Of a stretch of 64,000 bases of DNA, positions 1-64,000 are shown piece after piece. The first letter of the stretch is position 1. The number at the start of each line of letters is the position of its first letter. Source of the DNA: Syntrophales bacterium (GTDB lineage Bacteria; Desulfobacterota; Syntrophia; Syntrophales; UBA2210); the NCBI GenBank assembly GCA_963662405.2, contig CAXXKT010000001.1:2048001-2112000 (forward strand). Direction: 5' to 3'. The notes under the pieces are model-generated. The model was not told where the DNA came from. It searched no databases and saw only the letters and a program-made list of their open reading frames with translations. Position numbers and translations under genes: made by a program.

Positions 1-457
1 TGGCCTCATCAACCAGAGCCGTTATTCCAACATGAGCAAAACCTCGCATCAGCAACTCTGCTTTAAGCGCCGTTTTTTCTTGTGCTTTTGAAAGAGCGCC
101 TTTTTCTCTTGCCTTGAGCCAAATATTACAAATATCAGAGAGAAGATGTGCTGGTAATCCCTGCGCTTCTGTACCAGATTTTGTCATGTAGGTAATTGGA
201 TTTAGGAGTTTATCTCTTATTTCCAGTTCAATAAATGGCTCTAGTTTTTTGGCTGAAACATATTCTGGAAGATGAGCGCCTTTTTCATCGGCTCTTTTGC
301 GTTGCCAATGTGCGCCAGCGCCTTTTTTACCTAATGCTCTCGCAACACTTCTTTCTCTTAAAACTCTAGTTTCATCTTCTAGTACTGCGCATGGTATTAC
401 TGTATCACCTATCTTCAATTCACCTTGATGTGTTGCCTTTGGTAACCCCTTCGCCAT
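1..457 (-). CDS. P63C-domain-like protein, 5' part (runs off the window); possible IS1595 passenger gene
   Basis: Manual translation from ATG at 457: MAKGLPKATHQGELKIGDTVIPCAVLEDETRVL...RGFAHVGITALVDEA. It is open to the window edge and starts 2 nt after the transposase stop. The GELKIG..IPCAVLED and GITALVDEA motifs are typical of P63C proteins. Confidence 0.7.
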   Translation of the reverse strand, partial: MAKGLPKATHQGELKIGDTVIPCAVLEDETRVLRERSVARALGKKGAGAHWQRKRADEKGAHLPEYVSAKKLEPFIELEIRDKLLNPITYMTKSGTEAQGLPAHLLSDICNIWLKAREKGALSKAQEKTALKAELLMRGFAHVGITALVDEA

Positions 458-459
458 TC

Positions 460-1332
460 CTACACCTCCAATGCTCTTTTTATTGTGAGGCCAAACAAAT
501 CTTCATGTTCACGGTAATTGTAGCGGTAGCAGAATTCATTCACGTAGTGGGGAAGATAGCGGATACTAACTTTGTGAAATTGGCCTATGATACCACGTTT
601 TAACAAAGCCCAAAAGGATTCAATGGTATTGGTATGCACCTCACCGTCAACGTACCACATGGTATGATTGATAACCTTGTGCGCCATTATCTGTTGAATT
701 CCCGCATAGCCACGGTATTCATCAGTCATGAGCGTGGTGTTTTTAATGTCCACATGCTGTCTGATGAGCGATTTAAGGTCTTTTGATTTGAGCTTGTACT
801 TATTGACCACTTTGGCAGTTACCCGCCCTTGACGCTCCACCATCCCAACCACCGGGGTCTTGGTTGTTCCCCGGCCACGGTGAATTTTGCCACCGTTTGG
901 CCCTCCCTTGCGTGGTTTCCCTCCGATATAGGTTTCATCCACTTCAACAATCCCCGTCAATAGTTCTCTCTGTGTGCGCTCCATCATAGCTTCACGGATC
1001 TTCATGGAGATACGCCATGCTGTGTCTTTGTTGACCTGGAGATCACGGGAGAGTTGACGGGCAGAAATACCCTTCTTTGCATTGAGGATGAGAGTAATAG
1101 CAAGGAACCATTTCTGTAATTGTAAGTGGGTATGGTGAAAGATCGTGCCAACCGTCACGCTGTAAGTTGTGTTACAGTTATTACAGTGGTGACGTTTTTG
1201 TTTTGGCAGTGGTGTGGAGTTTGGAGAATTACAGTAGGTACAACGCGGTTTACCTTGCCACCGGACTGCCTCTAAATGTCTAAGGCAATCATCTTCGGTT
1301 GGAAACTTTTGGTAGATTTCTATGATATTCAT
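460..1332 (-). CDS. IS1595-family (ISXO2-like) transposase
   Basis: N-terminal Zn ribbon (CTYC...CNNC), EVDETYIGG, TDEY, NTIESFW, YVNEF; GGAGG RBS before ATG 1332. Confidence 0.92.
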   Translation of the reverse strand: MNIIEIYQKFPTEDDCLRHLEAVRWQGKPRCTYCNSPNSTPLPKQKRHHCNNCNTTYSVTVGTIFHHTHLQLQKWFLAITLILNAKKGISARQLSRDLQVNKDTAWRISMKIREAMMERTQRELLTGIVEVDETYIGGKPRKGGPNGGKIHRGRGTTKTPVVGMVERQGRVTAKVVNKYKLKSKDLKSLIRQHVDIKNTTLMTDEYRGYAGIQQIMAHKVINHTMWYVDGEVHTNTIESFWALLKRGIIGQFHKVSIRYLPHYVNEFCYRYNYREHEDLFGLTIKRALEV

Positions 1333-1416
1333 ATGTGCTACCTCCTGTTGGGACAAAAGATAGCACACATTAAAACTAATTGCAAGAGAATTCTTCTACC
1401 TTAAATTGGGACATTC

Positions 1417-1920
1417 CGTTACATTTTGCTGAGCCCAAAGAAGAACGCCCGCAAAGCCATCAAGGCAAAGATTCGGGAGATCATCCGACACGGGGGCTCC
1501 ACCCCCGCGAAAGACCTGATCAAAAGGATCAACGCCGCCTTGGCCGGATGGGTTGAATACTTCCGGGTCGGCAACTCAAGCCGGGCCTTCAGCGAAGTCC
1601 GCGACTATGGAGAAATGAAGGTCAGGACGTTGCTGACGCGGCGAAAGCGCAGACAGAAGCGAAGCGTGGGCTGGCGGCGGTGGAGTAACGAATACATCTA
1701 TGGTGTGCTGGGGCTGTTTTGGGATTGGAAAATCCACCCCCTGCAAAACGTGGAGGCATACTCGTGAAAGTGGCTGTCAGCATCACAAGGACCCATAACC
1801 CTTTCGGAGAAGACTACTGGGCGAGCTGCTTGAGGGAAAACCTCACGAGCAGTTCCTATGGGGAGGGGCTGGAAACGAGCCGGGAAAGTGCCCAGGAACC
1901 GCGCCAGTCCTTTACCCGAC
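1417..1920 (+). mobile_element. Group II intron 3' remnant (maturase C-terminus, domains V and VI)
   Basis: ORF 1426-1767 has maturase-like text (INAALAGWVEYFRVGN). DV is GAGCTGCTTGAGGGAAAACCTCACGAGCAGTTC; DVI ends ...CCAGTCCTTTACCCGAC at 1920. Confidence 0.85.
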
Positions 1921-2166
1921 AACTCTTCTTCAAATGGATCAAACAACATCTGAGAATCAAGTCCTTTTACGGTACCTCGGAGAATGCTATAAAAACACAG
2001 ATCTGGATTGCAATTTCCGTATATGTTCTGGTAGCTATTATCAAGAAGGATTTGAAATTTGAAAAAGAACCAATTTTACAAGTCCGTACGAATAACGATT
2101 ACATAAACCCAACCCCTACCTCTTCTAACCAGCCGAATCTATGCGGGTAACGTTGGGACAGTAGTA
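1921..2166 (+). pseudogene. IS4-family transposase C-terminal remnant with right end
   Basis: LFFKWIKQHLRIKSFYGTSENAIKTQIWIAISVY; terminal GGGACAGTAG; near-identical to 34828-34997 (opposite strand) except for an internal deletion. Confidence 0.85.
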
Positions 2167-2367
2167 AACCGCTTTAATGCCTGAAATGACATTGCAATAT
2201 GTCTGCAACATCCGTGTGAATAATGGTGAGGGCACCTATCTCCGAATCAGGTGAGAGGGTTGCTGGCCTCTTGTTCCCTTTTGAGGTACAATGCCCGATA
2301 GCATCGAAAGAGGAGTGATTTTTTAAAGATAGAGAGTAAATCCCGCTAACCCAAGTGGAGAGTAATA

Positions 2368-3708
2368 ATGGAAGAGGCAAACAAGGGAAAACCAGCGCAG
2401 GCTGATAAAGACAGAAACGGAGTTCAGTCCATCGAAGACAAAAAAACGACGAATAATACAATGTCTCATCTGGGTGATAATCTTTCACTGCCGACGGATT
2501 ATATGAGACTGGTGCTCGAAAATTCTCATGAGATGATTACAATCATACAGAATGAACAATATCAGTTTGTTAACCAGAAAGTTGTCGAAAATCGTGGATA
2601 CTCACCCGAGGAGATGTACAACAAGCATATAAAGGACATTGTTCATCCCGAAGATTACGAAAGGATAAAGGGAAATTTTTATAAAAGACTTCGTGGTGAA
2701 TTGGTTGAGAAATATCCATACAGGATTATCGACAAATTCGGCAATATCAGATGGGAAGAACTCTCCGGGGTCGAGGTTTTGTGGAATGGAAAACCCGCCG
2801 CGCTGAATTTTATCACCGATATCACACGCCGGTTCCATGCGGAAGAAGCTCTTAAAAAATCTGAACGACAATTGTTTGATATTGTAAATTTTCTTCCCGA
2901 TGCCATGTTTGCTATTGATGCAGAGGGCAAGGTCATCGCGTGGAACATGCGGATGGAAAAACTATCAGGGGTCAAGGCCGCTGATATGGTTGGAAAGGGT
3001 GATTATGAGTATGCCCTTCCTTTTTATGGAGAGAGGAGACCTATGTTGATCAATCTCATATCTCAGCCGGATGCCTCGATAGAGCGGAACTATACATATT
3101 TAAAGAGAGATAAGAATTCTCTTGGTGCTGAAACATTCTTTGAAAATGGGGGGACTTCCTTGTGGATGTGGTCCGAGGCAAGCCTTATGCTTGACCATAA
3201 TGAAAATATTGTTGGTGCGGTACAGTTGATCCAGGATATTACAGCCCTTCGATATACCCAGGACGAGTTAAAAGAAAAATCTATTCATCTCGAGGAGACA
3301 AATACAGCTTTACGGGTATTGCTGAAACATCGCGAGGATGACAGACAGGAAATAGAGGAAAGGTTCGTTTATAATATCAATAGCCTGGTGATGCCTTATC
3401 TGGAGAAACTGAGACAGGTCGGGCTCAGTGCAAGTCAAAAAAACTATCTCTCTATAGCCGAGGAGCATCTTGAAGAGGTCCTTTCTCCTTTTCTGGTGAA
3501 GATGGCACGGAAGCATTTACAGCTTACCCCACGGGAGACAGAAATAGCGGCTCTCGTGAAGGATGGAAAGACAACAAAGGAAATCGCAGAGATACTCCAC
3601 ATAGAGGTCAATACCATTAATAATCACAGGAGGCACCTCCGAAAAAAAATGGGTTTGAAAAATAAAGAAGAAAACCTCAGATCCTATCTCTTATCTTTCC
3701 AGAAATGA
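2368..3708 (+). CDS. PAS-domain / LuxR-type HTH transcriptional regulator
   Basis: Two PAS-like repeats (VHPED, DAEGKVIAWN); C-terminal LTPRETEIAALVKDGKTTKEIAEILHI...HRRHLRKKMG. Confidence 0.9.
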   Translation: MEEANKGKPAQADKDRNGVQSIEDKKTTNNTMSHLGDNLSLPTDYMRLVLENSHEMITIIQNEQYQFVNQKVVENRGYSPEEMYNKHIKDIVHPEDYERIKGNFYKRLRGELVEKYPYRIIDKFGNIRWEELSGVEVLWNGKPAALNFITDITRRFHAEEALKKSERQLFDIVNFLPDAMFAIDAEGKVIAWNMRMEKLSGVKAADMVGKGDYEYALPFYGERRPMLINLISQPDASIERNYTYLKRDKNSLGAETFFENGGTSLWMWSEASLMLDHNENIVGAVQLIQDITALRYTQDELKEKSIHLEETNTALRVLLKHREDDRQEIEERFVYNINSLVMPYLEKLRQVGLSASQKNYLSIAEEHLEEVLSPFLVKMARKHLQLTPRETEIAALVKDGKTTKEIAEILHIEVNTINNHRRHLRKKMGLKNKEENLRSYLLSFQK

Positions 3709-3750
3709 TCATATATTATAGTCATTATAAGATCATTATTTAGCAGTTCC
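3705..3750 (+). promoter_or_regulatory. Conserved upstream motif, copy 1 (candidate operator)
   Basis: 41/46 identical to 15926-15971; contains iterated (G/A)TCATTAT units. Confidence 0.6.
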
Positions 3751-3894
3751 ATTTTTCGGATTCTTGTCATAGTGATCATACTTATACAAGGGCATGATGA
3801 TTTGCCTGATGCAAGGCTCACGTCATCTCTTTGTTTATTTATATGGCGAACGCATATATGCGTTCGCATTCATTATATCAATGAGGAGCGTAAT

Positions 3895-5100
3895 ATGCAG
3901 GAGCAGCCCTTTGAGGGTATTAAAATTCTCGATTTATCAAATCACATCAGTGGATCTTTTTGTACAAAGCTTTTTGCGGATTATGGAGCGGATGTCATCA
4001 AGATCGAGAAGCCAGGCACGGGAAGCCTGACCCGTTATATGTCACCGTTTGTGGGTGATATGCCAGATATTAATAAAAGCGTTTATTTTCTGTATCTTAA
4101 TACAAACAAGAGAGGGATCACACTCAACCTGAAAACAGAGACAGGAAAGGAAATATTCTCACGGCTTGTTCAAGATGCCGATATTCTCGTAGAGAGTTTT
4201 GCACCCCGTGTGTCGAACCGTCTGGGACTGAGTTTCGATGTGATAGAAAAACTGAATCCTCGATTGGTTATGGCGTCAATTTCAAACTTCGGGCAGACAG
4301 GTCCTTACCGGGACTTCAAGGCTTCCGATCTGGTTGAATATGCCATGGGGGGCGCGATGTATTCGACCGGGCTCCCCGACAGAGAACCGCTGGCCAAGGG
4401 TCCCAACTCTTTACTTTTTGAAACAGGGACCCAGGCAGGCTACGCCATTTTGGGTGCCTATATGAGTGCGAGACAAGACGGTGTGGGTGATTATATTGAT
4501 ATCTCGATTATGGAGGCACAGCTTGCCGGATGCGAGCGAAGGACTGCTAATCTGCTCACCTACCAATATACGGGCGATATAACTCGTCGTGTTTCACCGG
4601 CCGATGGGATTGTATCGACAGCGCCGTCGATATTGCCGTGTAAGGACGGTTATGTGACATTGACGATAGGACCCAAGAATTTTTCAAAGTTTCTATCACT
4701 GATAGGGAGACCCGATCTTGTCAATGACCCTGCGTGGGATGCCAACAATATGGAAATGTCAGATGAAGTAATGAAAGTGTACTACGATTGTTTTTCGAGA
4801 AAAACGAAAATGGAATGGGCTGAGATGTTTCAGAAAGAGGGATTGATCTGTACCCCTCTGAGCACCCCCGAGGATGTTTGCACAGATGAGCATTGGGAAC
4901 AGCGAGACTTTTTCGTGGCAGTTGATCACCCTTCAACGGGAACGATCAAATATCCCCGAGGGCCAATTCGAACCAATCCTGAATGGTGGAAGATACGGAT
5001 ACCCGCTCCATTGTTGGGTCAGCACAACAGAGAAATCTACGGTGAATTGGGTTTTACCGCTGAGGACATGACTGTGTTGCAGGCCCAAGGAATTGTCTAG
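3895..5100 (+). CDS. Family III CoA-transferase (CaiB/BaiF), subunit A
   Basis: GIKILDLS, ADYGADVIKIE, NTNKRGITLNLK, APLLGQHN; GAGGAG RBS. Confidence 0.9.
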   Translation: MQEQPFEGIKILDLSNHISGSFCTKLFADYGADVIKIEKPGTGSLTRYMSPFVGDMPDINKSVYFLYLNTNKRGITLNLKTETGKEIFSRLVQDADILVESFAPRVSNRLGLSFDVIEKLNPRLVMASISNFGQTGPYRDFKASDLVEYAMGGAMYSTGLPDREPLAKGPNSLLFETGTQAGYAILGAYMSARQDGVGDYIDISIMEAQLAGCERRTANLLTYQYTGDITRRVSPADGIVSTAPSILPCKDGYVTLTIGPKNFSKFLSLIGRPDLVNDPAWDANNMEMSDEVMKVYYDCFSRKTKMEWAEMFQKEGLICTPLSTPEDVCTDEHWEQRDFFVAVDHPSTGTIKYPRGPIRTNPEWWKIRIPAPLLGQHNREIYGELGFTAEDMTVLQAQGIV

Positions 5101-5142
5101 GAATGTTGAATTAGGTAGCAAAGAGAGTAGGGTCGAATAACT

Positions 5143-6489
5143 ATGAATAAGAAAACAAAAAAATTTCCGTTAGAGGGAATACGAGTGCTGAGCCTGACGG
5201 CATCGTGGTCAGGCCCCTTTGCGAGTATGTTGTTGGGCGATATGGGAGCAGAGGTTCTGAGGCTGGAGCAGATTCAATATGCCGGTGGTATGACCCGGGG
5301 ACTCGAAGCCCGGCCAAATGAGAAGAGATGGACAAATGATAAGAGGGGGGGGGTAATGCAATACGTTGACCGTGAACCATGGGGACCAAATGGAGAATCC
5401 CCATGGAACCGGTTCAGTTTTGGGAATTGCCATTTGCAAAATACCCATAGTTTCACACTCGACTTTTCCCGACCCAAAGGATGGGAGCTCTTGAAACGCA
5501 TCATAAAGATGAGTGACATTTTCATGGAAAACAACACTCCTACCACGGCACCGAAGCTGGGGTTCACATGGGAATTTCTCCACGAAGTCAATCCTCGAAT
5601 CATCGTTATTCGATCGCCTGGTTTTGGCCTTAGTGGTCCGCATGCGGGCTGGAAGGGGTTTGGAAGAAACATTGAGGCAGCTATGGGGCATTCCTGGTTA
5701 TGTCGGTATTCCGAAAGTCCTGAGCATCTCCTCAGCAACAGGCAGACATATCTCATGGACAACATGGGCTCTCATGCGATAGCCATGTCTGCCATGATGG
5801 CCCTCATTGACAGAGAAAAAACAGGGCAAGGAGCGCTGGTGGAGGTTGCGCAGGCAGAAGGCGCGATGGGTGCTTTGCCTGCTCCTTGGATTGATTACTT
5901 TGCGAATGGACGGATGCGGACGGTCAAGGGTAATCGGCTTCCCACAGCGGTGCAGGGTTGCTACCCAACGGCCGGGAATGACCAGTGGGTGGCCATCACT
6001 ATCAATAACGATGAAGAATGGGAAAGATTCTGTCACGCCGTCGGCAATCCTCCCTGGACACGAGATGAACTTTTCAATAGTTTGTTAAGCAGACTTAAGA
6101 ATCAGGACGATCTGGATGCGAATATTGCGCAATGGACGAAGAAACGGAGCAATTATGACGTCATGTACCTTTTGCAAGCGCATGGTGTTCCGGCCGGACC
6201 GGTGATGACGGAGGCAATGACCTTTGCGGATGGTCACCTCAAAGACCGTGAATTTTTCATAGAGGAGACACAGAAGTGGAGTGGCACTCACAAGTATACG
6301 GGATATACCGGCAAGTACGCCAGAACTCCCCGGAAGAACCGTGTCGATATGCCCCCTTGTGGTCTCGGCGAGCATAATGAGTACGTCTTTAAGACACTAT
6401 TGGGCCTCTCCGATGAAGAATACACTGCGCTCGAAAAGGAGGAGTATATCGGGACCGAGATACTGGCCAAGGCTAAGGCAAGTCTTTAA
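5143..6489 (+). CDS. Family III CoA-transferase (CaiB/BaiF), subunit B
   Basis: PLEGIRVLSLT..WSGP, LGDMGAEV, GFGLSGP, LGEHNEYV. Confidence 0.9.
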   Translation: MNKKTKKFPLEGIRVLSLTASWSGPFASMLLGDMGAEVLRLEQIQYAGGMTRGLEARPNEKRWTNDKRGGVMQYVDREPWGPNGESPWNRFSFGNCHLQNTHSFTLDFSRPKGWELLKRIIKMSDIFMENNTPTTAPKLGFTWEFLHEVNPRIIVIRSPGFGLSGPHAGWKGFGRNIEAAMGHSWLCRYSESPEHLLSNRQTYLMDNMGSHAIAMSAMMALIDREKTGQGALVEVAQAEGAMGALPAPWIDYFANGRMRTVKGNRLPTAVQGCYPTAGNDQWVAITINNDEEWERFCHAVGNPPWTRDELFNSLLSRLKNQDDLDANIAQWTKKRSNYDVMYLLQAHGVPAGPVMTEAMTFADGHLKDREFFIEETQKWSGTHKYTGYTGKYARTPRKNRVDMPPCGLGEHNEYVFKTLLGLSDEEYTALEKEEYIGTEILAKAKASL

Positions 6490-6608
6490 GGATATTCGAT
6501 AGGTCGTTGAAGAGTGATCTTAAGATTTCTCGTTTAGAAAAAGGGCGGTGAATCTGAGGCTGTATTCATGAAGAGGTATACGCAAGAAAAAGAAAGGGGG
6601 TATTTATT

Positions 6609-7115
6609 GTGAGGCGTTTAATACGTGGAATAGACACCATTAATGCTCTCGTGGGGCTTACGATGGGGATCGTGTCTCTTTTCGTAATGCTCAGCGTTAT
6701 ATATGAGGTGGTATCCCGCTACTTCTTTAATGCGCCGACACTCTGGTCGATGGAAGTCAACCAGTACCTGTTTTGTGCGATTACCCTTTTGGGGGGGGGA
6801 TATTGCCTTCTGCGAGATGGACATGTCCGGGTTGATATCCTGTATCCCAAACTTTCACCCAGGGGGCAGGCAATCAGCGATTTTTGCTGTTTCCCTCTTG
6901 CACTTATGTTTTGCGGATTTCTTATCTGGTTTGGCTGGCAGGAAACATGGGATTCGATAGTGGGCCATCGCCTTTCTGACTCAGTTATTGCCTTGCCTCT
7001 CTGGCCGGTGTGGCTTGTCGTTCCTGTAGGCGGTTTGCTGCTGGGAATGCAGGTCATCTCCAGATTATTGAGGCGGGTGGAAGATATGAAGTCATCATGT
7101 GAAAAGAACGATTGA
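6609..7115 (+). CDS. TRAP transporter small permease (DctQ)
   Basis: Four TM segments, EVVSRYFFNAPTLW, GHVRVDI. Confidence 0.9.
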   Translation: MRRLIRGIDTINALVGLTMGIVSLFVMLSVIYEVVSRYFFNAPTLWSMEVNQYLFCAITLLGGGYCLLRDGHVRVDILYPKLSPRGQAISDFCCFPLALMFCGFLIWFGWQETWDSIVGHRLSDSVIALPLWPVWLVVPVGGLLLGMQVISRLLRRVEDMKSSCEKND

Positions 7116-7183
7116 CTATGTTTCTTTGGCATCATGGTGAATCATAGTGAGTTGGAACAGCTCATATAAGAAAAGGTGAAAAA

Positions 7184-8500
7184 ATGGAACTATGGATGCT
7201 TTTTGCGATAACCGTTGTCGGTCTGGCCGCGCTGCTGATCTTGGGATTTCCGATAGCATTGACTATGGCTGGACTTGCAATTCTCGGAACTCTCCATGTC
7301 TGGGGGCCACTGGGTCTTTATTCAGTCGCCACGACGGCGTTCGGTAATGCGACCAATTTTGTCTATATCGCCGTACCGCTTTTCCTCTTGATGGCTTCTT
7401 TTCTCCAATCCAGCGGTCTTGCGGACGATATGTATGAAATTATTTACCGGTGGTCTGGCCGTGTTCGTGGAGGTCTGGCGGTCGGGACGATCATTATCTG
7501 TGCCGTATTTGCAGCTATGGCTGGCATCAGTTCCGTTGCGACCGTCACAATGGGCATGATCGCGTTACCGTCGATGATGAAACGGGGCTATAACCAATCG
7601 ATGGTCCTCGGGTGTATCATGGCTGGAGGTGCCCTTGGCATTCTTATACCGCCGAGCATAATCATGATTGTCTATGGCGGTGTTGCCGAGGTGTCTGTCG
7701 GGAAACTCTTTATGGGCGGGATCGTACCGGGTTTGCTCCTTGCTGCTCTTTATATTCTCTATGTGCTGATTCGATGCTGGATCAACCCTGCAATGGGACC
7801 CGCAGTAGATACACGGTTCACCTTTATGGAGAAACTGGTTATTCTGAAAGGTGTTATTCTCCCGGTTCTCTTGGTTATACTGGTTCTTGGTACCATATAT
7901 GCGGGTATATGCACACCAACGGAGTCGGCTGCAGTTGGGGCCTTTGGCGCTTTGATATGCATGATTATCCACCGTAAATTTACGTGGGGCACCATAAGAA
8001 ACTCGATTCTGGAGACGGTGAAGACTAATGCGATGATCATGTGGATTATTATCGGCGCGGCCTGTTTTTCAAATTTTGTTGCGGTGGCTGGGTTCCAAGA
8101 CAAAATAAACGAATATCTGGTGAATCTGGATATATGGCGGTGGTGGATCATCGTTCTCATGCAGGTCATCTTTTTTATTATGGGAATGTTTCTCAATCCT
8201 GCGGCAATAGTTACCCTCCTCGGTCCCCTCTTTGTGCCGATTATCATTAGTTTGGGATTTGATCCGTTATGGTTCGGGATACTTTTTGTTATTAATATGG
8301 AAATGGGTTACCTGACGCCCCCGTTCGGATTCAACCTCTTTATCATGAAAGGAGTGGTTCCCGACAGTATCACCATGAATGATATCTACCGCTCCATAGT
8401 GCCTTTTATCGGCATACAGATAGTCGCCTTGATATTGGTTATGATTTTCCCTGAAATTGCGACGTGGTTACCCGGCCTGATGATAGAGGGAAATGGTTAG
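7184..8500 (+). CDS. TRAP transporter large permease (DctM)
   Basis: AVPLFLLM, GILIPPSI, TPTESAAVG, TPPFGFNLF. Confidence 0.93.
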   Translation: MELWMLFAITVVGLAALLILGFPIALTMAGLAILGTLHVWGPLGLYSVATTAFGNATNFVYIAVPLFLLMASFLQSSGLADDMYEIIYRWSGRVRGGLAVGTIIICAVFAAMAGISSVATVTMGMIALPSMMKRGYNQSMVLGCIMAGGALGILIPPSIIMIVYGGVAEVSVGKLFMGGIVPGLLLAALYILYVLIRCWINPAMGPAVDTRFTFMEKLVILKGVILPVLLVILVLGTIYAGICTPTESAAVGAFGALICMIIHRKFTWGTIRNSILETVKTNAMIMWIIIGAACFSNFVAVAGFQDKINEYLVNLDIWRWWIIVLMQVIFFIMGMFLNPAAIVTLLGPLFVPIIISLGFDPLWFGILFVINMEMGYLTPPFGFNLFIMKGVVPDSITMNDIYRSIVPFIGIQIVALILVMIFPEIATWLPGLMIEGNG

Positions 8501-8630
8501 TGCTTCGTTTCAATGTATTCTAGAACATTGCCGAATAGAATGTTCTTAGAATATTAATATTCTTAAAATTCATGCCTTAGTGTTTGGTCAACGCGAATGC
8601 ATGAATGATAATGAAAGGGAGGAAGATAGA

Positions 8631-9668
8631 ATGAAAAAGAAGTTAGCGTCAATGTTGGTAGTTATGGTGTTCGTCGCATCTTTCTGCATGCTGAGCGCCG
8701 GGGCGGTATGTGCTGAATCTAAGGTTCTTAAGTTGCAAGCAACGTTCCCGCCGTTGAGTCAGATAGGTAACAATGTTAAGTTTTTTGCCGAGAAGGTGGA
8801 GTTATTGACCAATGGTGAGGTGAAGGTAAAAGTTTTCTGGCCCGGCCAGCTGGTTCAGACAAAGCAGGCACTTTCGGCTGTGCAGAAGGGGATGGTCGAG
8901 GCTGTCATGACGGGTGTGGGATACTATTTTCTGGGTACCATCCCCGAGGCTGCCGGTGTCCTTCTTCCTTACGGATGGGAGAATACCGACGATATGGTCG
9001 ATGTTTTTTTGAACTATGGGTATCTGGATCTGCTCCGTACCATATATGATCAACACGGATTGTACTATGTGACACCAATGTCTGTGGGTAATCAGGGATT
9101 GATCACAAAGTTTCCTGTTCATTCAATGGAAGACCTGAAGGGAAAGAAAATACGGGCGACTGGTATGATGGGATATGCCATCAAGGCGTTGGGTGCCGCT
9201 CCCGTTTCTTTAGCACCAACGGAGATATATACAGCTCTTCAGCGAGGGACGGTGGATGGAACCACGTGGGCGTGGTATGCAATGGTAGACTATAAATTTT
9301 ATGAAGTGGCGAGTAACATTAGCATTCCTGGCATCCTCACTCCCGCTATATGCGATATCATAATCAACAAGAAGGTGTGGAGCAGCTTGACCCCTGATCA
9401 GCAAAACGCCATTAATCTGGCTGGTCTGCAGATGTTTTTCCGCTCCAAGCAGTTGAATGATAAAGCTGATGCAGATACATTCGCTTTCTGCAAAAAGAAT
9501 AATGTTGGAGTCATTACTCTCAGTGATGCTGAGTTGAAACGATTCAAGGAGACGGTTCAGCCGATCTGGAAGAAACACAAGGAGACGTCGCCTCTGTGTG
9601 CCAAGCAAGTTGAAATTCTGGAGAAATATGCAGCCAAGAAGGCGGCGGCAAGAAAGGCTCAACAGTAA
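8631..9668 (+). CDS. TRAP substrate-binding protein (DctP)
   Basis: Signal peptide, DLKGKKIR, EIYTALQRGTVDG; GGAGG RBS. Confidence 0.92.
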   Translation: MKKKLASMLVVMVFVASFCMLSAGAVCAESKVLKLQATFPPLSQIGNNVKFFAEKVELLTNGEVKVKVFWPGQLVQTKQALSAVQKGMVEAVMTGVGYYFLGTIPEAAGVLLPYGWENTDDMVDVFLNYGYLDLLRTIYDQHGLYYVTPMSVGNQGLITKFPVHSMEDLKGKKIRATGMMGYAIKALGAAPVSLAPTEIYTALQRGTVDGTTWAWYAMVDYKFYEVASNISIPGILTPAICDIIINKKVWSSLTPDQQNAINLAGLQMFFRSKQLNDKADADTFAFCKKNNVGVITLSDAELKRFKETVQPIWKKHKETSPLCAKQVEILEKYAAKKAAARKAQQ

Positions 9669-10042
9669 GGTGATCGCCCAGCGTTGAATACAGCATTACA
9701 ACCGATAGTATACAATTGTCCCCCCTCTTTTTGTGTTCGTTTGTAGTGGCTGTGACGGAGGTTTTGCGGATCTCCCCCGCCCGTTTATGTGGGGAGATCC
9801 TATCCTCTGTTTCCTATTGGTTGACTGTAATTATATGCAGGAACTGACTTGAAATCGGCCGGCCAATACAATGGGAATGAAGAAACGGAAATCTTACGAT
9901 GCAAACGATTTTCAGGACATCGATTGATTTTTCGGGGATGCGGTAATGAGAGAAACGCTGATTCATGATGAGTTTTAACGTGTTATGAGACGGTCGAGAA
10001 AAAAATCAGTGTAGATAACTGTGTGATACGAGGTAACAAAGA

Positions 10043-11782
10043 ATGAAAAAAAATTTATTGTTGAATCCTCAAAAGATGGATCAGGTGATGGCTGACAAGA
10101 AAACACAAGATCTGTTCAATCTTACGGTGGATTTTTTCGAACACAAAGGCAACTTTTCGATGCGCATCGACTCCAAGGCGAGACGTATGCCGACTGATTT
10201 CTATCAGTTTGTCAAAGAATCCGGCTTGTTTGCTACTTTACTAACTCCGGCTGGGTACGGTGATGCCGATGCCAGGTGGGATCACTACAGAATAACATCC
10301 GCCAGTGAGCTGATAGGTTTCTACGGACTTTATCAATATACGTTCCAGGTTTCGATACTTGGGGTAGGGCCGATATGGATCAGTAAGAAAGAGACGCAGA
10401 AAAAGGAGCTGGCACAGTTACTCAAGGAAGGCCATGTTTTTGCCTTTGGTATGTCCGAGCGCAACCATGGTGCCGACCTGTACAGTAACGAAGCCAACAT
10501 CACTCCCATTGGTGATGGCAGGTATATAGCAAATGGAGAAAAGTATTATATCGGCAACTCTTCTCGGGCACCGAAGATCAGTGTCATGGGAAAGAATGCA
10601 AAGACGGGAGAGTATGTATTCTGGGTTGTCGACTGTCGTGACAGACACCTCAAGTATTGCGGTGACATAGACGTTGTCGGTATGTTCCAGGGTCAGCTGG
10701 GCCAGTTTGCAATGATTGAGTATCCCATCACCGATGTGGACATTCTGGAGACCGGGGATGCCGCTTTCGCAATGGGTCTTTCCACGGTCAATATCGGGAA
10801 AACGCAGACAAGCATGAAGAATGCGGGTATTGCGACGCATATGCTCTATGAAGCGATTAATCACGCCCATAACCGTTACCTGTATGGCAAGAGAGTGACG
10901 GACATGCCGCATATCAAGAGAGGATTTCTGGAAGCCTGGAGCCGAATCGTGATGAGCAGGTTGTATAACTATCGTGCCGTCGATTATTTCCGTCAGGCGG
11001 ACAAGGAGACGGATCGTCGGTACTTATTGTTTAACCCAATCCAGAAAGCACGTTCAGGGGCGCAATGTGATCTGGCCGTTACCATCATGCACAACATCAT
11101 GGCTGCCAAGGCATATGAAACAGATACATTTGCCGAGACAGCCGTACGTCAAATCGGCAACTCTGTTCGCCTCGAAGGGACAGCTCATGTCAATCTGTCT
11201 CAGGCAGTCAAATTTATCAATAACTACTTCAATGACAATGTAGATTTGCCTGAAGTTCCAGACGGTAAGATGGTGAAGGATGATTCTTCGAGCATGTTTG
11301 ACCAGGGCTTCGGCAAGGTCAAAAACATCAAGTTTAATGATTACCGGAAGGCATTTAACGGGTGCACACTTCCTAATGTGAAAATATTTCTCGAGCAGGC
11401 TGAAGCGCTCAAGGAATTTAACAATTGCTCACCCATGACCAAGGATCAGGTTAAAAACTCTGATTTTATGCTGAGTATTGCTGAGATCTTTGCCGTTGTT
11501 GTCTACGGCCAGCTTGTGTTCGAAAAAGCCAAGTTGGAAAGTATCGAAGATATGGTTGTTGATCAACTCTTCAGCTATTTGGTCCGTGATATTAACAGTT
11601 CTGTTATGCGCCAGATCAATGAATACGCCGGCCACTTTCAGGCAGGCCAGAAAGAAGGTCTTGCGGCTATTATTAAAGATCCTCACATTGATTTTGTGCG
11701 TGAAGAGGCTATCCTGACCGATTATATCTTGGCACTCGATGGTGCTTATAGCAGTACGTATGGAGTCGTTATCAACGAGTGA
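10043..11782 (+). CDS. Acyl-CoA dehydrogenase family protein
   Basis: AFGMSE..HGAD, NGEKYYIGN, RLEGT. Confidence 0.85.
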   Translation: MKKNLLLNPQKMDQVMADKKTQDLFNLTVDFFEHKGNFSMRIDSKARRMPTDFYQFVKESGLFATLLTPAGYGDADARWDHYRITSASELIGFYGLYQYTFQVSILGVGPIWISKKETQKKELAQLLKEGHVFAFGMSERNHGADLYSNEANITPIGDGRYIANGEKYYIGNSSRAPKISVMGKNAKTGEYVFWVVDCRDRHLKYCGDIDVVGMFQGQLGQFAMIEYPITDVDILETGDAAFAMGLSTVNIGKTQTSMKNAGIATHMLYEAINHAHNRYLYGKRVTDMPHIKRGFLEAWSRIVMSRLYNYRAVDYFRQADKETDRRYLLFNPIQKARSGAQCDLAVTIMHNIMAAKAYETDTFAETAVRQIGNSVRLEGTAHVNLSQAVKFINNYFNDNVDLPEVPDGKMVKDDSSSMFDQGFGKVKNIKFNDYRKAFNGCTLPNVKIFLEQAEALKEFNNCSPMTKDQVKNSDFMLSIAEIFAVVVYGQLVFEKAKLESIEDMVVDQLFSYLVRDINSSVMRQINEYAGHFQAGQKEGLAAIIKDPHIDFVREEAILTDYILALDGAYSSTYGVVINE

Positions 11783-11899
11783 ACTGATTGACAAGATGTC
11801 TGTTCATCCAGCTGTTTTGTACAGAGAAAGCCACACGTGCTTTCACCGTATGGCTGAATGGACAATGATATCTACTTCAAACGCTGAGAGAGTCAACGT

Positions 11900-12143
11900 G
11901 AAAACACATACAGCAGCGGCGTTTCAGTGCGGTTTTGTGAACAAGGTAGTCGTGCCCGAACGGCTCGATGACGAGGCGTATGCAATAGCTAAGGAAAATT
12001 TCAATCACGCACTGTATGGTCTTTTAGAGCGTCAACTCGAACTGGAACGGGATGGCATGATCAAGGCCGGAAGAACGACGGATTCGAAAGAAGGGTTTGC
12101 TGCATTTCTGGAAAAACGGAAACCACACTTTGCAGCAAAATGA
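11900..12143 (+). pseudogene. Enoyl-CoA hydratase C-terminal remnant
   Basis: GFVNKVVVP..., LERQLELE, DSKEGFAAFLEKRKPHF; N-terminal part absent. Confidence 0.65.
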
Positions 12144-12208
12144 GACATTATACACAGAGGCTGAATCAAAAAAGATCAGATATCTGGACAATGAAGAAAA
12201 GGAGCTTG

Positions 12209-13558
12209 GGTAGTGTAAAAGAAAGGTCGCAATTTGAGGTATTGTCAGAGGCCATCGATATCTCCTAAAAAGGTGTCAGCGAAGACACTTGGGAAAGGAG
12301 ACAGAGCGATGGCCCGGAAGTATGATACCGCGACGTAAAAGAAATTACTACTGCATTTCATGGGAGAATCGGATCCGTTATATGCGATGCTCCAGTGGTT
12401 GACACAGCGGATGATGGAAGTGGAATCGGAGATAAAAGTGGGAGCGGCCAAGGGGAAGCATACAGATGAGCGGACGACGCATTTTTCAGGGACCCGAGTT
12501 CGGCGGTTTGATACCCGGTTGGGGGCCTTGTATCTGTTGGTTCCGAAGCTTCGCCAGGGTGGGTATGTTCCCTTCTTTGTCACGGAGAAGAAGCGTTCCG
12601 AGCAGGCGCTGATCCAGGTGGTACAGGAGGCATTTATCAACGGTGTCTCTACCCGGAAGATGGAGCGTCTGGTCCAGTCCCTGGGGATTGAGGGGATATC
12701 AGCGAGTCAGGTATCGGTGATGGCGAAGGAACTGGACGACCAGGTTTCCTGGTTTCGATCCCGGCCCCTGGAGCGAGAATATCCCGTTATCTGGCTGGAC
12801 GCCCTATATGAGGATATCCGGTTCGACGGTCGAGTGACAAGCATGGCGGTTCTGGTTGTTGCCGGGATCACCGTTGAGGGACGTCGTGATATCCTGGCCT
12901 GTGAGCCCATGATGACCGAATCGGAAGAGACCTATCGAGCGCTCTTTGCCAATCTCAAGAGACGGGGAGTGGAGAAGGTCTGGCTGTGTGTTTCTGACGC
13001 TCACATCGGTTTAAAGAAGGCGGTTCGGAAGGCATTTCTCGGGTGCAGTTGGCAGCGATGCAAGGTTCATTTTATGCGGAACATTCTGGCTCACATTCCC
13101 CACAGAGAGAAAGACTCCTTTGCTGCGAGATTGAAGGCCATCTGGCTGCAGCCCACAAAGGAGACGGCCCTCCAGGTAGCCCGGATGGTGATCGATGAAT
13201 ATCGAGATCGTTTTCCGCAGGCCATTACGATCTTGGAAGAAGGTCTGGAGGATGCCCTGCAGTACCTGTCATATTCCTCATTCGATCATCGGAAGATCAG
13301 CTCCACCAACATTCTCGAACGTCTGAACCGGGAGATTCGGAGGCGGTCACGGGTTGTGGGGATCTTTCCCGGCATGGACTCTTATATCCGACTGATCACT
13401 TCGTATCTGATTGAGTACAGCGAAGACTGGTCGACAGGAAAATGTTACATCAAACCGTCACTCATCGAGGAGAAAAGAGAGTCGCTACAAAGGGTGGCGT
13501 AACAGGGAAATATCGATGACCTCATGAATTGAAATTGCGAACATTTATTGACGTGACC
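12209..13558 (+). mobile_element. IS256-family element
   Basis: Imperfect IRs: GGTAGTGTAAAAGAAAGGTCGCAATTTGA versus revcomp GGTCACGTCAATAAATGTTCGCAATTTCA. Both flanks share AGCTTG. Confidence 0.85.
12309..13502 (+). CDS. IS256 transposase with in-frame TAA at codon 10 (or restart at 12360)
   Basis: WLDALY, SDAHIGL, QRCKVHF, STNILERLNREIRRR. The RBS-preceded ATG at 12309 is in frame but interrupted by TAA at 12336-12338. Confidence 0.8.
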
Positions 13559-13802
13559 AAGCTTGAGCGGAAGTTATTCAATTGAATATAAAAGAAAAAT
13601 GGTATCTGCTGCAGAGGCCGCCGAGAAGCGGGACATATGGACGAGGAGTAATAAGATAACATAGAAAAAACATAGAGAGAAGCATCTGCGATAGATCACT
13701 CATTGTCTTTTCTGGAAAACTCAACTGCCGGGAAAGGCATCTTTTCTGACCGCCGGACAGGAAAATGTCCGCATTCCTGTCCGGCATTTATGAAATACCC
13801 CG

Positions 13803-13913
13803 CAGAATACCCCGTCCTGTGGACGGGGATGAATGCGGAGCAGGGGCAGGGGGGATGCAATCCCCCTCATTTAAGCTTTTCAGATGCCCCGCCCTGTGGG
13901 CGGGGTAATTCAC
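13803..13913 (+). mobile_element. Miniature non-autonomous IS200/IS605-type (PATE-like) element
   Basis: Two related hairpins CCCCGTCC-TGT-GGACGGGG and GCCCCGCCC-TGT-GGGCGGGGT, followed by terminal TTCAC as in IS605/IS1341 right ends. Left boundary approximate. Confidence 0.6.
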
Positions 13914-15793
13914 GTGTGCCCGGCATGGGCAGCAGCTTGGAGGTGAGAGTCCTCTACAGGTCCTGATGGTGGAAACTGTTAGCCGAGGGCAAGGGCGTCC
14001 ATCGCGAGGTGGGGTCTGAAGGAAGCCGGAGGCAAAATCCCGATCCGAGGAACACGAATCGCATATCAGGCTGTATCATTGGGGCGAGCTTACGTGAGAA
14101 GGCGAAGCCCGTAGCCATCAAACGGTGATGCAGTAAATGCGGCGGATGCGGGGTGAAGGCGGCTGTTCTTACCCGGGGAGGTCTGGGAACCTGTCGGAGA
14201 CGACAAGGGGTTTCGCAAGGGACTCTGAACGGTTTCCAGAAGTCAGCAGAGGCCGTATTAGGTGTGGCGCAAGCCGGGCTGAAGGGCCGAACGTGTGGTC
14301 GGTGGTGAGACTCAAGGATTCGTGGTCGTGGAGATGCGGCAACTTTCATTATTCGATGAAGGCCTTCTGTCATGTTTGAAGGGTGAAGCCCCGAGGAGAG
14401 ATGGGAGGAGGTATCAAGCGGCGGCGGCATTGGAGAGATCCGAACCCATCATGGTTGACCTGATGCAGGAGGTAGTGAACAGGGAGAACGTGATTCGCGC
14501 ATGGAAACGAGTCAGGGCGAACAAGGGGAGCCCCGGCATTGACGGGATGACCGTCGATGAACTGACGGATTACCTGCGGGAACACTGGCCGCGGATTCGG
14601 GAGGAGTTGTTGACAGGGGAGTATCGCCCCCAACTGGTGAAAGAAGTAGTGATTCCGAAGCCGGGAGGCGGGACCAGACGGCTTGGTATCCCCACGGTGA
14701 CGGATCGATTTATCCAGCAGGCAATTTTGCAGGTGCTCGATCCCCTGTATGATCCGACCTTTTCGGACTACAGTTATGGCTTTCGTCCTCGTCGCCGTGC
14801 TCATCAGGCGGTGAACCGAGCGAAGAGATGCATATCTGAAGGATACGAATGGGTGGTCGATATTGACCTGGAGAAGTTTTTTGACCGGGTGAACCATGAC
14901 ATCCTCATGGGGAGACTGGCCAAGAGGATCGGTGACAAGCGCATTCTCCGGGTTATTCGTCGGTATGTGCAGGCCGGGATCATGGTCAATGGGGCCGTAC
15001 AGGAAAGGTGGGAAGGGACGCCGCAGGGCGGACCCTTATCGCCGCTGCTGGGCAACATTCTTCTGGACGCACTGGACAAGGAGTTGGAACGGAGGGGTCA
15101 CCGATTCTGCCGGTATGCGGACGATGTGAACATCTATGTCAAGTCTCAGCGCGCCGGGAAGAGGGTGTTTGAATCCATTGAGGCATTTTTGCTCAAGCGG
15201 TTGAAGCTTCGGGTGAACCGGGACAAGAGTGCGGTAGCCCGATACCATGAGCGGGGATTCTTAGGATTCGGCTTTACCTCCGGGAAACTCCTCAAGATCA
15301 AGCTGACGGGCAAGGCCCTGAGGAACTTCCGGGACCGAGTCCGGGCGATCACGAGGCGATCTCGGCGCGTCTCCATCAACCGGATAATCGAGGAACTCCA
15401 GACGTATTTGAGAGGATGGATCGGGTATTTTCATCTGATCGAGACGTGGACGATTCTGCGGGATCTGGATAGTTGGATGCGCAGGAGGTTGCGGTGTTTC
15501 ATGGTCAAACAATGGGTAAACAACTGCCATACCCGTTATAAGAACCTGATCCATCTGGGAGTAGGGAAAGATCAGGCGCGTATCGCGGCAGGGTCAAGCA
15601 AAGGACCTTGGGCGTTGTCCAACATGAAACCGCTGAAGATTGCTTTGTCCAATCGGTTTTTTGCCGAACGGGGTTTTCTTGGACTCTGGGGTCAGGCTCA
15701 AACATTGGGCAAGACTACATGAACCGCCGTGTACGGACCCGTATGCCCGGTGGTGTGGGAGGGGAAGGCCGTGAGGCCTTCCCCTATCCCGAT
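13914..15793 (+). mobile_element. Group IIC intron, apparently complete
   Basis: 5' GTGTGCCCGGCATGGG; short DV with CGC triad (GAACCGCCGTGTACGGACCCGTATGCCCGGTGGTG); 3' end ...CCTATCCCGAT; inserted just after a stem-loop. Confidence 0.92.
14334..15722 (+). CDS. ltrA: Group II intron reverse transcriptase/maturase (start uncertain; 14451 is an alternative)
   Basis: PGIDG, RRLGIPTVTDR, DIDLEKFFD, GTPQGGPLSP, YADD; no endonuclease domain. Confidence 0.93.
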   Translation: MRQLSLFDEGLLSCLKGEAPRRDGRRYQAAAALERSEPIMVDLMQEVVNRENVIRAWKRVRANKGSPGIDGMTVDELTDYLREHWPRIREELLTGEYRPQLVKEVVIPKPGGGTRRLGIPTVTDRFIQQAILQVLDPLYDPTFSDYSYGFRPRRRAHQAVNRAKRCISEGYEWVVDIDLEKFFDRVNHDILMGRLAKRIGDKRILRVIRRYVQAGIMVNGAVQERWEGTPQGGPLSPLLGNILLDALDKELERRGHRFCRYADDVNIYVKSQRAGKRVFESIEAFLLKRLKLRVNRDKSAVARYHERGFLGFGFTSGKLLKIKLTGKALRNFRDRVRAITRRSRRVSINRIIEELQTYLRGWIGYFHLIETWTILRDLDSWMRRRLRCFMVKQWVNNCHTRYKNLIHLGVGKDQARIAAGSSKGPWALSNMKPLKIALSNRFFAERGFLGLWGQAQTLGKTT

Positions 15794-15925
15794 TTGGTAA
15801 TCATGGCAGATACCTCCGCAGAAAATGAGGTTACCGTGATTACCCCACCCGCAGGGCAAGATAATCCAATTCTATTTTTCATAAAAGAAAAGAAATCTCC
15901 ATTTTTAGCCCCTATCCTTTCAATG

Positions 15926-15971
15926 ATGATCATATTTAATAGTCATTATAAGGTCATTATTTGGGAGTTCC
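15926..15971 (+). promoter_or_regulatory. Conserved upstream motif, copy 2 (candidate operator)
   Basis: 41/46 identical to 3705-3750, at a similar distance upstream of the paralogous CoA-transferase. Confidence 0.6.
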
Positions 15972-16105
15972 CTTTTCCAAATCCATAGCATAGGCTGCAT
16001 TTCCATAGAGAGATGCGTCGTGTCTGAAGAGTGGTAAACAACATTTTTTTTAAACATGTAGTGGATATATGTTCGTTAACGGAAATTGTAAAAGAGGAGC
16101 ATGGT

Positions 16106-17311
16106 ATGGAGGCGCAACCCTTTAAGGGAATAAAGATTCTCGATTTATCGAATCATATTAGCGGATCATTTTGCACGAAGCTTTTTGCGGATTATGGGGC
16201 GGAGGTTATCAAGATCGAGAAGCCGGGCAGGGGAAGCCTGACACGTTGCATGCCGCCGTTTGTAGATGATGTGCCTGATGTGAATAAAAGTGTTCATTTT
16301 CTGTATCTGAATACGAACAAGAGAGGAATTACGCTCAATCTGAAATCAGATACCGGGAAGAAGATTTTTGCACAGCTGGTCCAGAGTGCTGACATCCTGG
16401 TAGAGAGTTTCGCTCCGCAAGTGTCGTCGGATCTTGGATTGGAGTTCGACGCGATAGAGAAGCTGAACCCCTCGTTGGTTATGGCCTCGATTTCGAATTT
16501 CGGGCAAACGGGGCCTTACCGGGATTTCAAGGCTTCCGATCTGGTTGAGTATGCCATGGGAGGGGCGATGTTCCAGACTGGTCTCCCCGACAGAGAACCT
16601 CTGACCAAGGGACCAAACTCTCTGCTTTTCGAGGTGGGGACGCAGGCGTGTTACGCCATACTCGGGGCTTATATGGGTGCGAGGCGAGATGGCATTGGTG
16701 ATTATATCGACATCTCGATCATGGAGACTCAACTTGCTGGAGCTGACCGAAGAAGTGCGAATCTGCTTACGTATCAGTACACTGGTGATGTGACCCGTCG
16801 GGTTGCCCCGCTTCAGGGCGTGACATCAAAAGCACCGGCAATTCTGAGTTGTAAGGACGGCCGTGTGTCTTTGGCGATAGGGCCGAAAGTTTTCCCCAAG
16901 TTTCTGACCTTGATGGGGAGACCTGATCTCGTTGATGATCCCGAGTGGGATCCAATCACCATGAAGGTGACTCCTGAGGTGATGAAGGTTTATAACGACT
17001 GCTTTGCGAAGAAAACAAAGATGGAATGGTCGGAAATGTTTCAGAAAGAGGGACTGATTTGTACTCCTTTGAGCACACCCGAGGACGTATGTAAGGATGA
17101 TCACTGGAGATCCAGGAGTCTTTTTGTTGATGTGACACATCCCTCGACAGGAACGGTCAAGTATCCCCGAGGGTTTATTCGTACGGAATCTGAGTGGTGG
17201 AAGGTAAGAAAGCCGGCTCCGTTGCTGGGGCAGCACAACGGTGATGTCTACGGTGGCTTGGGTTATACCGCCGATGAGATGGCTACTTTGGAGGCACAGG
17301 GGATAATATAG
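16106..17311 (+). CDS. Family III CoA-transferase subunit A (paralog of 3895-5100)
   Basis: Colinear with the first copy; same motifs. Confidence 0.9.
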   Translation: MEAQPFKGIKILDLSNHISGSFCTKLFADYGAEVIKIEKPGRGSLTRCMPPFVDDVPDVNKSVHFLYLNTNKRGITLNLKSDTGKKIFAQLVQSADILVESFAPQVSSDLGLEFDAIEKLNPSLVMASISNFGQTGPYRDFKASDLVEYAMGGAMFQTGLPDREPLTKGPNSLLFEVGTQACYAILGAYMGARRDGIGDYIDISIMETQLAGADRRSANLLTYQYTGDVTRRVAPLQGVTSKAPAILSCKDGRVSLAIGPKVFPKFLTLMGRPDLVDDPEWDPITMKVTPEVMKVYNDCFAKKTKMEWSEMFQKEGLICTPLSTPEDVCKDDHWRSRSLFVDVTHPSTGTVKYPRGFIRTESEWWKVRKPAPLLGQHNGDVYGGLGYTADEMATLEAQGII

Positions 17312-17352
17312 CTGCGAACACTGCTTGAGGAGTCAAGAGGGAGTAAAGTCGA

Positions 17353-18705
17353 ATGAAAGTGAATGAAAAAATAAAAAGTCTTCCGTTGGAAGGGGTCCGG
17401 GTGCTGAGCTTGACGGCATCGTGGTCAGGACCCTTCGGATCTATGCTGTTGGGTGATTTGGGAGCAGAGGTTCTCAGGCTGGAACAGATTCAGTACGCAG
17501 GCGGTATGACGAGGGGGGTGGAACCGCGCCCTGAAGAGAAAAAGTGGATAAACAATAAGCAAGGGGGGATCGCTCAGTATGTCGACCGAAAGCCGTGGGG
17601 ACCGAATGGGGAATACCCGTGGAACCGATTCAGCTTCGGAAATTGTCATCTCCAGAATACCTATAGTTTTACACTTGATTATTCCCGGCCTAAGGGGTGG
17701 GAGCTTGTAAAACGTGTCATAAAGATGAGTGATATCTTTATCGAGAACAACACCCCCACCACCGCGCCGAAATTAGGATTCACGTGGGATGTTCTCCACG
17801 AGATTAATCCGAGACTCATTGTCGTTCGGTCGCCCGGGTTCGGTCTCGATGGTCCCCATATGAACTGGAAAGGGTATGGAAGGAATATAGAAGCGGTGAT
17901 CGGCCATGCATGGTTGGTGAGGTATTCCGAAGCCCCCGAACATCTCTTCAGCAACAGGCAGACATATCTAATGGACAATATGGGTGCTCACTCTATCGCC
18001 CTGTCCGCCATGATGGCACTTCTTGACAGAGAGAGGACGGGAGAAGGGTCTCTTGTGGAAGTTGCTCAGGCGGAGACTGCCATGTGTGCCTTACCGGCAC
18101 CCTTTATCGATTACTTTGCCAATGGAAAGATACGACCCGTAGAGGGCAATCGGTCTGCAACGGCAGTCCAGGGGTGCTATCCGACGGCGGGGAATGATCA
18201 ATGGGTGGTTATTACGATCAACGGTGACGACGAGTGGAAAGGATTTTGTAAAGCTATTGGAAACCCACCCTGGACACAAGATGAGCGTTTCGGTGATCTC
18301 TTAGGTAGATTGAAGTACCAGGACGATCTTGATGAGAATATCACACAATGGACGAAGGAACGCGGTAATTACGAGATCATGTACCTGTTACAGGCGCACG
18401 GTGTTCCTGCCGGGCCCGTTATGACAGAGGCAATGACCTTTGCAGATGATCACCTAAAGGATCGTGAGTTTTTCATAGAGGAAACACAGAAATGGTGCGG
18501 CACACATCTCTATACGGGATATACCGGTAAGTATACCAGAACTCCACGGAAAAACAGGGCCGATATGCCACCCTGTGGCTTGGGCGAGCATAACGAGTAT
18601 GTTTTAAAAGGACTCTTGGGGCTCTCTGATAAAGAGTATGTGGAACTGGAACGAGAAGAATATATCGGGACCGAAATATTGGCGGGAGCCAAGGCAAATC
18701 TCTAA
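17353..18705 (+). CDS. Family III CoA-transferase subunit B (paralog of 5143-6489)
   Basis: Colinear with the first copy. Confidence 0.9.
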   Translation: MKVNEKIKSLPLEGVRVLSLTASWSGPFGSMLLGDLGAEVLRLEQIQYAGGMTRGVEPRPEEKKWINNKQGGIAQYVDRKPWGPNGEYPWNRFSFGNCHLQNTYSFTLDYSRPKGWELVKRVIKMSDIFIENNTPTTAPKLGFTWDVLHEINPRLIVVRSPGFGLDGPHMNWKGYGRNIEAVIGHAWLVRYSEAPEHLFSNRQTYLMDNMGAHSIALSAMMALLDRERTGEGSLVEVAQAETAMCALPAPFIDYFANGKIRPVEGNRSATAVQGCYPTAGNDQWVVITINGDDEWKGFCKAIGNPPWTQDERFGDLLGRLKYQDDLDENITQWTKERGNYEIMYLLQAHGVPAGPVMTEAMTFADDHLKDREFFIEETQKWCGTHLYTGYTGKYTRTPRKNRADMPPCGLGEHNEYVLKGLLGLSDKEYVELEREEYIGTEILAGAKANL

Positions 18706-18930
18706 GTATGTTCAGTGGATATTACATGAGTTGGCATTCTTGTATATGTCACAGGAGATATGAGACGAAGTGGCCAACTGAATAGGCAGCAGCAAAACCC
18801 TTACTGCGAAAGATAAGGGAGAGATCACACTCAACAGTACTTATTGTTCAGCGTAGAGGCACTATCTGGGGAAGTTTTGTTTGTTTAAGATTTCCTTGAT
18901 CAAAAAACAAATGAGGGAAAGGAGCAACAA

Positions 18931-20010
18931 ATGAGACAGGCATTAAAAAGCTGTGGGGTGTTGAGTATTTTGATTTTATTTGCGGGATTTGTTGTGTTCA
19001 ATGCGGGTACGGCTGACGCGGCAAAGGTTCTCAAATTTCAGTGTGCTTATGTGAAAACGGCCGGATCGAGCCAAACCATGGAATTTTTGGCTGACAAGGT
19101 CAAAGAATACACCAAGGGTGAGGTCGAGCTCAAGCTATACTGGTCTGGCCAGCTGGTAAAGGCATCGGAGGCGCTCACTGCAATACAGAGGGGAATGATT
19201 GACGGATACAGTGGTTCGGTGCTGTATTTTGCAGGAACGATCCCGGAGGCAAACGGCCACTATCTTCCCTATGCCTGGAAAAATCCACTGGAACTCTTAG
19301 ATATATATTACAACCATGGATTCAGGGAGGTGACGCGTGAAGCATTCGCAAAACATGGAGTATTGTACCTGACAACATTTACCGCAGCGAAATACGGTTT
19401 GATGTCAAACTTCCCGATACGCAAGCTGGAAGATCTCAAGGGGAAAAAGATGCGAGCGGTTGGAACCGGTGCGCGTGTTCTCAAGGAGTTCGGAGCAGCC
19501 CCCGTATACATGCTGGCAAATGAGGCGTACACAGGCCTGCAACGGGGAACGGTCGAAGGTAATCTCTACGTTTATTACGTATTGCAGGATTACAAGCTTC
19601 ATGAGGTGACTAAGTATGTAATCGAGCCGCCGCTGTACAGTCCCGGAATGGGCGATATCATTATGAGCCTGAAGGTCTGGAATGAGCTTACTCCTGATCA
19701 ACGAGAAGCCATTGAACGCGCTGCCGCAGAGACGACTTTGCGGTCCTATCTGTATGGATTGGTTAAAGATGAGTACGTGTTGAATGAATTCGCACGGGAA
19801 AAAGGAGTGGAAGTTATCACCTTGGAGCCGGAAGAGCTTGAACGTTTCAAGAAAGCGGCCGCTCCGGTGTATGATGACCATGCGAAAAAATCCCCCCTGT
19901 GTGCTAAGCAGGTCGAGATTCTGAGAAACTATGCCCAAGGCAGAGGGAAGATTAAATCCCCTCAGTTTTTGCCGAGCAGAGTCAGGATAGAAGCTATGAA
20001 TAAAAATTAA
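18931..20010 (+). CDS. TRAP substrate-binding protein (DctP)
   Basis: Signal peptide, DLKGKKMR, EAYTGLQRGTVEG. Confidence 0.92.
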   Translation: MRQALKSCGVLSILILFAGFVVFNAGTADAAKVLKFQCAYVKTAGSSQTMEFLADKVKEYTKGEVELKLYWSGQLVKASEALTAIQRGMIDGYSGSVLYFAGTIPEANGHYLPYAWKNPLELLDIYYNHGFREVTREAFAKHGVLYLTTFTAAKYGLMSNFPIRKLEDLKGKKMRAVGTGARVLKEFGAAPVYMLANEAYTGLQRGTVEGNLYVYYVLQDYKLHEVTKYVIEPPLYSPGMGDIIMSLKVWNELTPDQREAIERAAAETTLRSYLYGLVKDEYVLNEFAREKGVEVITLEPEELERFKKAAAPVYDDHAKKSPLCAKQVEILRNYAQGRGKIKSPQFLPSRVRIEAMNKN

Positions 20011-20202
20011 ACAGCAGTCAATATTAACCAAACAGTGCACCAGCTGTGCACGGGTATTCTTCTTCGATGAATACTCGTGCAGTTGGTTGCTATGAGAGTA
20101 GACGTAAATGGCAGGTGTTGGCGGGGATGTGAAGGATAACATTCTCTTTCCCTTATATCCAACAAGTGTCGGTGGAAAGGAAGAGAGGAGGTAAGGCTTG
20201 GT

Positions 20203-20697
20203 ATGAAAAGCATTGTGAAGGTCATTGATGCGATTAACCGCTTTTTCGAGTACTTTCTCGGCGGGGTTACCTTGCTGTTGGCATTTCTGGTCTTATTTGA
20301 AGTTATATGCCGATATTTTCTGGGTAAACCAACATTGTGGTCCATGGAGGTCAATACATATCTGTTCTGTGGTCTCAGTCTGTTGGGAGGGGGATATTGT
20401 CTTCTGCAAGAGGGACATGTTCGGGTGGATCTCTTTTATCCAAAATTTTCCCCCAAGACGCAGGCGATAGTAGAGATGAGCACCTTTATTCTTCCCTTAC
20501 TCTTTTGTGTAGTTCTCGTTTGGCTGGGAGGGAGGGAATTTTGGGCAACACTGATCGAGAATAGAAGATCCGATGGGGTTCTCGCGCTCCCCTTGTGGCC
20601 GGTCTGGATGACCATGCCTTTAGCCGGGTTTTTGCTGGGGAGTCAAATTGTATCCAGATATCTTAAGGATATAATGCTATTAACCACTAAGGAATGA
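20203..20697 (+). CDS. TRAP small permease (DctQ)
   Basis: EVICRYFLGKPTLW, GHVRVDL. Confidence 0.9.
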   Translation: MKSIVKVIDAINRFFEYFLGGVTLLLAFLVLFEVICRYFLGKPTLWSMEVNTYLFCGLSLLGGGYCLLQEGHVRVDLFYPKFSPKTQAIVEMSTFILPLLFCVVLVWLGGREFWATLIENRRSDGVLALPLWPVWMTMPLAGFLLGSQIVSRYLKDIMLLTTKE

Positions 20698-20780
20698 GTT
20701 GGCCTTCCGCCTCTTTCCTTGGGGGATTGTGGTTGTTCGATATGCCAGTCAACTGAGAGGGCTTAAAGGGAGAAATAAAG

Positions 20781-22091
20781 ATGGATGTAGGGTTACTTTC
20801 TTTGATCATTGCCGCATGCTTATTTATATTGCTGGGGCTGGGATTGCCGATAGCCTTTGTTATGGGGGGATTGGCAATTTGTGGCACAATTTACGTGTGG
20901 GGATGGGCAGGTCTGTACATGGTAGTGACTACCACCTATAGCAATGCGACCAATTTTGTTTATGTTGCCATCCCGCTTTTCCTTTTGATGGCCAATTTCC
21001 TGCAGCAGAGCGGTCTGGCTGATGATCTGTATGAGGTTATATACCGGTGGGCGGGCAGAGTGAAGGGAGGCTTGGCAATGGGTACCGTTATTATCTGTGC
21101 CATATTCGCCTCCATGGCGGGTATCAGTTCGGTGGCCACGGTTACAATGGGTACTGTCGCGTTGCCGTCCATGATGAAGCGTGGGTATGACAAGTCAATG
21201 GCCCTGGGATGTATTATGGCCGGGGGCTCTCTCGGAATTCTTATTCCTCCCAGCATTATTATGATTGTTTACGGTGGCGTGGCGGAAGTTTCAATCGGCA
21301 AACTTTTTATGGGCGGTATAATCCCTGGGATCCTTCTTGCAATCCTCTATATACTGTACATCGGTATCAAGTGCTGGATTCACCCTCAAATGGGTCCACC
21401 TGTGGATGCCAGTTTTTCGCTGAAAGAAAAAATAACGAGCCTGAAAGGGATTATTCTTCCGATCATACTGGTTATACTTGTTCTTGGGAGCATATATACC
21501 GGCGCGTCTACGCCGACTGAAGCAGCTGGCGTGGGGGCTCTTGGAGCCCTTGTGTGTATGGCGATTTATGGCCGGGTGACTTTTGCGCGAGTGAGAGCCG
21601 CGTTGTCTTTCACGGTGATCAATAATGCCATGGTGATGTGGATCATCATCAGTGCCGCATGTTTTTCTCACTTTATCGCCGTTGCCGGGGTTCACGACTG
21701 GTTGTTTGGATTCTTTGACGGGTTAAATATCTGGCGGTGGTGGATTATTGTTATTATGCAGGTTGTTTTCTTTATACTGGGAATGTTCCTGAATCCAGCT
21801 GCCATTGTTACCCTGTTGGGTCCTCTTTTTGTGCCAGTTGTTGTCAATCTGGGGTTTGATCCCCTGTGGTTTGGAATCCTGTTCGTTATCAATATGGAGA
21901 TGGGTTATCTTACACCGCCGTTCGGGTTCAATCTTTTTGTCATGAAGGGGGTCGTGCCGAAGGAGATAACCATGATGGATCTCTACCGTTCCATAGTGCC
22001 TTTTGTAGGTATCCAGGCACTCCTTTTGCTGATCATCATGGTGTGGCCGCGACTGGCAACGTGGTTGCCGAGCTTAATGATAGGAGGATAG
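20781..22091 (+). CDS. TRAP large permease (DctM)
   Basis: GILIPPSI, TPTEAAGVG, TPPFGFNLF. Confidence 0.93.
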   Translation: MDVGLLSLIIAACLFILLGLGLPIAFVMGGLAICGTIYVWGWAGLYMVVTTTYSNATNFVYVAIPLFLLMANFLQQSGLADDLYEVIYRWAGRVKGGLAMGTVIICAIFASMAGISSVATVTMGTVALPSMMKRGYDKSMALGCIMAGGSLGILIPPSIIMIVYGGVAEVSIGKLFMGGIIPGILLAILYILYIGIKCWIHPQMGPPVDASFSLKEKITSLKGIILPIILVILVLGSIYTGASTPTEAAGVGALGALVCMAIYGRVTFARVRAALSFTVINNAMVMWIIISAACFSHFIAVAGVHDWLFGFFDGLNIWRWWIIVIMQVVFFILGMFLNPAAIVTLLGPLFVPVVVNLGFDPLWFGILFVINMEMGYLTPPFGFNLFVMKGVVPKEITMMDLYRSIVPFVGIQALLLLIIMVWPRLATWLPSLMIGG

Positions 22092-22226
22092 TGATAGGTT
22101 TTCAGCCTGTTGTAATTGTAAAGTATAACTGATGTGGCTAACCTTTCTCATGCGGAATGTATTGCAGTATAGGCCATATGTTCAGAACAAGATGAAAGTG
22201 ACAACCGAATTCTAAACTTAGAATTT

Positions 22227-22952
22227 ATGAGGATAAATATGAAAAAGATGCATTGCTCGATTCAAGATGGAATTGCACAAATCACACTTGACGATGGTAA
22301 GATGAACGTCATGAACTGGGAATTTTTCAGTGAGTTGAATCAATCTCTCGACCGTGTCCAAGAAGACGATGCCGGTGTTTTAATCCTTACATGTAAACCC
22401 GGCATTTTTTCCGCTGGTCTTGATTTGAAACTTCTTCCTACGCAGTCCCTGGAGGAAAAGTTGAAATTTCAGAAAACCTTTGCCACAATAATGTTACGAG
22501 TCTTTCAGTTTCCCATTCCAACCATAGCGGCTTATGAAGGGCATGCTGTTGCCGGAGGAGCAATTCTTTCATATGCATGCGATCGGTTCATGATGCTTGA
22601 CGGCTCCTATAAGATTCAGATCAATGAAATCGCTAACAAAATGGCTATTCCCAGCTGGATACTTTTGATTTGTCGATCCTCGATTCCTCACCGTTGGTGG
22701 AGAGAAGCGCTGCTTCATGCCCGTGCCTATACTCCTCGTGAAGCCTTCGATCGAGGTATTGTAGATGATCTTATTCCTTCTGGTTCCAACATCCTTGATG
22801 CGGCTCGGGAGACGGCCCAGGACCTTCTAAACCTTGATCGACGTGCTTACGCGGTTACGAAGAAATATATGTACCAGGAAGAAGCAACACGCGTTCTGGA
22901 TATTTTCTACCGGGAGGTTGTGGAATGGAGGCTTGCCTCCGCAAAATCGTAG
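22227..22952 (+). CDS. Crotonase / enoyl-CoA hydratase-isomerase family protein
   Basis: ITLDDGKMN, FSAGLDL, GHAVAGGA. Confidence 0.88.
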   Translation: MRINMKKMHCSIQDGIAQITLDDGKMNVMNWEFFSELNQSLDRVQEDDAGVLILTCKPGIFSAGLDLKLLPTQSLEEKLKFQKTFATIMLRVFQFPIPTIAAYEGHAVAGGAILSYACDRFMMLDGSYKIQINEIANKMAIPSWILLICRSSIPHRWWREALLHARAYTPREAFDRGIVDDLIPSGSNILDAARETAQDLLNLDRRAYAVTKKYMYQEEATRVLDIFYREVVEWRLASAKS

Positions 22953-23295
22953 AAAACGAATTCAGCGAGTGTGTTTCCCAAAGATACGTTTTAAGCAATA
23001 AAAAGCAATCACGAGATTATGGTGTTGTTATCGACAGGTGATCTTTTGTGATCAAGCGCTTCTGAACCGAATGAAGTCTCGGTATCTATGCATTACGTGT
23101 CCTCCTACCTTCTCACCATCTTCTTTCAAAAGGAACGCCATGCCGGCGGAAATTTTTCTTGACAACGGATGTGTGATCGCTTAGAAGTGGGTGACCTACA
23201 GTCATATTTTGACCTTTGTTTAGACGCCAGCCCTTGTGGTTGCTAGATGCCAAGCCTGCGTACATTTGAAAAATTGTATAGAGGGGGGAACGCGA

Positions 23296-23952
23296 TTGGT
23301 TCTGGAGAAGCGCAGAGAGAAGGAGCGGAAGCAGCGGAGGAAGGCTATTCTCCGGGCTGCCAGGTCGCTTCTCTTCAAACAGGGGCACAAACCGGTCACC
23401 ATCGCGGATATTGCCCAGAAAGCCGAACTGAGCAAAGGCGCAATCTATCTCTATTTCAATAGCAAAGAGGAGATTTGTGCGCAGATACTCCTTGATGATA
23501 TCGGAAAAGTTCACAGCAAGGTCCTCCCCATATTCAACGGTACCAGTCGCGCTTCTGAGAACCTGACGGAGTTTGCCCACCTGTATGTGGATTATTTCCT
23601 GAGGGACAGGGGTATGTTCAGACTCCTCATGGATTTCATGATGCATGCCGATCATCTGAACCTTTCGACCACTACCAACCAACGAATTATCCAGGAAACA
23701 AACAAGGCGATCTCCGTCACGGAAAGTATCTTTCAATACGGAATCGATACGGGAGAGTTCTCCCTCGAGAAAGGGGATGTGCTTGATATGAGGAATGCCT
23801 TATGGGGTATGCTCAACGGGGTGATCTCCCTGCACCTCTTTATCGGTCAGGAGTCAACGCGGGCGGAGAGAATACATAAGAATGTGAATGATTGTTTGAA
23901 GCTTTTTATCGAGGGGCTCAGTAAGTCCGGAAACGGTTCCGGCGTAAAATAA
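23296..23952 (+). CDS. TetR/AcrR family regulator (TTG start after GAGGGGGG)
   Basis: TIADIAQKAELSKGAIYLYFNSKEEI HTH. Upstream TTGACA (23159) and dyad TGAC-N5-GTCA (about 23192-23204). Confidence 0.9.
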   Translation: MVLEKRREKERKQRRKAILRAARSLLFKQGHKPVTIADIAQKAELSKGAIYLYFNSKEEICAQILLDDIGKVHSKVLPIFNGTSRASENLTEFAHLYVDYFLRDRGMFRLLMDFMMHADHLNLSTTTNQRIIQETNKAISVTESIFQYGIDTGEFSLEKGDVLDMRNALWGMLNGVISLHLFIGQESTRAERIHKNVNDCLKLFIEGLSKSGNGSGVK

Positions 23953-23998
23953 CGGTAAAACAAGTTTTTTGTTTTACACGTAACAAAGGAGGAGTGAT

Positions 23999-26419
23999 AT
24001 GCCGTATAAGATCAGGGAAGCCGCCGTTATAGGGGCGGGAGTCATGGGCGCGACGATAGCCGCTCACTTGGCCAATGCAGGAATCGAGAGCGTGATGCTT
24101 GATATCGTGCCCCCCTTTGATCCGAGTGAGAAGGATCTGAAAAAGGGGGTGACCAAGGAGAGCAAGGCGTGGCGGAACAGTTTTGCGGCCAATGGTCTTG
24201 CCGGAGTGACAAAGTCCAAACCGGCGAGTTTCTTTTCCAAAAAACTCGCGTCGATGATCACTATCGGAAACCTCGAAGACGATCTCGATCTCCTAAAGGA
24301 TGTTGATTTTCTGCTCGAGGTGGTGGTGGAGAATCTCAAGGTCAAGCAGGAACTCTTTGCGAAGCTGAAGAAGGTCCTCAAACCGGACTGTATCGTTGCG
24401 ACCAACACCTCCGGCATCCCGATCGCCGATATCTCCGCGAAAATGGACGATACGCTCAAAGAACGTTTCCTGGGTGTCCACTTCTTCAATCCCCCCCGCT
24501 ATATGAAGCTGGTGGAGGTGATTCCCGGCAAGACGACCAAGAAGGATCTCATCAGCTATATGGTTGCCTTTCTTCAAAATGTCGTCGGGAAAGGTGTTGT
24601 CCTCTGCAAGGATGTCCCCAATTTTATCGCGAACCGGATCGGAACCTTCGATATGTCGAACGCGATCGACACCATGGTCAGCACGGGAATGACGGTGCCG
24701 GAGATGGATGCCATCATCTCCAAGCCCCTCGGCAGACCCGGTTCGGCGATCTTCGGTACGCTCGACCTCGTCGGTCTGGATACCGGCGACCATGTCAACA
24801 AGAACCTGATGGAAGCGGTCCCGAATGACGAGATGATCTGGATCTTCAAGGGCCCTGATTTTATGGAAAAAATGCTCGAAAACAAGTGGCTCGGCAACAA
24901 GACGGGGCAGGGCTTTTACAAAAGGGCAAAAGACGAGAAAGGGAAGAAGGTCAAACTGGTACTTGACTACAACACCCTGGAGTATGCCCCCTTCCAGAAG
25001 CCGGTCTTCGAGTCCATCGCGGAGGCGGCAAAGGCCCCCGGCGGATTCGACGGAAAGCTCAAGGCACTCTTCTACTCGAAGAAGGATAAGGCCGCTGATG
25101 TCGTCCGGCAGTACCTCTGCAGGAACTTCATCTATGCGGCAAACCGGATCCCCGAGATCGCCGACACGGTGTACCAGATCGACAACGCCATGAAGTGGGG
25201 CTACAACCACCAGAAGGGTCCCTTCGAGACGTGGGATGCCGTGGGGGTGAAGAAGTCGTTGGGGGTGATGGAGAAACTGGGGCTGAAGGTCCCCAAGAAG
25301 ATCAAAGATATGCTGGAGAAGGGGTGCAAGACCTTCTACACGAAGAAGAAGGACGGGATCTACTGTTACGACTTCAAGAAGAACGATTACGTCAAGATGG
25401 AGGAGAACCCGCGGGTTATCCTCCTTCCCGAACTCAAGGCGAAGAAGAAGGTTGTCAAGGAGAATGCCGGCGCCTCTCTCGTCGATATCGGTGACGGCGT
25501 GGCATGCCTCGAGTTCCATACCAAGATGAACGCCATCGATCAGGATCTCACGCAGATGATATATGACAGCTGTGATATCGTGGAGAAGGATTTCGAGGGG
25601 CTGGTCGTTGCGAACCATGCCACGAACTTCTCTGTCGGCGCCAATGTCTTTAACCTGCTTGTGGCGGTCCAGCAGGGGCAGTGGGACGATATCGACAAAG
25701 AGATCCACGCCCTGCAGTATGCCAACATGAGACTTAAGTATCTGGACAAACCGGTCGTCACCGCTCCGGCGGGTATGGCATTGGGCGGGGGCTGCGAGAT
25801 AGCCATGCACGGCCACCGCTGCCAGCCCTGCGGCGAGTCATACATGGGCCTGGTGGAAGTGGGCGTCGGCCTGCTCCCCGCGGGCGGCGGATGCAAGGAA
25901 CTGATGGTGCGCTGCACCGAGGGTCTGCCGACCGGTGTCGTTGAGGTTGCGAACCTGGATCCCATCTATCAGAAGGTCCTGCAGAACATAGCGCAGGCAA
26001 CGGTTTCCACCAGCGCGGTGGAGGCGATGGAACTGGGGTATGTCAGGAAGACGGAAAATCTGAGTCTCAACCGTGAGCACCAGATATGGGATGCCAAGGA
26101 GCTCGTCTTGGCGATGGCCGGGTCCTTCAGGAGGAAAAAACCCGACATGATCCCCGTCCTGGGAGAGAATTTTATGGGTATCGTACAGGCCTTCCTGTTC
26201 AACATGAAACACGGGAACTACATGTCCGACTACGACCTGCACGTCACCACAAAGATCGCATGGGTCCTCTCCGGCGGTCAGTGTCCGGAGAACACCTTTG
26301 TCACTGAAGACGCGATTCTTGATCGTGAACGGGAGGCATTTCTCAGCCTCGCCGGTGAAGAGAAGACGCAGAAGCGTATTGAGCATATGCTCACGACGGG
26401 GAAACCGCTTCGTAACTAA
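23999..26419 (+). CDS. fadN: 3-hydroxyacyl-CoA dehydrogenase / enoyl-CoA hydratase (FadN-like)
   Basis: GAGVMG, TNTSG, HFFNPPRYM; C-terminal crotonase ALGGGCE; ends GKPLRN. Confidence 0.9.
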   Translation: MPYKIREAAVIGAGVMGATIAAHLANAGIESVMLDIVPPFDPSEKDLKKGVTKESKAWRNSFAANGLAGVTKSKPASFFSKKLASMITIGNLEDDLDLLKDVDFLLEVVVENLKVKQELFAKLKKVLKPDCIVATNTSGIPIADISAKMDDTLKERFLGVHFFNPPRYMKLVEVIPGKTTKKDLISYMVAFLQNVVGKGVVLCKDVPNFIANRIGTFDMSNAIDTMVSTGMTVPEMDAIISKPLGRPGSAIFGTLDLVGLDTGDHVNKNLMEAVPNDEMIWIFKGPDFMEKMLENKWLGNKTGQGFYKRAKDEKGKKVKLVLDYNTLEYAPFQKPVFESIAEAAKAPGGFDGKLKALFYSKKDKAADVVRQYLCRNFIYAANRIPEIADTVYQIDNAMKWGYNHQKGPFETWDAVGVKKSLGVMEKLGLKVPKKIKDMLEKGCKTFYTKKKDGIYCYDFKKNDYVKMEENPRVILLPELKAKKKVVKENAGASLVDIGDGVACLEFHTKMNAIDQDLTQMIYDSCDIVEKDFEGLVVANHATNFSVGANVFNLLVAVQQGQWDDIDKEIHALQYANMRLKYLDKPVVTAPAGMALGGGCEIAMHGHRCQPCGESYMGLVEVGVGLLPAGGGCKELMVRCTEGLPTGVVEVANLDPIYQKVLQNIAQATVSTSAVEAMELGYVRKTENLSLNREHQIWDAKELVLAMAGSFRRKKPDMIPVLGENFMGIVQAFLFNMKHGNYMSDYDLHVTTKIAWVLSGGQCPENTFVTEDAILDREREAFLSLAGEEKTQKRIEHMLTTGKPLRN

Positions 26420-26470
26420 CCATGACACATTGAGCCGCCATGAGCGCGGCAGACGATAAGGAGGATTATT

Positions 26471-27658
26471 ATGCGTGAAGCTGTTATTGTTGCATCAGTA
26501 AGGAGTCCGGGTGGACGATACAAGAGGGGCGGTCTGGCCCAGACCAGGGGAGACGAGATAGGAATCCAGGTGCTCAGGGGGCTGATGAAAAGGGTGCCAC
26601 AGGTCAAACACGAGATGGTCGACGATATCGTCTGTGGGTGCTCATTTCCCGAGGCCGAACAGGGGATGAACCTCGGCAGGATCATAGGGCTCGGGGCCGG
26701 GTTCCCGATAACCACCTCGGGGATGACGGTCAACCGTTTCTGCTCTTCCGGTATCCAGTCCATAGCGGATGCGACGGCGAAGGTCAGGGCGGGATGGTCG
26801 GATATCATCATTGCCGGCGGCTGCGAGACCATGAGCCATATACCGATGGGTGGATGGATAACCCGCCCGCATCCCGACTGGGGCGATCTCCCGATGGCCT
26901 ACGTCTCGATGGGAATCACCGCGGAAAATGTTGCGGCCAACTACGGCATTTCCCGTGAAGAGCAGGACAAGATGGGGCTAGAGAGCAACCGCAGGGCCTA
27001 CGAGGCCATACAGGCGGGCTTGTGGAAAGAGGAGATCATTCCCATCAACGCCTGGAAGTACAAGAAGGACAAGAAGGGGCAGTGGGTCAGGAATACCTTT
27101 GTCTTTGACATGGACGACGGCGTGAGATGGCCCTCGACCATGGAGAACATGGCGAAGCTGAAATCCCCCTTCAAGCTGGGTGGGTCGGTGACGGCGGCAA
27201 ACGCCTCGCAGATGACCGACGGGGCCGCCTTCTCGATGATCATGTCCGCCGAGAAGGCGGATGAGCTGGGGTTGAAACCCCTCGCCAAGCTGACCCATTA
27301 TGCGGTCGCGGGGAACAAACCGGAGGAGATGGGTGTCGGTCCCCGTTACGCGATCCCGAAGGTCCTGAAGCTGGCCGGGATGACGACGGACGATATCGAG
27401 CTGTTCGAGATCAACGAGGCCTTCGCTTCCCAGGCCCTGTATTCCTGCAGGGAACTCGGGCTGACCGAGCGGTACTGGAAGGGAGATATCAATCCGAACG
27501 GCGGTGCCATCGCCATCGGCCATCCCCTGGGATGCACCGGCGCGAAGCTGACCTGCCAGTTGCTGCACGAGCTGAAGAGGCGGAAACTGAAGAGGGGAAT
27601 CGTTTCCATGTGTATCGGTGGCGGAATGGGCGCGGCCGGTATCTACGAGATGCTGTAA
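26471..27658 (+). CDS. fadA: Acetyl-CoA C-acyltransferase (thiolase)
   Basis: NRFCSSG, NEAFA, GHPLG, MCIGGGMG. Confidence 0.93.
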   Translation: MREAVIVASVRSPGGRYKRGGLAQTRGDEIGIQVLRGLMKRVPQVKHEMVDDIVCGCSFPEAEQGMNLGRIIGLGAGFPITTSGMTVNRFCSSGIQSIADATAKVRAGWSDIIIAGGCETMSHIPMGGWITRPHPDWGDLPMAYVSMGITAENVAANYGISREEQDKMGLESNRRAYEAIQAGLWKEEIIPINAWKYKKDKKGQWVRNTFVFDMDDGVRWPSTMENMAKLKSPFKLGGSVTAANASQMTDGAAFSMIMSAEKADELGLKPLAKLTHYAVAGNKPEEMGVGPRYAIPKVLKLAGMTTDDIELFEINEAFASQALYSCRELGLTERYWKGDINPNGGAIAIGHPLGCTGAKLTCQLLHELKRRKLKRGIVSMCIGGGMGAAGIYEML

Positions 27659-27683
27659 TCCCTGACGATCATCTCTGATCTGG

Positions 27684-27715
27684 AAAAGCCATGGCCCCCG
27701 CGGTCATGGCTTTTC
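27684..27715 (+). terminator. Intrinsic (bidirectional-type) terminator
   Basis: AAAAGCCATGGCC-loop-GGTCATGGCTTTT. Confidence 0.75.
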
Positions 27716-28036
27716 TGCGTTTTATAGGCGGATCGGCCTATCGTCGGTCTGTGGAAACCCGCCGTTCGATCCCGGGGAAGGGGAAAAACCGAGGCGGGTG
27801 CAGACAGGGCTGTATCTTTTGTTTCCGGTGTGATACTTTATCCAAAAATAGCTATTACAACCCGATTTCCATCTTCTCAATCTCCACTCACCTCGGCTCA
27901 AGTGACTGGAATAATGGCCATAATTTGCTGTAAGTCTTGAAGCACGGCCTGCCATAGCACGTTGTTTGATCGCACCACAGAGACCCAACATCATTGCATA
28001 TAATTTGATAAACAGATTACCCAAAGGAGGGCTCCC

Positions 28037-30697
<2,661 letters not shown>

Positions 30698-30730
30698 ACA
30701 AACAGTGCCGTATATCTGGTAGAGATCCGG

Positions 30731-30762
30731 AAAAGCCGTGACCGTTCCGGCCATGGCTTTTT
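30731..30762 (+). terminator. Intrinsic terminator
   Basis: AAAAGCCGTGACC-loop-GGCCATGGCTTTTT. Confidence 0.72.
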
Positions 30763-30859
30763 CGCTTTACACGAGAGCTCGGACGGGATATTGACGGGAA
30801 ACTCCCGGCAGGAAAGCATAGCAACCAGGAGCCGGGAAATTTCCATATGAGAGGAAGAG

Positions 30860-31672
30860 ATGAAGATCGGTTTTGTACAATTTAAGCCGCGGTTCGGCGA
30901 TATCGACGGCAACCTGGAACAGGCCGCGGGCCTGGTCAGGGGAACAGACGCGGATCTGCTGGTCCTCCCGGAGCTCTTCAACACCGGGTACGTCTTTACA
31001 TCAAAGGAAGAAGCGATAGCTCTTGGTGAGGAGGTGCCGGATGGGAAGACGACGCGGGCCCTGTGTGAGCTGGCGGAGGAAACGGGCACCTGTATCGTCG
31101 GCGGTCTCGCCGAGCGAGACGGCGAGCGGGTCTTTAATGGAGCCGTCATGGTATCGCCTGACGGGTATGTCGGCAGGTACCGCAAGACGCACCTCTTCTT
31201 CGAAGAGACGCTGTGGTTCGACCCCGGGGACGAGGAATTCACCGTTTACGATATCGGTATCTGCCGAGTGGGGATCATGATCTGCTTCGACTGGTTTTTC
31301 CCTGAGTCCATGCGGATCCTTGCCCTCAAGGGGGCAGATCTCGTCTGCCACCCCTCGAATCTGGTGCTGCCCTTCTGCCAGGAATCGATGAAGACCCGGT
31401 GCCGGGAAAACCATGTCTTCGCCGTGACGGCAAACCGCACGGGAACCGAGACACGAGGCGATCGCTCACTCTACTTTACCGGGATGAGTCAGATCACCGG
31501 GGCCGACGGGACCATCCTCTCCAGCGCCGGCGAGGATTCACAAGAGGTCAAGATCGTGGAGATCGACCCGACGGAGGCACGGAACAAAAACGTCAACGAC
31601 TACAACAACATCTTTACGGACAGGAGACCGGACTTCTACGGCGATATCGTCGGGAAGAAGGCGGAGGAGTAG
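30860..31672 (+). CDS. Nitrilase / carbon-nitrogen hydrolase family protein
   Basis: E-K-C triad: LPELF, YRKTHL, ICFD. Confidence 0.9.
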   Translation: MKIGFVQFKPRFGDIDGNLEQAAGLVRGTDADLLVLPELFNTGYVFTSKEEAIALGEEVPDGKTTRALCELAEETGTCIVGGLAERDGERVFNGAVMVSPDGYVGRYRKTHLFFEETLWFDPGDEEFTVYDIGICRVGIMICFDWFFPESMRILALKGADLVCHPSNLVLPFCQESMKTRCRENHVFAVTANRTGTETRGDRSLYFTGMSQITGADGTILSSAGEDSQEVKIVEIDPTEARNKNVNDYNNIFTDRRPDFYGDIVGKKAEE

Positions 31673-31720
31673 AAGACGGCATTCCTGAATATCGAAATTC
31701 ATATTCCAAGGAGGCATGCT

Positions 31721-32199
31721 ATGTTCGATAGAAAGAAATGCGCTTTGTTCGTACTGGTCGTGATCTTCTGCTTGGGTTTGCTGGCCACCCCGGCTTCTGC
31801 GACCCAAAACTTCACCCTGATCAACCACAGCCCGTGCATTATCTGGATCCAGATACGATCCGACCAGGGGGGGGCGTCATTGCAAAAGCACTGGTCCCCA
31901 ATGAGATGTTCACCAGAGAGAATCGTGGGGGCAACGGCATCAGCAGAATACAGGCCGGTCCCACCTGTGCCGTGGATGATTGCTGCTACATCAAAAAAAT
32001 CGACCTCTCCCCGAATGTTCAAGGCACGGCCTGGCGGGTGGATATATACGGCGATAGGCTGGAGCTTTATGACTGCACCACCTGGACGAAAGTGGCATCT
32101 GCCACGGGAAATATGACCAATTGCCCGTCCTGTAACAAGACTAATGCTATGGTTTTCGGCGCTGGTACAGGACCGACGGAGACGCGCGGAACGGAGTAA
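31721..32199 (+). pseudogene. Secreted Cys-rich hypothetical protein, frameshifted at a G8 tract (31867-31874)
   Basis: The signal-peptide frame (31721, GGAGG RBS) joins the Cys-rich frame ending at 32199 if the tract is G9 or G6. Confidence 0.6.
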
Positions 32200-32227
32200 T
32201 GGCGCCAGGAGTTCCGAGTTCCGGAGT

Positions 32228-32964
32228 TCCGGGGACACCTTACTTAATTATTGACAAAAGCCAGCTAATTTGATTGATTTTTGACATGGCACGAATAGCA
32301 AGAGCAGTAGCGCCGGGAATCCCGCATCACGTAACACAGCGAGGAAACAGGCGGCAGCTGACATTTTTCAACGATGAAGATTACCAATCCTATTTGGAGT
32401 TAATGTCCGAATGGTGTGATACGTTTAGAGTGGAGACTTGGGCTTATTGTCTTATGCCAAACCACATTCACCTGATTGTTGTACCTGAAACAAAGGAAGG
32501 TTTGAATCAGGCAATTGGTGAAGCGCACAAACGATACACACGACGGATCAATTTTCGTGAAGGATGGCGTGGGCATTTATGGCAGGGAAGGTTTTCATCT
32601 TTTATCATGGATGAGGGGTATCTTTTGGCATGTACCAGATATGTAGAATTAAATCCGGTCAAGGCAGGCTTGGTAAAAAAGCCTGAAGACTGGCAATGGA
32701 GTAGTGCCAGACCACATATGAAAGGTAAAGATGATATTCTTGTAAAAACAAAACCATTGCTGGAAATAGTAACCAAACCCTGGAAAGAATTTTTGTCTGT
32801 TGCTGCTCAGGAACAGGAAATAACGTTATTGAGAAAACACGAACGAACCGGGCGGCCTTTAGGAACAGCTTCTTTTATTGGGACAATGGAACACCTTTTA
32901 GGCCGAAGGCTTAAACCTCAAAAACCTGGACCTAAAAAGAGAGATAAGTAAGGTGTCCCCGGAA
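32228..32964 (+). mobile_element. RAYT element bounded by perfect terminal inverted repeats
   Basis: TTCCGGGGACACCTTACTTA ... TAAGTAAGGTGTCCCCGGAA; the right TIR overlaps the stop codon. Confidence 0.8.
32286..32951 (+). CDS. REP-associated tyrosine transposase (RAYT / Y1 HUH)
   Basis: MARIAR, HHVTQRGNRR, YCLMPNHIHL (HUH), HLWQGRF, YVELNPV. Confidence 0.9.
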   Translation: MARIARAVAPGIPHHVTQRGNRRQLTFFNDEDYQSYLELMSEWCDTFRVETWAYCLMPNHIHLIVVPETKEGLNQAIGEAHKRYTRRINFREGWRGHLWQGRFSSFIMDEGYLLACTRYVELNPVKAGLVKKPEDWQWSSARPHMKGKDDILVKTKPLLEIVTKPWKEFLSVAAQEQEITLLRKHERTGRPLGTASFIGTMEHLLGRRLKPQKPGPKKRDK

Positions 32965-32980
32965 TTCCGGAATTCGTCAT

Positions 32981-33121
32981 GGCTAACACACTATTGCACG
33001 GCGACCCCACCCGCGCTCGCCAATTTTGACATACGTGCCCGCCGTAAACGTTTGGGTAGTTGTGTCGGCTTTCTACTGCCGCACCCGGCGCGGGTAGGGC
33101 TCGTGAATAGAGGCATTAGAC
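32981..33121 (+). other. attC-like integron cassette recombination site
   Basis: R'' GGCTAAC; L'' CTATT(G)CACG pairs with L' CGTGAATAG with an extrahelical G; extended stem; R' ATTAGAC (variant of GTTRRRY). Confidence 0.75.
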
Positions 33122-33290
33122 TACACAAAAATATCAAATATAATGGGGAAAAATGCTAGCCAGATATTTTATTGTTTCCATAGTTTTTCTTTTATTTAAT
33201 TTTTTTGTGTTTCGATTAGTTATTAGGAATGATTATCTAAAGAATCATAAATTATCTCCTTTAATTCCGTAATTCCGGGGACATCCGTAA

Positions 33291-33434
33291 TTCCGGGGAC
33301 ACCTTACTTAATTATTAACAAAAGTCAGCTAGGGGCGGCTTCTTTTATTGGAACAATGAAACATCTTTTGGACCGAAAACTTAAACCTCAAAAACCTGGA
33401 CCTAAAAAGAAAGATAAGGAAGGTGTCCCCGGAA
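33291..33434 (+). mobile_element. MITE: internal-deletion derivative of the RAYT element
   Basis: Left ~50 bp of the element fused to the 3' end of the RAYT gene; both TIRs retained. Confidence 0.85.
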
Positions 33435-33829
33435 TTCGGAAAAGTATAGGAAGATGTACGATCTGTAATATCTTTCATAGAGGGTGATGCACTCCGGAAT
33501 CCCCGCGATATAATGACAGACAGCCCCTGACAACAGGAGATGCCCGGCAACGTATCGGAGTAAAGGCGGATATCCCGCTTATACGGGATTGCGGCATCCA
33601 TGAAACTCGTTGACACTTTTATTTACGAGTTAATAGAACCGTGAACCAAGAGGCAAAAGGCTAGACCTGACCCCTAAGACCCCCAACATATCGTACGTGT
33701 ATTTAGGAAGTGTGGGAAAAATCTGTTTGGTAAGGGAATTGACAAGTTTCTGGATTCTTCCTGCTTTGAAGCGGTTTTTTCCAAAGGGGACGTGCATATT
33801 GTCAGGGCAACATGTCTGGGAGAGAAAAC

Positions 33830-34792
33830 ATGAATACACCAACACCAAAGGTCATAGAATTCTTAATCCCTTGTTATAATGAGGAAGAGAATATAGAAAC
33901 TCTCATTTCCGAAATTCAGAAAGTAATGGCCCACACTCAATATGAGTATACGTTTTTGTTTGTTGACGATGGCAGTACCGATCAGACATTTCACGTGATA
34001 TCAACTCTCGCACATCGAAGCCATAACGTCTCCTGTGTTCGACTGACTCGTAATTTCGGTAAAGAAGCCGCCATTGCGGTTGGCCTTGATAGATCGAGAG
34101 GAGATGCGATGATCATTCTTGATGCCGATCTGCAGCACCCCCCCCATTTAATTCCGTCCATGCTGTCGGAATGGGAAAAGGGGGCCTCCATCGTTGATGC
34201 AGTAAAAGCCAGCGGGCATGAAGGAAATATCCTGAAACGGCTGACACAGTATCTCTTTAACAGGCTTTTCAGCAATATCACCCGTATGGATTTTGAGGGG
34301 GCCTCCGACTACAAATTACTGGATAAACAGGCCGTGGAAATCCTGAGAGGACTCGATGAAAAGAATCGTTTCTTCCGTGGGCTCACCAACTGGATCGGCA
34401 TGGAACACAGTAAAATTGAGTTTAAGGTTGAACGGCGTCGCATGGGAGAAACGAAATGGAATTGGTTAAAACTGTTTCAATTATCGGTGGATGCCATCAC
34501 GTCCTATTCTTCAAAGCCTTTGCACATTGTGACGTTCTTAGGGACTGTATCTCTTGGTTTTTCGATAATATTAGGGATTCAGACTTTGTACAATAAGTGG
34601 TTTGGAGATGCTGTCAGCGGTTTCACCACCGTTATCCTGGTCGTGTTGATCATGTCGAGCATCGTCATGATTAGCATGGGAATATTAGGAATATACTTAT
34701 CCAAAATTTATGATGAAGTCAAAAATCGTCCTATTTCAATTGTAAAGGAAGAAGTTAGTTCTTCAAAAAAAACTCAGGATCAGACTTTTTGA
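33830..34792 (+). CDS. GT2 polyprenol-phosphate glycosyltransferase (GtrB/ArnC-like)
   Basis: IPCYNEEEN, VDDGSTD, RNFGKEAA, DADLQHPP; two C-terminal TM segments. Confidence 0.9.
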   Translation: MNTPTPKVIEFLIPCYNEEENIETLISEIQKVMAHTQYEYTFLFVDDGSTDQTFHVISTLAHRSHNVSCVRLTRNFGKEAAIAVGLDRSRGDAMIILDADLQHPPHLIPSMLSEWEKGASIVDAVKASGHEGNILKRLTQYLFNRLFSNITRMDFEGASDYKLLDKQAVEILRGLDEKNRFFRGLTNWIGMEHSKIEFKVERRRMGETKWNWLKLFQLSVDAITSYSSKPLHIVTFLGTVSLGFSIILGIQTLYNKWFGDAVSGFTTVILVVLIMSSIVMISMGILGIYLSKIYDEVKNRPISIVKEEVSSSKKTQDQTF

Positions 34793-34827
34793 ACATTTTG
34801 CGGTAGTCGTAACATACAATAGTAAAT

Positions 34828-34997
34828 TACTACTGTCCCAATGTTACCCGGATAGATTCAGATGGTTAGAAGAGGCAGGGGTTGGGTTTATGTAATCGTT
34901 ATTCGTACGGACTTGTAAAATTGGTTCTTTTTCAAAAAGCGTGACGCTCAAAACCTGTAAAATTGTGTAGAGACTTTGGTCCAGTTTCAAATCCTTG
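34828..34997 (-). pseudogene. IS4-family transposase 3' end remnant with terminal repeat
   Basis: Near-identical to 2047-2166; encodes LDQSLYTILQVLSVTLFEKEPILQV; truncated at the RAYT MITE. Confidence 0.8.
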
Positions 34998-35132
34998 AGT
35001 TCCGGGGACACCTTACTTAATTATTGACAAAAGCCAGCTAGGGGCGGCTCCTTTTATTGGGACAATGAAACATCTTTTGGACCGAAAACTTAAACCTCAA
35101 AAACCTGGACCTAAAACGAAAGATAAGTAAGG

Positions 35133-36404
35133 TGATCTTCCCCCAGAAAAACGGACACCTAGGTTAGGGGACAACCCCGGCGTTTTCAAATGCCAGGGGG
35201 CTTCTGTACTTTAACGCAGAATGTCTGCGCGTGCGATTATAAAACAGCTCAATATAATCAAAAAGGCTCGTTCTAGCTTCCGATCGTGTTTTGTAATCCT
35301 CAAAACCAACCCACTCGGTCTTCAAAGAATGAAAGAAACTTTCCATCGGTGCGTTATCCCAACAGTTGCCTCTCCGGCTCATACTGCAGATGACACCCAA
35401 ATTGTTCAGTAGGTACTGATACGATGTCGAAGCATATTGCGCACCCTGATCGGAATGTAAAAGCACCCCCTGGATATCTCCCCGATGAGCAGCCGCCATC
35501 TTTAATGCGTCTACGGCGAGTTGTGCACTATTTCTGTCTCCCATCGACCAACCTACAATCATTCGGGAATACAGATCCATAATCGCTGACACATACAACC
35601 AGCCTTTGCGAGTGGGTCTAAAGGTCACATCGGATACCCACTTCTGATTCGGCTTCTCTGAAGAAAATATCCTTCCCAGTATGTTCTCAGCCGGTCTTTT
35701 CGTCCTCCTTGAATCGGTTGTAACGACAAAGCGCTTATGAACCTTCGATTGAATATCGGCTTTGCGCATCAAAAAAGCCACGGTGTTTCTACCGACTCTT
35801 TCGCCTTGATCAACCAACTCCCCATGAATCCGTGGCGAGCCGTATATCTTCCTGCTGGCTATATGCGCCCGCCTTATCTTCACCAGCAAATCCCGGTGTC
35901 GCTTTGTTCGTAAACTCTCCGGACGACCCAACCAACCATAATAGCCACTCCGGGATACCTCCAGAACCCGACACATCACCGCCACACTGAAATGCGTTCT
36001 CTGCGACCGAATAAACTGATACTTTACTTCAACTCGCGCGCAAAGAACGCTGCGGCTTTTTTTAAGATTTCATTCTCTTCCTTTACTTTGGCTAACTCAT
36101 GCCGTAATCGACGGGTCTCGTCCGCTGCGGTCCCGCTTGCTGGGCGTCGTCCGGATCCGGGAAACGCACCGCCACCCGCTCTATCCACCGTCTCTTTCCA
36201 CTTATACAACTGGTTCCTTCGTATCCCCAACTCACGGGCCAGTTCAGCAGGTGGCTTTTTCCCCTCGTCCATCAATCGCACTGCTTCAAGCTTAAACTCC
36301 CGGCTAAATGCCTGTCGCTTCCCTCTCATCGGACACTCCTTTCTTCTCCATTGTATACGCATCCGGATACTTTTTGAAGTGTCCGTTAAACTGGGGAAGG
36401 TTCA
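35133..36404 (-). mobile_element. IS3-family element
   Basis: TG...CA ends; IRs TGATCTTCCCCCAGAAAACGGACAC / TGAACCTTCCCCAGTTTAACGGACAC; 3-bp AGG target duplication. Confidence 0.93.
35164..36329 (-). CDS. IS3 transposase OrfAB (OrfA 36024-36329; -1 frameshift at an A-run near 36055-36063; OrfB ends at 35164)
   Basis: OrfA HTH ending LKKAAAFF; OrfB WVSDVT, HSDQGAQY, DNAPMESFF. Confidence 0.9.
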
Positions 36405-36423
36405 AGGTGTCCCCGGAATTTCC

Positions 36424-36803
36424 GAGTGTTCGGAAAAGATTGTAAATTAATCCGGGAAGTGTCCCTGATTTTCCCTGGTGAGGAACCGAGGCGGGCAAAG
36501 CGGTCGGAAAAGAGATTCGTAAAATAATACGGGAAGTGTCCCTAGTTTTTGCGGTAAAAAGGCAATCCCTGAAACTCCTTGACAATTTTCATAAAAGTTA
36601 TATCATCCAGCCGTTGTGTTCATTCTGACAGATGTAAAAACCTGGTTTGCTTCTTTTAACAGTTGAAAGAGGGAACTATGAACGGATACCACTAGAGCCC
36701 CGTTTCTCATACAGAGACGGGGCTTTGTGTTTGTGGGGAGCAGACGATCAGGCATCTTGGAGCGTTCTAAAAAGATTACAATTTAATACGGGAAGTGCCC
36801 CCC
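36424..36803 (+). repeat. Three direct copies of a ~40-bp unit ending TAATxCGGGAAGTG(T/C)CCC
   Basis: Cores at 36453-36465, 36530-36542 and 36789-36801, each preceded by a related AAAAGA(G)ATT...TAAT segment. Confidence 0.75.
36696..36732 (+). terminator. Intrinsic terminator of a short transcript (promoter TTGACA 36579 / TATCAT 36601)
   Basis: GAGCCCCGTTTCT-loop-AGAGACGGGGCTT followed by a T-rich tail. Confidence 0.7.
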
Positions 36804-36889
36804 CGTTTTTCGCATAGAGGAAAAGGAGGAATGATAAAAAGTCTTCATGAGCTGTGAATTGGGATACACTGTTTGAAACTTTATAGTTT

Positions 36890-37030
36890 TGGGCAGCAAG
36901 GCTACTGTTCGACATGTTTACTGGTCTTCGAGACCGCAAAGGAGAATGAAGAGCTGTAGCCGCAACATTCAATGATCTTCGAGATCGAATAGGAGATTGG
37001 GACCAATTCACCTGACAGGCGCTGTCCAAG
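36890..37030 (+). ncRNA. IS110 bridge RNA (target- and donor-binding loops); extent approximate
   Basis: Two loops closed by the hairpins GGTCT-TCG-AGACC and GATCT-TCG-AGATC; the flanking 9-nt segments match the target and donor junctions. Confidence 0.75.
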
Positions 37031-37047
37031 ATGTGAGGAGGCGTTCT

Positions 37048-38160
37048 ATGAAGATGAGTATCGGGGTTGACCTTCACAAGACGCAGTTTACCGTTTGTTG
37101 TTTGAGTGAAGATCGGAGTGTTCAGGAGTCGGGCATCTACCCGACGACTGATCGAGGTTACCGGGCATTTATCATGAAGGTGTCCAACTGGAATGAGGGC
37201 GGTTACGAGGTCACGGCAGCGGTGGAATCAACAGGGAACACCCGACACTTTCGCAACCGGTTTTTGAAGGCGGGGATTGAGGTCAAGATAGTGAACACCT
37301 TGAAATTCAAGGTTGTAAATGAGTCAGTAAAAAAGACTGACAAGCATGATTCCCGCACATTGGCTGAGTTTCTTGAGAAAGATATGCTTCCCGAGTCCAT
37401 TCTTTGTTCGCAGGAAAGCGAGGACATTCGAAGGCTTCTCAAGTCACGTTCTGTTCTGGTGAAAGCTTTGGTATCCTTGAAAAACCAGATACACGGTTTA
37501 TTGCTTGGATATGGGATAGAGAGTCGGCGGGGACAGCTGCAGAGCAAAAAAGAAAGGCAGCGAATCCTTGACGGTCTCGCGGACCATAGGAGTTACGGAA
37601 ACGCTGCCCGAGCGGTAAAACCGCTTCTTGGTACAATAGACCAAATTGCATCCGAGGTCAAAGGACTTGAGCGCGTATTATCTGATCTTGTTTCTGAAGA
37701 CGAGGATGTTGCTCTGTTGCAAACGATTCCTGGCGTTGGAATAATAACAGCAGCGACGATTCGGGCTTATACCGATGACATCAACCGATATGAGAGCGCC
37801 AAGCAGTATGCTGCTCATGCCGGTTTGGTACCATGGGTTCAAAACTCCAACAAGACCATTCGCCATGGTCATATTACCAAGCGAGGCCCCGTGGAACTGA
37901 GGACGGCTTTTGTGCAAATGGTAATGGGGATGCTACGGCTTCGGAATAAAACCGATGGATATTGGCTTATGTACAAATACAAAGCCATGAAAGAGAACAA
38001 GGGAACCGGGAAGAGCGTAATAGCGACGGCGCGAAAGATGAGCACTATTGTATATGCCATCTTGAAGAAGGGGGAGCCGTTTGATCCATCGAAAATGCTG
38101 CCAGACCCGAAATATGTAGAGATGAGTAAGGTTGCGAGGTGTTATGCTTTGGCCGTTTAA
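37048..38160 (+). CDS. IS110-family recombinase (DEDD)
   Basis: GVDLHK, AVEST, KTDKHD, TIPGVG, AGLVP..QNS; GAGGAGG RBS. Confidence 0.93.
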   Translation: MKMSIGVDLHKTQFTVCCLSEDRSVQESGIYPTTDRGYRAFIMKVSNWNEGGYEVTAAVESTGNTRHFRNRFLKAGIEVKIVNTLKFKVVNESVKKTDKHDSRTLAEFLEKDMLPESILCSQESEDIRRLLKSRSVLVKALVSLKNQIHGLLLGYGIESRRGQLQSKKERQRILDGLADHRSYGNAARAVKPLLGTIDQIASEVKGLERVLSDLVSEDEDVALLQTIPGVGIITAATIRAYTDDINRYESAKQYAAHAGLVPWVQNSNKTIRHGHITKRGPVELRTAFVQMVMGMLRLRNKTDGYWLMYKYKAMKENKGTGKSVIATARKMSTIVYAILKKGEPFDPSKMLPDPKYVEMSKVARCYALAV

Positions 38161-38220
38161 ATTTTAACCATGGGCCTGTTTGACAGGCTCTCCATGAATT
38201 GACTTTTTATAGGAGTAAAT

Positions 38221-38799
38221 ATGGCGACTACAAAATTGAGAATCGATTTGGATCAAGGAATCATTGAAGTTGAAGGTGAGGACTCCTTTGTCAAGGCGGT
38301 ATACGATGATTTCAAGGAAAGGTTATTATCCGATATGCCAGTTGAACAAAAGACTCGTACTGGCACAAAAGCTAATGCAAAAAAGAGATCCACTCCTAAG
38401 GCTAAATTGAAAACAGGAAACGCTTCTAAAAAGAAAAAGTCAAGCAAAGGAAGTGCATCTGGATCTATTGTTAAAGATCTTGATCTTTCGGGCGGGGGGA
38501 AGATTCAAAGATTGAAGGATTTTTTAGGGCAATATAAGGTTTCTTCAAATTTTGAACGAAATCTCATTTTCGTATATTACCTTCAGCATAAACTTAACAT
38601 CAAAGGTATAACCCTCGATCATATATTTACATGTTACCGTGATGTCGGCGCTAAAGTGCCTGCAGCACTTCAACAAAGCTTATGGGATACCACCAACCGA
38701 AGAGGTTGGCTTAATACTTCATCTTCTGAAAATATTCTAGTCACAGTGCCAGGCATGAACTTTATAGAGCATGACATGCCAAAATCGGGAGCTGAATAA
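38221..38799 (+). CDS. Hypothetical protein with a probable C-terminal winged helix
   Basis: 192-aa low-GC ORF with AGGAG RBS; Lys-rich linker; coupled by TAATG to the next gene. Confidence 0.75.
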   Translation: MATTKLRIDLDQGIIEVEGEDSFVKAVYDDFKERLLSDMPVEQKTRTGTKANAKKRSTPKAKLKTGNASKKKKSSKGSASGSIVKDLDLSGGGKIQRLKDFLGQYKVSSNFERNLIFVYYLQHKLNIKGITLDHIFTCYRDVGAKVPAALQQSLWDTTNRRGWLNTSSSENILVTVPGMNFIEHDMPKSGAE

Positions 38800-39569
38800 T
38801 GAATGATCAGTTAGAGGGCTTCTTGCAACAAATTCCTAATATCGGAGAACAATCATCCGCCTCATTGGTAGACTACTTCGTTTATTTTATAACTGTCATT
38901 CTGGGGGATGACACTGCCACACCTGCCGGTGTTGAGCGTTGTTTCGAGATAACCAAGATACAAAAATATTCAAATATTTCTTCTTATTTGTCTCGACAAT
39001 CAAAAAAATCCCGTGGAAAAACTGCAAAATACTTAAAATTAAAGACTGGTTACCATTTAGAACGCAACTCAGAACTCGAAATTCAAAAAAGCCTGCGCTC
39101 TGGACCCTCGAGGCAGGAAACAAGCCATTTACTCAGAGGAATGCTCCCCAAAATTAAAGATCCTAACAAAAAAGCATTTTTGCAAGAAGCTATAGATTGT
39201 TATGAAATTGGTGCAAGAAGGGCATCAATTGTCCTCACATGGATTCTAACGATCAACCACCTCTATGATTATATTATTGCGAAGGAGTTAGTTGCTTTCA
39301 ATACCGCTTTGGGGAAAAATACAGACAAGAGGATCAAGGTGTCTTCAATCACTAAGCTTGATGATTTTTCCGAGATTCCAGAAGGGAAATTTATTGAATT
39401 AATGAGGTCCGCAAATATTGTTTCTAATGATGTGAGGAAAATACTGGATGTAAAGCTCGGAATACGAAATTCCTCAGCTCACCCATCAGGGATTTCAATT
39501 TCTGAAGTCAAGGCTACTGATTTTATCATCGATCTTGTTGATAATGTAATCGCAAAATACCCGATTTGA
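38799..39569 (+). CDS. Hypothetical protein with a HEPN-like C-terminal domain (RxxxxH)
   Basis: LQEAIDCYEIGARRASIVLTW ... IRNSSAHP. Confidence 0.7.
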   Translation: MNDQLEGFLQQIPNIGEQSSASLVDYFVYFITVILGDDTATPAGVERCFEITKIQKYSNISSYLSRQSKKSRGKTAKYLKLKTGYHLERNSELEIQKSLRSGPSRQETSHLLRGMLPKIKDPNKKAFLQEAIDCYEIGARRASIVLTWILTINHLYDYIIAKELVAFNTALGKNTDKRIKVSSITKLDDFSEIPEGKFIELMRSANIVSNDVRKILDVKLGIRNSSAHPSGISISEVKATDFIIDLVDNVIAKYPI

Positions 39570-39581
39570 CGTTGCTTAAAA

Positions 39582-39634
39582 ATCTAACAATCATTTGGAG
39601 CGTATAGACCCGCCCGCTGAAAAGTACATTAGAA
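39582..39634 (+). other. attC-like site (short, degenerate)
   Basis: ATCTAACAA...TTTGGAGCG / CGCTGAAA...ATTAGAA immediately after a stop codon. Confidence 0.55.
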
Positions 39635-39664
39635 TGAGCCCACAGCCTTAATGCGAGGTGCCTT

Positions 39665-40885
39665 GTGACAAAAGACAACGAAAATGCAATTATGATAGCG
39701 GCAAATCGAGAAATGGCCGTTGCTAGTGATGTCCAGGGTTTAATGCTCCAAATTAGACCTGAGTGGCAATCAAAAAATCTTGTTCAAAGAGTAGCAAAAT
39801 TGCTACCGGTCGATCCAAGTAGTGCATGTCAAAGGCTTTTTAATGCAGCTATTCACGACATCAAAAAGAAAATATTGGTGGCAGGCATCGACATCGCTAA
39901 AGAAGCAGCCACATCAAACAGGCTTCCTCAAATAAACCGTCCAGAGGATATAGAAGAATACAATGTCTCAAAGACAATAGATCTTGCGTATTATATGGGG
40001 TTATTATCCAGGCCCGAGTGGCGAAGAATTACACGCGTATATGATATACGAAGAGATTTAGAACACGAAGATGACGAATATGAGGCAACAATTGAAGATT
40101 GTTTTTACATCTTTAAAACATCCATTGAGGCTGTGCTGGCTAAAGACCCTATTGAGGTTATCAGATTAACCGATATCAAAGAAATTGTCGAACAACCAAC
40201 CGCTGTGACATTAGACCATACCGTCAGAGAAGAATATGGTGTTGCCCCTGCCGTTCGCCAAATTGAAATATACAAATTTCTCGTATCGACAGCTCTAAAC
40301 AGTAAGCATCCCGATATTGTGCGCCAGAATTGCTATATTTCTTTGGGTGTGCTTTCTCCACTAACGAAAGACCAGGTAAAAATTGAAGTTTCTCAGTTTT
40401 ATTCCGACAAAGTTAAAAGAAATGGGTTGGACTTATTTACAGCTCGTGTGTCATTCGCAGCTGGTATTCTACCTTACTTCAAGAAAAGCATATTAAAGAC
40501 ATTCTATGCCAGCTATTTGGAACATATGAAAACTGTTGGGTATGATTTCAAGAGAAATGATAAACATGGTACCCTCCTTCGTGAATTCAGGGAAATTGGC
40601 GGGCTCGAATTCTGCCATGATGAAGTCGTTCCGGGTATGATCGAGTGGCTCTGTCAATGCTATATCGGCGAGCGGAGTTTTGGTCGTTATTCAGAAAGCA
40701 GACCCGTTTTTTACTCTAATGTTGGTGCCCCGATTTCCAAAGAAATCCTTATAGACTCAAAGCACAAAGTCTCTCCATTGATTGAAAACATTATTAAAAA
40801 GAGTCAGCCGATTCAACGAGAATGCAAATGGAAACATTGTCAAAGAAGAGCACAGGATTTGATTGATGCTATGCTTCCAGTATAA
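39665..40885 (+). CDS. Hypothetical protein with an N-terminal HEPN-like domain
   Basis: ACQRLFNAAIHDIKKK ... YDIRRDLEH (RxxxxH); GAGG RBS; low GC. Confidence 0.7.
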   Translation: MTKDNENAIMIAANREMAVASDVQGLMLQIRPEWQSKNLVQRVAKLLPVDPSSACQRLFNAAIHDIKKKILVAGIDIAKEAATSNRLPQINRPEDIEEYNVSKTIDLAYYMGLLSRPEWRRITRVYDIRRDLEHEDDEYEATIEDCFYIFKTSIEAVLAKDPIEVIRLTDIKEIVEQPTAVTLDHTVREEYGVAPAVRQIEIYKFLVSTALNSKHPDIVRQNCYISLGVLSPLTKDQVKIEVSQFYSDKVKRNGLDLFTARVSFAAGILPYFKKSILKTFYASYLEHMKTVGYDFKRNDKHGTLLREFREIGGLEFCHDEVVPGMIEWLCQCYIGERSFGRYSESRPVFYSNVGAPISKEILIDSKHKVSPLIENIIKKSQPIQRECKWKHCQRRAQDLIDAMLPV

Positions 40886-40899
40886 GTTTGATAAAATCA

Positions 40900-40962
40900 T
40901 TTTAACAAGGCTTTTACAGCGGAGCGCAAAAAGCGGGCGCCCGCTGAAGAGTATGGTTGGAC
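40900..40962 (+). other. attC-like site
   Basis: TTTTAACAAG...TT(A)CAGCGG...CCGCTGAA...GTTGGAC after the stop codon. Confidence 0.7.
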
Positions 40963-41075
40963 TGGCATATAACATTGGTGGTATTCCGGCGACACCTCCC
41001 TTAATCATTTTTGCTATTGACAAGCCCCCTTTGTTCTGCTAGATAGAAACAAATTTTGGAGCAGTGGGTAGTATC

Positions 41076-41150
41076 ATGACACAGACAACCTCAGAACAAC
41101 ATAACTATTGGTGGTGGCGGATCTCGGAGGAGAGGTTCGTCTGCCGGTAG
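41076..41150 (+). CDS. trpL: trp operon leader peptide MTQTTSEQHNYWWWRISEERFVCR
   Basis: Three tandem Trp codons, upstream TTGACA (41017), downstream terminator; precedes trpE. Confidence 0.88.
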   Translation: MTQTTSEQHNYWWWRISEERFVCR

Positions 41151-41172
41151 GTTCCTGAGTCATACAGATCGC

Positions 41173-41215
41173 AAGCCGCGGAGAATCTTTCCAGACTCCG
41201 CGGCTTTTTTGTTTT
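41173..41215 (+). terminator. trp attenuator terminator
   Basis: AAGCCGCGGAG-loop-CTCCGCGGCTT followed by a T run. Confidence 0.85.
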
Positions 41216-41230
41216 CAATACTGAATCCAG

Positions 41231-41263
41231 AAAGGCCGTGACCGATCACGGCCTTTTTTATTT
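41231..41263 (+). terminator. Second terminator-like hairpin in the trp leader
   Basis: AAAGGCCGTGA-CCGA-TCACGGCCTTT followed by a T run. Confidence 0.65.
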
Positions 41264-41283
41264 GAGAAACAGAGGTACCGCAT

Positions 41284-42792
41284 ATGTACAGTCCGTCTTT
41301 TGAGACATTTGAAAAACTGACCCGCGAAGGGAACCTGATCCCCGTTTACCGCGAGATCCTCGCTGACACGGAGACCCCTGTTTCGGTCCTGATGAAACTG
41401 CGTTCCCGGCGGCACGCCTTCCTCCTGGAGAGCGTCGAAGGGGGAGAGAAATGGGGGCGCTACACCTTCCTCGGGTCCGATCCCCGCGTGAAATTCCGCG
41501 TGAGAGGAGAAGAGGTCCTGATCCGGGAGAACGGAAGGGAAGAGAGCCGTGAACATAACGGCGATCCCATGCGTTTCCTGAGGGAACTGATGGCGCGCTA
41601 CCGCCCCGTCCAGGCGGAGGGCCTCCCGCGGTTCTACGGCGGGGCCGTGGGTTTCCTCGGTTACGATATGGTTCGCTACTTCGAGCGACTCCCCGCGCAG
41701 CCCGCGGACGACCTCGGCACCGACGACGCCGTCTTTCTTATCACGGACACACTGATCGTCTTCGATAACGTCCGGCACACGATCAAGGTTGTTGCCTGCG
41801 TCTGTACCGAGGGGGAAGAAGACCTCCGTGCTCTATACGAAGAGGGCCTGCGGGAGATCGAAGAGACGGTTGCCATGATCCAGGCGCCCCTCGAAGGACC
41901 GGATACTTCCCGTAAAAAAGCGGGCGATGCCACTCTCAGTTCGAATATGACGCCGGATGAGTACAAGGCCATGGTGGAGCGGGCGAAGGAGTACATCGTC
42001 GCCGGTGATATCATCCAGGCCGTCCTCTCGCAGCGGTTCGAGATGAAGAGCGACCGGGACCCCGTGGATCTCTACCGGGCCCTCCGGTACATCAATCCCT
42101 CTCCCTATCTCTTCTACCTCCAGTTCGACGATACGATCCTCATCGGTTCGTCCCCGGAGGTGATGGTCCGACACGAAGAGGGGGTCGTCGAACTCAGGCC
42201 CATCGCGGGGACACGGAAGAGGGGAAAAACCGAGCAGGAGGATCGTGCCCTTGCCGACGAACTCCTCCAGGACCCGAAGGAACGGGCGGAGCACGTCATG
42301 CTCGTCGATCTGGGGAGGAACGACCTGGGGCGGATCGCCCAGACCGGGAGCGTCCAGGTCAACCAGTTGATGACGGTGGAGCGGTACTCCCACGTCATGC
42401 ACCTCGTCTCCAACATCCAGGCCCACCTGGCACGGGGAAAGGACTGCTTCGATGTCCTGGCGGCCACTTTTCCGGCGGGGACCCTCTCGGGGGCGCCGAA
42501 GGTCCGGGCCATGGAGATCATCGACGAGTTGGAACCGACCCGGCGGGGGCCGTACGGCGGGGCCGTTGGCTACTTCAGCTACACGGGGAACATGGACCTG
42601 TGCATCACGATCAGGACCATGACCGTGAAGGATGGAAAGATCTACGTCCAGGTCGGCGCGGGGATCGTCGCCGACTCCGATCCGGACGCGGAATACCAGG
42701 AAACAGTCAACAAGGGCGCGGGGATGATGCAGGCCATCAGGCTGGTCGACTCCCGGTTCGAAATTCTACACAGCAATGGAGAAAAGAAATGA
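41284..42792 (+). CDS. trpE: Anthranilate synthase component I
   Basis: FLLESVEGGE, NPSPY, GSSPE, PIAGT, AEHVMLVDLGRND. Confidence 0.96.
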   Translation: MYSPSFETFEKLTREGNLIPVYREILADTETPVSVLMKLRSRRHAFLLESVEGGEKWGRYTFLGSDPRVKFRVRGEEVLIRENGREESREHNGDPMRFLRELMARYRPVQAEGLPRFYGGAVGFLGYDMVRYFERLPAQPADDLGTDDAVFLITDTLIVFDNVRHTIKVVACVCTEGEEDLRALYEEGLREIEETVAMIQAPLEGPDTSRKKAGDATLSSNMTPDEYKAMVERAKEYIVAGDIIQAVLSQRFEMKSDRDPVDLYRALRYINPSPYLFYLQFDDTILIGSSPEVMVRHEEGVVELRPIAGTRKRGKTEQEDRALADELLQDPKERAEHVMLVDLGRNDLGRIAQTGSVQVNQLMTVERYSHVMHLVSNIQAHLARGKDCFDVLAATFPAGTLSGAPKVRAMEIIDELEPTRRGPYGGAVGYFSYTGNMDLCITIRTMTVKDGKIYVQVGAGIVADSDPDAEYQETVNKGAGMMQAIRLVDSRFEILHSNGEKK

Positions 42793-43370
42793 TTCTGATG
42801 ATCGACAACTATGATTCGTTTACCTACAACCTCGTCCAGTATCTCGAACAGATGGGCGAAGAGGTAATGGTCTATCGTAACGACGAGGTCACCCTCGACC
42901 AGATCGAGGAGATGCATCCCGACGCGATCTTCCTGTCCCCCGGTCCCGGTTCCCCCGAAGGGGCGGGGATCACCGTGGATGTGATCAGGCGCTTTCACGC
43001 CACGATCCCCATCATGGGGATCTGCCTGGGGCACCAGGCCATCGGCTACGCCTTCGGCGCCGATGTGGTCAGGGCCGGCAGGCTGATGCACGGCAAGACA
43101 TCGGGGATCATCAATGACGGCAAGACGATCTTCAAGGGAGTCCCCAGCCCCTTCGAGGCGGGGCGGTACCATTCGCTGATCCTGCGCAGGGAATCGATGC
43201 CTCCCTGTCTCGAAATCAGCGCCGAGACGGAGGAAGGGGAGATCATGGGCGTCCGGCACCATGAATACCCGGTGGAGGGAATCCAGTTTCACCCCGAATC
43301 GATCCTGACACCGAACGGGAAGAGAGTCATCAAAAATTTCATCACAATGAGGAGGGGGTACGTGTCATGA
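42789..43370 (+). CDS. trpG: Anthranilate synthase component II
   Basis: [24 protein letters not shown]. Confidence 0.96.
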
Positions 43371-44377
43371 TCAGAGAGGCGATCGGAAAGGTAGTCGGCG
43401 GGGAAAACCTCACGGAACGGGAGATGATGGCGGTGATGGACGAGGTGATGGAAGGGAAGGCGACGGACGCGCAGATCGCCTCATTCATGACGGCCCTGCG
43501 GCTTAAGGGGGAGACGGTCCAGGAGGTGACCGGGGCGGCCCGGGTCATGCGGCAGAAGGCGACGCGGATCGATGCCCGTTCGTCGGTTATCGTGGACACC
43601 TGCGGGACCGGGGGTGACGGGATGAATACCTTCAACATCTCCACCACGGCGGCGTTCGTCGTGGCGGCGGCGGGGATTACCGTGGCGAAACACGGCAACC
43701 GTGCCGTCTCCAGCGGTTGCGGGAGCGCGGATGTCCTCGAGGCCCTCGGCGTCAATATCGGTGTCGGCCCGGAGATCGTGGAGGAATGCGTCCAGCAGAT
43801 CGGGATCGGCTTTCTCTTCGCACCCCGGCTCCACGGCGCCATGAAGTACGCCATCGGACCGCGCCGGGAGATCGGGATACGGACCATATTCAATATGCTG
43901 GGACCGCTGACCAACCCGGCCGGGGCGACCTCCCAGTTGATCGGGGTCTACGATCCGTCGCTGACGGAGATGTTCGCCGGTGTCCTGAAGAACCTGGGAA
44001 CGAAGCGCGCCTTCGTGGTGCACGGCTCGGACGGCCTCGACGAGGCGACGGTGACGGGAGAGACGCGTGTTTCCGAACTGAAGGACGGTCTCATCACTAC
44101 CTACAACATCAATCCGATTGACTCTTTCGGCAATGTGTACACGGTCGAAGATCTTCGCGGAGGAGATGCCTCGGTAAACGCGCAGATCACGAAAGATATC
44201 CTGTCGGGTAAAAACGGGGCCCGCCGGAAGATCACGGTACTCAATGCCGGCCTTGCCATCGTGGCGGGGGAGAAGGCGGATACCGTTCAGGAGGGAATCA
44301 AACTGGCCGAGGAATGTATCGACAGCGGGGCGGCGATCAAGAAGCTGCAGGCCCTGATCGAGATGAGCAACAGTTGA
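43367..44377 (+). CDS. trpD: Anthranilate phosphoribosyltransferase
   Basis: [18 protein letters not shown]. Confidence 0.96.
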
Positions 44378-44385
44378 GCGGGGCT

Positions 44386-45159
44386 ATGATCTTAGACGAA
44401 ATAGTACAGGTGAAGCGGGCGGAGGTTGCGCGCCTGAGGGAGAAGACCTTCCTCGGTGCCATGCGGGAGGCGGCGCTGGATATGCCTCTTCCCCGGGACT
44501 TCAGGGGGGCGATCGAGGGCTCCCCCTGCGCCGTCATCGCGGAGGTGAAGCGGACCTCCCCGTCAAAGGGGAGGATCAGGGAGGATTTCGATCATCTCGC
44601 AATCGCCACCCTTTATGAGGAGAACGGTGCGGCGGCAATCTCCGTCCTGACGGACGAGACCTTTTTCGAGGGAAAAAGGGAATACCTTTCCGAGATCAAG
44701 GGGCGGGTCTCGCTCCCCATTCTCAGGAAGGATTTCATCATCGACCCGTATCAGGTCTGCGAAACGCGCATCATCGGCGCCGATGCCGTCCTTCTCATCG
44801 CCGCTATCCTGGACGGGCCGGATCTGGGGAATCTGATAGAACTGGCAGAGGAACTGGACCTCACCCCCCTGGTCGAGGTCCACTGTAGAGAGGAACTGAA
44901 GCGGGCGGTGGACGCCGGGGCGCAGGTCATCGGGATCAACAACCGGAATCTGCAGACCTTCGTGACGGATCTGGAGACCACACGGGAACTGGCTCCCCTC
45001 GTCCCCGAAGGACGGATCGTGATCAGCGAGAGCGGAATCGGGGGGCGGGGTGACATCGAACGGCTTATGCGGGGAGGTGTCCACGCATTTCTCGTCGGCG
45101 AGACGCTGATGCGGGCCCCCGATGTGGGGACCAAACTGAGAGAGCTTCTGGGAGAGTGA
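44386..45159 (+). CDS. trpC: Indole-3-glycerol phosphate synthase
   Basis: IAEVKRTSPSKG, LRKDFII, GINNRNL, SESGI. Confidence 0.96.
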   Translation: MILDEIVQVKRAEVARLREKTFLGAMREAALDMPLPRDFRGAIEGSPCAVIAEVKRTSPSKGRIREDFDHLAIATLYEENGAAAISVLTDETFFEGKREYLSEIKGRVSLPILRKDFIIDPYQVCETRIIGADAVLLIAAILDGPDLGNLIELAEELDLTPLVEVHCREELKRAVDAGAQVIGINNRNLQTFVTDLETTRELAPLVPEGRIVISESGIGGRGDIERLMRGGVHAFLVGETLMRAPDVGTKLRELLGE

Positions 45160-45169
45160 GGAACAACCG

Positions 45170-45844
45170 ATGACCGAAATAAAGATCTGCGGCATCACCA
45201 CCCTTGACGACGCCCTGACTGTCTATGAGGCAGGTGCCGATGCCCTGGGATTCATCTTCTACCCGAAGAGCCCTCGCTGCGTGCCGCCGAAGCCCGCACG
45301 GGAGATCATCACGGCCCTTCCTCGCGGTATCGCGAAGGTCGGGGTGTTCGTCAACGAGGACCCCGAGCGTGTCGTAAAGATCGCCCAATCGTGCGATCTC
45401 GATCTTCTCCAGTTTCACGGAACCGAGGCACCGAGCTACTGCCGCCAGTTTCCGGCATCGATGGTGATCAAGGCCTTTTTACCCCGAACCGCGGCCGACC
45501 TCGAAAGTGTGGCGGATTACCCGGTGCGGGCGATCCTCGTGGATGCCTTCGCGCCCGGTCTCTACGGCGGGACGGGAAAGGTGTCGAACTGGGAACTGGC
45601 CCGCGAGATCGGGGAGAAGTATCCCCTGATTCTCTCCGGCGGGCTGAATGAGCGGAACATAGAAGAGGCGATCGAATCGGTCTCGCCGGATGCCGTCGAC
45701 ATCAACAGCGGCGTCGAATTCGCACCGGGGAGGAAGGATCACGCAAAGATTATTAGAATCATAAGAACAATCCGCCAATGTGGTCGGAACGGCGGCGGAA
45801 AAGGAACACATATCTTTAGAATCGAGGACGGAACGATACAATGA
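45170..45844 (+). CDS. trpF: Phosphoribosylanthranilate isomerase
   Basis: IKICGIT, GGTG, LSGGL, DINSGVE. Confidence 0.95.
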
Positions 45845-47037
45845 GAACCATGCCTGACAAAAACGGCCACTTCGGTCTCTTCGGGGGGCGCTACGCGGCG
45901 GAGACGCTGATGCCTGCCCTTCTGGAGCTGGAGGAGGCCTACCGCGACGCGAAGAAGGATCCGGCCTTCAAGAAGGAGCTTGCCTCTTATCTCCGTGAAT
46001 ACTCGGGCCGCCGGACCCCGCTCTACCTCGCGAAGGGGCTCATGGAAAAGACGGGGGGTGCCCGGGTTTACCTGAAGCGTGAAGACCTCAATCATACAGG
46101 GGCCCACAAGATCAACAACACCCTGGGGCAGGCCCTCCTCGCGAAGAGGATGGGGAAGACGAGGATCATGGCGGAGACGGGGGCCGGCCAGCACGGCGTG
46201 GCGACCGCGACCGCGGCGGCCCTCTTCGGGATGGAGTGCCGGGTCTTCATGGGCGAGGAGGATATCCACAGGCAGGCGCCCAATGTCATGCGGATGAAGA
46301 TCCTGGGCGCGGAGGTTATTCCCGTCTCGTCCGGGACCGGGACGCTCAAGGACGCCATGAACGAGGCGATGCGCCAGTGGGTCTCCCATGTGAAGGACAC
46401 CTTCTACATCATCGGCAGCACGGCGGGTCCCCACCCCTATCCGATGATGGTACGCGACTTCCAGACCGTGATCGGGAAAGAGACGAGGCGACAGATTCTG
46501 AAGGCGGAGGGGAGGCTTCCCGATGTCCTGATTGCCTGCGTGGGCGGCGGGAGCAACGCCATGGGCCTCTTCTGGCCCTTCCGGAATGATCCGGGCGTCG
46601 AGCTGATCGGCGTGGAGGCCGCGGGGTTTGGCATCGAGACGGGGAAACACGCGGCGAGCATATCGGCGGGGAGGCTCGGTGTCCTCCACGGGAACAAGAC
46701 GTATCTTCTCCAGGACGACGGCGGCCAGGTATGCGATGCCTCTTCCATCGCGGCGGGTCTCGATTATCCCGGCGTCGGTCCGGAGCACAGCCACTTCCAC
46801 GAGACGGGGCGGGCCCGGTACGTGACGATAGACGACGATGAGGCCCTTGACGCCTTCCTGACCCTGTCGCGGTGCGAGGGGATCATCCCCGCCATGGAGA
46901 GCGCGCACGCCGTCGCCTACGCGATGAAGCTCGCTCCCACGGTGGATCGTGACAAAATCATCATCGTCAACCTGTCGGGCAGAGGGGATAAGGACCTCGG
47001 CATCATCGAAGAGAGAGGGGAGGGTGGACTGGCGTGA
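45841..47037 (+). CDS. trpB: Tryptophan synthase beta chain
   Basis: [29 protein letters not shown]. Confidence 0.97.
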
Positions 47038-47837
47038 GCAGGATCGAAGAGAGATTCACAGAATTGAGGAAAGAGGGGTCGAAGGCCCTCATCGCCTACC
47101 TGACGGCAGGAGACCCGGACCTGGAGACGACACGGGAGATTATCCTCGCGCTGGACAGCGCGGGGGTCGATATCATCGAGATCGGCGTCCCCTTCTCCGA
47201 CCCGACGGCCGACGGTCCCATCATCCAGGCCGCCTCTTATCGCGCTCTCCAGGCGGGTGCGACCCTGACCGGCATACTGGAGATGATCGAAGCGGTCAGA
47301 CAGGTCAGCGAGATACCGGTTGTCCTCTTCGGGTATTACAACCCGATTCTCAGCTACGGGAACGAACGCTTCGCGAGGCGGGCGCGGGAGGCCGGCGTCG
47401 ACGGGATCCTGGTTGTCGATCTCCCCCCGGAGGAGGCCGGCGAACTGAGGCAATATACGGACCCGGCGGGGATTGATTTTATTTCACTCATCGCCCCGAC
47501 GACCACCGATGAGCGGATCAGGACGATCGCGAACAGTTCCGGCGGATTTTTGTACTACATCTCCATTACCGGCGTCACCGGGACGGCGAAGCCGAAAGTG
47601 TCTGATATCCAGAGAGATGTGAGGCGGATACGGGCCATCACGGATCTGCCGGTCGCGGTCGGGTTCGGGATATCCACCCCCGAACAGGCCCGCGATATCG
47701 CGCCCCACGCCGACGGGATCGTGATCGGGAGCGCCGTTGTGAGACTGATCGAGGAGGATGCCGGCGCGAATAACGGGGTGAATATCGTCGCCGGTTATGC
47801 TAGAGATATCAAGGCAGCCATTTCAGGCACACGCTAA
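47034..47837 (+). CDS. trpA: Tryptophan synthase alpha chain
   Basis: [23 protein letters not shown]. Confidence 0.97.
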
Positions 47838-47858
47838 AGCGCATCCGAGAGGGAACAG

Positions 47859-48623
47859 ATGGACACATTCGAGATAGGGATCATCGGCGGCACCGGCGGG
47901 ATCGGGCGGTGGTTCGCCGATTTCTTCCGGGGGGAGGGGTACACCGTCCACGTATCGGGACGGACGAGCGGGATGGGTCCGGATGATATGGCCCGGACCT
48001 GCGGGGTCGTGATCGTCAGCGTCCCGATCAATGCCACCGCCGCCACCATCGAAGAGATCGGCCTGCGGATGCCGGAGGGGTCCCTCTTGATGGACTTCAC
48101 CTCCCTGAAGGCGGAGCCGGTAAGGGCAATGCTGAAATCCTCCCGGTCGGAGGTGCTGGGGTGCCACCCTCTTTTCGGTCCGGATGTCCCCTCGATCAAC
48201 GAATTGAATGTTGTGATGTGCCCCGCGCGGGTCGATCGCTGGGCGGGCTGGCCGGATGAGCTCTTCCGGAAACGGGGTGCCCGTGTCTTCGAGACGACAC
48301 CGGAGCGGCACGACGAGGTGATGTCCGTCGTCCAGGTGCTGAACCACCTGGACACCATCGTCATGGCCCTTGCTTTGAAGCAGACCGGTATCGACCACGA
48401 AGATCTGAAGCGATTCTCCACCCCCATCTTCGACACGAAACTGGCCATCATCGAGAAGGTATGCGGGAACAACCCCCGGCTCTACGCCGACATCATCACG
48501 GGAAACCCGGATATCGCCACTATTATAACGACTTACGAACAAAGCCTCTCCCGCCTCAAAACACTGGTCGAGAAGGACGATGCCGAGGGGCTGGCGGAGC
48601 TGATCCGCGGCACACTCGCATAG
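47859..48623 (+). CDS. tyrA: Prephenate/arogenate dehydrogenase
   Basis: IIGGTGGIG, DFTSLK, HPLFGP, HDEVMSVVQ. Confidence 0.85.
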   Translation: MDTFEIGIIGGTGGIGRWFADFFRGEGYTVHVSGRTSGMGPDDMARTCGVVIVSVPINATAATIEEIGLRMPEGSLLMDFTSLKAEPVRAMLKSSRSEVLGCHPLFGPDVPSINELNVVMCPARVDRWAGWPDELFRKRGARVFETTPERHDEVMSVVQVLNHLDTIVMALALKQTGIDHEDLKRFSTPIFDTKLAIIEKVCGNNPRLYADIITGNPDIATIITTYEQSLSRLKTLVEKDDAEGLAELIRGTLA

Positions 48624-48711
48624 TTATCCGGTTGCGAGGGGAAAGACCGGTACCGTTCACCGACAGTGACGGGAAGGCGAAGACCTTTTAGAAACAGATA
48701 GAGGAAACAGG

Positions 48712-49434
48712 ATGTCCAATCATATAACCGGTGTCACGCTCCTGCAGGAGAAATTCCCGACGGATGAACAGTATCCCTTTTCGCTGTCGACCTTTCAGCA
48801 GACAACGCACTTGCCCTTCGATACACCCGTCACGCTCTTTGTCGGTGAGAACGGCACGGGGAAATCGACATTGCTGGAGGCCTTGGCACGTGCCTGTAAT
48901 ATCCATATCTGGAACAGGTCGGAGCGTCCGAGGGCCCGGGCAAACCGGTACGAACAGCTCCTGTACGCGTGCCTTCGCGTCGATTGGGCAAACGGTCGCG
49001 TCCCCGGTGCGTTTTTTGGTTCGGAGACATTCAGAGACTTCGCCGATATCGTTGAGGAATGGACCGTCTCCGACCCCGGCCAGCTGAAGTATTTCGGCGG
49101 CAAGTCGCTGGTGACGCAGTCCCACGGTCAGTCCATCATGTCCTATTTTCGGGCGCGGTATAAGATACAGGGTCTGTACCTCCTTGATGAGCCGGAGACG
49201 GCCCTCTCTCCTCGCAGTCAGCTGGAACTCCTCGAGATCATCGGAGAGAACAGCCGGGCCGGGCACGCCCAGTTTATTATCGCCACGCACTCACCGATTC
49301 TCCTTTCATGCGATGGCGCGACCATCTACAGTTTTGATTCCGTGCCGGTCCGATCCATCGGATATGAGGAGACCGATCATTATGGGGTGTACCGGCAGTT
49401 TCTCCTTTGTCGGCGGAATGAGCTGAAGGGGTGA
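48712..49434 (+). CDS. Stand-alone ABC-type ATPase (predicted ATPase)
   Basis: GENGTGKS, SHGQS signature variant, LLDEPE, ATHS. Confidence 0.85.
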   Translation: MSNHITGVTLLQEKFPTDEQYPFSLSTFQQTTHLPFDTPVTLFVGENGTGKSTLLEALARACNIHIWNRSERPRARANRYEQLLYACLRVDWANGRVPGAFFGSETFRDFADIVEEWTVSDPGQLKYFGGKSLVTQSHGQSIMSYFRARYKIQGLYLLDEPETALSPRSQLELLEIIGENSRAGHAQFIIATHSPILLSCDGATIYSFDSVPVRSIGYEETDHYGVYRQFLLCRRNELKG

Positions 49435-49968
49435 AATGGAAACCCCTCGCTTGGGGCGGATCTATGGACGACATCGTGATTCTGATGATATCCGTTGCCG
49501 CTTTGAACATCGCGGGATATTCCGCTATGTTCACCTGTGGCCGAATACCTCCGGGCCGGGATCGTTGCTGTACCGGTCGAACATAGGGGTCGATGCCTTT
49601 GACTTCGGGAAGACTGTACTCATGGATGGAAGGGTGATTGTTCGCTCCGACGATCTCTTCCTGATTTTGAACAGGTCGATTTCTACGGCCCGATCGGGGG
49701 AGATCCGGAACAGTATCTCAGAAGTGCCCTTCTGGAACCGGCGCCGCACTACTCGGGAAATGACATTGCGGAGATCTCTTGCCTGGACGGCCTCGCCCTC
49801 TTTCCTCTCTATTCGCTGACCGGCACGCAGAGACCGGGCAACGTCCTGACGGACCCGGAACGGCCCCCTGTGACTTTCGTAAATTTGTCCAATGAATACT
49901 TGCGGTCTCAGGAGAGGGGAAGTACAATTAGCACCATTATATAACAAATCGAGGTGAAGGGGAGATTC

Positions 49969-50079
49969 ATGGCTAAGGGAAGAGATGCTCAAAAAACGGA
50001 AAAGAAAAAATCGGCAAAGACGTTGAAAGAAAAGCGCACCGAGAAAAAGGAAAAGAAGGCCCAGAAGGATAAGATTTGA
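49969..50079 (+). CDS. Small Lys-rich protein, 36 aa (MAKGRDAQKTEKKKSAKTLKEKRTEKKEKKAQKDKI)
   Basis: Strong RBS (AAGGGGAG); below the ORF-track length cutoff; resembles a recurrent small basic peptide pattern. Confidence 0.6.
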   Translation: MAKGRDAQKTEKKKSAKTLKEKRTEKKEKKAQKDKI

Positions 50080-50696
50080 TTGAAAGGGCGGGCACGGTGA
50101 TATCTTTCCTTATCGAAATCGAGGTATTACGTGCTATGGGATCATGTGAATCCGACGATATGCGAAGCTGGCAGGGCGCGGGGATGTTACCGGTTTCGGT
50201 GTTCCTATGATTATTGTGTGTCACCCGGTCTTGGATTCTTCCCATATTCTTTGACAGGCGTACGGGAGTGTGATAGAAGCGCCGCTCTGCTGAGTCGTCG
50301 CATAGACATATTCTGAACATACGCTTCATCATGGTACATTCGAATAATGCGATTATGGCGTTTTGGAGGAAGACGCATTGGTTGCGTGATGGTGTGCCGT
50401 CTGCTGCTTGAACACAAGACGATAATCTGACAGTTGCCGATACAGCCTGGGTTTTGAGAGAGGTTGCGTAAACGGATAGTCCGTGAAAATCGAGGGATCG
50501 GTGAAATATACCCTGGCGGCAAACGGTTGGAACTCCGAGGCCTGGCAGGACGTTACCTTCTGCCTGTATCGCATAGTGTGATCTGTTTCCAGGTATGATT
50601 CTCGCGCACATCATACGTCCATGAACGCATGGCGAGTTTAAAGACATATTGTCGAAATGACTACAGTAAGAATAAGAAACTATGGGGAGGAACAGA

Positions 50697-51245
50697 ATGA
50701 AAGACTGCTCGAGGATTAAATTTTTTAGCGGCGGACTAAAAGGTGCGGAAAACGCCTTTGGAGAAAATGCGGAGAAGTGGGGGATTCACGAAGAAACGTT
50801 TTCGTTCCCGGGACATATCCTCTCTCGTGAAAAGAATGTGACGATCTTACGGGATGAGGAATTGAGATTGGGTGATGTGAGCATGGAGATTGTTTTCAAA
50901 CGTATGGGGAGACGATATACCCATACCGACACCATCCGAAAGATAATTCAGGTTATTTTCCATATGGTCAATAACGGATTCCAGGTCATAGCGGTGGGTA
51001 CGATTATAGAAGACGGGACCGTTAAAGGCGGAACGGGCTGGGCCGTTGAGCTGGCAAAATTTTTCAACCGCCCGGTGAGTGTTTTCGATCAGGAAAGATC
51101 CGGCTGGTATACGTGGAAGAACGGCACCTGGGAAAAGGACACACCCCTCATCAGTTATGAATCATTTTGTGGGACGGGGACGCGCAATCTGACTGAAAAA
51201 GGGCGCAAGGCAATTGATGATCTTTTTGAGCGATCTTTTGCTTGA
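50697..51245 (+). CDS. Conserved hypothetical protein (possibly SLOG/DprA-like nucleotide-binding fold)
   Basis: SGGLKGAE, GGTGWAVELAK, GTGTR; GGAGG RBS. Confidence 0.6.
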   Translation: MKDCSRIKFFSGGLKGAENAFGENAEKWGIHEETFSFPGHILSREKNVTILRDEELRLGDVSMEIVFKRMGRRYTHTDTIRKIIQVIFHMVNNGFQVIAVGTIIEDGTVKGGTGWAVELAKFFNRPVSVFDQERSGWYTWKNGTWEKDTPLISYESFCGTGTRNLTEKGRKAIDDLFERSFA

Positions 51246-51428
51246 ATACTGATCGCCTGACGCTACGGAGGTTGCTGCTCACTTTGAGAGAGGGTCTCTT
51301 TCTATGTGATGGCTGAGGGACGCGCTCGATGTTACAGAGTGCCCAACGGGGCACTACTCCCGACTCATGCTGGTTGGACTTGCTGACTTGGGTATACCGG
51401 CGATTCGCTGTCGATAGAGAGGGGAACC

Positions 51429-52109
51429 ATGAGATCGATTAAAGAGAACAATTCCGATATGGGGCCTGAAACGTACAAAGTTCCGATTCCAGTTACCCGC
51501 CAAGAGGCCTTTGTCAACGGCGTGTATGCTTCTGTGGACGAAGCGAGTGCTTGTGAACAGGATCGACTGAGAAGCGAGGAGGGAATTATCCCAACCTGTA
51601 AGATGGGGTGCTGTTACTGTTGCCGATATCATGTCCTTACGAACAGGGTAGAGGCACACACCTTGGCCCAATATGTGAGGCGGGTCCTATCGGACGACCA
51701 GATAGACGGTCTTCGCGAACGAACGCAGCGATGGCATGAATGGGATCATGCCAGGCGGGAGAGATATATGTCACCAGCGGTCGATGAGCAGAGCGATACT
51801 TCCAATGAAGAGTCGTGTCCGTGTCCTCTTTTGGTCGATGGCGCCTGTATCGCCTACCCGGTGAGGCCGGTCGTGTGCCGAACGCATTTTGTCTCTTCAC
51901 CTTCCCGGTTGTGCCGAGCACGTCTCGATCCTAAATCGACGAAGGAGGCTCCGGTGGTGCTTCTGTCCATTGTGACAGCGACACGCCCGGTTTCACGAGC
52001 GATAAGGGATCATATCGAAAAAACAGGAGTGGATTTTTCTCGGTCGCAGATGCTTCTCCCCCAGTGGTTGGCGGTTGAAATGAATTGGGATTTTGCCATA
52101 TCGGTGTGA
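51429..52109 (+). CDS. YkgJ-family cysteine-cluster protein
   Basis: CKMGCCYCC, CPLLVDGACIAYPVRPVVCR. Confidence 0.85.
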   Translation: MRSIKENNSDMGPETYKVPIPVTRQEAFVNGVYASVDEASACEQDRLRSEEGIIPTCKMGCCYCCRYHVLTNRVEAHTLAQYVRRVLSDDQIDGLRERTQRWHEWDHARRERYMSPAVDEQSDTSNEESCPCPLLVDGACIAYPVRPVVCRTHFVSSPSRLCRARLDPKSTKEAPVVLLSIVTATRPVSRAIRDHIEKTGVDFSRSQMLLPQWLAVEMNWDFAISV

Positions 52110-52260
52110 TCTCTCGTCCCGGTCTCGGCAGGAATGGGATCAACAGGATAATCACCCAAGCGGACGGTCATCACCGTCCGCTTGGGTGTGATTTGATCCA
52201 TGGCCCCTATGCCCTGCCGATACAGTTGCCATAAATTCCAAAAGGGTATACAAGCGCCCC

Positions 52261-54156
52261 ATGCCTCTTGTGACGTTACAGAATATTACCCTCAGCTTCG
52301 GCGGACCGCCCATACTGAAAGACGTCGGCCTTCAGATTGAGCCGGGGGAACGGGTCTGTCTGATCGGCCGCAATGGGGAAGGCAAGTCTTCGCTCATGAG
52401 ACTGATTGTCGGAGATCTCGAACCGGACGGCGGCACCGTGATGCGGCAGAGGGGACTCCGCATCGCCCATATCGCCCAGGATGTGGCGTTGGATATCCAG
52501 GGTTCGGTCTTTGATGTCGTTGCCGGCGGGCTTGGTGAGGCACAGGAACTCCTCAAGCGGTATCATGAGATTTCCGTACGTCTGAGTGCCGGTGGAGACG
52601 ACACGCTGCTGGCGGAGATGGAGTCGGTGCACCATCATCTGGAGATCTCCGGCGGCTGGCAGGCCCAGCAGCGGGTACAGACCGTGATCTCCCGCCTCCA
52701 GCTGGATGCGGAGTCCGACTATGCGCGACTTTCCGGAGGGATGAAGCGGCGGGTCCTGCTGGCTTCGGCACTGGTGAGCGATCCGGATCTGCTCCTCCTC
52801 GATGAGCCGACCAACCATCTCGATATCGATGCCATTACCTGGCTGGAAGAGTTCCTGCTGAGCGCGAACATCTCCCTTCTCTTTGTCACCCATGATCGGA
52901 TGCTCGTCGGAAAGATCGCGACCCGTATCATCGATCTCGACCGGGGGTGTCTGACAAGTTGGCCCGGTGATTATGATACCTATCTGAGGCGGCGGGCCGA
53001 GACCCTCGCGGCCGAGGCGTCCCAGCAGGCCCGTTTCGACAAGAGGCTTGCCCGGGAAGAGATATGGATACGCCGGGGGATTAAGGCCAGGCGGACCAGG
53101 AACGAGGGACGGGTACGGGAACTGGCGAAAATGCGTGAGGAACGCGAGGCCCGGCGAGGGGTTGTCGGTCGTGCCCACATGCGGATCCAGGATGCGGTCC
53201 CGTCGGGGAAGCTTGTCGCTCAGCTCAAAGGGGTCACCTTCGGCTATGGCGATGCAGTCGTGATCCGGGATCTTTCCACCACGATTCTCCGCGGCGACAG
53301 GGTCGGTATCATCGGGCCGAACGGTTCCGGCAAAACCACCCTGCTCCGGCTGCTCCTTGGCGACCTCGAGCCGCAGCAGGGTACGGTCAGACTCGGTGCC
53401 AACCTTGAGGCCGCCTATTTCGATCAGCACCGCGTCCTGCCGGATGAAGATGATACGGTCGCCCATTACGTGGGAGACGGCAACGATATGCTGACCATCA
53501 ACGGCAGGCCGAAACATATTATCGGATATCTCCAGGATTTTCTCTTTACCCCGGACCGGGCACGGTCTCCGGTCCGTCTCCTCTCCGGCGGCGAGCGAAA
53601 CCGGCTCCTCCTGGCGAAACTGTTTGCCAAGCCGGCCAACATCCTGGTCCTTGACGAACCGACGAACGACCTGGATATCGAGACCCTGGAGCTCCTGGAG
53701 GAACTGCTCTTCGAGTACCGGGGCACGGTCTTTCTCGTCAGTCACGAGCGCGCCTTCCTCAATAATGTCGTTACCTCCACCCTTGTCTTTGAAGAGGAAG
53801 GGATGGTGCGGGAATATGCCGGGGGCTACGATGACTGGCTGATACAGCGACCGATAGAGAGAGCGGAGACTGCATCTGCGCCTGAAAAAAAGGTAAAGAG
53901 AAAACCGCGCCCCGCGGGACCGAGAAAGATATCGTTCAAGGAAGCGCTCGAACTGGAAGGACTGCCGCAGAAGATCGAGGCGATGGAGGTCGAACAGAAA
54001 GAGCTGTATGCCTCCATGGCGGCCCCCTCATTCTACCAGCAGGAAGGCGCGGTCATCCGTCAGGCCACCGCGCGGGTTGAAGAGCTGGAACGGGCCCTGT
54101 CCCTCGCCTACGAGCGATGGGCGGAACTGGAGGCGATCGGCACGAATGGCGCATAA
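52261..54156 (+). CDS. uup: ABC-F family ATPase (Uup-like)
   Basis: Two ABC domains, GIKARRTRNEGRVR linker, C-terminal coiled coil. Confidence 0.9.
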   Translation: MPLVTLQNITLSFGGPPILKDVGLQIEPGERVCLIGRNGEGKSSLMRLIVGDLEPDGGTVMRQRGLRIAHIAQDVALDIQGSVFDVVAGGLGEAQELLKRYHEISVRLSAGGDDTLLAEMESVHHHLEISGGWQAQQRVQTVISRLQLDAESDYARLSGGMKRRVLLASALVSDPDLLLLDEPTNHLDIDAITWLEEFLLSANISLLFVTHDRMLVGKIATRIIDLDRGCLTSWPGDYDTYLRRRAETLAAEASQQARFDKRLAREEIWIRRGIKARRTRNEGRVRELAKMREEREARRGVVGRAHMRIQDAVPSGKLVAQLKGVTFGYGDAVVIRDLSTTILRGDRVGIIGPNGSGKTTLLRLLLGDLEPQQGTVRLGANLEAAYFDQHRVLPDEDDTVAHYVGDGNDMLTINGRPKHIIGYLQDFLFTPDRARSPVRLLSGGERNRLLLAKLFAKPANILVLDEPTNDLDIETLELLEELLFEYRGTVFLVSHERAFLNNVVTSTLVFEEEGMVREYAGGYDDWLIQRPIERAETASAPEKKVKRKPRPAGPRKISFKEALELEGLPQKIEAMEVEQKELYASMAAPSFYQQEGAVIRQATARVEELERALSLAYERWAELEAIGTNGA

Positions 54157-54260
54157 TTTTGTTCGAATGGTTGTGCCGTCGTGTACATCGGCAATGACAG
54201 GCGCCGTTTATTGCGAATCACGGCCGGCGATCGCCGGATCGAATCAGGGAGGATTGTGAG

Positions 54261-54728
54261 GTGCTGCACATCTTTGTCGATGCCGACGCGTGTCCGGTCA
54301 AGGAGGAGGTGTACCGCGTGGCCGACCGGTACGGTCTCGCTGTTACACTGGTGGCAAACTCGCGGATGCGGATTCCCCGTGGGCGGCGGATCTCGCTCGA
54401 GGTAGTGGAGGATAAACTCGACGCGGCCGATGACTGGATTGCCGAACACGTTCAGGCTGACGATATCGTGATCACCGCCGATATCCCCCTGGCGAGTCGC
54501 TGCCTGAAGAAAGGGGCGCATGTGATCGGCACAACCGGGAAGCCCTTCACGGAAGAAAATATCGGTCACGCCGTGGCGACCCGGGACCTCTTGTCGGGAC
54601 TCCGCGAGACAGGGGATATAACGGGTGGTCCTCCGCCGCTGCGGAGACGTGATCGGTCGCGGTTTCTCCAGCAGCTCGACGAGACGATCCAGTCAATCCG
54701 TCGCAGGCAGGCGTCCTATTCCGCCTGA
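54261..54728 (+). CDS. YaiI/YqxD (DUF188) family protein
   Basis: IFVDADACPVK, DAADDWI, ITADIPLA. Confidence 0.9.
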   Translation: MLHIFVDADACPVKEEVYRVADRYGLAVTLVANSRMRIPRGRRISLEVVEDKLDAADDWIAEHVQADDIVITADIPLASRCLKKGAHVIGTTGKPFTEENIGHAVATRDLLSGLRETGDITGGPPPLRRRDRSRFLQQLDETIQSIRRRQASYSA

Positions 54729-55008
54729 TGATGCCGATCTGCCCCGGTTTCACTGTAAGGGCCCCTCTCTCATGGTGACCAATCTTACACCGGAAAGAAG
54801 ACGGAAAAGCCTGTTTCTGGAGCTATCCCGTATTGCCCTGATACAAAACGGAAAAGAGAAAAAGATGCCACCTGGCGTGACCTGCCCCTGCAAACCGGAA
54901 AAGAATTCCGGCCGACCGATCAACACCGGTCCGGCCTCTTATGCTGAACTCTCATAATACATCTATAATAATAGTGAGTTATAAAAGAATCTCATTGCAA
55001 TCTCCCCC

Positions 55009-55023
55009 TGGCACGGTTCCTGC
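55009..55023 (+). promoter_or_regulatory. Sigma54 (-24/-12) promoter
   Basis: TGGCACGGTTCCTGC with correct GG/GC spacing, about 45 bp upstream of the motA-like gene. Confidence 0.7.
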
Positions 55024-55068
55024 CAATGAAAAACACTGAAAAGGAAATATTCTCTTGGGAGGCGTCTG

Positions 55069-55878
55069 ATGATCGTTCAGGTGATAGTGTCGTTCGGGTT
55101 GTTGCTCGGTATTTTTACCGTGGCCTTTCACATAGACGTCAAGACCCTGGGCCTGATGGCCAACATCAACGCCCTCATGATCGTCATCGGTGGCACCATC
55201 GCGGCATCGCTCCTGGCATATCCCGTTTCCAGGATTGTGCAGGCCGCCCAATACGTCATCCGGGCGTTTCGAAGCGAAGATGAACTGGGATGGACGATCA
55301 AGACACTCGTTAGGATGGCACGGGAAGCACGGAAAAAGGGTCTGCTGGCGCTCGATAAAGAAGAAAAGTCCCTTCACGACGAATTGATCAAGAGCGGCAT
55401 TGGTTTGATCTCATACCAGTTTGATCGGGAAAACATCGAACAGACCATGCGCCGGGAATCTCTTCTCGTATACAGCCGGTATGAAACCGCCTACAAGATT
55501 ATATACAGTATGGCCAGGGTCGCGCCGGCTATGGGGCTTGCGGGAACCGTTGTGAACCTGATCCGCATGTTCAGCCAGATCACCAATCCGCAACATCTCA
55601 TCGGTTTCATGGCAATCGCCCTGCTCAGCACCCTCTACGGGGTCATTCTTGCCAACCTGTGTTTTATGCCGCTGTGCAACAAACTCAGGGAATTCATGGA
55701 TCAGGACCTTCTGCGGATGGAAATCATCGAAGAAGGGATCCTGGATATCTACGACCAGGAACATCCCCGCGCCATGGAGTTTAAGCTGGAGAGGATAGCC
55801 GGAATCAGGACGGAACTCCTGCCGCCGGTCATCACCGCCCCGCAACCCCAGGTCCGCGTCGCGGGTCTCAATGGGTGA
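55069..55878 (+). CDS. motA: MotA/PomA-family stator subunit
   Basis: IVIGGT, ARKKGLLAL, APAMGLAGTV, ALLSTLYG. Confidence 0.85.
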   Translation: MIVQVIVSFGLLLGIFTVAFHIDVKTLGLMANINALMIVIGGTIAASLLAYPVSRIVQAAQYVIRAFRSEDELGWTIKTLVRMAREARKKGLLALDKEEKSLHDELIKSGIGLISYQFDRENIEQTMRRESLLVYSRYETAYKIIYSMARVAPAMGLAGTVVNLIRMFSQITNPQHLIGFMAIALLSTLYGVILANLCFMPLCNKLREFMDQDLLRMEIIEEGILDIYDQEHPRAMEFKLERIAGIRTELLPPVITAPQPQVRVAGLNG

Positions 55879-55884
55879 CGAGTC

Positions 55885-56628
55885 ATGCCGAAGCTTCCGC
55901 CGTCATACACGAATCTGTGTCTTCAAAAGGTCAACACACCGCTGCGCCGTCAAAAACAACAGCAGGAACAGGAAGGCTCCAATGAAATCTGGCTGTTGAC
56001 CATGAGTGACTTGATGATGCTGTTGATGATCTTCTTTATCCTCTTTTTTACCGTTTCCTACGCGCAACACGTCAACTCAGAACCGCCGCCGGTGACAATA
56101 AAGCCCCGGTTTGTTGAAACCACCGTCCAGGTCGTAGCACCCATTGTCCCCAAGGTTGCCGAACAGAAAAAGGCAATTTCCGAAATGGAGGCCGATCTGC
56201 AAAATACTGTGGAAGCAATGCCGGAACGGCAGGGTGTCCTCCTGGAGCGGCGGTTGAATCACGTGATCATGACCTTTCCCGAACAGATCATGTTCGACTC
56301 GGGCCGGTCCGAGCTGAAACGGTCGTCTCAAACCGTCCTGCAAACCGTCGCAGATTTCATCGATCAGCACCCCGGGCTGCTCCTGGAAATCCAGGGCCAC
56401 ACCGACAACCGTCCGATCAACACGAGTCGCTACCCTTCCAACTGGGAGCTTTCCGCGGACCGTGCCACCCGGGTAGCACGCGCGCTGGTGGCGCTGGGCG
56501 TCCGCCCTTTTCGGATTACCGCCAAGGGCTTCGGTGAATACCATCCCGTCGCTTCGAATAAGAGTGAAAAGGGACGTCTGAAAAATCGCCGTGTGGAAAT
56601 CCAGTTCTCCCTTCAACCATCCGCGTAG
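55885..56628 (+). CDS. motB: MotB/PomB-family stator subunit with OmpA domain
   Basis: WLLTMSDLMMLL (conserved Asp), GHTDN, NWELSADRA, NRRVEI. Confidence 0.88.
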   Translation: MPKLPPSYTNLCLQKVNTPLRRQKQQQEQEGSNEIWLLTMSDLMMLLMIFFILFFTVSYAQHVNSEPPPVTIKPRFVETTVQVVAPIVPKVAEQKKAISEMEADLQNTVEAMPERQGVLLERRLNHVIMTFPEQIMFDSGRSELKRSSQTVLQTVADFIDQHPGLLLEIQGHTDNRPINTSRYPSNWELSADRATRVARALVALGVRPFRITAKGFGEYHPVASNKSEKGRLKNRRVEIQFSLQPSA

Positions 56629-56976
56629 GTGTGGTTCGCGGCCCACGCGGGGAGATGTTATCTCTCGCACGTGGCACGGGTTTTCCCGTCTCGATCCATG
56701 GCGGCGGATGCCGCTGCCACTCCGATACAAACCTTGAGTTTTCCCGCAATGGAAGTGTTCGGTCCTTGTTACTCTGCCGGCAGGTGATGAATCCCAGGCT
56801 TCATGACCCCGTGCCCACCGACACGAGGGAACGGTGATCTGATTATACGACCCCGCTTCACATACCGTGACGGAGTTTCTGCGTTTGGTGGGTTACAGAG
56901 TATTGGGGGTTTCTTGTGGAAGAGAGGGTGGGGAAGAAAAATTAATTGGGCGCTGTCCCCAATAAAACCGTTTTTG

Positions 56977-57444
56977 TCACAGAGGCCTCGCCGATTCTCC
57001 GGGGACCTCTCTGAAAAACCCTCTGAAGGAACTCGTGAAGGGATGGAGGTGCCGTTTCAGCCGTTCAAGGATGTCCATCCGCGAGTGAGTGCCCTGCCGC
57101 TCGGTTCCTTCAGCGGGGGAATACGAGGCCTGGTAATCGTATGACGTGAGAATCGAGTAGATCCATTCATTCCGTTCCCGGACAAAGTGTTTCAGTGTCT
57201 GATACGCCTCGTTGATCTGCTGGCATTCCTTCGTTTTCAACCGGACCATGGAATCGGAAGCCGCCCCGAGACGGTCGGGATGATTTTTAAAGATCCTTGC
57301 CTTATAGGCGCGTCTCAGGAGATCGGTATTCAGGTTTCTCAGGAAATCATCATTGATTTCAGAAAACCGCTTTTCAGGGAAGAGACATCGGCAGCTTTTT
57401 TTCAGTTCGTGCAGTTCGTGAAATGAAAGTTCGGGAAAGGGCAT
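56977..57444 (-). CDS. J-domain (DnaJ-like) protein
   Basis: LRRAYKA...HPD...INEAYQTL. Confidence 0.8.
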   Translation of the reverse strand: MPFPELSFHELHELKKSCRCLFPEKRFSEINDDFLRNLNTDLLRRAYKARIFKNHPDRLGAASDSMVRLKTKECQQINEAYQTLKHFVRERNEWIYSILTSYDYQASYSPAEGTERQGTHSRMDILERLKRHLHPFTSSFRGFFREVPGESARPL

Positions 57445-57459
57445 CGCTTCATATACCTC

Positions 57460-57705
57460 TCAGTTTGTAGTGTGAGCGCTGTCAAGGATATCTTTAATCT
57501 GGAGCAGGGAGTACCCGGTCTCTTTCAATTCTTTTATCTTTTCCAGTCGATTGAACACGTCTTCATCATACAGCCGATGACCCGACTCGGTGCGTTCGGT
57601 CTCCCTGATCAGACGCATCTGCGTATAGTTGTGGACGGTCTGCCGTGAGATTTCCCCATATTTCATGACCTCCCAGACCTTGAAAAGCTTTCTGTATGTT
57701 GCCAT
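57460..57705 (-). CDS. MerR-family HTH-only protein
   Basis: ISRQTVHNYT, RTESGHRLYD, GYSLLQIK. Confidence 0.85.
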   Translation of the reverse strand: MATYRKLFKVWEVMKYGEISRQTVHNYTQMRLIRETERTESGHRLYDEDVFNRLEKIKELKETGYSLLQIKDILDSAHTTN

Positions 57706-57758
57706 GGGCTTTTCTCTCCCGCACGCATCAATCAAACACAATGTATATTATATGTTGC

Positions 57759-57789
57759 AATATATAAAATATATTTTACATATTGTCAA
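57759..57789 (-). promoter_or_regulatory. Promoter with overlapping dyad (MerR-type operator candidate)
   Basis: On the minus strand, TTGACA-19bp-TATATT with a 26-bp palindrome carrying one mismatch. Confidence 0.55.
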
Positions 57790-58177
57790 GCAGTATAACG
57801 GTACTTTGCGCATACCTGAAAAAGGATCTGATAGTCTTTATGCTCCGCAGAGCATGACAGATGCCACGACGGCCTGGTCGGAAATGACTGCAGCGTACAT
57901 ATCTTTGACAACAATCTTTGATAAAAGTCTTGATTTTTGATGCGATACAGGTATTATCGGCTCGGAAGTGCGGGGTCCCCGCAACAGCTAATCGTGAATC
58001 AGTAGCAGTATCCCTATACGATCCGGCATGAGGAGTATGCTGTCAACAGCATGCCATGGTGGATGTATCCCTCGCGGGCACATGTATCATCTGAGGGAAA
58101 TGACCGTATCCGCCTCCCGTAAGACGATTGTTTATTGAAAAATAGGGTGTTTCAGAAACGAAGAGGTAAATCTTACA

Positions 58178-59134
58178 ATGCCCGCACGGATACCGGCACG
58201 TCACCCCATATTGAGGGGAGAGACGGTGAAAGGGTGGATCCAGCTGTCACGTCCCCCCTTTCATCTGGTGGGTCTCCTGCCGTTCATACTGGGGACGGTC
58301 ATGGCATGGCGGCTGTACGGGATCTTCAATGTTCCTGTCCTTATCTGGAGTATTCTGGCAGTTGTCCTGACCATGCTTTCAACCTACTACAGCGGAGAGT
58401 ATCACGACCTCGCGGTGGATACGCTTTCGGCCGGCATGGAGCGCAACGCCTTCTCCGGCGGGAGTCAGGTGATCGTACGGAACTTGCTGCCCCACAGGCA
58501 GGCCCGGTATGCCGGCTATGTAATGCTGCTCTTGGCGGGAGTGGTCGGGGTCGTTCTCCAATTCTATTACGATACCGGATTATGGACCATCCCTCTCGGC
58601 GTGACCGGTATGATCGCCGGATTCTTCTATTCCACTCCGCCGCTCCGCTGGGTGAAGAGAGGCGTCGGAGAACTGATCATCGGTTATTGTTACGGATGGC
58701 TTCCCGTGGCAACGGCATTTTATCTGCAGGTCGGCAGGATTGATGATATCGTGCACTGGGTCGCGATCCCCATTGCCTGTACGATCTTCAACGTGATTCT
58801 CATCAACGAGTTTCCCGATTATCCCGCCGATCTGATCGAAGGGAAGAGGAACCTGGTTGTCAGGCTGGGAAAGAGTACCTCGGCATATCTGTATATCGCA
58901 ATGCATGTCACCGCCTGGATCGCATTCGGGCTTTCGGTGAATCAGGGCGTGCCCGGAGTGGCGATTCTCCTTTACCTCCCTGTTTTTTTCGTTAGTCTTA
59001 TGCTCGTTGTTCTGGTATGGAGGTGCGGGTATCTCGACAGAAAACGACTGGCGTTGATTTGCGGACTGACCATATTCGTTAATCTCGGCACTTCTCTCTC
59101 ATACACCATAGCTGTCTGGCTGGAAAGCGTTTGA
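58178..59134 (+). CDS. UbiA-family prenyltransferase (MenA-like)
   Basis: QLSRPPF, EYHDLAVD, YSTPPLR, INEFPDYPAD..GKRNL; multiple TM segments. Confidence 0.8.
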   Translation: MPARIPARHPILRGETVKGWIQLSRPPFHLVGLLPFILGTVMAWRLYGIFNVPVLIWSILAVVLTMLSTYYSGEYHDLAVDTLSAGMERNAFSGGSQVIVRNLLPHRQARYAGYVMLLLAGVVGVVLQFYYDTGLWTIPLGVTGMIAGFFYSTPPLRWVKRGVGELIIGYCYGWLPVATAFYLQVGRIDDIVHWVAIPIACTIFNVILINEFPDYPADLIEGKRNLVVRLGKSTSAYLYIAMHVTAWIAFGLSVNQGVPGVAILLYLPVFFVSLMLVVLVWRCGYLDRKRLALICGLTIFVNLGTSLSYTIAVWLESV

Positions 59135-59143
59135 TCTCTCGTC

Positions 59144-60370
59144 ATGCATAAACCCCTTATCTGCGAAGTTCCTTTACGTTCCATGTGTGTCCCGCCGACC
59201 CTGATTGTAAAGCAGTTGACAAGCGTGCTCTATTTCGGGAGCCTGGTGGGGTGGAAGAAGTTCCCCAACTGGTTTTTCAAACACGGGTTCAGGTCGTTAC
59301 CGGTGGCAGCGGGCGCCATCGGTATGGGGTGCATCGGGTTCCCGGCGCATCCGGCCTGGGAAGTGACTTCGGCCTGCAATCTCCGGTGCATCCATTGCCA
59401 CGCATCGAGCAGTAAACCGGCGCCGGATGAGCTGACAACCGATGAGGCAAAACGGGTCATTGACGGCCTGGCCGGTATCGATGAATTCCGGATGCTTGTT
59501 TATACAGGGGGAGAACCCCTCGTTCGCCCCGATCTGATCGAGCTGTTGCACCATTCCAAGAAGGCCGGCCTGGCCAATGTCATCGCGACAAACGGAACGC
59601 TCATTACCGAAGAGGTGGCCTTCAAACTTCGGGAGGCCGGCGTCGTGGGCGTGGCGATCAGTCTCGATTCCTCTCAGCGGGAGGTTCATAATTACATCCG
59701 CCGAAACGATAGGGCATTTGACCTTGCCCTGCGGGGGATCCATTCCGTGAAGAAGGCCGGGATCCTCCTGCAGATCAACGTCACGGCCATGGACTACAAC
59801 TTCTCCACACTCGATGAACTGATCGGGATAGCCGATGGAGAGGGGTCGGGGATCATGCTCATGTATCAGTTGGTCCCCGTCGGGAGGGGGAGTGCCATCG
59901 AAGAGGCATCCCTGGGTGTGAACGAAAACGAGAAACTGCTCAAATCCCTGGCCGTCAAGCAGAGAGATGTTTCAACCATCATCGAGCCGGTAGCCGGCCC
60001 GCAATACTGGCCGTATCTGATGGAACAACGGGGTCGGTCCGACGGGATCTGGCTCAAACTTGCCGAACAGGTATTCCACGGCTGTTCGGCGGGGCGCGGT
60101 TTTGTGTATATCAAGCCGAACGGAGATGTCTGGCCCTGTCCCTTTGTTGAGGTGAACGCCGGGAATGTCAGGGAATTGCCCTTCGAAACCATCTGGCGGG
60201 AAAGCGAGGTCTTCACCAATTTGAGAAATCGGGAGAATACCCTCAAAGGCGCGTGCGGTGAGTGCAAGTATCGGACGATATGCGGTGGGTGCCGGGGACG
60301 CGCTGTCAGCTATCATGGAGATTATCTGGCAGAAGATCCTTCCTGTTTTCTCCATCCCGGCAATAAATAA
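59144..60370 (+). CDS. Radical SAM / SPASM protein (NirJ/Ahb-like)
   Basis: CNLRCIHC, TGGEP, GCSAG..PCPF, CGECKYRTICGGCR. Confidence 0.88.
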   Translation: MHKPLICEVPLRSMCVPPTLIVKQLTSVLYFGSLVGWKKFPNWFFKHGFRSLPVAAGAIGMGCIGFPAHPAWEVTSACNLRCIHCHASSSKPAPDELTTDEAKRVIDGLAGIDEFRMLVYTGGEPLVRPDLIELLHHSKKAGLANVIATNGTLITEEVAFKLREAGVVGVAISLDSSQREVHNYIRRNDRAFDLALRGIHSVKKAGILLQINVTAMDYNFSTLDELIGIADGEGSGIMLMYQLVPVGRGSAIEEASLGVNENEKLLKSLAVKQRDVSTIIEPVAGPQYWPYLMEQRGRSDGIWLKLAEQVFHGCSAGRGFVYIKPNGDVWPCPFVEVNAGNVRELPFETIWRESEVFTNLRNRENTLKGACGECKYRTICGGCRGRAVSYHGDYLAEDPSCFLHPGNK

Positions 60371-60529
60371 GAACGGGATGTCCCTTATGCACTAGTTGGG
60401 TGTTGAACCGGCCTCAGCCGATTCAGTCTCAGTCGGTGTACAACAATTCCAGGATTCACGGGTTTTCGTGTCGGGTCGCTTGATGTATGATAATCAGTAG
60501 AACTTATCGTACATGAACCAGGCGGAGAT

Positions 60530-61300
60530 ATGATGAAAGACTGTATGCACCAGTTGTTTCGGTGGCGGTTTTCACGCAGGACGGTGGTGGCTTTCGTTGC
60601 GGGCTTTGGTATTATCGGCCTGTCGGTGGCGATGCGGCCCTTCTCCACCCATTGGCACTGGGTCGGTATTGCGATTCGGGATATCGGTCAGATCTTTCTT
60701 GTCGGGACTCTTTTCCCCCTCGCATATATCGCGCGGTCCCGCAAAGGATGGGCCGGATTTGGTTTCACTTTCAGAAAGTGGCCGCTTTTCCTCGCGATCG
60801 ACCTTGTCCTTGGCATATTGCTGTTCTGGATGTTTTCGCTCGAGAGTCCACCTCCGGAGGGTTTTCACCTCGACGCGCCGATGGTATGGTCGGCGGCGTA
60901 TATCACGCTGGCGTTGTGTTTCGAGGTGGTCTTTTTTTACGCCTTTCTGAGGACCCTCTTTGAAGAGGCCTTCGGCATCGTCCCGGCGATCATCCTGACC
61001 GCCCTTTTCTATGCCTTCCATCATATCGGGTTTCAACCGGAATACGGAAAACTGCTTTTCGTCGGTCTCCTGTACGCCGCCGTGTATCGGCTCGGAAACA
61101 GCGTTTTTCTGATCTTCCCGTTTTTCCTCGGAGTAGGGGGGCTGTACGATGTCCTGATCCAATCCCAGGTGGTTTCGCCCCTCATGCACCCGGAGGTCCG
61201 CGCGGTGTGCCTGACAGTGGCGTTTCTGGTGGTGGTTGTTGTGGGGTTCCGACAGAAGGTGCAGGCAGATAAAAAATCGCCCCCTATTCATTCTCGTTGA
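60530..61300 (+). CDS. CPBP/Abi-family intramembrane protease-like protein
   Basis: Multi-TM; degenerate FEVVFF (EE motif) and FYAFHH. Confidence 0.65.
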   Translation: MMKDCMHQLFRWRFSRRTVVAFVAGFGIIGLSVAMRPFSTHWHWVGIAIRDIGQIFLVGTLFPLAYIARSRKGWAGFGFTFRKWPLFLAIDLVLGILLFWMFSLESPPPEGFHLDAPMVWSAAYITLALCFEVVFFYAFLRTLFEEAFGIVPAIILTALFYAFHHIGFQPEYGKLLFVGLLYAAVYRLGNSVFLIFPFFLGVGGLYDVLIQSQVVSPLMHPEVRAVCLTVAFLVVVVVGFRQKVQADKKSPPIHSR

Positions 61301-61568
61301 TTTCGGACGCAAGGTCCGGGTAGTGGGGCGTAAAATACCATTCAACGAACGGTTACACGGTTACTTTTACCTTGGGGTTTCCATTTTCAGCGGGTTTTTG
61401 ACCCGATGAGCGGCGGTTGTAATCCTCTGGAATCATAAATACTATACACGACCATAGAGGCCCTGCTCTATGATCAATAAACCGGTAACACCCTCTGATG
61501 AGCAGGTCCGCTAGCAGATATTGACCGTGCCCGTTGAGTGTGTTTGGGGTTGGCATGATTCCACTCTG

Positions 61569-63053
61569 TTAGTGCGGTTTTTCCCATGGCGGGAAAAAGG
61601 CGGGGCGCAGGGGGTCCCACCTCCCCACCAGCCGGTCGAAGGATCGATCGGGGAAGGTCTCCTTGAATATACGATAGTAGTACAGCTCCTCAACGGAGGC
61701 GAGGAGGGGATTGCCGGGCTGGCGGTTGAACGCCGCAAGGTCGGCCTCGGAGAAACGCCCTTCCGCCTCCCGGCGCATCACGTAGGCGACCCCGGAACCC
61801 TGAGAAAAGAAACGCTTTGTCTGGTAGATGATGTGTTCCGGCAGATCGCCTTCAAAGGCCTGCCGCAGGACCCATTTCCCGACCTGACCCTCGCCGTGGA
61901 TCTTGTGTTCGAGGGGGATCTTGAGGGAGAAGTTCATGACCTCGGTGTCGAGGAAGGGCGTGCGGCTCTCGTATCCGTTGGCCGCGTTGAGCCGGTCGAG
62001 GCGCTGGAGGGCCGTATTGTGGGCCACCCTGATGACGAAATCGATGATACCGGCGATCTCCTCCCGGTTGTCTCCCTGCTTATACTGGCCGTCATACCCG
62101 GCAAAGAACTCATCGGCCCCCTCGCCGGTGAGGACGCACATGGCCTTTTCTTTGATGAACTGCCCCGCGATAAAGTTCGCGATGGCCCCGTGGACGCAAC
62201 TCTCCTCGTACATCTCCTGGTGATGGATTGCCGTTGGAAGGATCTGCGCGATCTCTTCCTCGCCGAACATGCGAACATGGTGCTTGAGCCCCAGGGCCTC
62301 GGTTACGTCCCGGGCGAGGGGGAGGTCTTCCCCCCCCTCCATGCTCACGGTGAAACATTCGATGCCCGGTCGTATCCGCGTGGCCATGGAGGCGATCAGA
62401 CTGCTGTCGAGCCCTCCGCTGAGGAGGACCCCCGTCACGGCCCCGTCCCTCATTCGCTTGTCCGTGGCCTTCTCAAGCAGTCCCCGAACAACCTCCTTGG
62501 CCCGTTCGTAGTTTTCAAAGTCCGGTGTCTCGATGGCGCAGGCATATTTCTGGAAACCTGTCTCTCGTGAGTACACATACCCGGGGGGAAATTCGCGCGC
62601 ATCGCCGGCAATGCCGACCAGGGCCTTCGCCTCTGAGGCGAAACAGAGATTTCCCTCCGTGTCATGACCGTAGTAGAGCGGTTTGATCCCGGACTCATCG
62701 CGGGCGAGGAGCAGCGACCCGTCGCAGGAGAGGGCGCAGGCGAAGTCTCCGTCTATCTGTTCCGTGAAGCGTGAACCGTGGCGATCATACAGTTCCAACG
62801 CGGCCTGTGCGTCGGTTTGTGCCGCCAGTCCATCATTGTAGATGCGTCCGTCCATGACCACCGACCGTTTCCCGTCCCTGGCGTAGTGGGAGCCGTCCGG
62901 GCATCCGCCACCGATATTCAGTTCGTTACACCCCAGATGGATCGGGCCGTCATCAAACCGTACCGTTTCATGAGGCCCCCGGTGTCTGATCCGTTCGAGC
63001 ATCAGATCAAGATTCCCGTGTTCATTTCCCAGAACGCCCGCGATGCCAGCCAT
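61569..63053 (-). CDS. Asparagine synthase-like protein lacking the N-terminal catalytic Cys
   Basis: MAGIAG, HRGP, ARDESGIKPLYY, SGGLDSS, TGEGADE. Confidence 0.85.
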   Translation of the reverse strand: MAGIAGVLGNEHGNLDLMLERIRHRGPHETVRFDDGPIHLGCNELNIGGGCPDGSHYARDGKRSVVMDGRIYNDGLAAQTDAQAALELYDRHGSRFTEQIDGDFACALSCDGSLLLARDESGIKPLYYGHDTEGNLCFASEAKALVGIAGDAREFPPGYVYSRETGFQKYACAIETPDFENYERAKEVVRGLLEKATDKRMRDGAVTGVLLSGGLDSSLIASMATRIRPGIECFTVSMEGGEDLPLARDVTEALGLKHHVRMFGEEEIAQILPTAIHHQEMYEESCVHGAIANFIAGQFIKEKAMCVLTGEGADEFFAGYDGQYKQGDNREEIAGIIDFVIRVAHNTALQRLDRLNAANGYESRTPFLDTEVMNFSLKIPLEHKIHGEGQVGKWVLRQAFEGDLPEHIIYQTKRFFSQGSGVAYVMRREAEGRFSEADLAAFNRQPGNPLLASVEELYYYRIFKETFPDRSFDRLVGRWDPLRPAFFPPWEKPH

Positions 63054-63074
63054 TTTCCTTCCCTTTCCTTTTGT

Positions 63075-63755
63075 TTATGCCCGTGCCATCGAATCGAGTA
63101 TCCTCACTGCCTCGAATCCGTCCACACAGTACACATCCGCGCCGATCTCATCGGCGTATTCCTTTGAGACGGCGGCTCCTCCGACAAAAATCTTCACTTT
63201 CTCTCTCAGGCCCGCCGCGGTAATCGCCTGGATGACCTCGTCCATGACGAGCATGGTCGTTGTCAGGAGGGCCGACAGACCGAGGTAGGAGGTGTTGTTT
63301 TCCCTCACATAGTCGACGATTCGCTCCGTGGGGACATCGATCCCCAGATCGACCACCTCGAACCCCGCACCCTTGACGAGGATGGATACGATATTTTTCC
63401 CGATATCATGGATGTCACCCTTGACCGTGGCGATGGCGAAGGTCCCTTTGGCCTCGACGTTTGCCTGTTCGAGGTGTGGTCTCAGGATGTCCATAGCCGC
63501 GCTCACCGCCTCCGCCGAGGCGAGCATGTCGGGGACATAGTACTCCTTCGCGTCGAATTTCTTCCTTACCACCTCCATCCCCGCCGTCAGGCCATGGGTG
63601 ATGATGTCCTGCACGGGGATGGACCGATCGAGGGCGGCCTGTGTCAGTTCAAGGACGGCGGGACCGGTGAGGGAATCGTCGATCCCCTCGTCCTCTTCCG
63701 TCATCCTCCCCTGGATGACATTCTCTTTCAGCAGCGCTATCACATCTTCACTCAT
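63075..63755 (-). CDS. Corrinoid (B12-binding) protein of a methyltransferase system
   Basis: Cap domain plus DIHDIGKN (DxHxxG), SALLTTT, VGGA. Confidence 0.92.
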   Translation of the reverse strand: MSEDVIALLKENVIQGRMTEEDEGIDDSLTGPAVLELTQAALDRSIPVQDIITHGLTAGMEVVRKKFDAKEYYVPDMLASAEAVSAAMDILRPHLEQANVEAKGTFAIATVKGDIHDIGKNIVSILVKGAGFEVVDLGIDVPTERIVDYVRENNTSYLGLSALLTTTMLVMDEVIQAITAAGLREKVKIFVGGAAVSKEYADEIGADVYCVDGFEAVRILDSMARA

Positions 63756-64000
63756 GGGTCTCCTCCCTTGTGGTATAACGGTTCAGCCGCGGCAGCATGC
63801 CGGGGATCTCCCTGAATACCTGCGCTGTTGTTTCTTCGTCGATATGTCGCGCGGGCCGTGCCAGCAGTTTGTTCATACGGTCGAAGGCCCGGGCGAAGAC
63901 CTCATCGGTGTCCCCTTCTCCTTCGAAGGGGTACGGGGGAGAGAGGAGGCCGCTCCGCAGGACCTTGCGGATGTGGCGAATGTACAGTTTCTGGGTGGTG
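63748..64000 (-). CDS. C-terminus of an upstream gene, possibly a corrinoid-dependent methyltransferase (MttB-like)
   Basis: Open frame TTQKLYIRHIRK...REETHE* overlapping the corrinoid gene start; function inferred from context only. Confidence 0.45.
   Translation of the reverse strand, partial: TTQKLYIRHIRKVLRSGLLSPPYPFEGEGDTDEVFARAFDRMNKLLARPARHIDEETTAQVFREIPGMLPRLNRYTTREETHE

Follow-up and report, generated by a model that had tools for sequence, protein, structure and literature searches.

A predicted bridge RNA with a Shine-Dalgarno guide probably directs an IS110-family insertion sequence to translation-initiation sites in a Syntrophales bacterium

The window that we analyzed is a 64,000-nucleotide stretch of the genome of a Syntrophales bacterium (assembly GCA_963662405.2, contig CAXXKT010000001.1). 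Within it, a transposase gene with noncoding sequence on both sides stands between a Shine-Dalgarno (SD) sequence and the start codon of another gene, gene 38221 (Table 1). The transposase matched the Pfam families PF01548 (DEDD_Tnp_IS110; 8.1e-19) and PF02371 (Transposase_20; 3.2e-20) and was homologous to the transposases of ISCro4 and IS621 (E of about 1e-18). In an alignment to ISCro4 (9t56), the segments IGvD, vEsT, and KTDkhD and the serine of vqnSnk faced IGID, mEAT, KTDavD, and the serine of yeSgs; the qnS motif was also aligned with the IS621/ISCro4 homologues, and the catalytic S241 was placed by residue count on the printed IS621 protein. The protein has an N-terminal RuvC-like DEDD domain and a C-terminal Tnp domain with a catalytic serine, the domain organization of the IS110 family. 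On the downstream side, the start codon of gene 38221 is backed by metagenomic homologues (41 to 57% identity) with the same N terminus.

Table 1. Features of the insertion sequence and its target site, in window coordinates
Feature	Position	Strand	Basis
Left target half, GAAAAGGAG, SD of gene 38221; last AG (36827-36828) is the inferred core	36820..36828	+	Sequence, 9 copies
IS110-family insertion sequence	36829..38215	+	1,387 bp; genome copy comparison
Left end: GAATG (right donor), then ATAAAAA including the -10-like TAAAAA	36829..36840	+	Sequence, 28-sequence alignment
Left noncoding end encoding the predicted bridge RNA	36829..37047	+	Fold, alignment of 28 relatives
Outer stem, 5' strand, GTGAATTGG; pairs with 37003-37011	36854..36862	+	Fold
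5' stem-loop	36869..36896	+	Fold
Target-binding loop module; basal stem GGCTAC (36900-36905) with GTAGCC (36956-36961)	36900..36961	+	Fold, alignment
Loop-1 5' strand, CATGTTTACT; complements AG+TAAAC+ATG (core, right target, start codon)	36913..36922	+	Sequence, guide sets
Loop-1 hairpin	36923..36935	+	Helix 2: GC to AU in 5 sequences, UA to CG in 7
Loop-1 3' strand, GCAAAGGAG; SD guide, sense of left target plus core	36936..36944	+	Covariation
Loop-2 5' strand, ACATTCAAT; CATTC pairs with GAATG at element start	36965..36973	+	Covariation
Loop-2 hairpin	36974..36986	+	Helix 3: GC to AU in 13 sequences, CG to UA in 10
Loop-2 3' strand, GAATAGGAG; sense of right terminus ATAGGAG (left donor plus core)	36987..36995	+	Sequence
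Outer stem, 3' strand, CCAATTCAC	37003..37011	+	Fold
SD of the transposase gene, GAGGAGG	37035..37041	+	Sequence
DEDD transposase (bridge recombinase) gene, 370 aa	37048..38160	+	Pfam, homology
Right end: hairpin, -35-like TTGACT (38199-38204), TTTTTAT (38204-38210), AGGAG (38211-38215)	38161..38215	+	Sequence
Right target half, TAAAT plus ATG	38216..38223	+	7/8 match to TAAACATG
Target gene, 192 aa, no Pfam family	38221..38799	+	ORF, Pfam search

A BLAST search of the element against its own genome returned nine full copies and no partial ones. Eight of these are identical and one carries a single difference; because all nine share exactly 1,387 bp, the boundaries are firm. The left junction reads GAAAAGGAG/GAATGA and the right junction TTTTTATAGGAG/TAAATATG, and excising the element in silico yields GAAAAGGAGTAAATATG. 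This rebuilt site matches GCAAAGGAG at 8/9 positions and AGTAAACAT at 8/9, as an earlier note on this DNA had claimed. AGGAG is common to both junctions, and beyond it the flanks vary from copy to copy. The ends (GAATG... and ...AGGAG) form no terminal inverted repeat, and there is no target duplication beyond the short core shared at both junctions, as is characteristic of the IS110 family. Sequence alone leaves the crossover dinucleotide free to lie anywhere within the shared AGGAG; we infer that the core is the AG at 36827-36828. A 7-bp subterminal inverted repeat pairs TTTTTAT near the right end with ATAAAAA (36834-36840) near the left, and the noncoding ends measure 219 nt on the left and 55 nt on the right. 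In an alignment of 28 sequences, positions G5, A6, T7, A9, A10, and A11 of the left end were invariant, as were GATAAAAA at the left end and ATAGGAG at the right end. Of 25 distinct right ends among the relatives, 23 kept the longer pattern TTGACN-T(3-6)-ATAGGAG.

The left noncoding end folds as a bridge RNA with two loops, a structure backed by covariation. Across 28 relatives and 21 pairs, 97.3% of cells were paired and eight pairs changed on both sides. Neither the pairing percentage nor the covariation score was reached by any of 500 shuffles, and slid controls were 18 to 43% paired. Compensatory changes in the basal stem (helix 1) fell at columns 92/161, 93/160, and 95/158, with others in the hairpins of both loops (Table 1). 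By raw count, the outer helix forms 8 to 13 pairs of differing sequence in 24/28 relatives. Rfam 15 gave no match at E up to 1 over 36500-38500, although that release may contain no bridge RNA model. In each loop, a pair of guide strands flanks a 13-nt hairpin (GGTCTTCGAGACC and GATCTTCGAGATC). The four loop strings that the earlier note had picked out lie where it placed them, with ATGTTTACT at 36914-36922 within the loop-1 5' strand and GCAAAGGAG, ACATTCAAT, and GAATAGGAG making up the other three strands. We rejected TTTATAG (36881-36887) as a guide, as it sits in the loop of the 5' hairpin.

As in bridge RNAs and seekRNAs, the loop strands covary with target flanks and donor ends. The loop-2 5' strand and the element's first 5 nt formed Watson-Crick pairs throughout in 22/28 sequences, with three more paired by wobble only (25/28 including wobble) and three carrying one mismatch; three compensatory variants were seen, GTATG/CATAC, GCATG/CATGC, and GCACG/CGTGC. 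Since ATAGGAG is invariant, the loop-2 3' strand is uninformative on covariation. The loop-1 3' strand can be compared with the upstream flank outside AGGAG. At positions -9 to -6, the flank matched this strand at 2.22 of 4 positions versus 1.46 when shuffled (23 related guide sets), a level that none of 5,000 shuffles reached. At one related locus (L035), the strand reads GTTAAGGAG and matches its flank 9/9; at another (L030), it reads GAGGAG. The claim that the guides match the site beyond chance is borne out both by this covariation with flanks and ends and by the rank of the window site: as a match to the full guide, it comes first of the genome's AAAGGAG sites, which number about 926.

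The flanks of the other copies gave a test that had been set beforehand, namely whether they converge on the same boundaries and flank. All nine did: the upstream flank is AAGGAG in 9/9 copies and AAAGGAG in 8/9. An ATG co-oriented with the transposase lies 5 to 9 nt beyond the right end in 8/9 copies; it opens an open reading frame of 71 to 239 aa in 7/9, and in every copy the downstream ATG shares the strand of the transposase. Relatives from several phyla likewise insert at SD sequences upstream of start codons. When 39 related right flanks were added to our nine, the first ATG fell at offset 4 to 9 in 44/48, with offsets spanning 3 to 14 and a mode of 6, versus the 5 that the guide encodes. 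In a Spirochaetia genome (G031), 15/15 copies had an ATG at offset 5 to 7, compared with at most 50/156 TATAGGAG sites. A search for an empty site with the left flank of one copy (L004) matched 8/30 relatives at 66 to 75% identity, but in the five loci compared the downstream gene was not adjacent to the match, and the species-level relatives lacked synteny. The genes to the right of the window copy were found in 0/30 relatives, and a metagenome scan with the gene 38221 protein returned six loci (41 to 57% identity) with no empty allele.

Could the enzyme rather than the RNA choose the site? If the AGGAG at both ends were a terminal repeat or target recognized by protein, the likeness between loops and flanks would be incidental; the invariance of AGGAG is compatible with this, as it gives no covariation signal by itself. 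However, positions -6 to -9 lie outside AGGAG and still track the loop-1 3' strand (0/5,000 shuffles), the loop-2 5' strand covaries with the element's 5 leading nucleotides, and the enzyme has homologues in the bridge recombinases of IS621 and ISCro4. We regard recognition by protein as very improbable. A closer question is how much of the initiation region the RNA reads. It is unlikely, but worth weighing seriously, that the SD half alone is read, with start-codon proximity a by-product of the distribution of AAGGAG together with loss of in-gene copies, and with CAT of the loop-1 5' strand purely structural. Among 917 free AAAGGAG sites, 28.4% have an ATG at +4 to +10, against which 8/9 copies is an excess (P = 2.8e-4). 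After a crude coding mask, the background rises to 155/278 (56%) and the excess shrinks (P = 0.042); much of the ATG proximity arises because AAAGGAG outside coding sequence often precedes an ATG. ATG spacing at occupied sites also tracks the genome background, and IS621 is described as making "half-match" insertions at sites that match half of its RNA, according to 10.64898/2026.08.31.748434. Against an SD-only guide, 44/48 clade flanks have an ATG at offset 4 to 9 where 56% is assumed from the baseline of one genome (P = 7e-8). Moreover, the genome's best full-length match is occupied: the window site matches TAAACATG at 7/8, whereas the best of the 917 free sites reaches 6/8, and the chance that the top-ranked of 926 sites falls among the nine occupied ones is about 0.01.

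At the other extreme, the RNA would pair with all 17 nt of the initiation region (AAAGGAG, a spacer of 5 nt, and ATG) and the start codon would be required, which we judge improbable, and more so than an SD-only guide. The window copy matches both halves (7/7 and 7/8). The loop-1 5' strand has CAT in 25/26 guide sets, followed by five variable nucleotides and an invariant final T; the sole element without CAT in register (L059) sits at a site without a nearby ATG. When the register is anchored on the ATG, the variable 5 nt match the 5 nt before it (9/5,000 shuffles), a signal that also speaks against an SD-only guide, and the G031 copies point the same way. Yet the other eight copies in this genome match the right-target guide (TAAACATG, +1 to +8) at about 1 to 4 of 8 positions, with flanks read by eye. 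An ATG at distances from 3 to 14, with a mode one above the encoded 5, is not readable by a fixed-register duplex. Covariation was not significant in the core-anchored register +1 to +5 (1,272/5,000 shuffles) and stood at 156/5,000 for +2 to +6. The strand ends in CT, the full complement of core AG, in 6/26 guide sets, in AT in 15, TT in 4, and GT in 1; the base before the invariant T does not follow flank position +1 (flanks read by eye), and its pairing there was rejected. We likewise rejected AATGA, past the loop-1 3' guide, as a handshake guide for the first bases of the element, as it showed no co-change with the start of the left end. Helix membership can account for the CA of CAT: it has a possible partner in the UG of AAUGA on the facing loop strand, and the pairs never vary. 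Being invariant, these CA-UG pairs fit guide and structure alike, and CAT may be structural. Thus, of the earlier proposal that the element homes to initiation signals, the SD half holds for all nine copies and the 39 related right flanks, but the start-codon half is matched by the window copy only. The ATG-anchored signal hints at a start-codon half of the guide.

We consider it highly likely that the interval 36829-38215 is a recently active IS110-family element whose bridge RNA, through an SD guide, directs insertion after AAGGAG. The comparisons support homing, by way of this RNA, to SD sequences just upstream of start codons. By sequence comparison, the loop-1 3' strand specifies the flank at the left end, for which it presumably pairs with the bottom strand, and both loop-2 strands specify the joined ends of the element (ATAGGAG and GAATG), so that insertion falls directly after AAGGAG and in a single orientation, that of the gene to which the SD belongs. 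The SD half would be the main determinant, with most copies occupying sites that match that half only; the loop-1 5' strand may add a slight preference for an A-rich spacer and ATG. The right end closes in TATAGGAG, its AGGAG (38211-38215, core included) serving as a replacement SD, so the displaced gene keeps AGGAG at the original distance from its ATG. This agrees with the earlier suggestion of a restored ribosome-binding site: TATAGGAG stands at the same ATG distance, the coding sequence is intact, and the former upstream region is now 1.39 kb away.

Transcription of the element may depend on its state. In an excised circle, TTTTTATAGGAG would be joined to GAATGATAAAAAG with a single AGGAG. 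As had been noted before and is readable from the joined ends, this junction would bring TTGACT (38199-38204) 17 nt from TAAAAA (36835-36840), probably building a promoter for the RNA and the transposase; both halves of this putative promoter are conserved among the relatives. On integration the -35 element would be lost, so a host promoter would drive the RNA, the transposase, and the displaced gene, presumably as one transcript with the displaced gene expressed by read-through. No terminator-like site was predicted on the plus strand between the transposase stop codon and the right end. Contigs from four sequencing runs contained no joints, so neither the circle junction nor the excised allele was seen.

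The element shares many features with the bridge recombinases IS621 and ISCro4 (Durrant 2024, PMC11208160; Hiraizumi 2024, PMC11208158), including a DEDD + Tnp enzyme, an RNA upstream of its gene, a target loop followed by a donor loop with a hairpin in each, guide 3' ends that meet at a 2-nt core, CT as the core on one strand, and a promoter, here a putative one, at the RE-LE junction. In IS621, each loop carries on its 5' strand the left flank or donor with the core in sense orientation, and on its 3' strand the antisense of the core and right side. We checked this order on the IS621 sequence of Supplementary Table 1, where ATCGGGCCT, the guide for the left target, stands 5' of the hairpin. 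The present element has the opposite order, with the same-sense GCAAAGGAG 3' of the hairpin and the antisense CATGTTTACT 5' of it, as in 51/51 related loci that carry the motif. CT therefore falls on the strand opposite in sense to the genes for RNA and transposase. The 3' strand supplies the long, well-matched guide here, unlike in IS621, and the subterminal inverted repeat is 7 bp rather than the 2 to 3 bp of the IS110 group. IS621 has REP-like sequences as its targets, unlike the SD sequences here.

The same guide order is reported for seekRNAs of the IS1111 elements ISEc11, ISKpn4, and ISPa11, in which the segment that complements the top strand comes 5' of the one that complements the bottom strand (Siddiquee 2024, PMC11187229). 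This comparison takes "top strand" in that source as transposase-sense, under which its statement on the IS110-type ISEc21 agrees with IS621. We had considered the guide order a new mirror-image geometry and dropped that idea in view of this report. The element also resembles IS1111 in having a subterminal inverted repeat of at least 7 bp (7 to 17 bp in IS1111). In contrast to IS1111, where PMC11187229 places the noncoding region and RNA in most cases downstream of the gene for the transposase, the RNA here is upstream, as in the IS110 type. The earlier comparison of the core with IS621 is right as to CT on one strand, but within each loop the guides stand in the opposite order to those of IS621 and in the order of IS1111 seekRNAs.

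The choice of SD and start codon as a target is not itself new, having been shown by the IS110-family elements IS900 and IS901 of Mycobacterium avium. Both enter in a single orientation, with the SD on one side and the start codon on the other (PMC2942039, citing Doran 1997 and Inglis 2003), and we found the same placement in 8/9 own copies and 44/48 right flanks. PMC8141618 gives CATGNNNNNNTCTCCTT as the IS900 target motif, which is AAGGAGA-N6-CATG when read from the opposite strand. The IS900 transposase runs antisense to the target gene, and an open reading frame on the complementary strand, hed, spans the element and is said to use host signals. Here, in contrast, transposase and target gene point the same way, and the longest minus-strand open reading frames inside the element (63 to 114 aa) do not span it. 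A guide RNA is not described in the IS900 papers examined, nor are the RNA logic of SD targeting and the hybrid layout in the open-access literature examined.

Taken together, an upstream RNA as in IS110 and the guide order and 7-bp repeats of IS1111 lead us to suggest, tentatively and at somewhat less than even odds, a hybrid-layout clade in several phyla. In such a clade, the target loop would be hard-wired to the near-universal SD, and elements would enter in the sense orientation between SD and ATG, carry their own trailing AGGAG, be transcribed from host promoters, and leave the host gene as the last cistron. If so, the SD would be a low-cost "safe harbour" available hundreds of times in any SD-using genome, which would explain the spread of the clade across phyla.

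These results offer an RNA explanation for the preference of some IS110-family elements for translation-initiation signals, observed in 1997, and they show that SD targeting by this family occurs widely outside the mycobacteria. With the SD spelled out in its guide, the element would have hundreds of sites per SD-using genome (about 926 AAAGGAG sites here) and a fixed orientation relative to transcription, while the trailing AGGAG should limit damage to the host gene. For the engineering of bridge recombinases, the clade offers natural layout variation that mixes IS110 and IS1111 features, a long guide on the 3' strand, and a seeming tolerance of mismatches in the other half-site, which is relevant to off-target rules. 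Annotators should note that genes behind such elements may still be expressed.

The element is present in nine copies in the genome (3.80 Mb, 3 contigs), each exactly 1387 bp from junction to junction. Eight copies are identical and the remaining one carries a single-base difference, which argues that the element has moved recently. In the window, the left junction reads GAAAAGGAG followed by GAATGA of the element, and the right junction reads TTTTTATAGGAG followed by TAAATATG. All of the sequence strings and coordinates that an earlier note had given for the left end and the junctions were recovered there. The transposase gene is preceded by 219 nt of noncoding sequence containing two similar modules. 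At and outside the edges, the copies have in common only AGGAG with an A or T before it. Wherever the crossover falls within this shared AGGAG, an empty site would contain a single AGGAG. In one relative, L048, the 60 nt leading up to the right junction show a tandem duplication of the right end (...GGGTGACTTTTTATAGGAG and then TTGAGCTCACGGTTGACTTTTTATAGGAG), an arrangement suggesting that a copy inserted behind the AGGAG of an earlier right end.

Features of the insertion sequence and its upstream neighborhood (window positions)
Feature	Position	Strand	Description
IS3-family element	35164-36362	minus	just upstream
IS3-family ORFs	within 35164-36362	minus	HTH_Tnp_1 (112 aa); HTH_21 + rve (273 aa)
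Terminator-like hairpin	36693-36727		between the IS3-family element and the SD hit by the IS110 element
Outer stem	36854-36862 with 37003-37011		predicted fold
Loop-1 module	36914-36922, 36936-36944		ATGTTTACT, then hairpin, then GCAAAGGAG
Loop-2 module	36965-36973, 36987-36995		ACATTCAAT, then hairpin, then GAATAGGAG
DEDD transposase gene	37048-38160		PF01548, E = 8.1e-19; PF02371, E = 3.2e-20

In line with the earlier note's inference of homing to translation-initiation signals, left flanks of other copies and relatives converge on a Shine-Dalgarno (SD) sequence. The left flank ends in AAGGAG in all nine copies and in AAAGGAG in eight, and the right flanks vary (TAAAT, TTAAA, TAATT, GAAGA, ATACA, GGAAC, AGGAC, GAGGT, and AAGGA). 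An ATG lies at offset 5 to 9 past the right end in 8/9 copies. In seven, the downstream ATG opens a reading frame of 71 to 239 aa on the transposase strand, in keeping with the orientation relative to the target gene that had been proposed; the two exceptions (L003 and L006) are located at or past the 3' end of open frames. Support for the start codon at 38221, downstream of the window copy, comes from metagenomic homologues of the 192-aa product, which share the same N terminus.

A scan of species-representative genomes returned 77 loci encoding relatives, with hosts among Spirochaetia, Treponema, Leptospira, Desulfobacterales, Desulfobulbaceae, Dehalococcoidales, Dysgonamonadaceae, Lentisphaeria, Victivallales, and Clostridia; most of these genomes are MAGs, and single host assignments may be wrong. 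The loop-1 motif was found in 51 of the loci, which together with the nine copies yield 26 distinct guide sets. The other 26 loci are truncated or too divergent for the motif pattern. The Lentisphaeria copies (34% identity), which fall outside the motif set, also follow AAGGAG or CGGAG, and their loops contain AAAGGAG and TATAGGAG.

Across the guide sets, the 3' strand of loop 1 has the form G-NNN-AGGAG, and its variable bases track the left flank. The match is 9/9 in L035 (GTTAAGGAG), and other guide and flank examples include GAGGAG (L030), TAAGGAG (L010, L052, and L057), GAAGGAG (L034), and CAAAGGAG (L012, L029, and L055). At flank positions -9 to -6, 2.22 of 4 bases matched this strand versus 1.46 in shuffled pairings (0/5000; 23 guide sets, element level). 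The 5' strand of loop 2 is fully Watson-Crick complementary to element positions 1 to 5 in 22/28 cases, with three wobble-only cases and three with one mismatch, and there are compensatory variants (element start/guide strand: GTATG/CATAC, GCATG/CATGC, and GCACG/CGTGC). The 3' strand of loop 2, ATAGGAG, equals the right terminus and is invariant, hence uninformative. The RNA therefore specifies both the donor ends and the target's SD half, in the manner of a bridge RNA. In a Spirochaetia genome (G031; L013 to L026 and L028), 9/15 left flanks read TATAGGAG, and their match to the strand of the donor loop (ATAGGAG) is longer by one base than that to the strand of the target loop (TTTAGGAG). Five left flanks in that genome have a common hairpin-plus-T-rich repeat (e.g., cctgcatccatgcagg) just upstream.

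The earlier note had the guide target the start codon as well. The SD half of that claim is borne out by the covariation, and the start-codon half was overstated. The 5' strand of loop 1 has the form TTCGN-CAT-NNNNN-NT, the complement of which in the window is AG-TAAAC-ATG. The window flank TAAATATG fits the guide at 7/8 positions, none of the 917 free AAAGGAG sites (those lacking a copy) fits at more than 6/8, and the chance of the top-ranked site falling among the nine occupied ones is ~0.01. CAT is present in 25/26 guide sets, and the guide's variable 5 nt agree with the 5 nt preceding the ATG more closely than under shuffled pairing (9/5000). Against a start-codon target, the right-half guide is matched poorly by the other eight copies, and the core-anchored register gave no guide-flank covariation (1272/5000 shuffles). 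ATG offsets also vary among 48 right flanks: 5 (n = 9), 6 (n = 25), 7 (n = 5), 8 (n = 2), 9 (n = 2), and one each at 3, 4, and 14, with no ATG within 18 nt in two. The modal offset exceeds by 1 nt the spacing encoded in the guide, and the offsets are distributed similarly to the genome background. Within CAT, CA can form base pairs with UG of a conserved AAUGA on the opposite strand, where the pairs are invariant, and the loop-1 5' strand ends in CT in only 6/26 guide sets. At most, the start-codon half would contribute a preference. L059, from a Leptospira MAG, is the sole relative with GGTTGAGAG as its loop-1 3' strand; its left flank ends in TAGAG, it has no CAT in register and no ATG within 18 nt downstream, and it may be a retargeted member.

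An ATG occurs at +4 to +10 in 28.4% of the 917 free sites in this genome, which for 8/9 copies gives P = 2.8e-4. If copies inside genes are lost, sites outside coding sequence are the fair baseline; outside a crude ORF-based coding mask, 155/278 sites (56%) have such an ATG (P = 0.042). In G031, an ATG lies at offset 5 to 7 in 15/15 copies versus at most 50/156 TATAGGAG sites; the latter two counts are an unmasked baseline that includes the element's own ends. Overall, the ATG is at offset 4 to 9 in 44/48 right flanks. Some preference for true starts, over and above the SD string, is thus likely, though not proven; its source could be the weak guide half or selection.

The left end is predicted to fold in four parts: an outer stem, a 5' hairpin, a stem-closed module bearing loop 1, and loop 2, which is flanked by the loop-1 module and the outer stem. 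On an alignment of the window copy and 27 relatives (28 sequences), 21 pairs are 97.3% paired, with changes on both sides at eight pairs (51 cells). The observed pairing or covariation score was reached by 0/500 shuffles, and sliding the partners left 18 to 43% paired. The structure was taken from the alignment on which it was tested, and the shuffle and slide controls are thus biased toward it. An outer-stem helix of 8 to 13 pairs, with quite different sequences, was found in 24/28 (a search without shuffle control); in L027, it sits at another position.

The transposase can be aligned with those of ISCro4 and IS621 (E value of about 1e-18), and the catalytic motifs are in place. In the IS621 sequence of Supplementary Table 1 of Durrant 2024 (PMC11208160), ATCGGGCCT, the left target guide, is on the 5' side of the hairpin and has the sense of the left flank and core CT; here, the strand with that sense is on the 3' side. 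The likeness to IS621 drawn earlier was therefore too close. The layout amounts to an unchanged RNA-DNA geometry in which CT is on the strand antisense to the genes for the RNA and the transposase. Exactly the guide order seen here is reported by Siddiquee 2024 (PMC11187229) for seekRNAs of the IS1111 family, with the top-strand complement first and the reverse in the IS110 type. Inverted repeats are given as 7 to 17 bp in IS1111 and 2 to 3 bp in the IS110 group by Durrant 2024 (PMC11208160); here, TTTTTAT and ATAAAAA form a 7-bp subterminal repeat. With IS110-type RNA position and IS1111-type guide order and repeat length, the clade thus mixes both layouts, a combination for which we found no description in the passages of bridge-RNA and seekRNA papers examined. 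IS900 has the target motif CATGNNNNNNTCTCCTT, and hed is encoded opposite its transposase, on the complementary strand, according to PMC8141618. Target choice of this kind is therefore not new to the family, but the transposase there has the opposite orientation relative to the target gene. We found no bridge-RNA account of SD targeting in the open-access papers searched.

Three ORFs downstream of the element (38221-40885; 192, 256, and 406 aa) matched no Pfam family, and their DNA was not found in any of the 30 related genomes searched; the region looks like an accessory island. Parts of the element were also seen in contigs from sequencing runs. A contig from a marine sediment metagenome (run X4) tracks the left end (window ~36893-36938) up to where the loop-1 3' guide begins and then runs on as TAAGGAGGTTATATATGAAG..., an SD and gene start. 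The guide-encoding DNA is itself a perfect left-target copy, and the contig is what deletion between this DNA and the right end would be expected to produce, but as a single contig it may be an assembly artifact. In runs from the genome's own sample (X1 and X3), contigs of 1029 and 673 nt contain only the ~43 last nt of the right end (38175-38217, with a 2-nt gap) between unrelated sequences, and BLAST did not find this type of fragment in the genome assembly.

Joined ends of the element would read TTGACT, 17 nt, and TAAAAA. On the right, TTGACN-T(3-6)-ATAGGAG is kept in 23/25 distinct related ends and the sequence upstream diverges; on the left, GATAAAAA is invariant in the 28-sequence alignment. 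After insertion, the host SD and GA are followed by an 8-codon frame (36827-36853; ATG ATA AAA AGT CTT CAT GAG CTG TGA). It is probably not functional; its SD spacing of 2 nt is very short, and its ATG is missing from relatives with a left end starting GCACG, GAGCG, or GTCTG. At the right end, all nine copies terminate in TATAGGAG, which agrees with the proposal that an AGGAG SD is restored for the target gene; so do the 39 related loci with an end found, a count that is partly by construction since the search required the motif. The target gene retains AGGAG at an unchanged distance from its start. From the transposase stop codon to the right end, no terminator-like site was found, so that read-through from a host promoter, via the RNA and transposase into the gene, would be possible.
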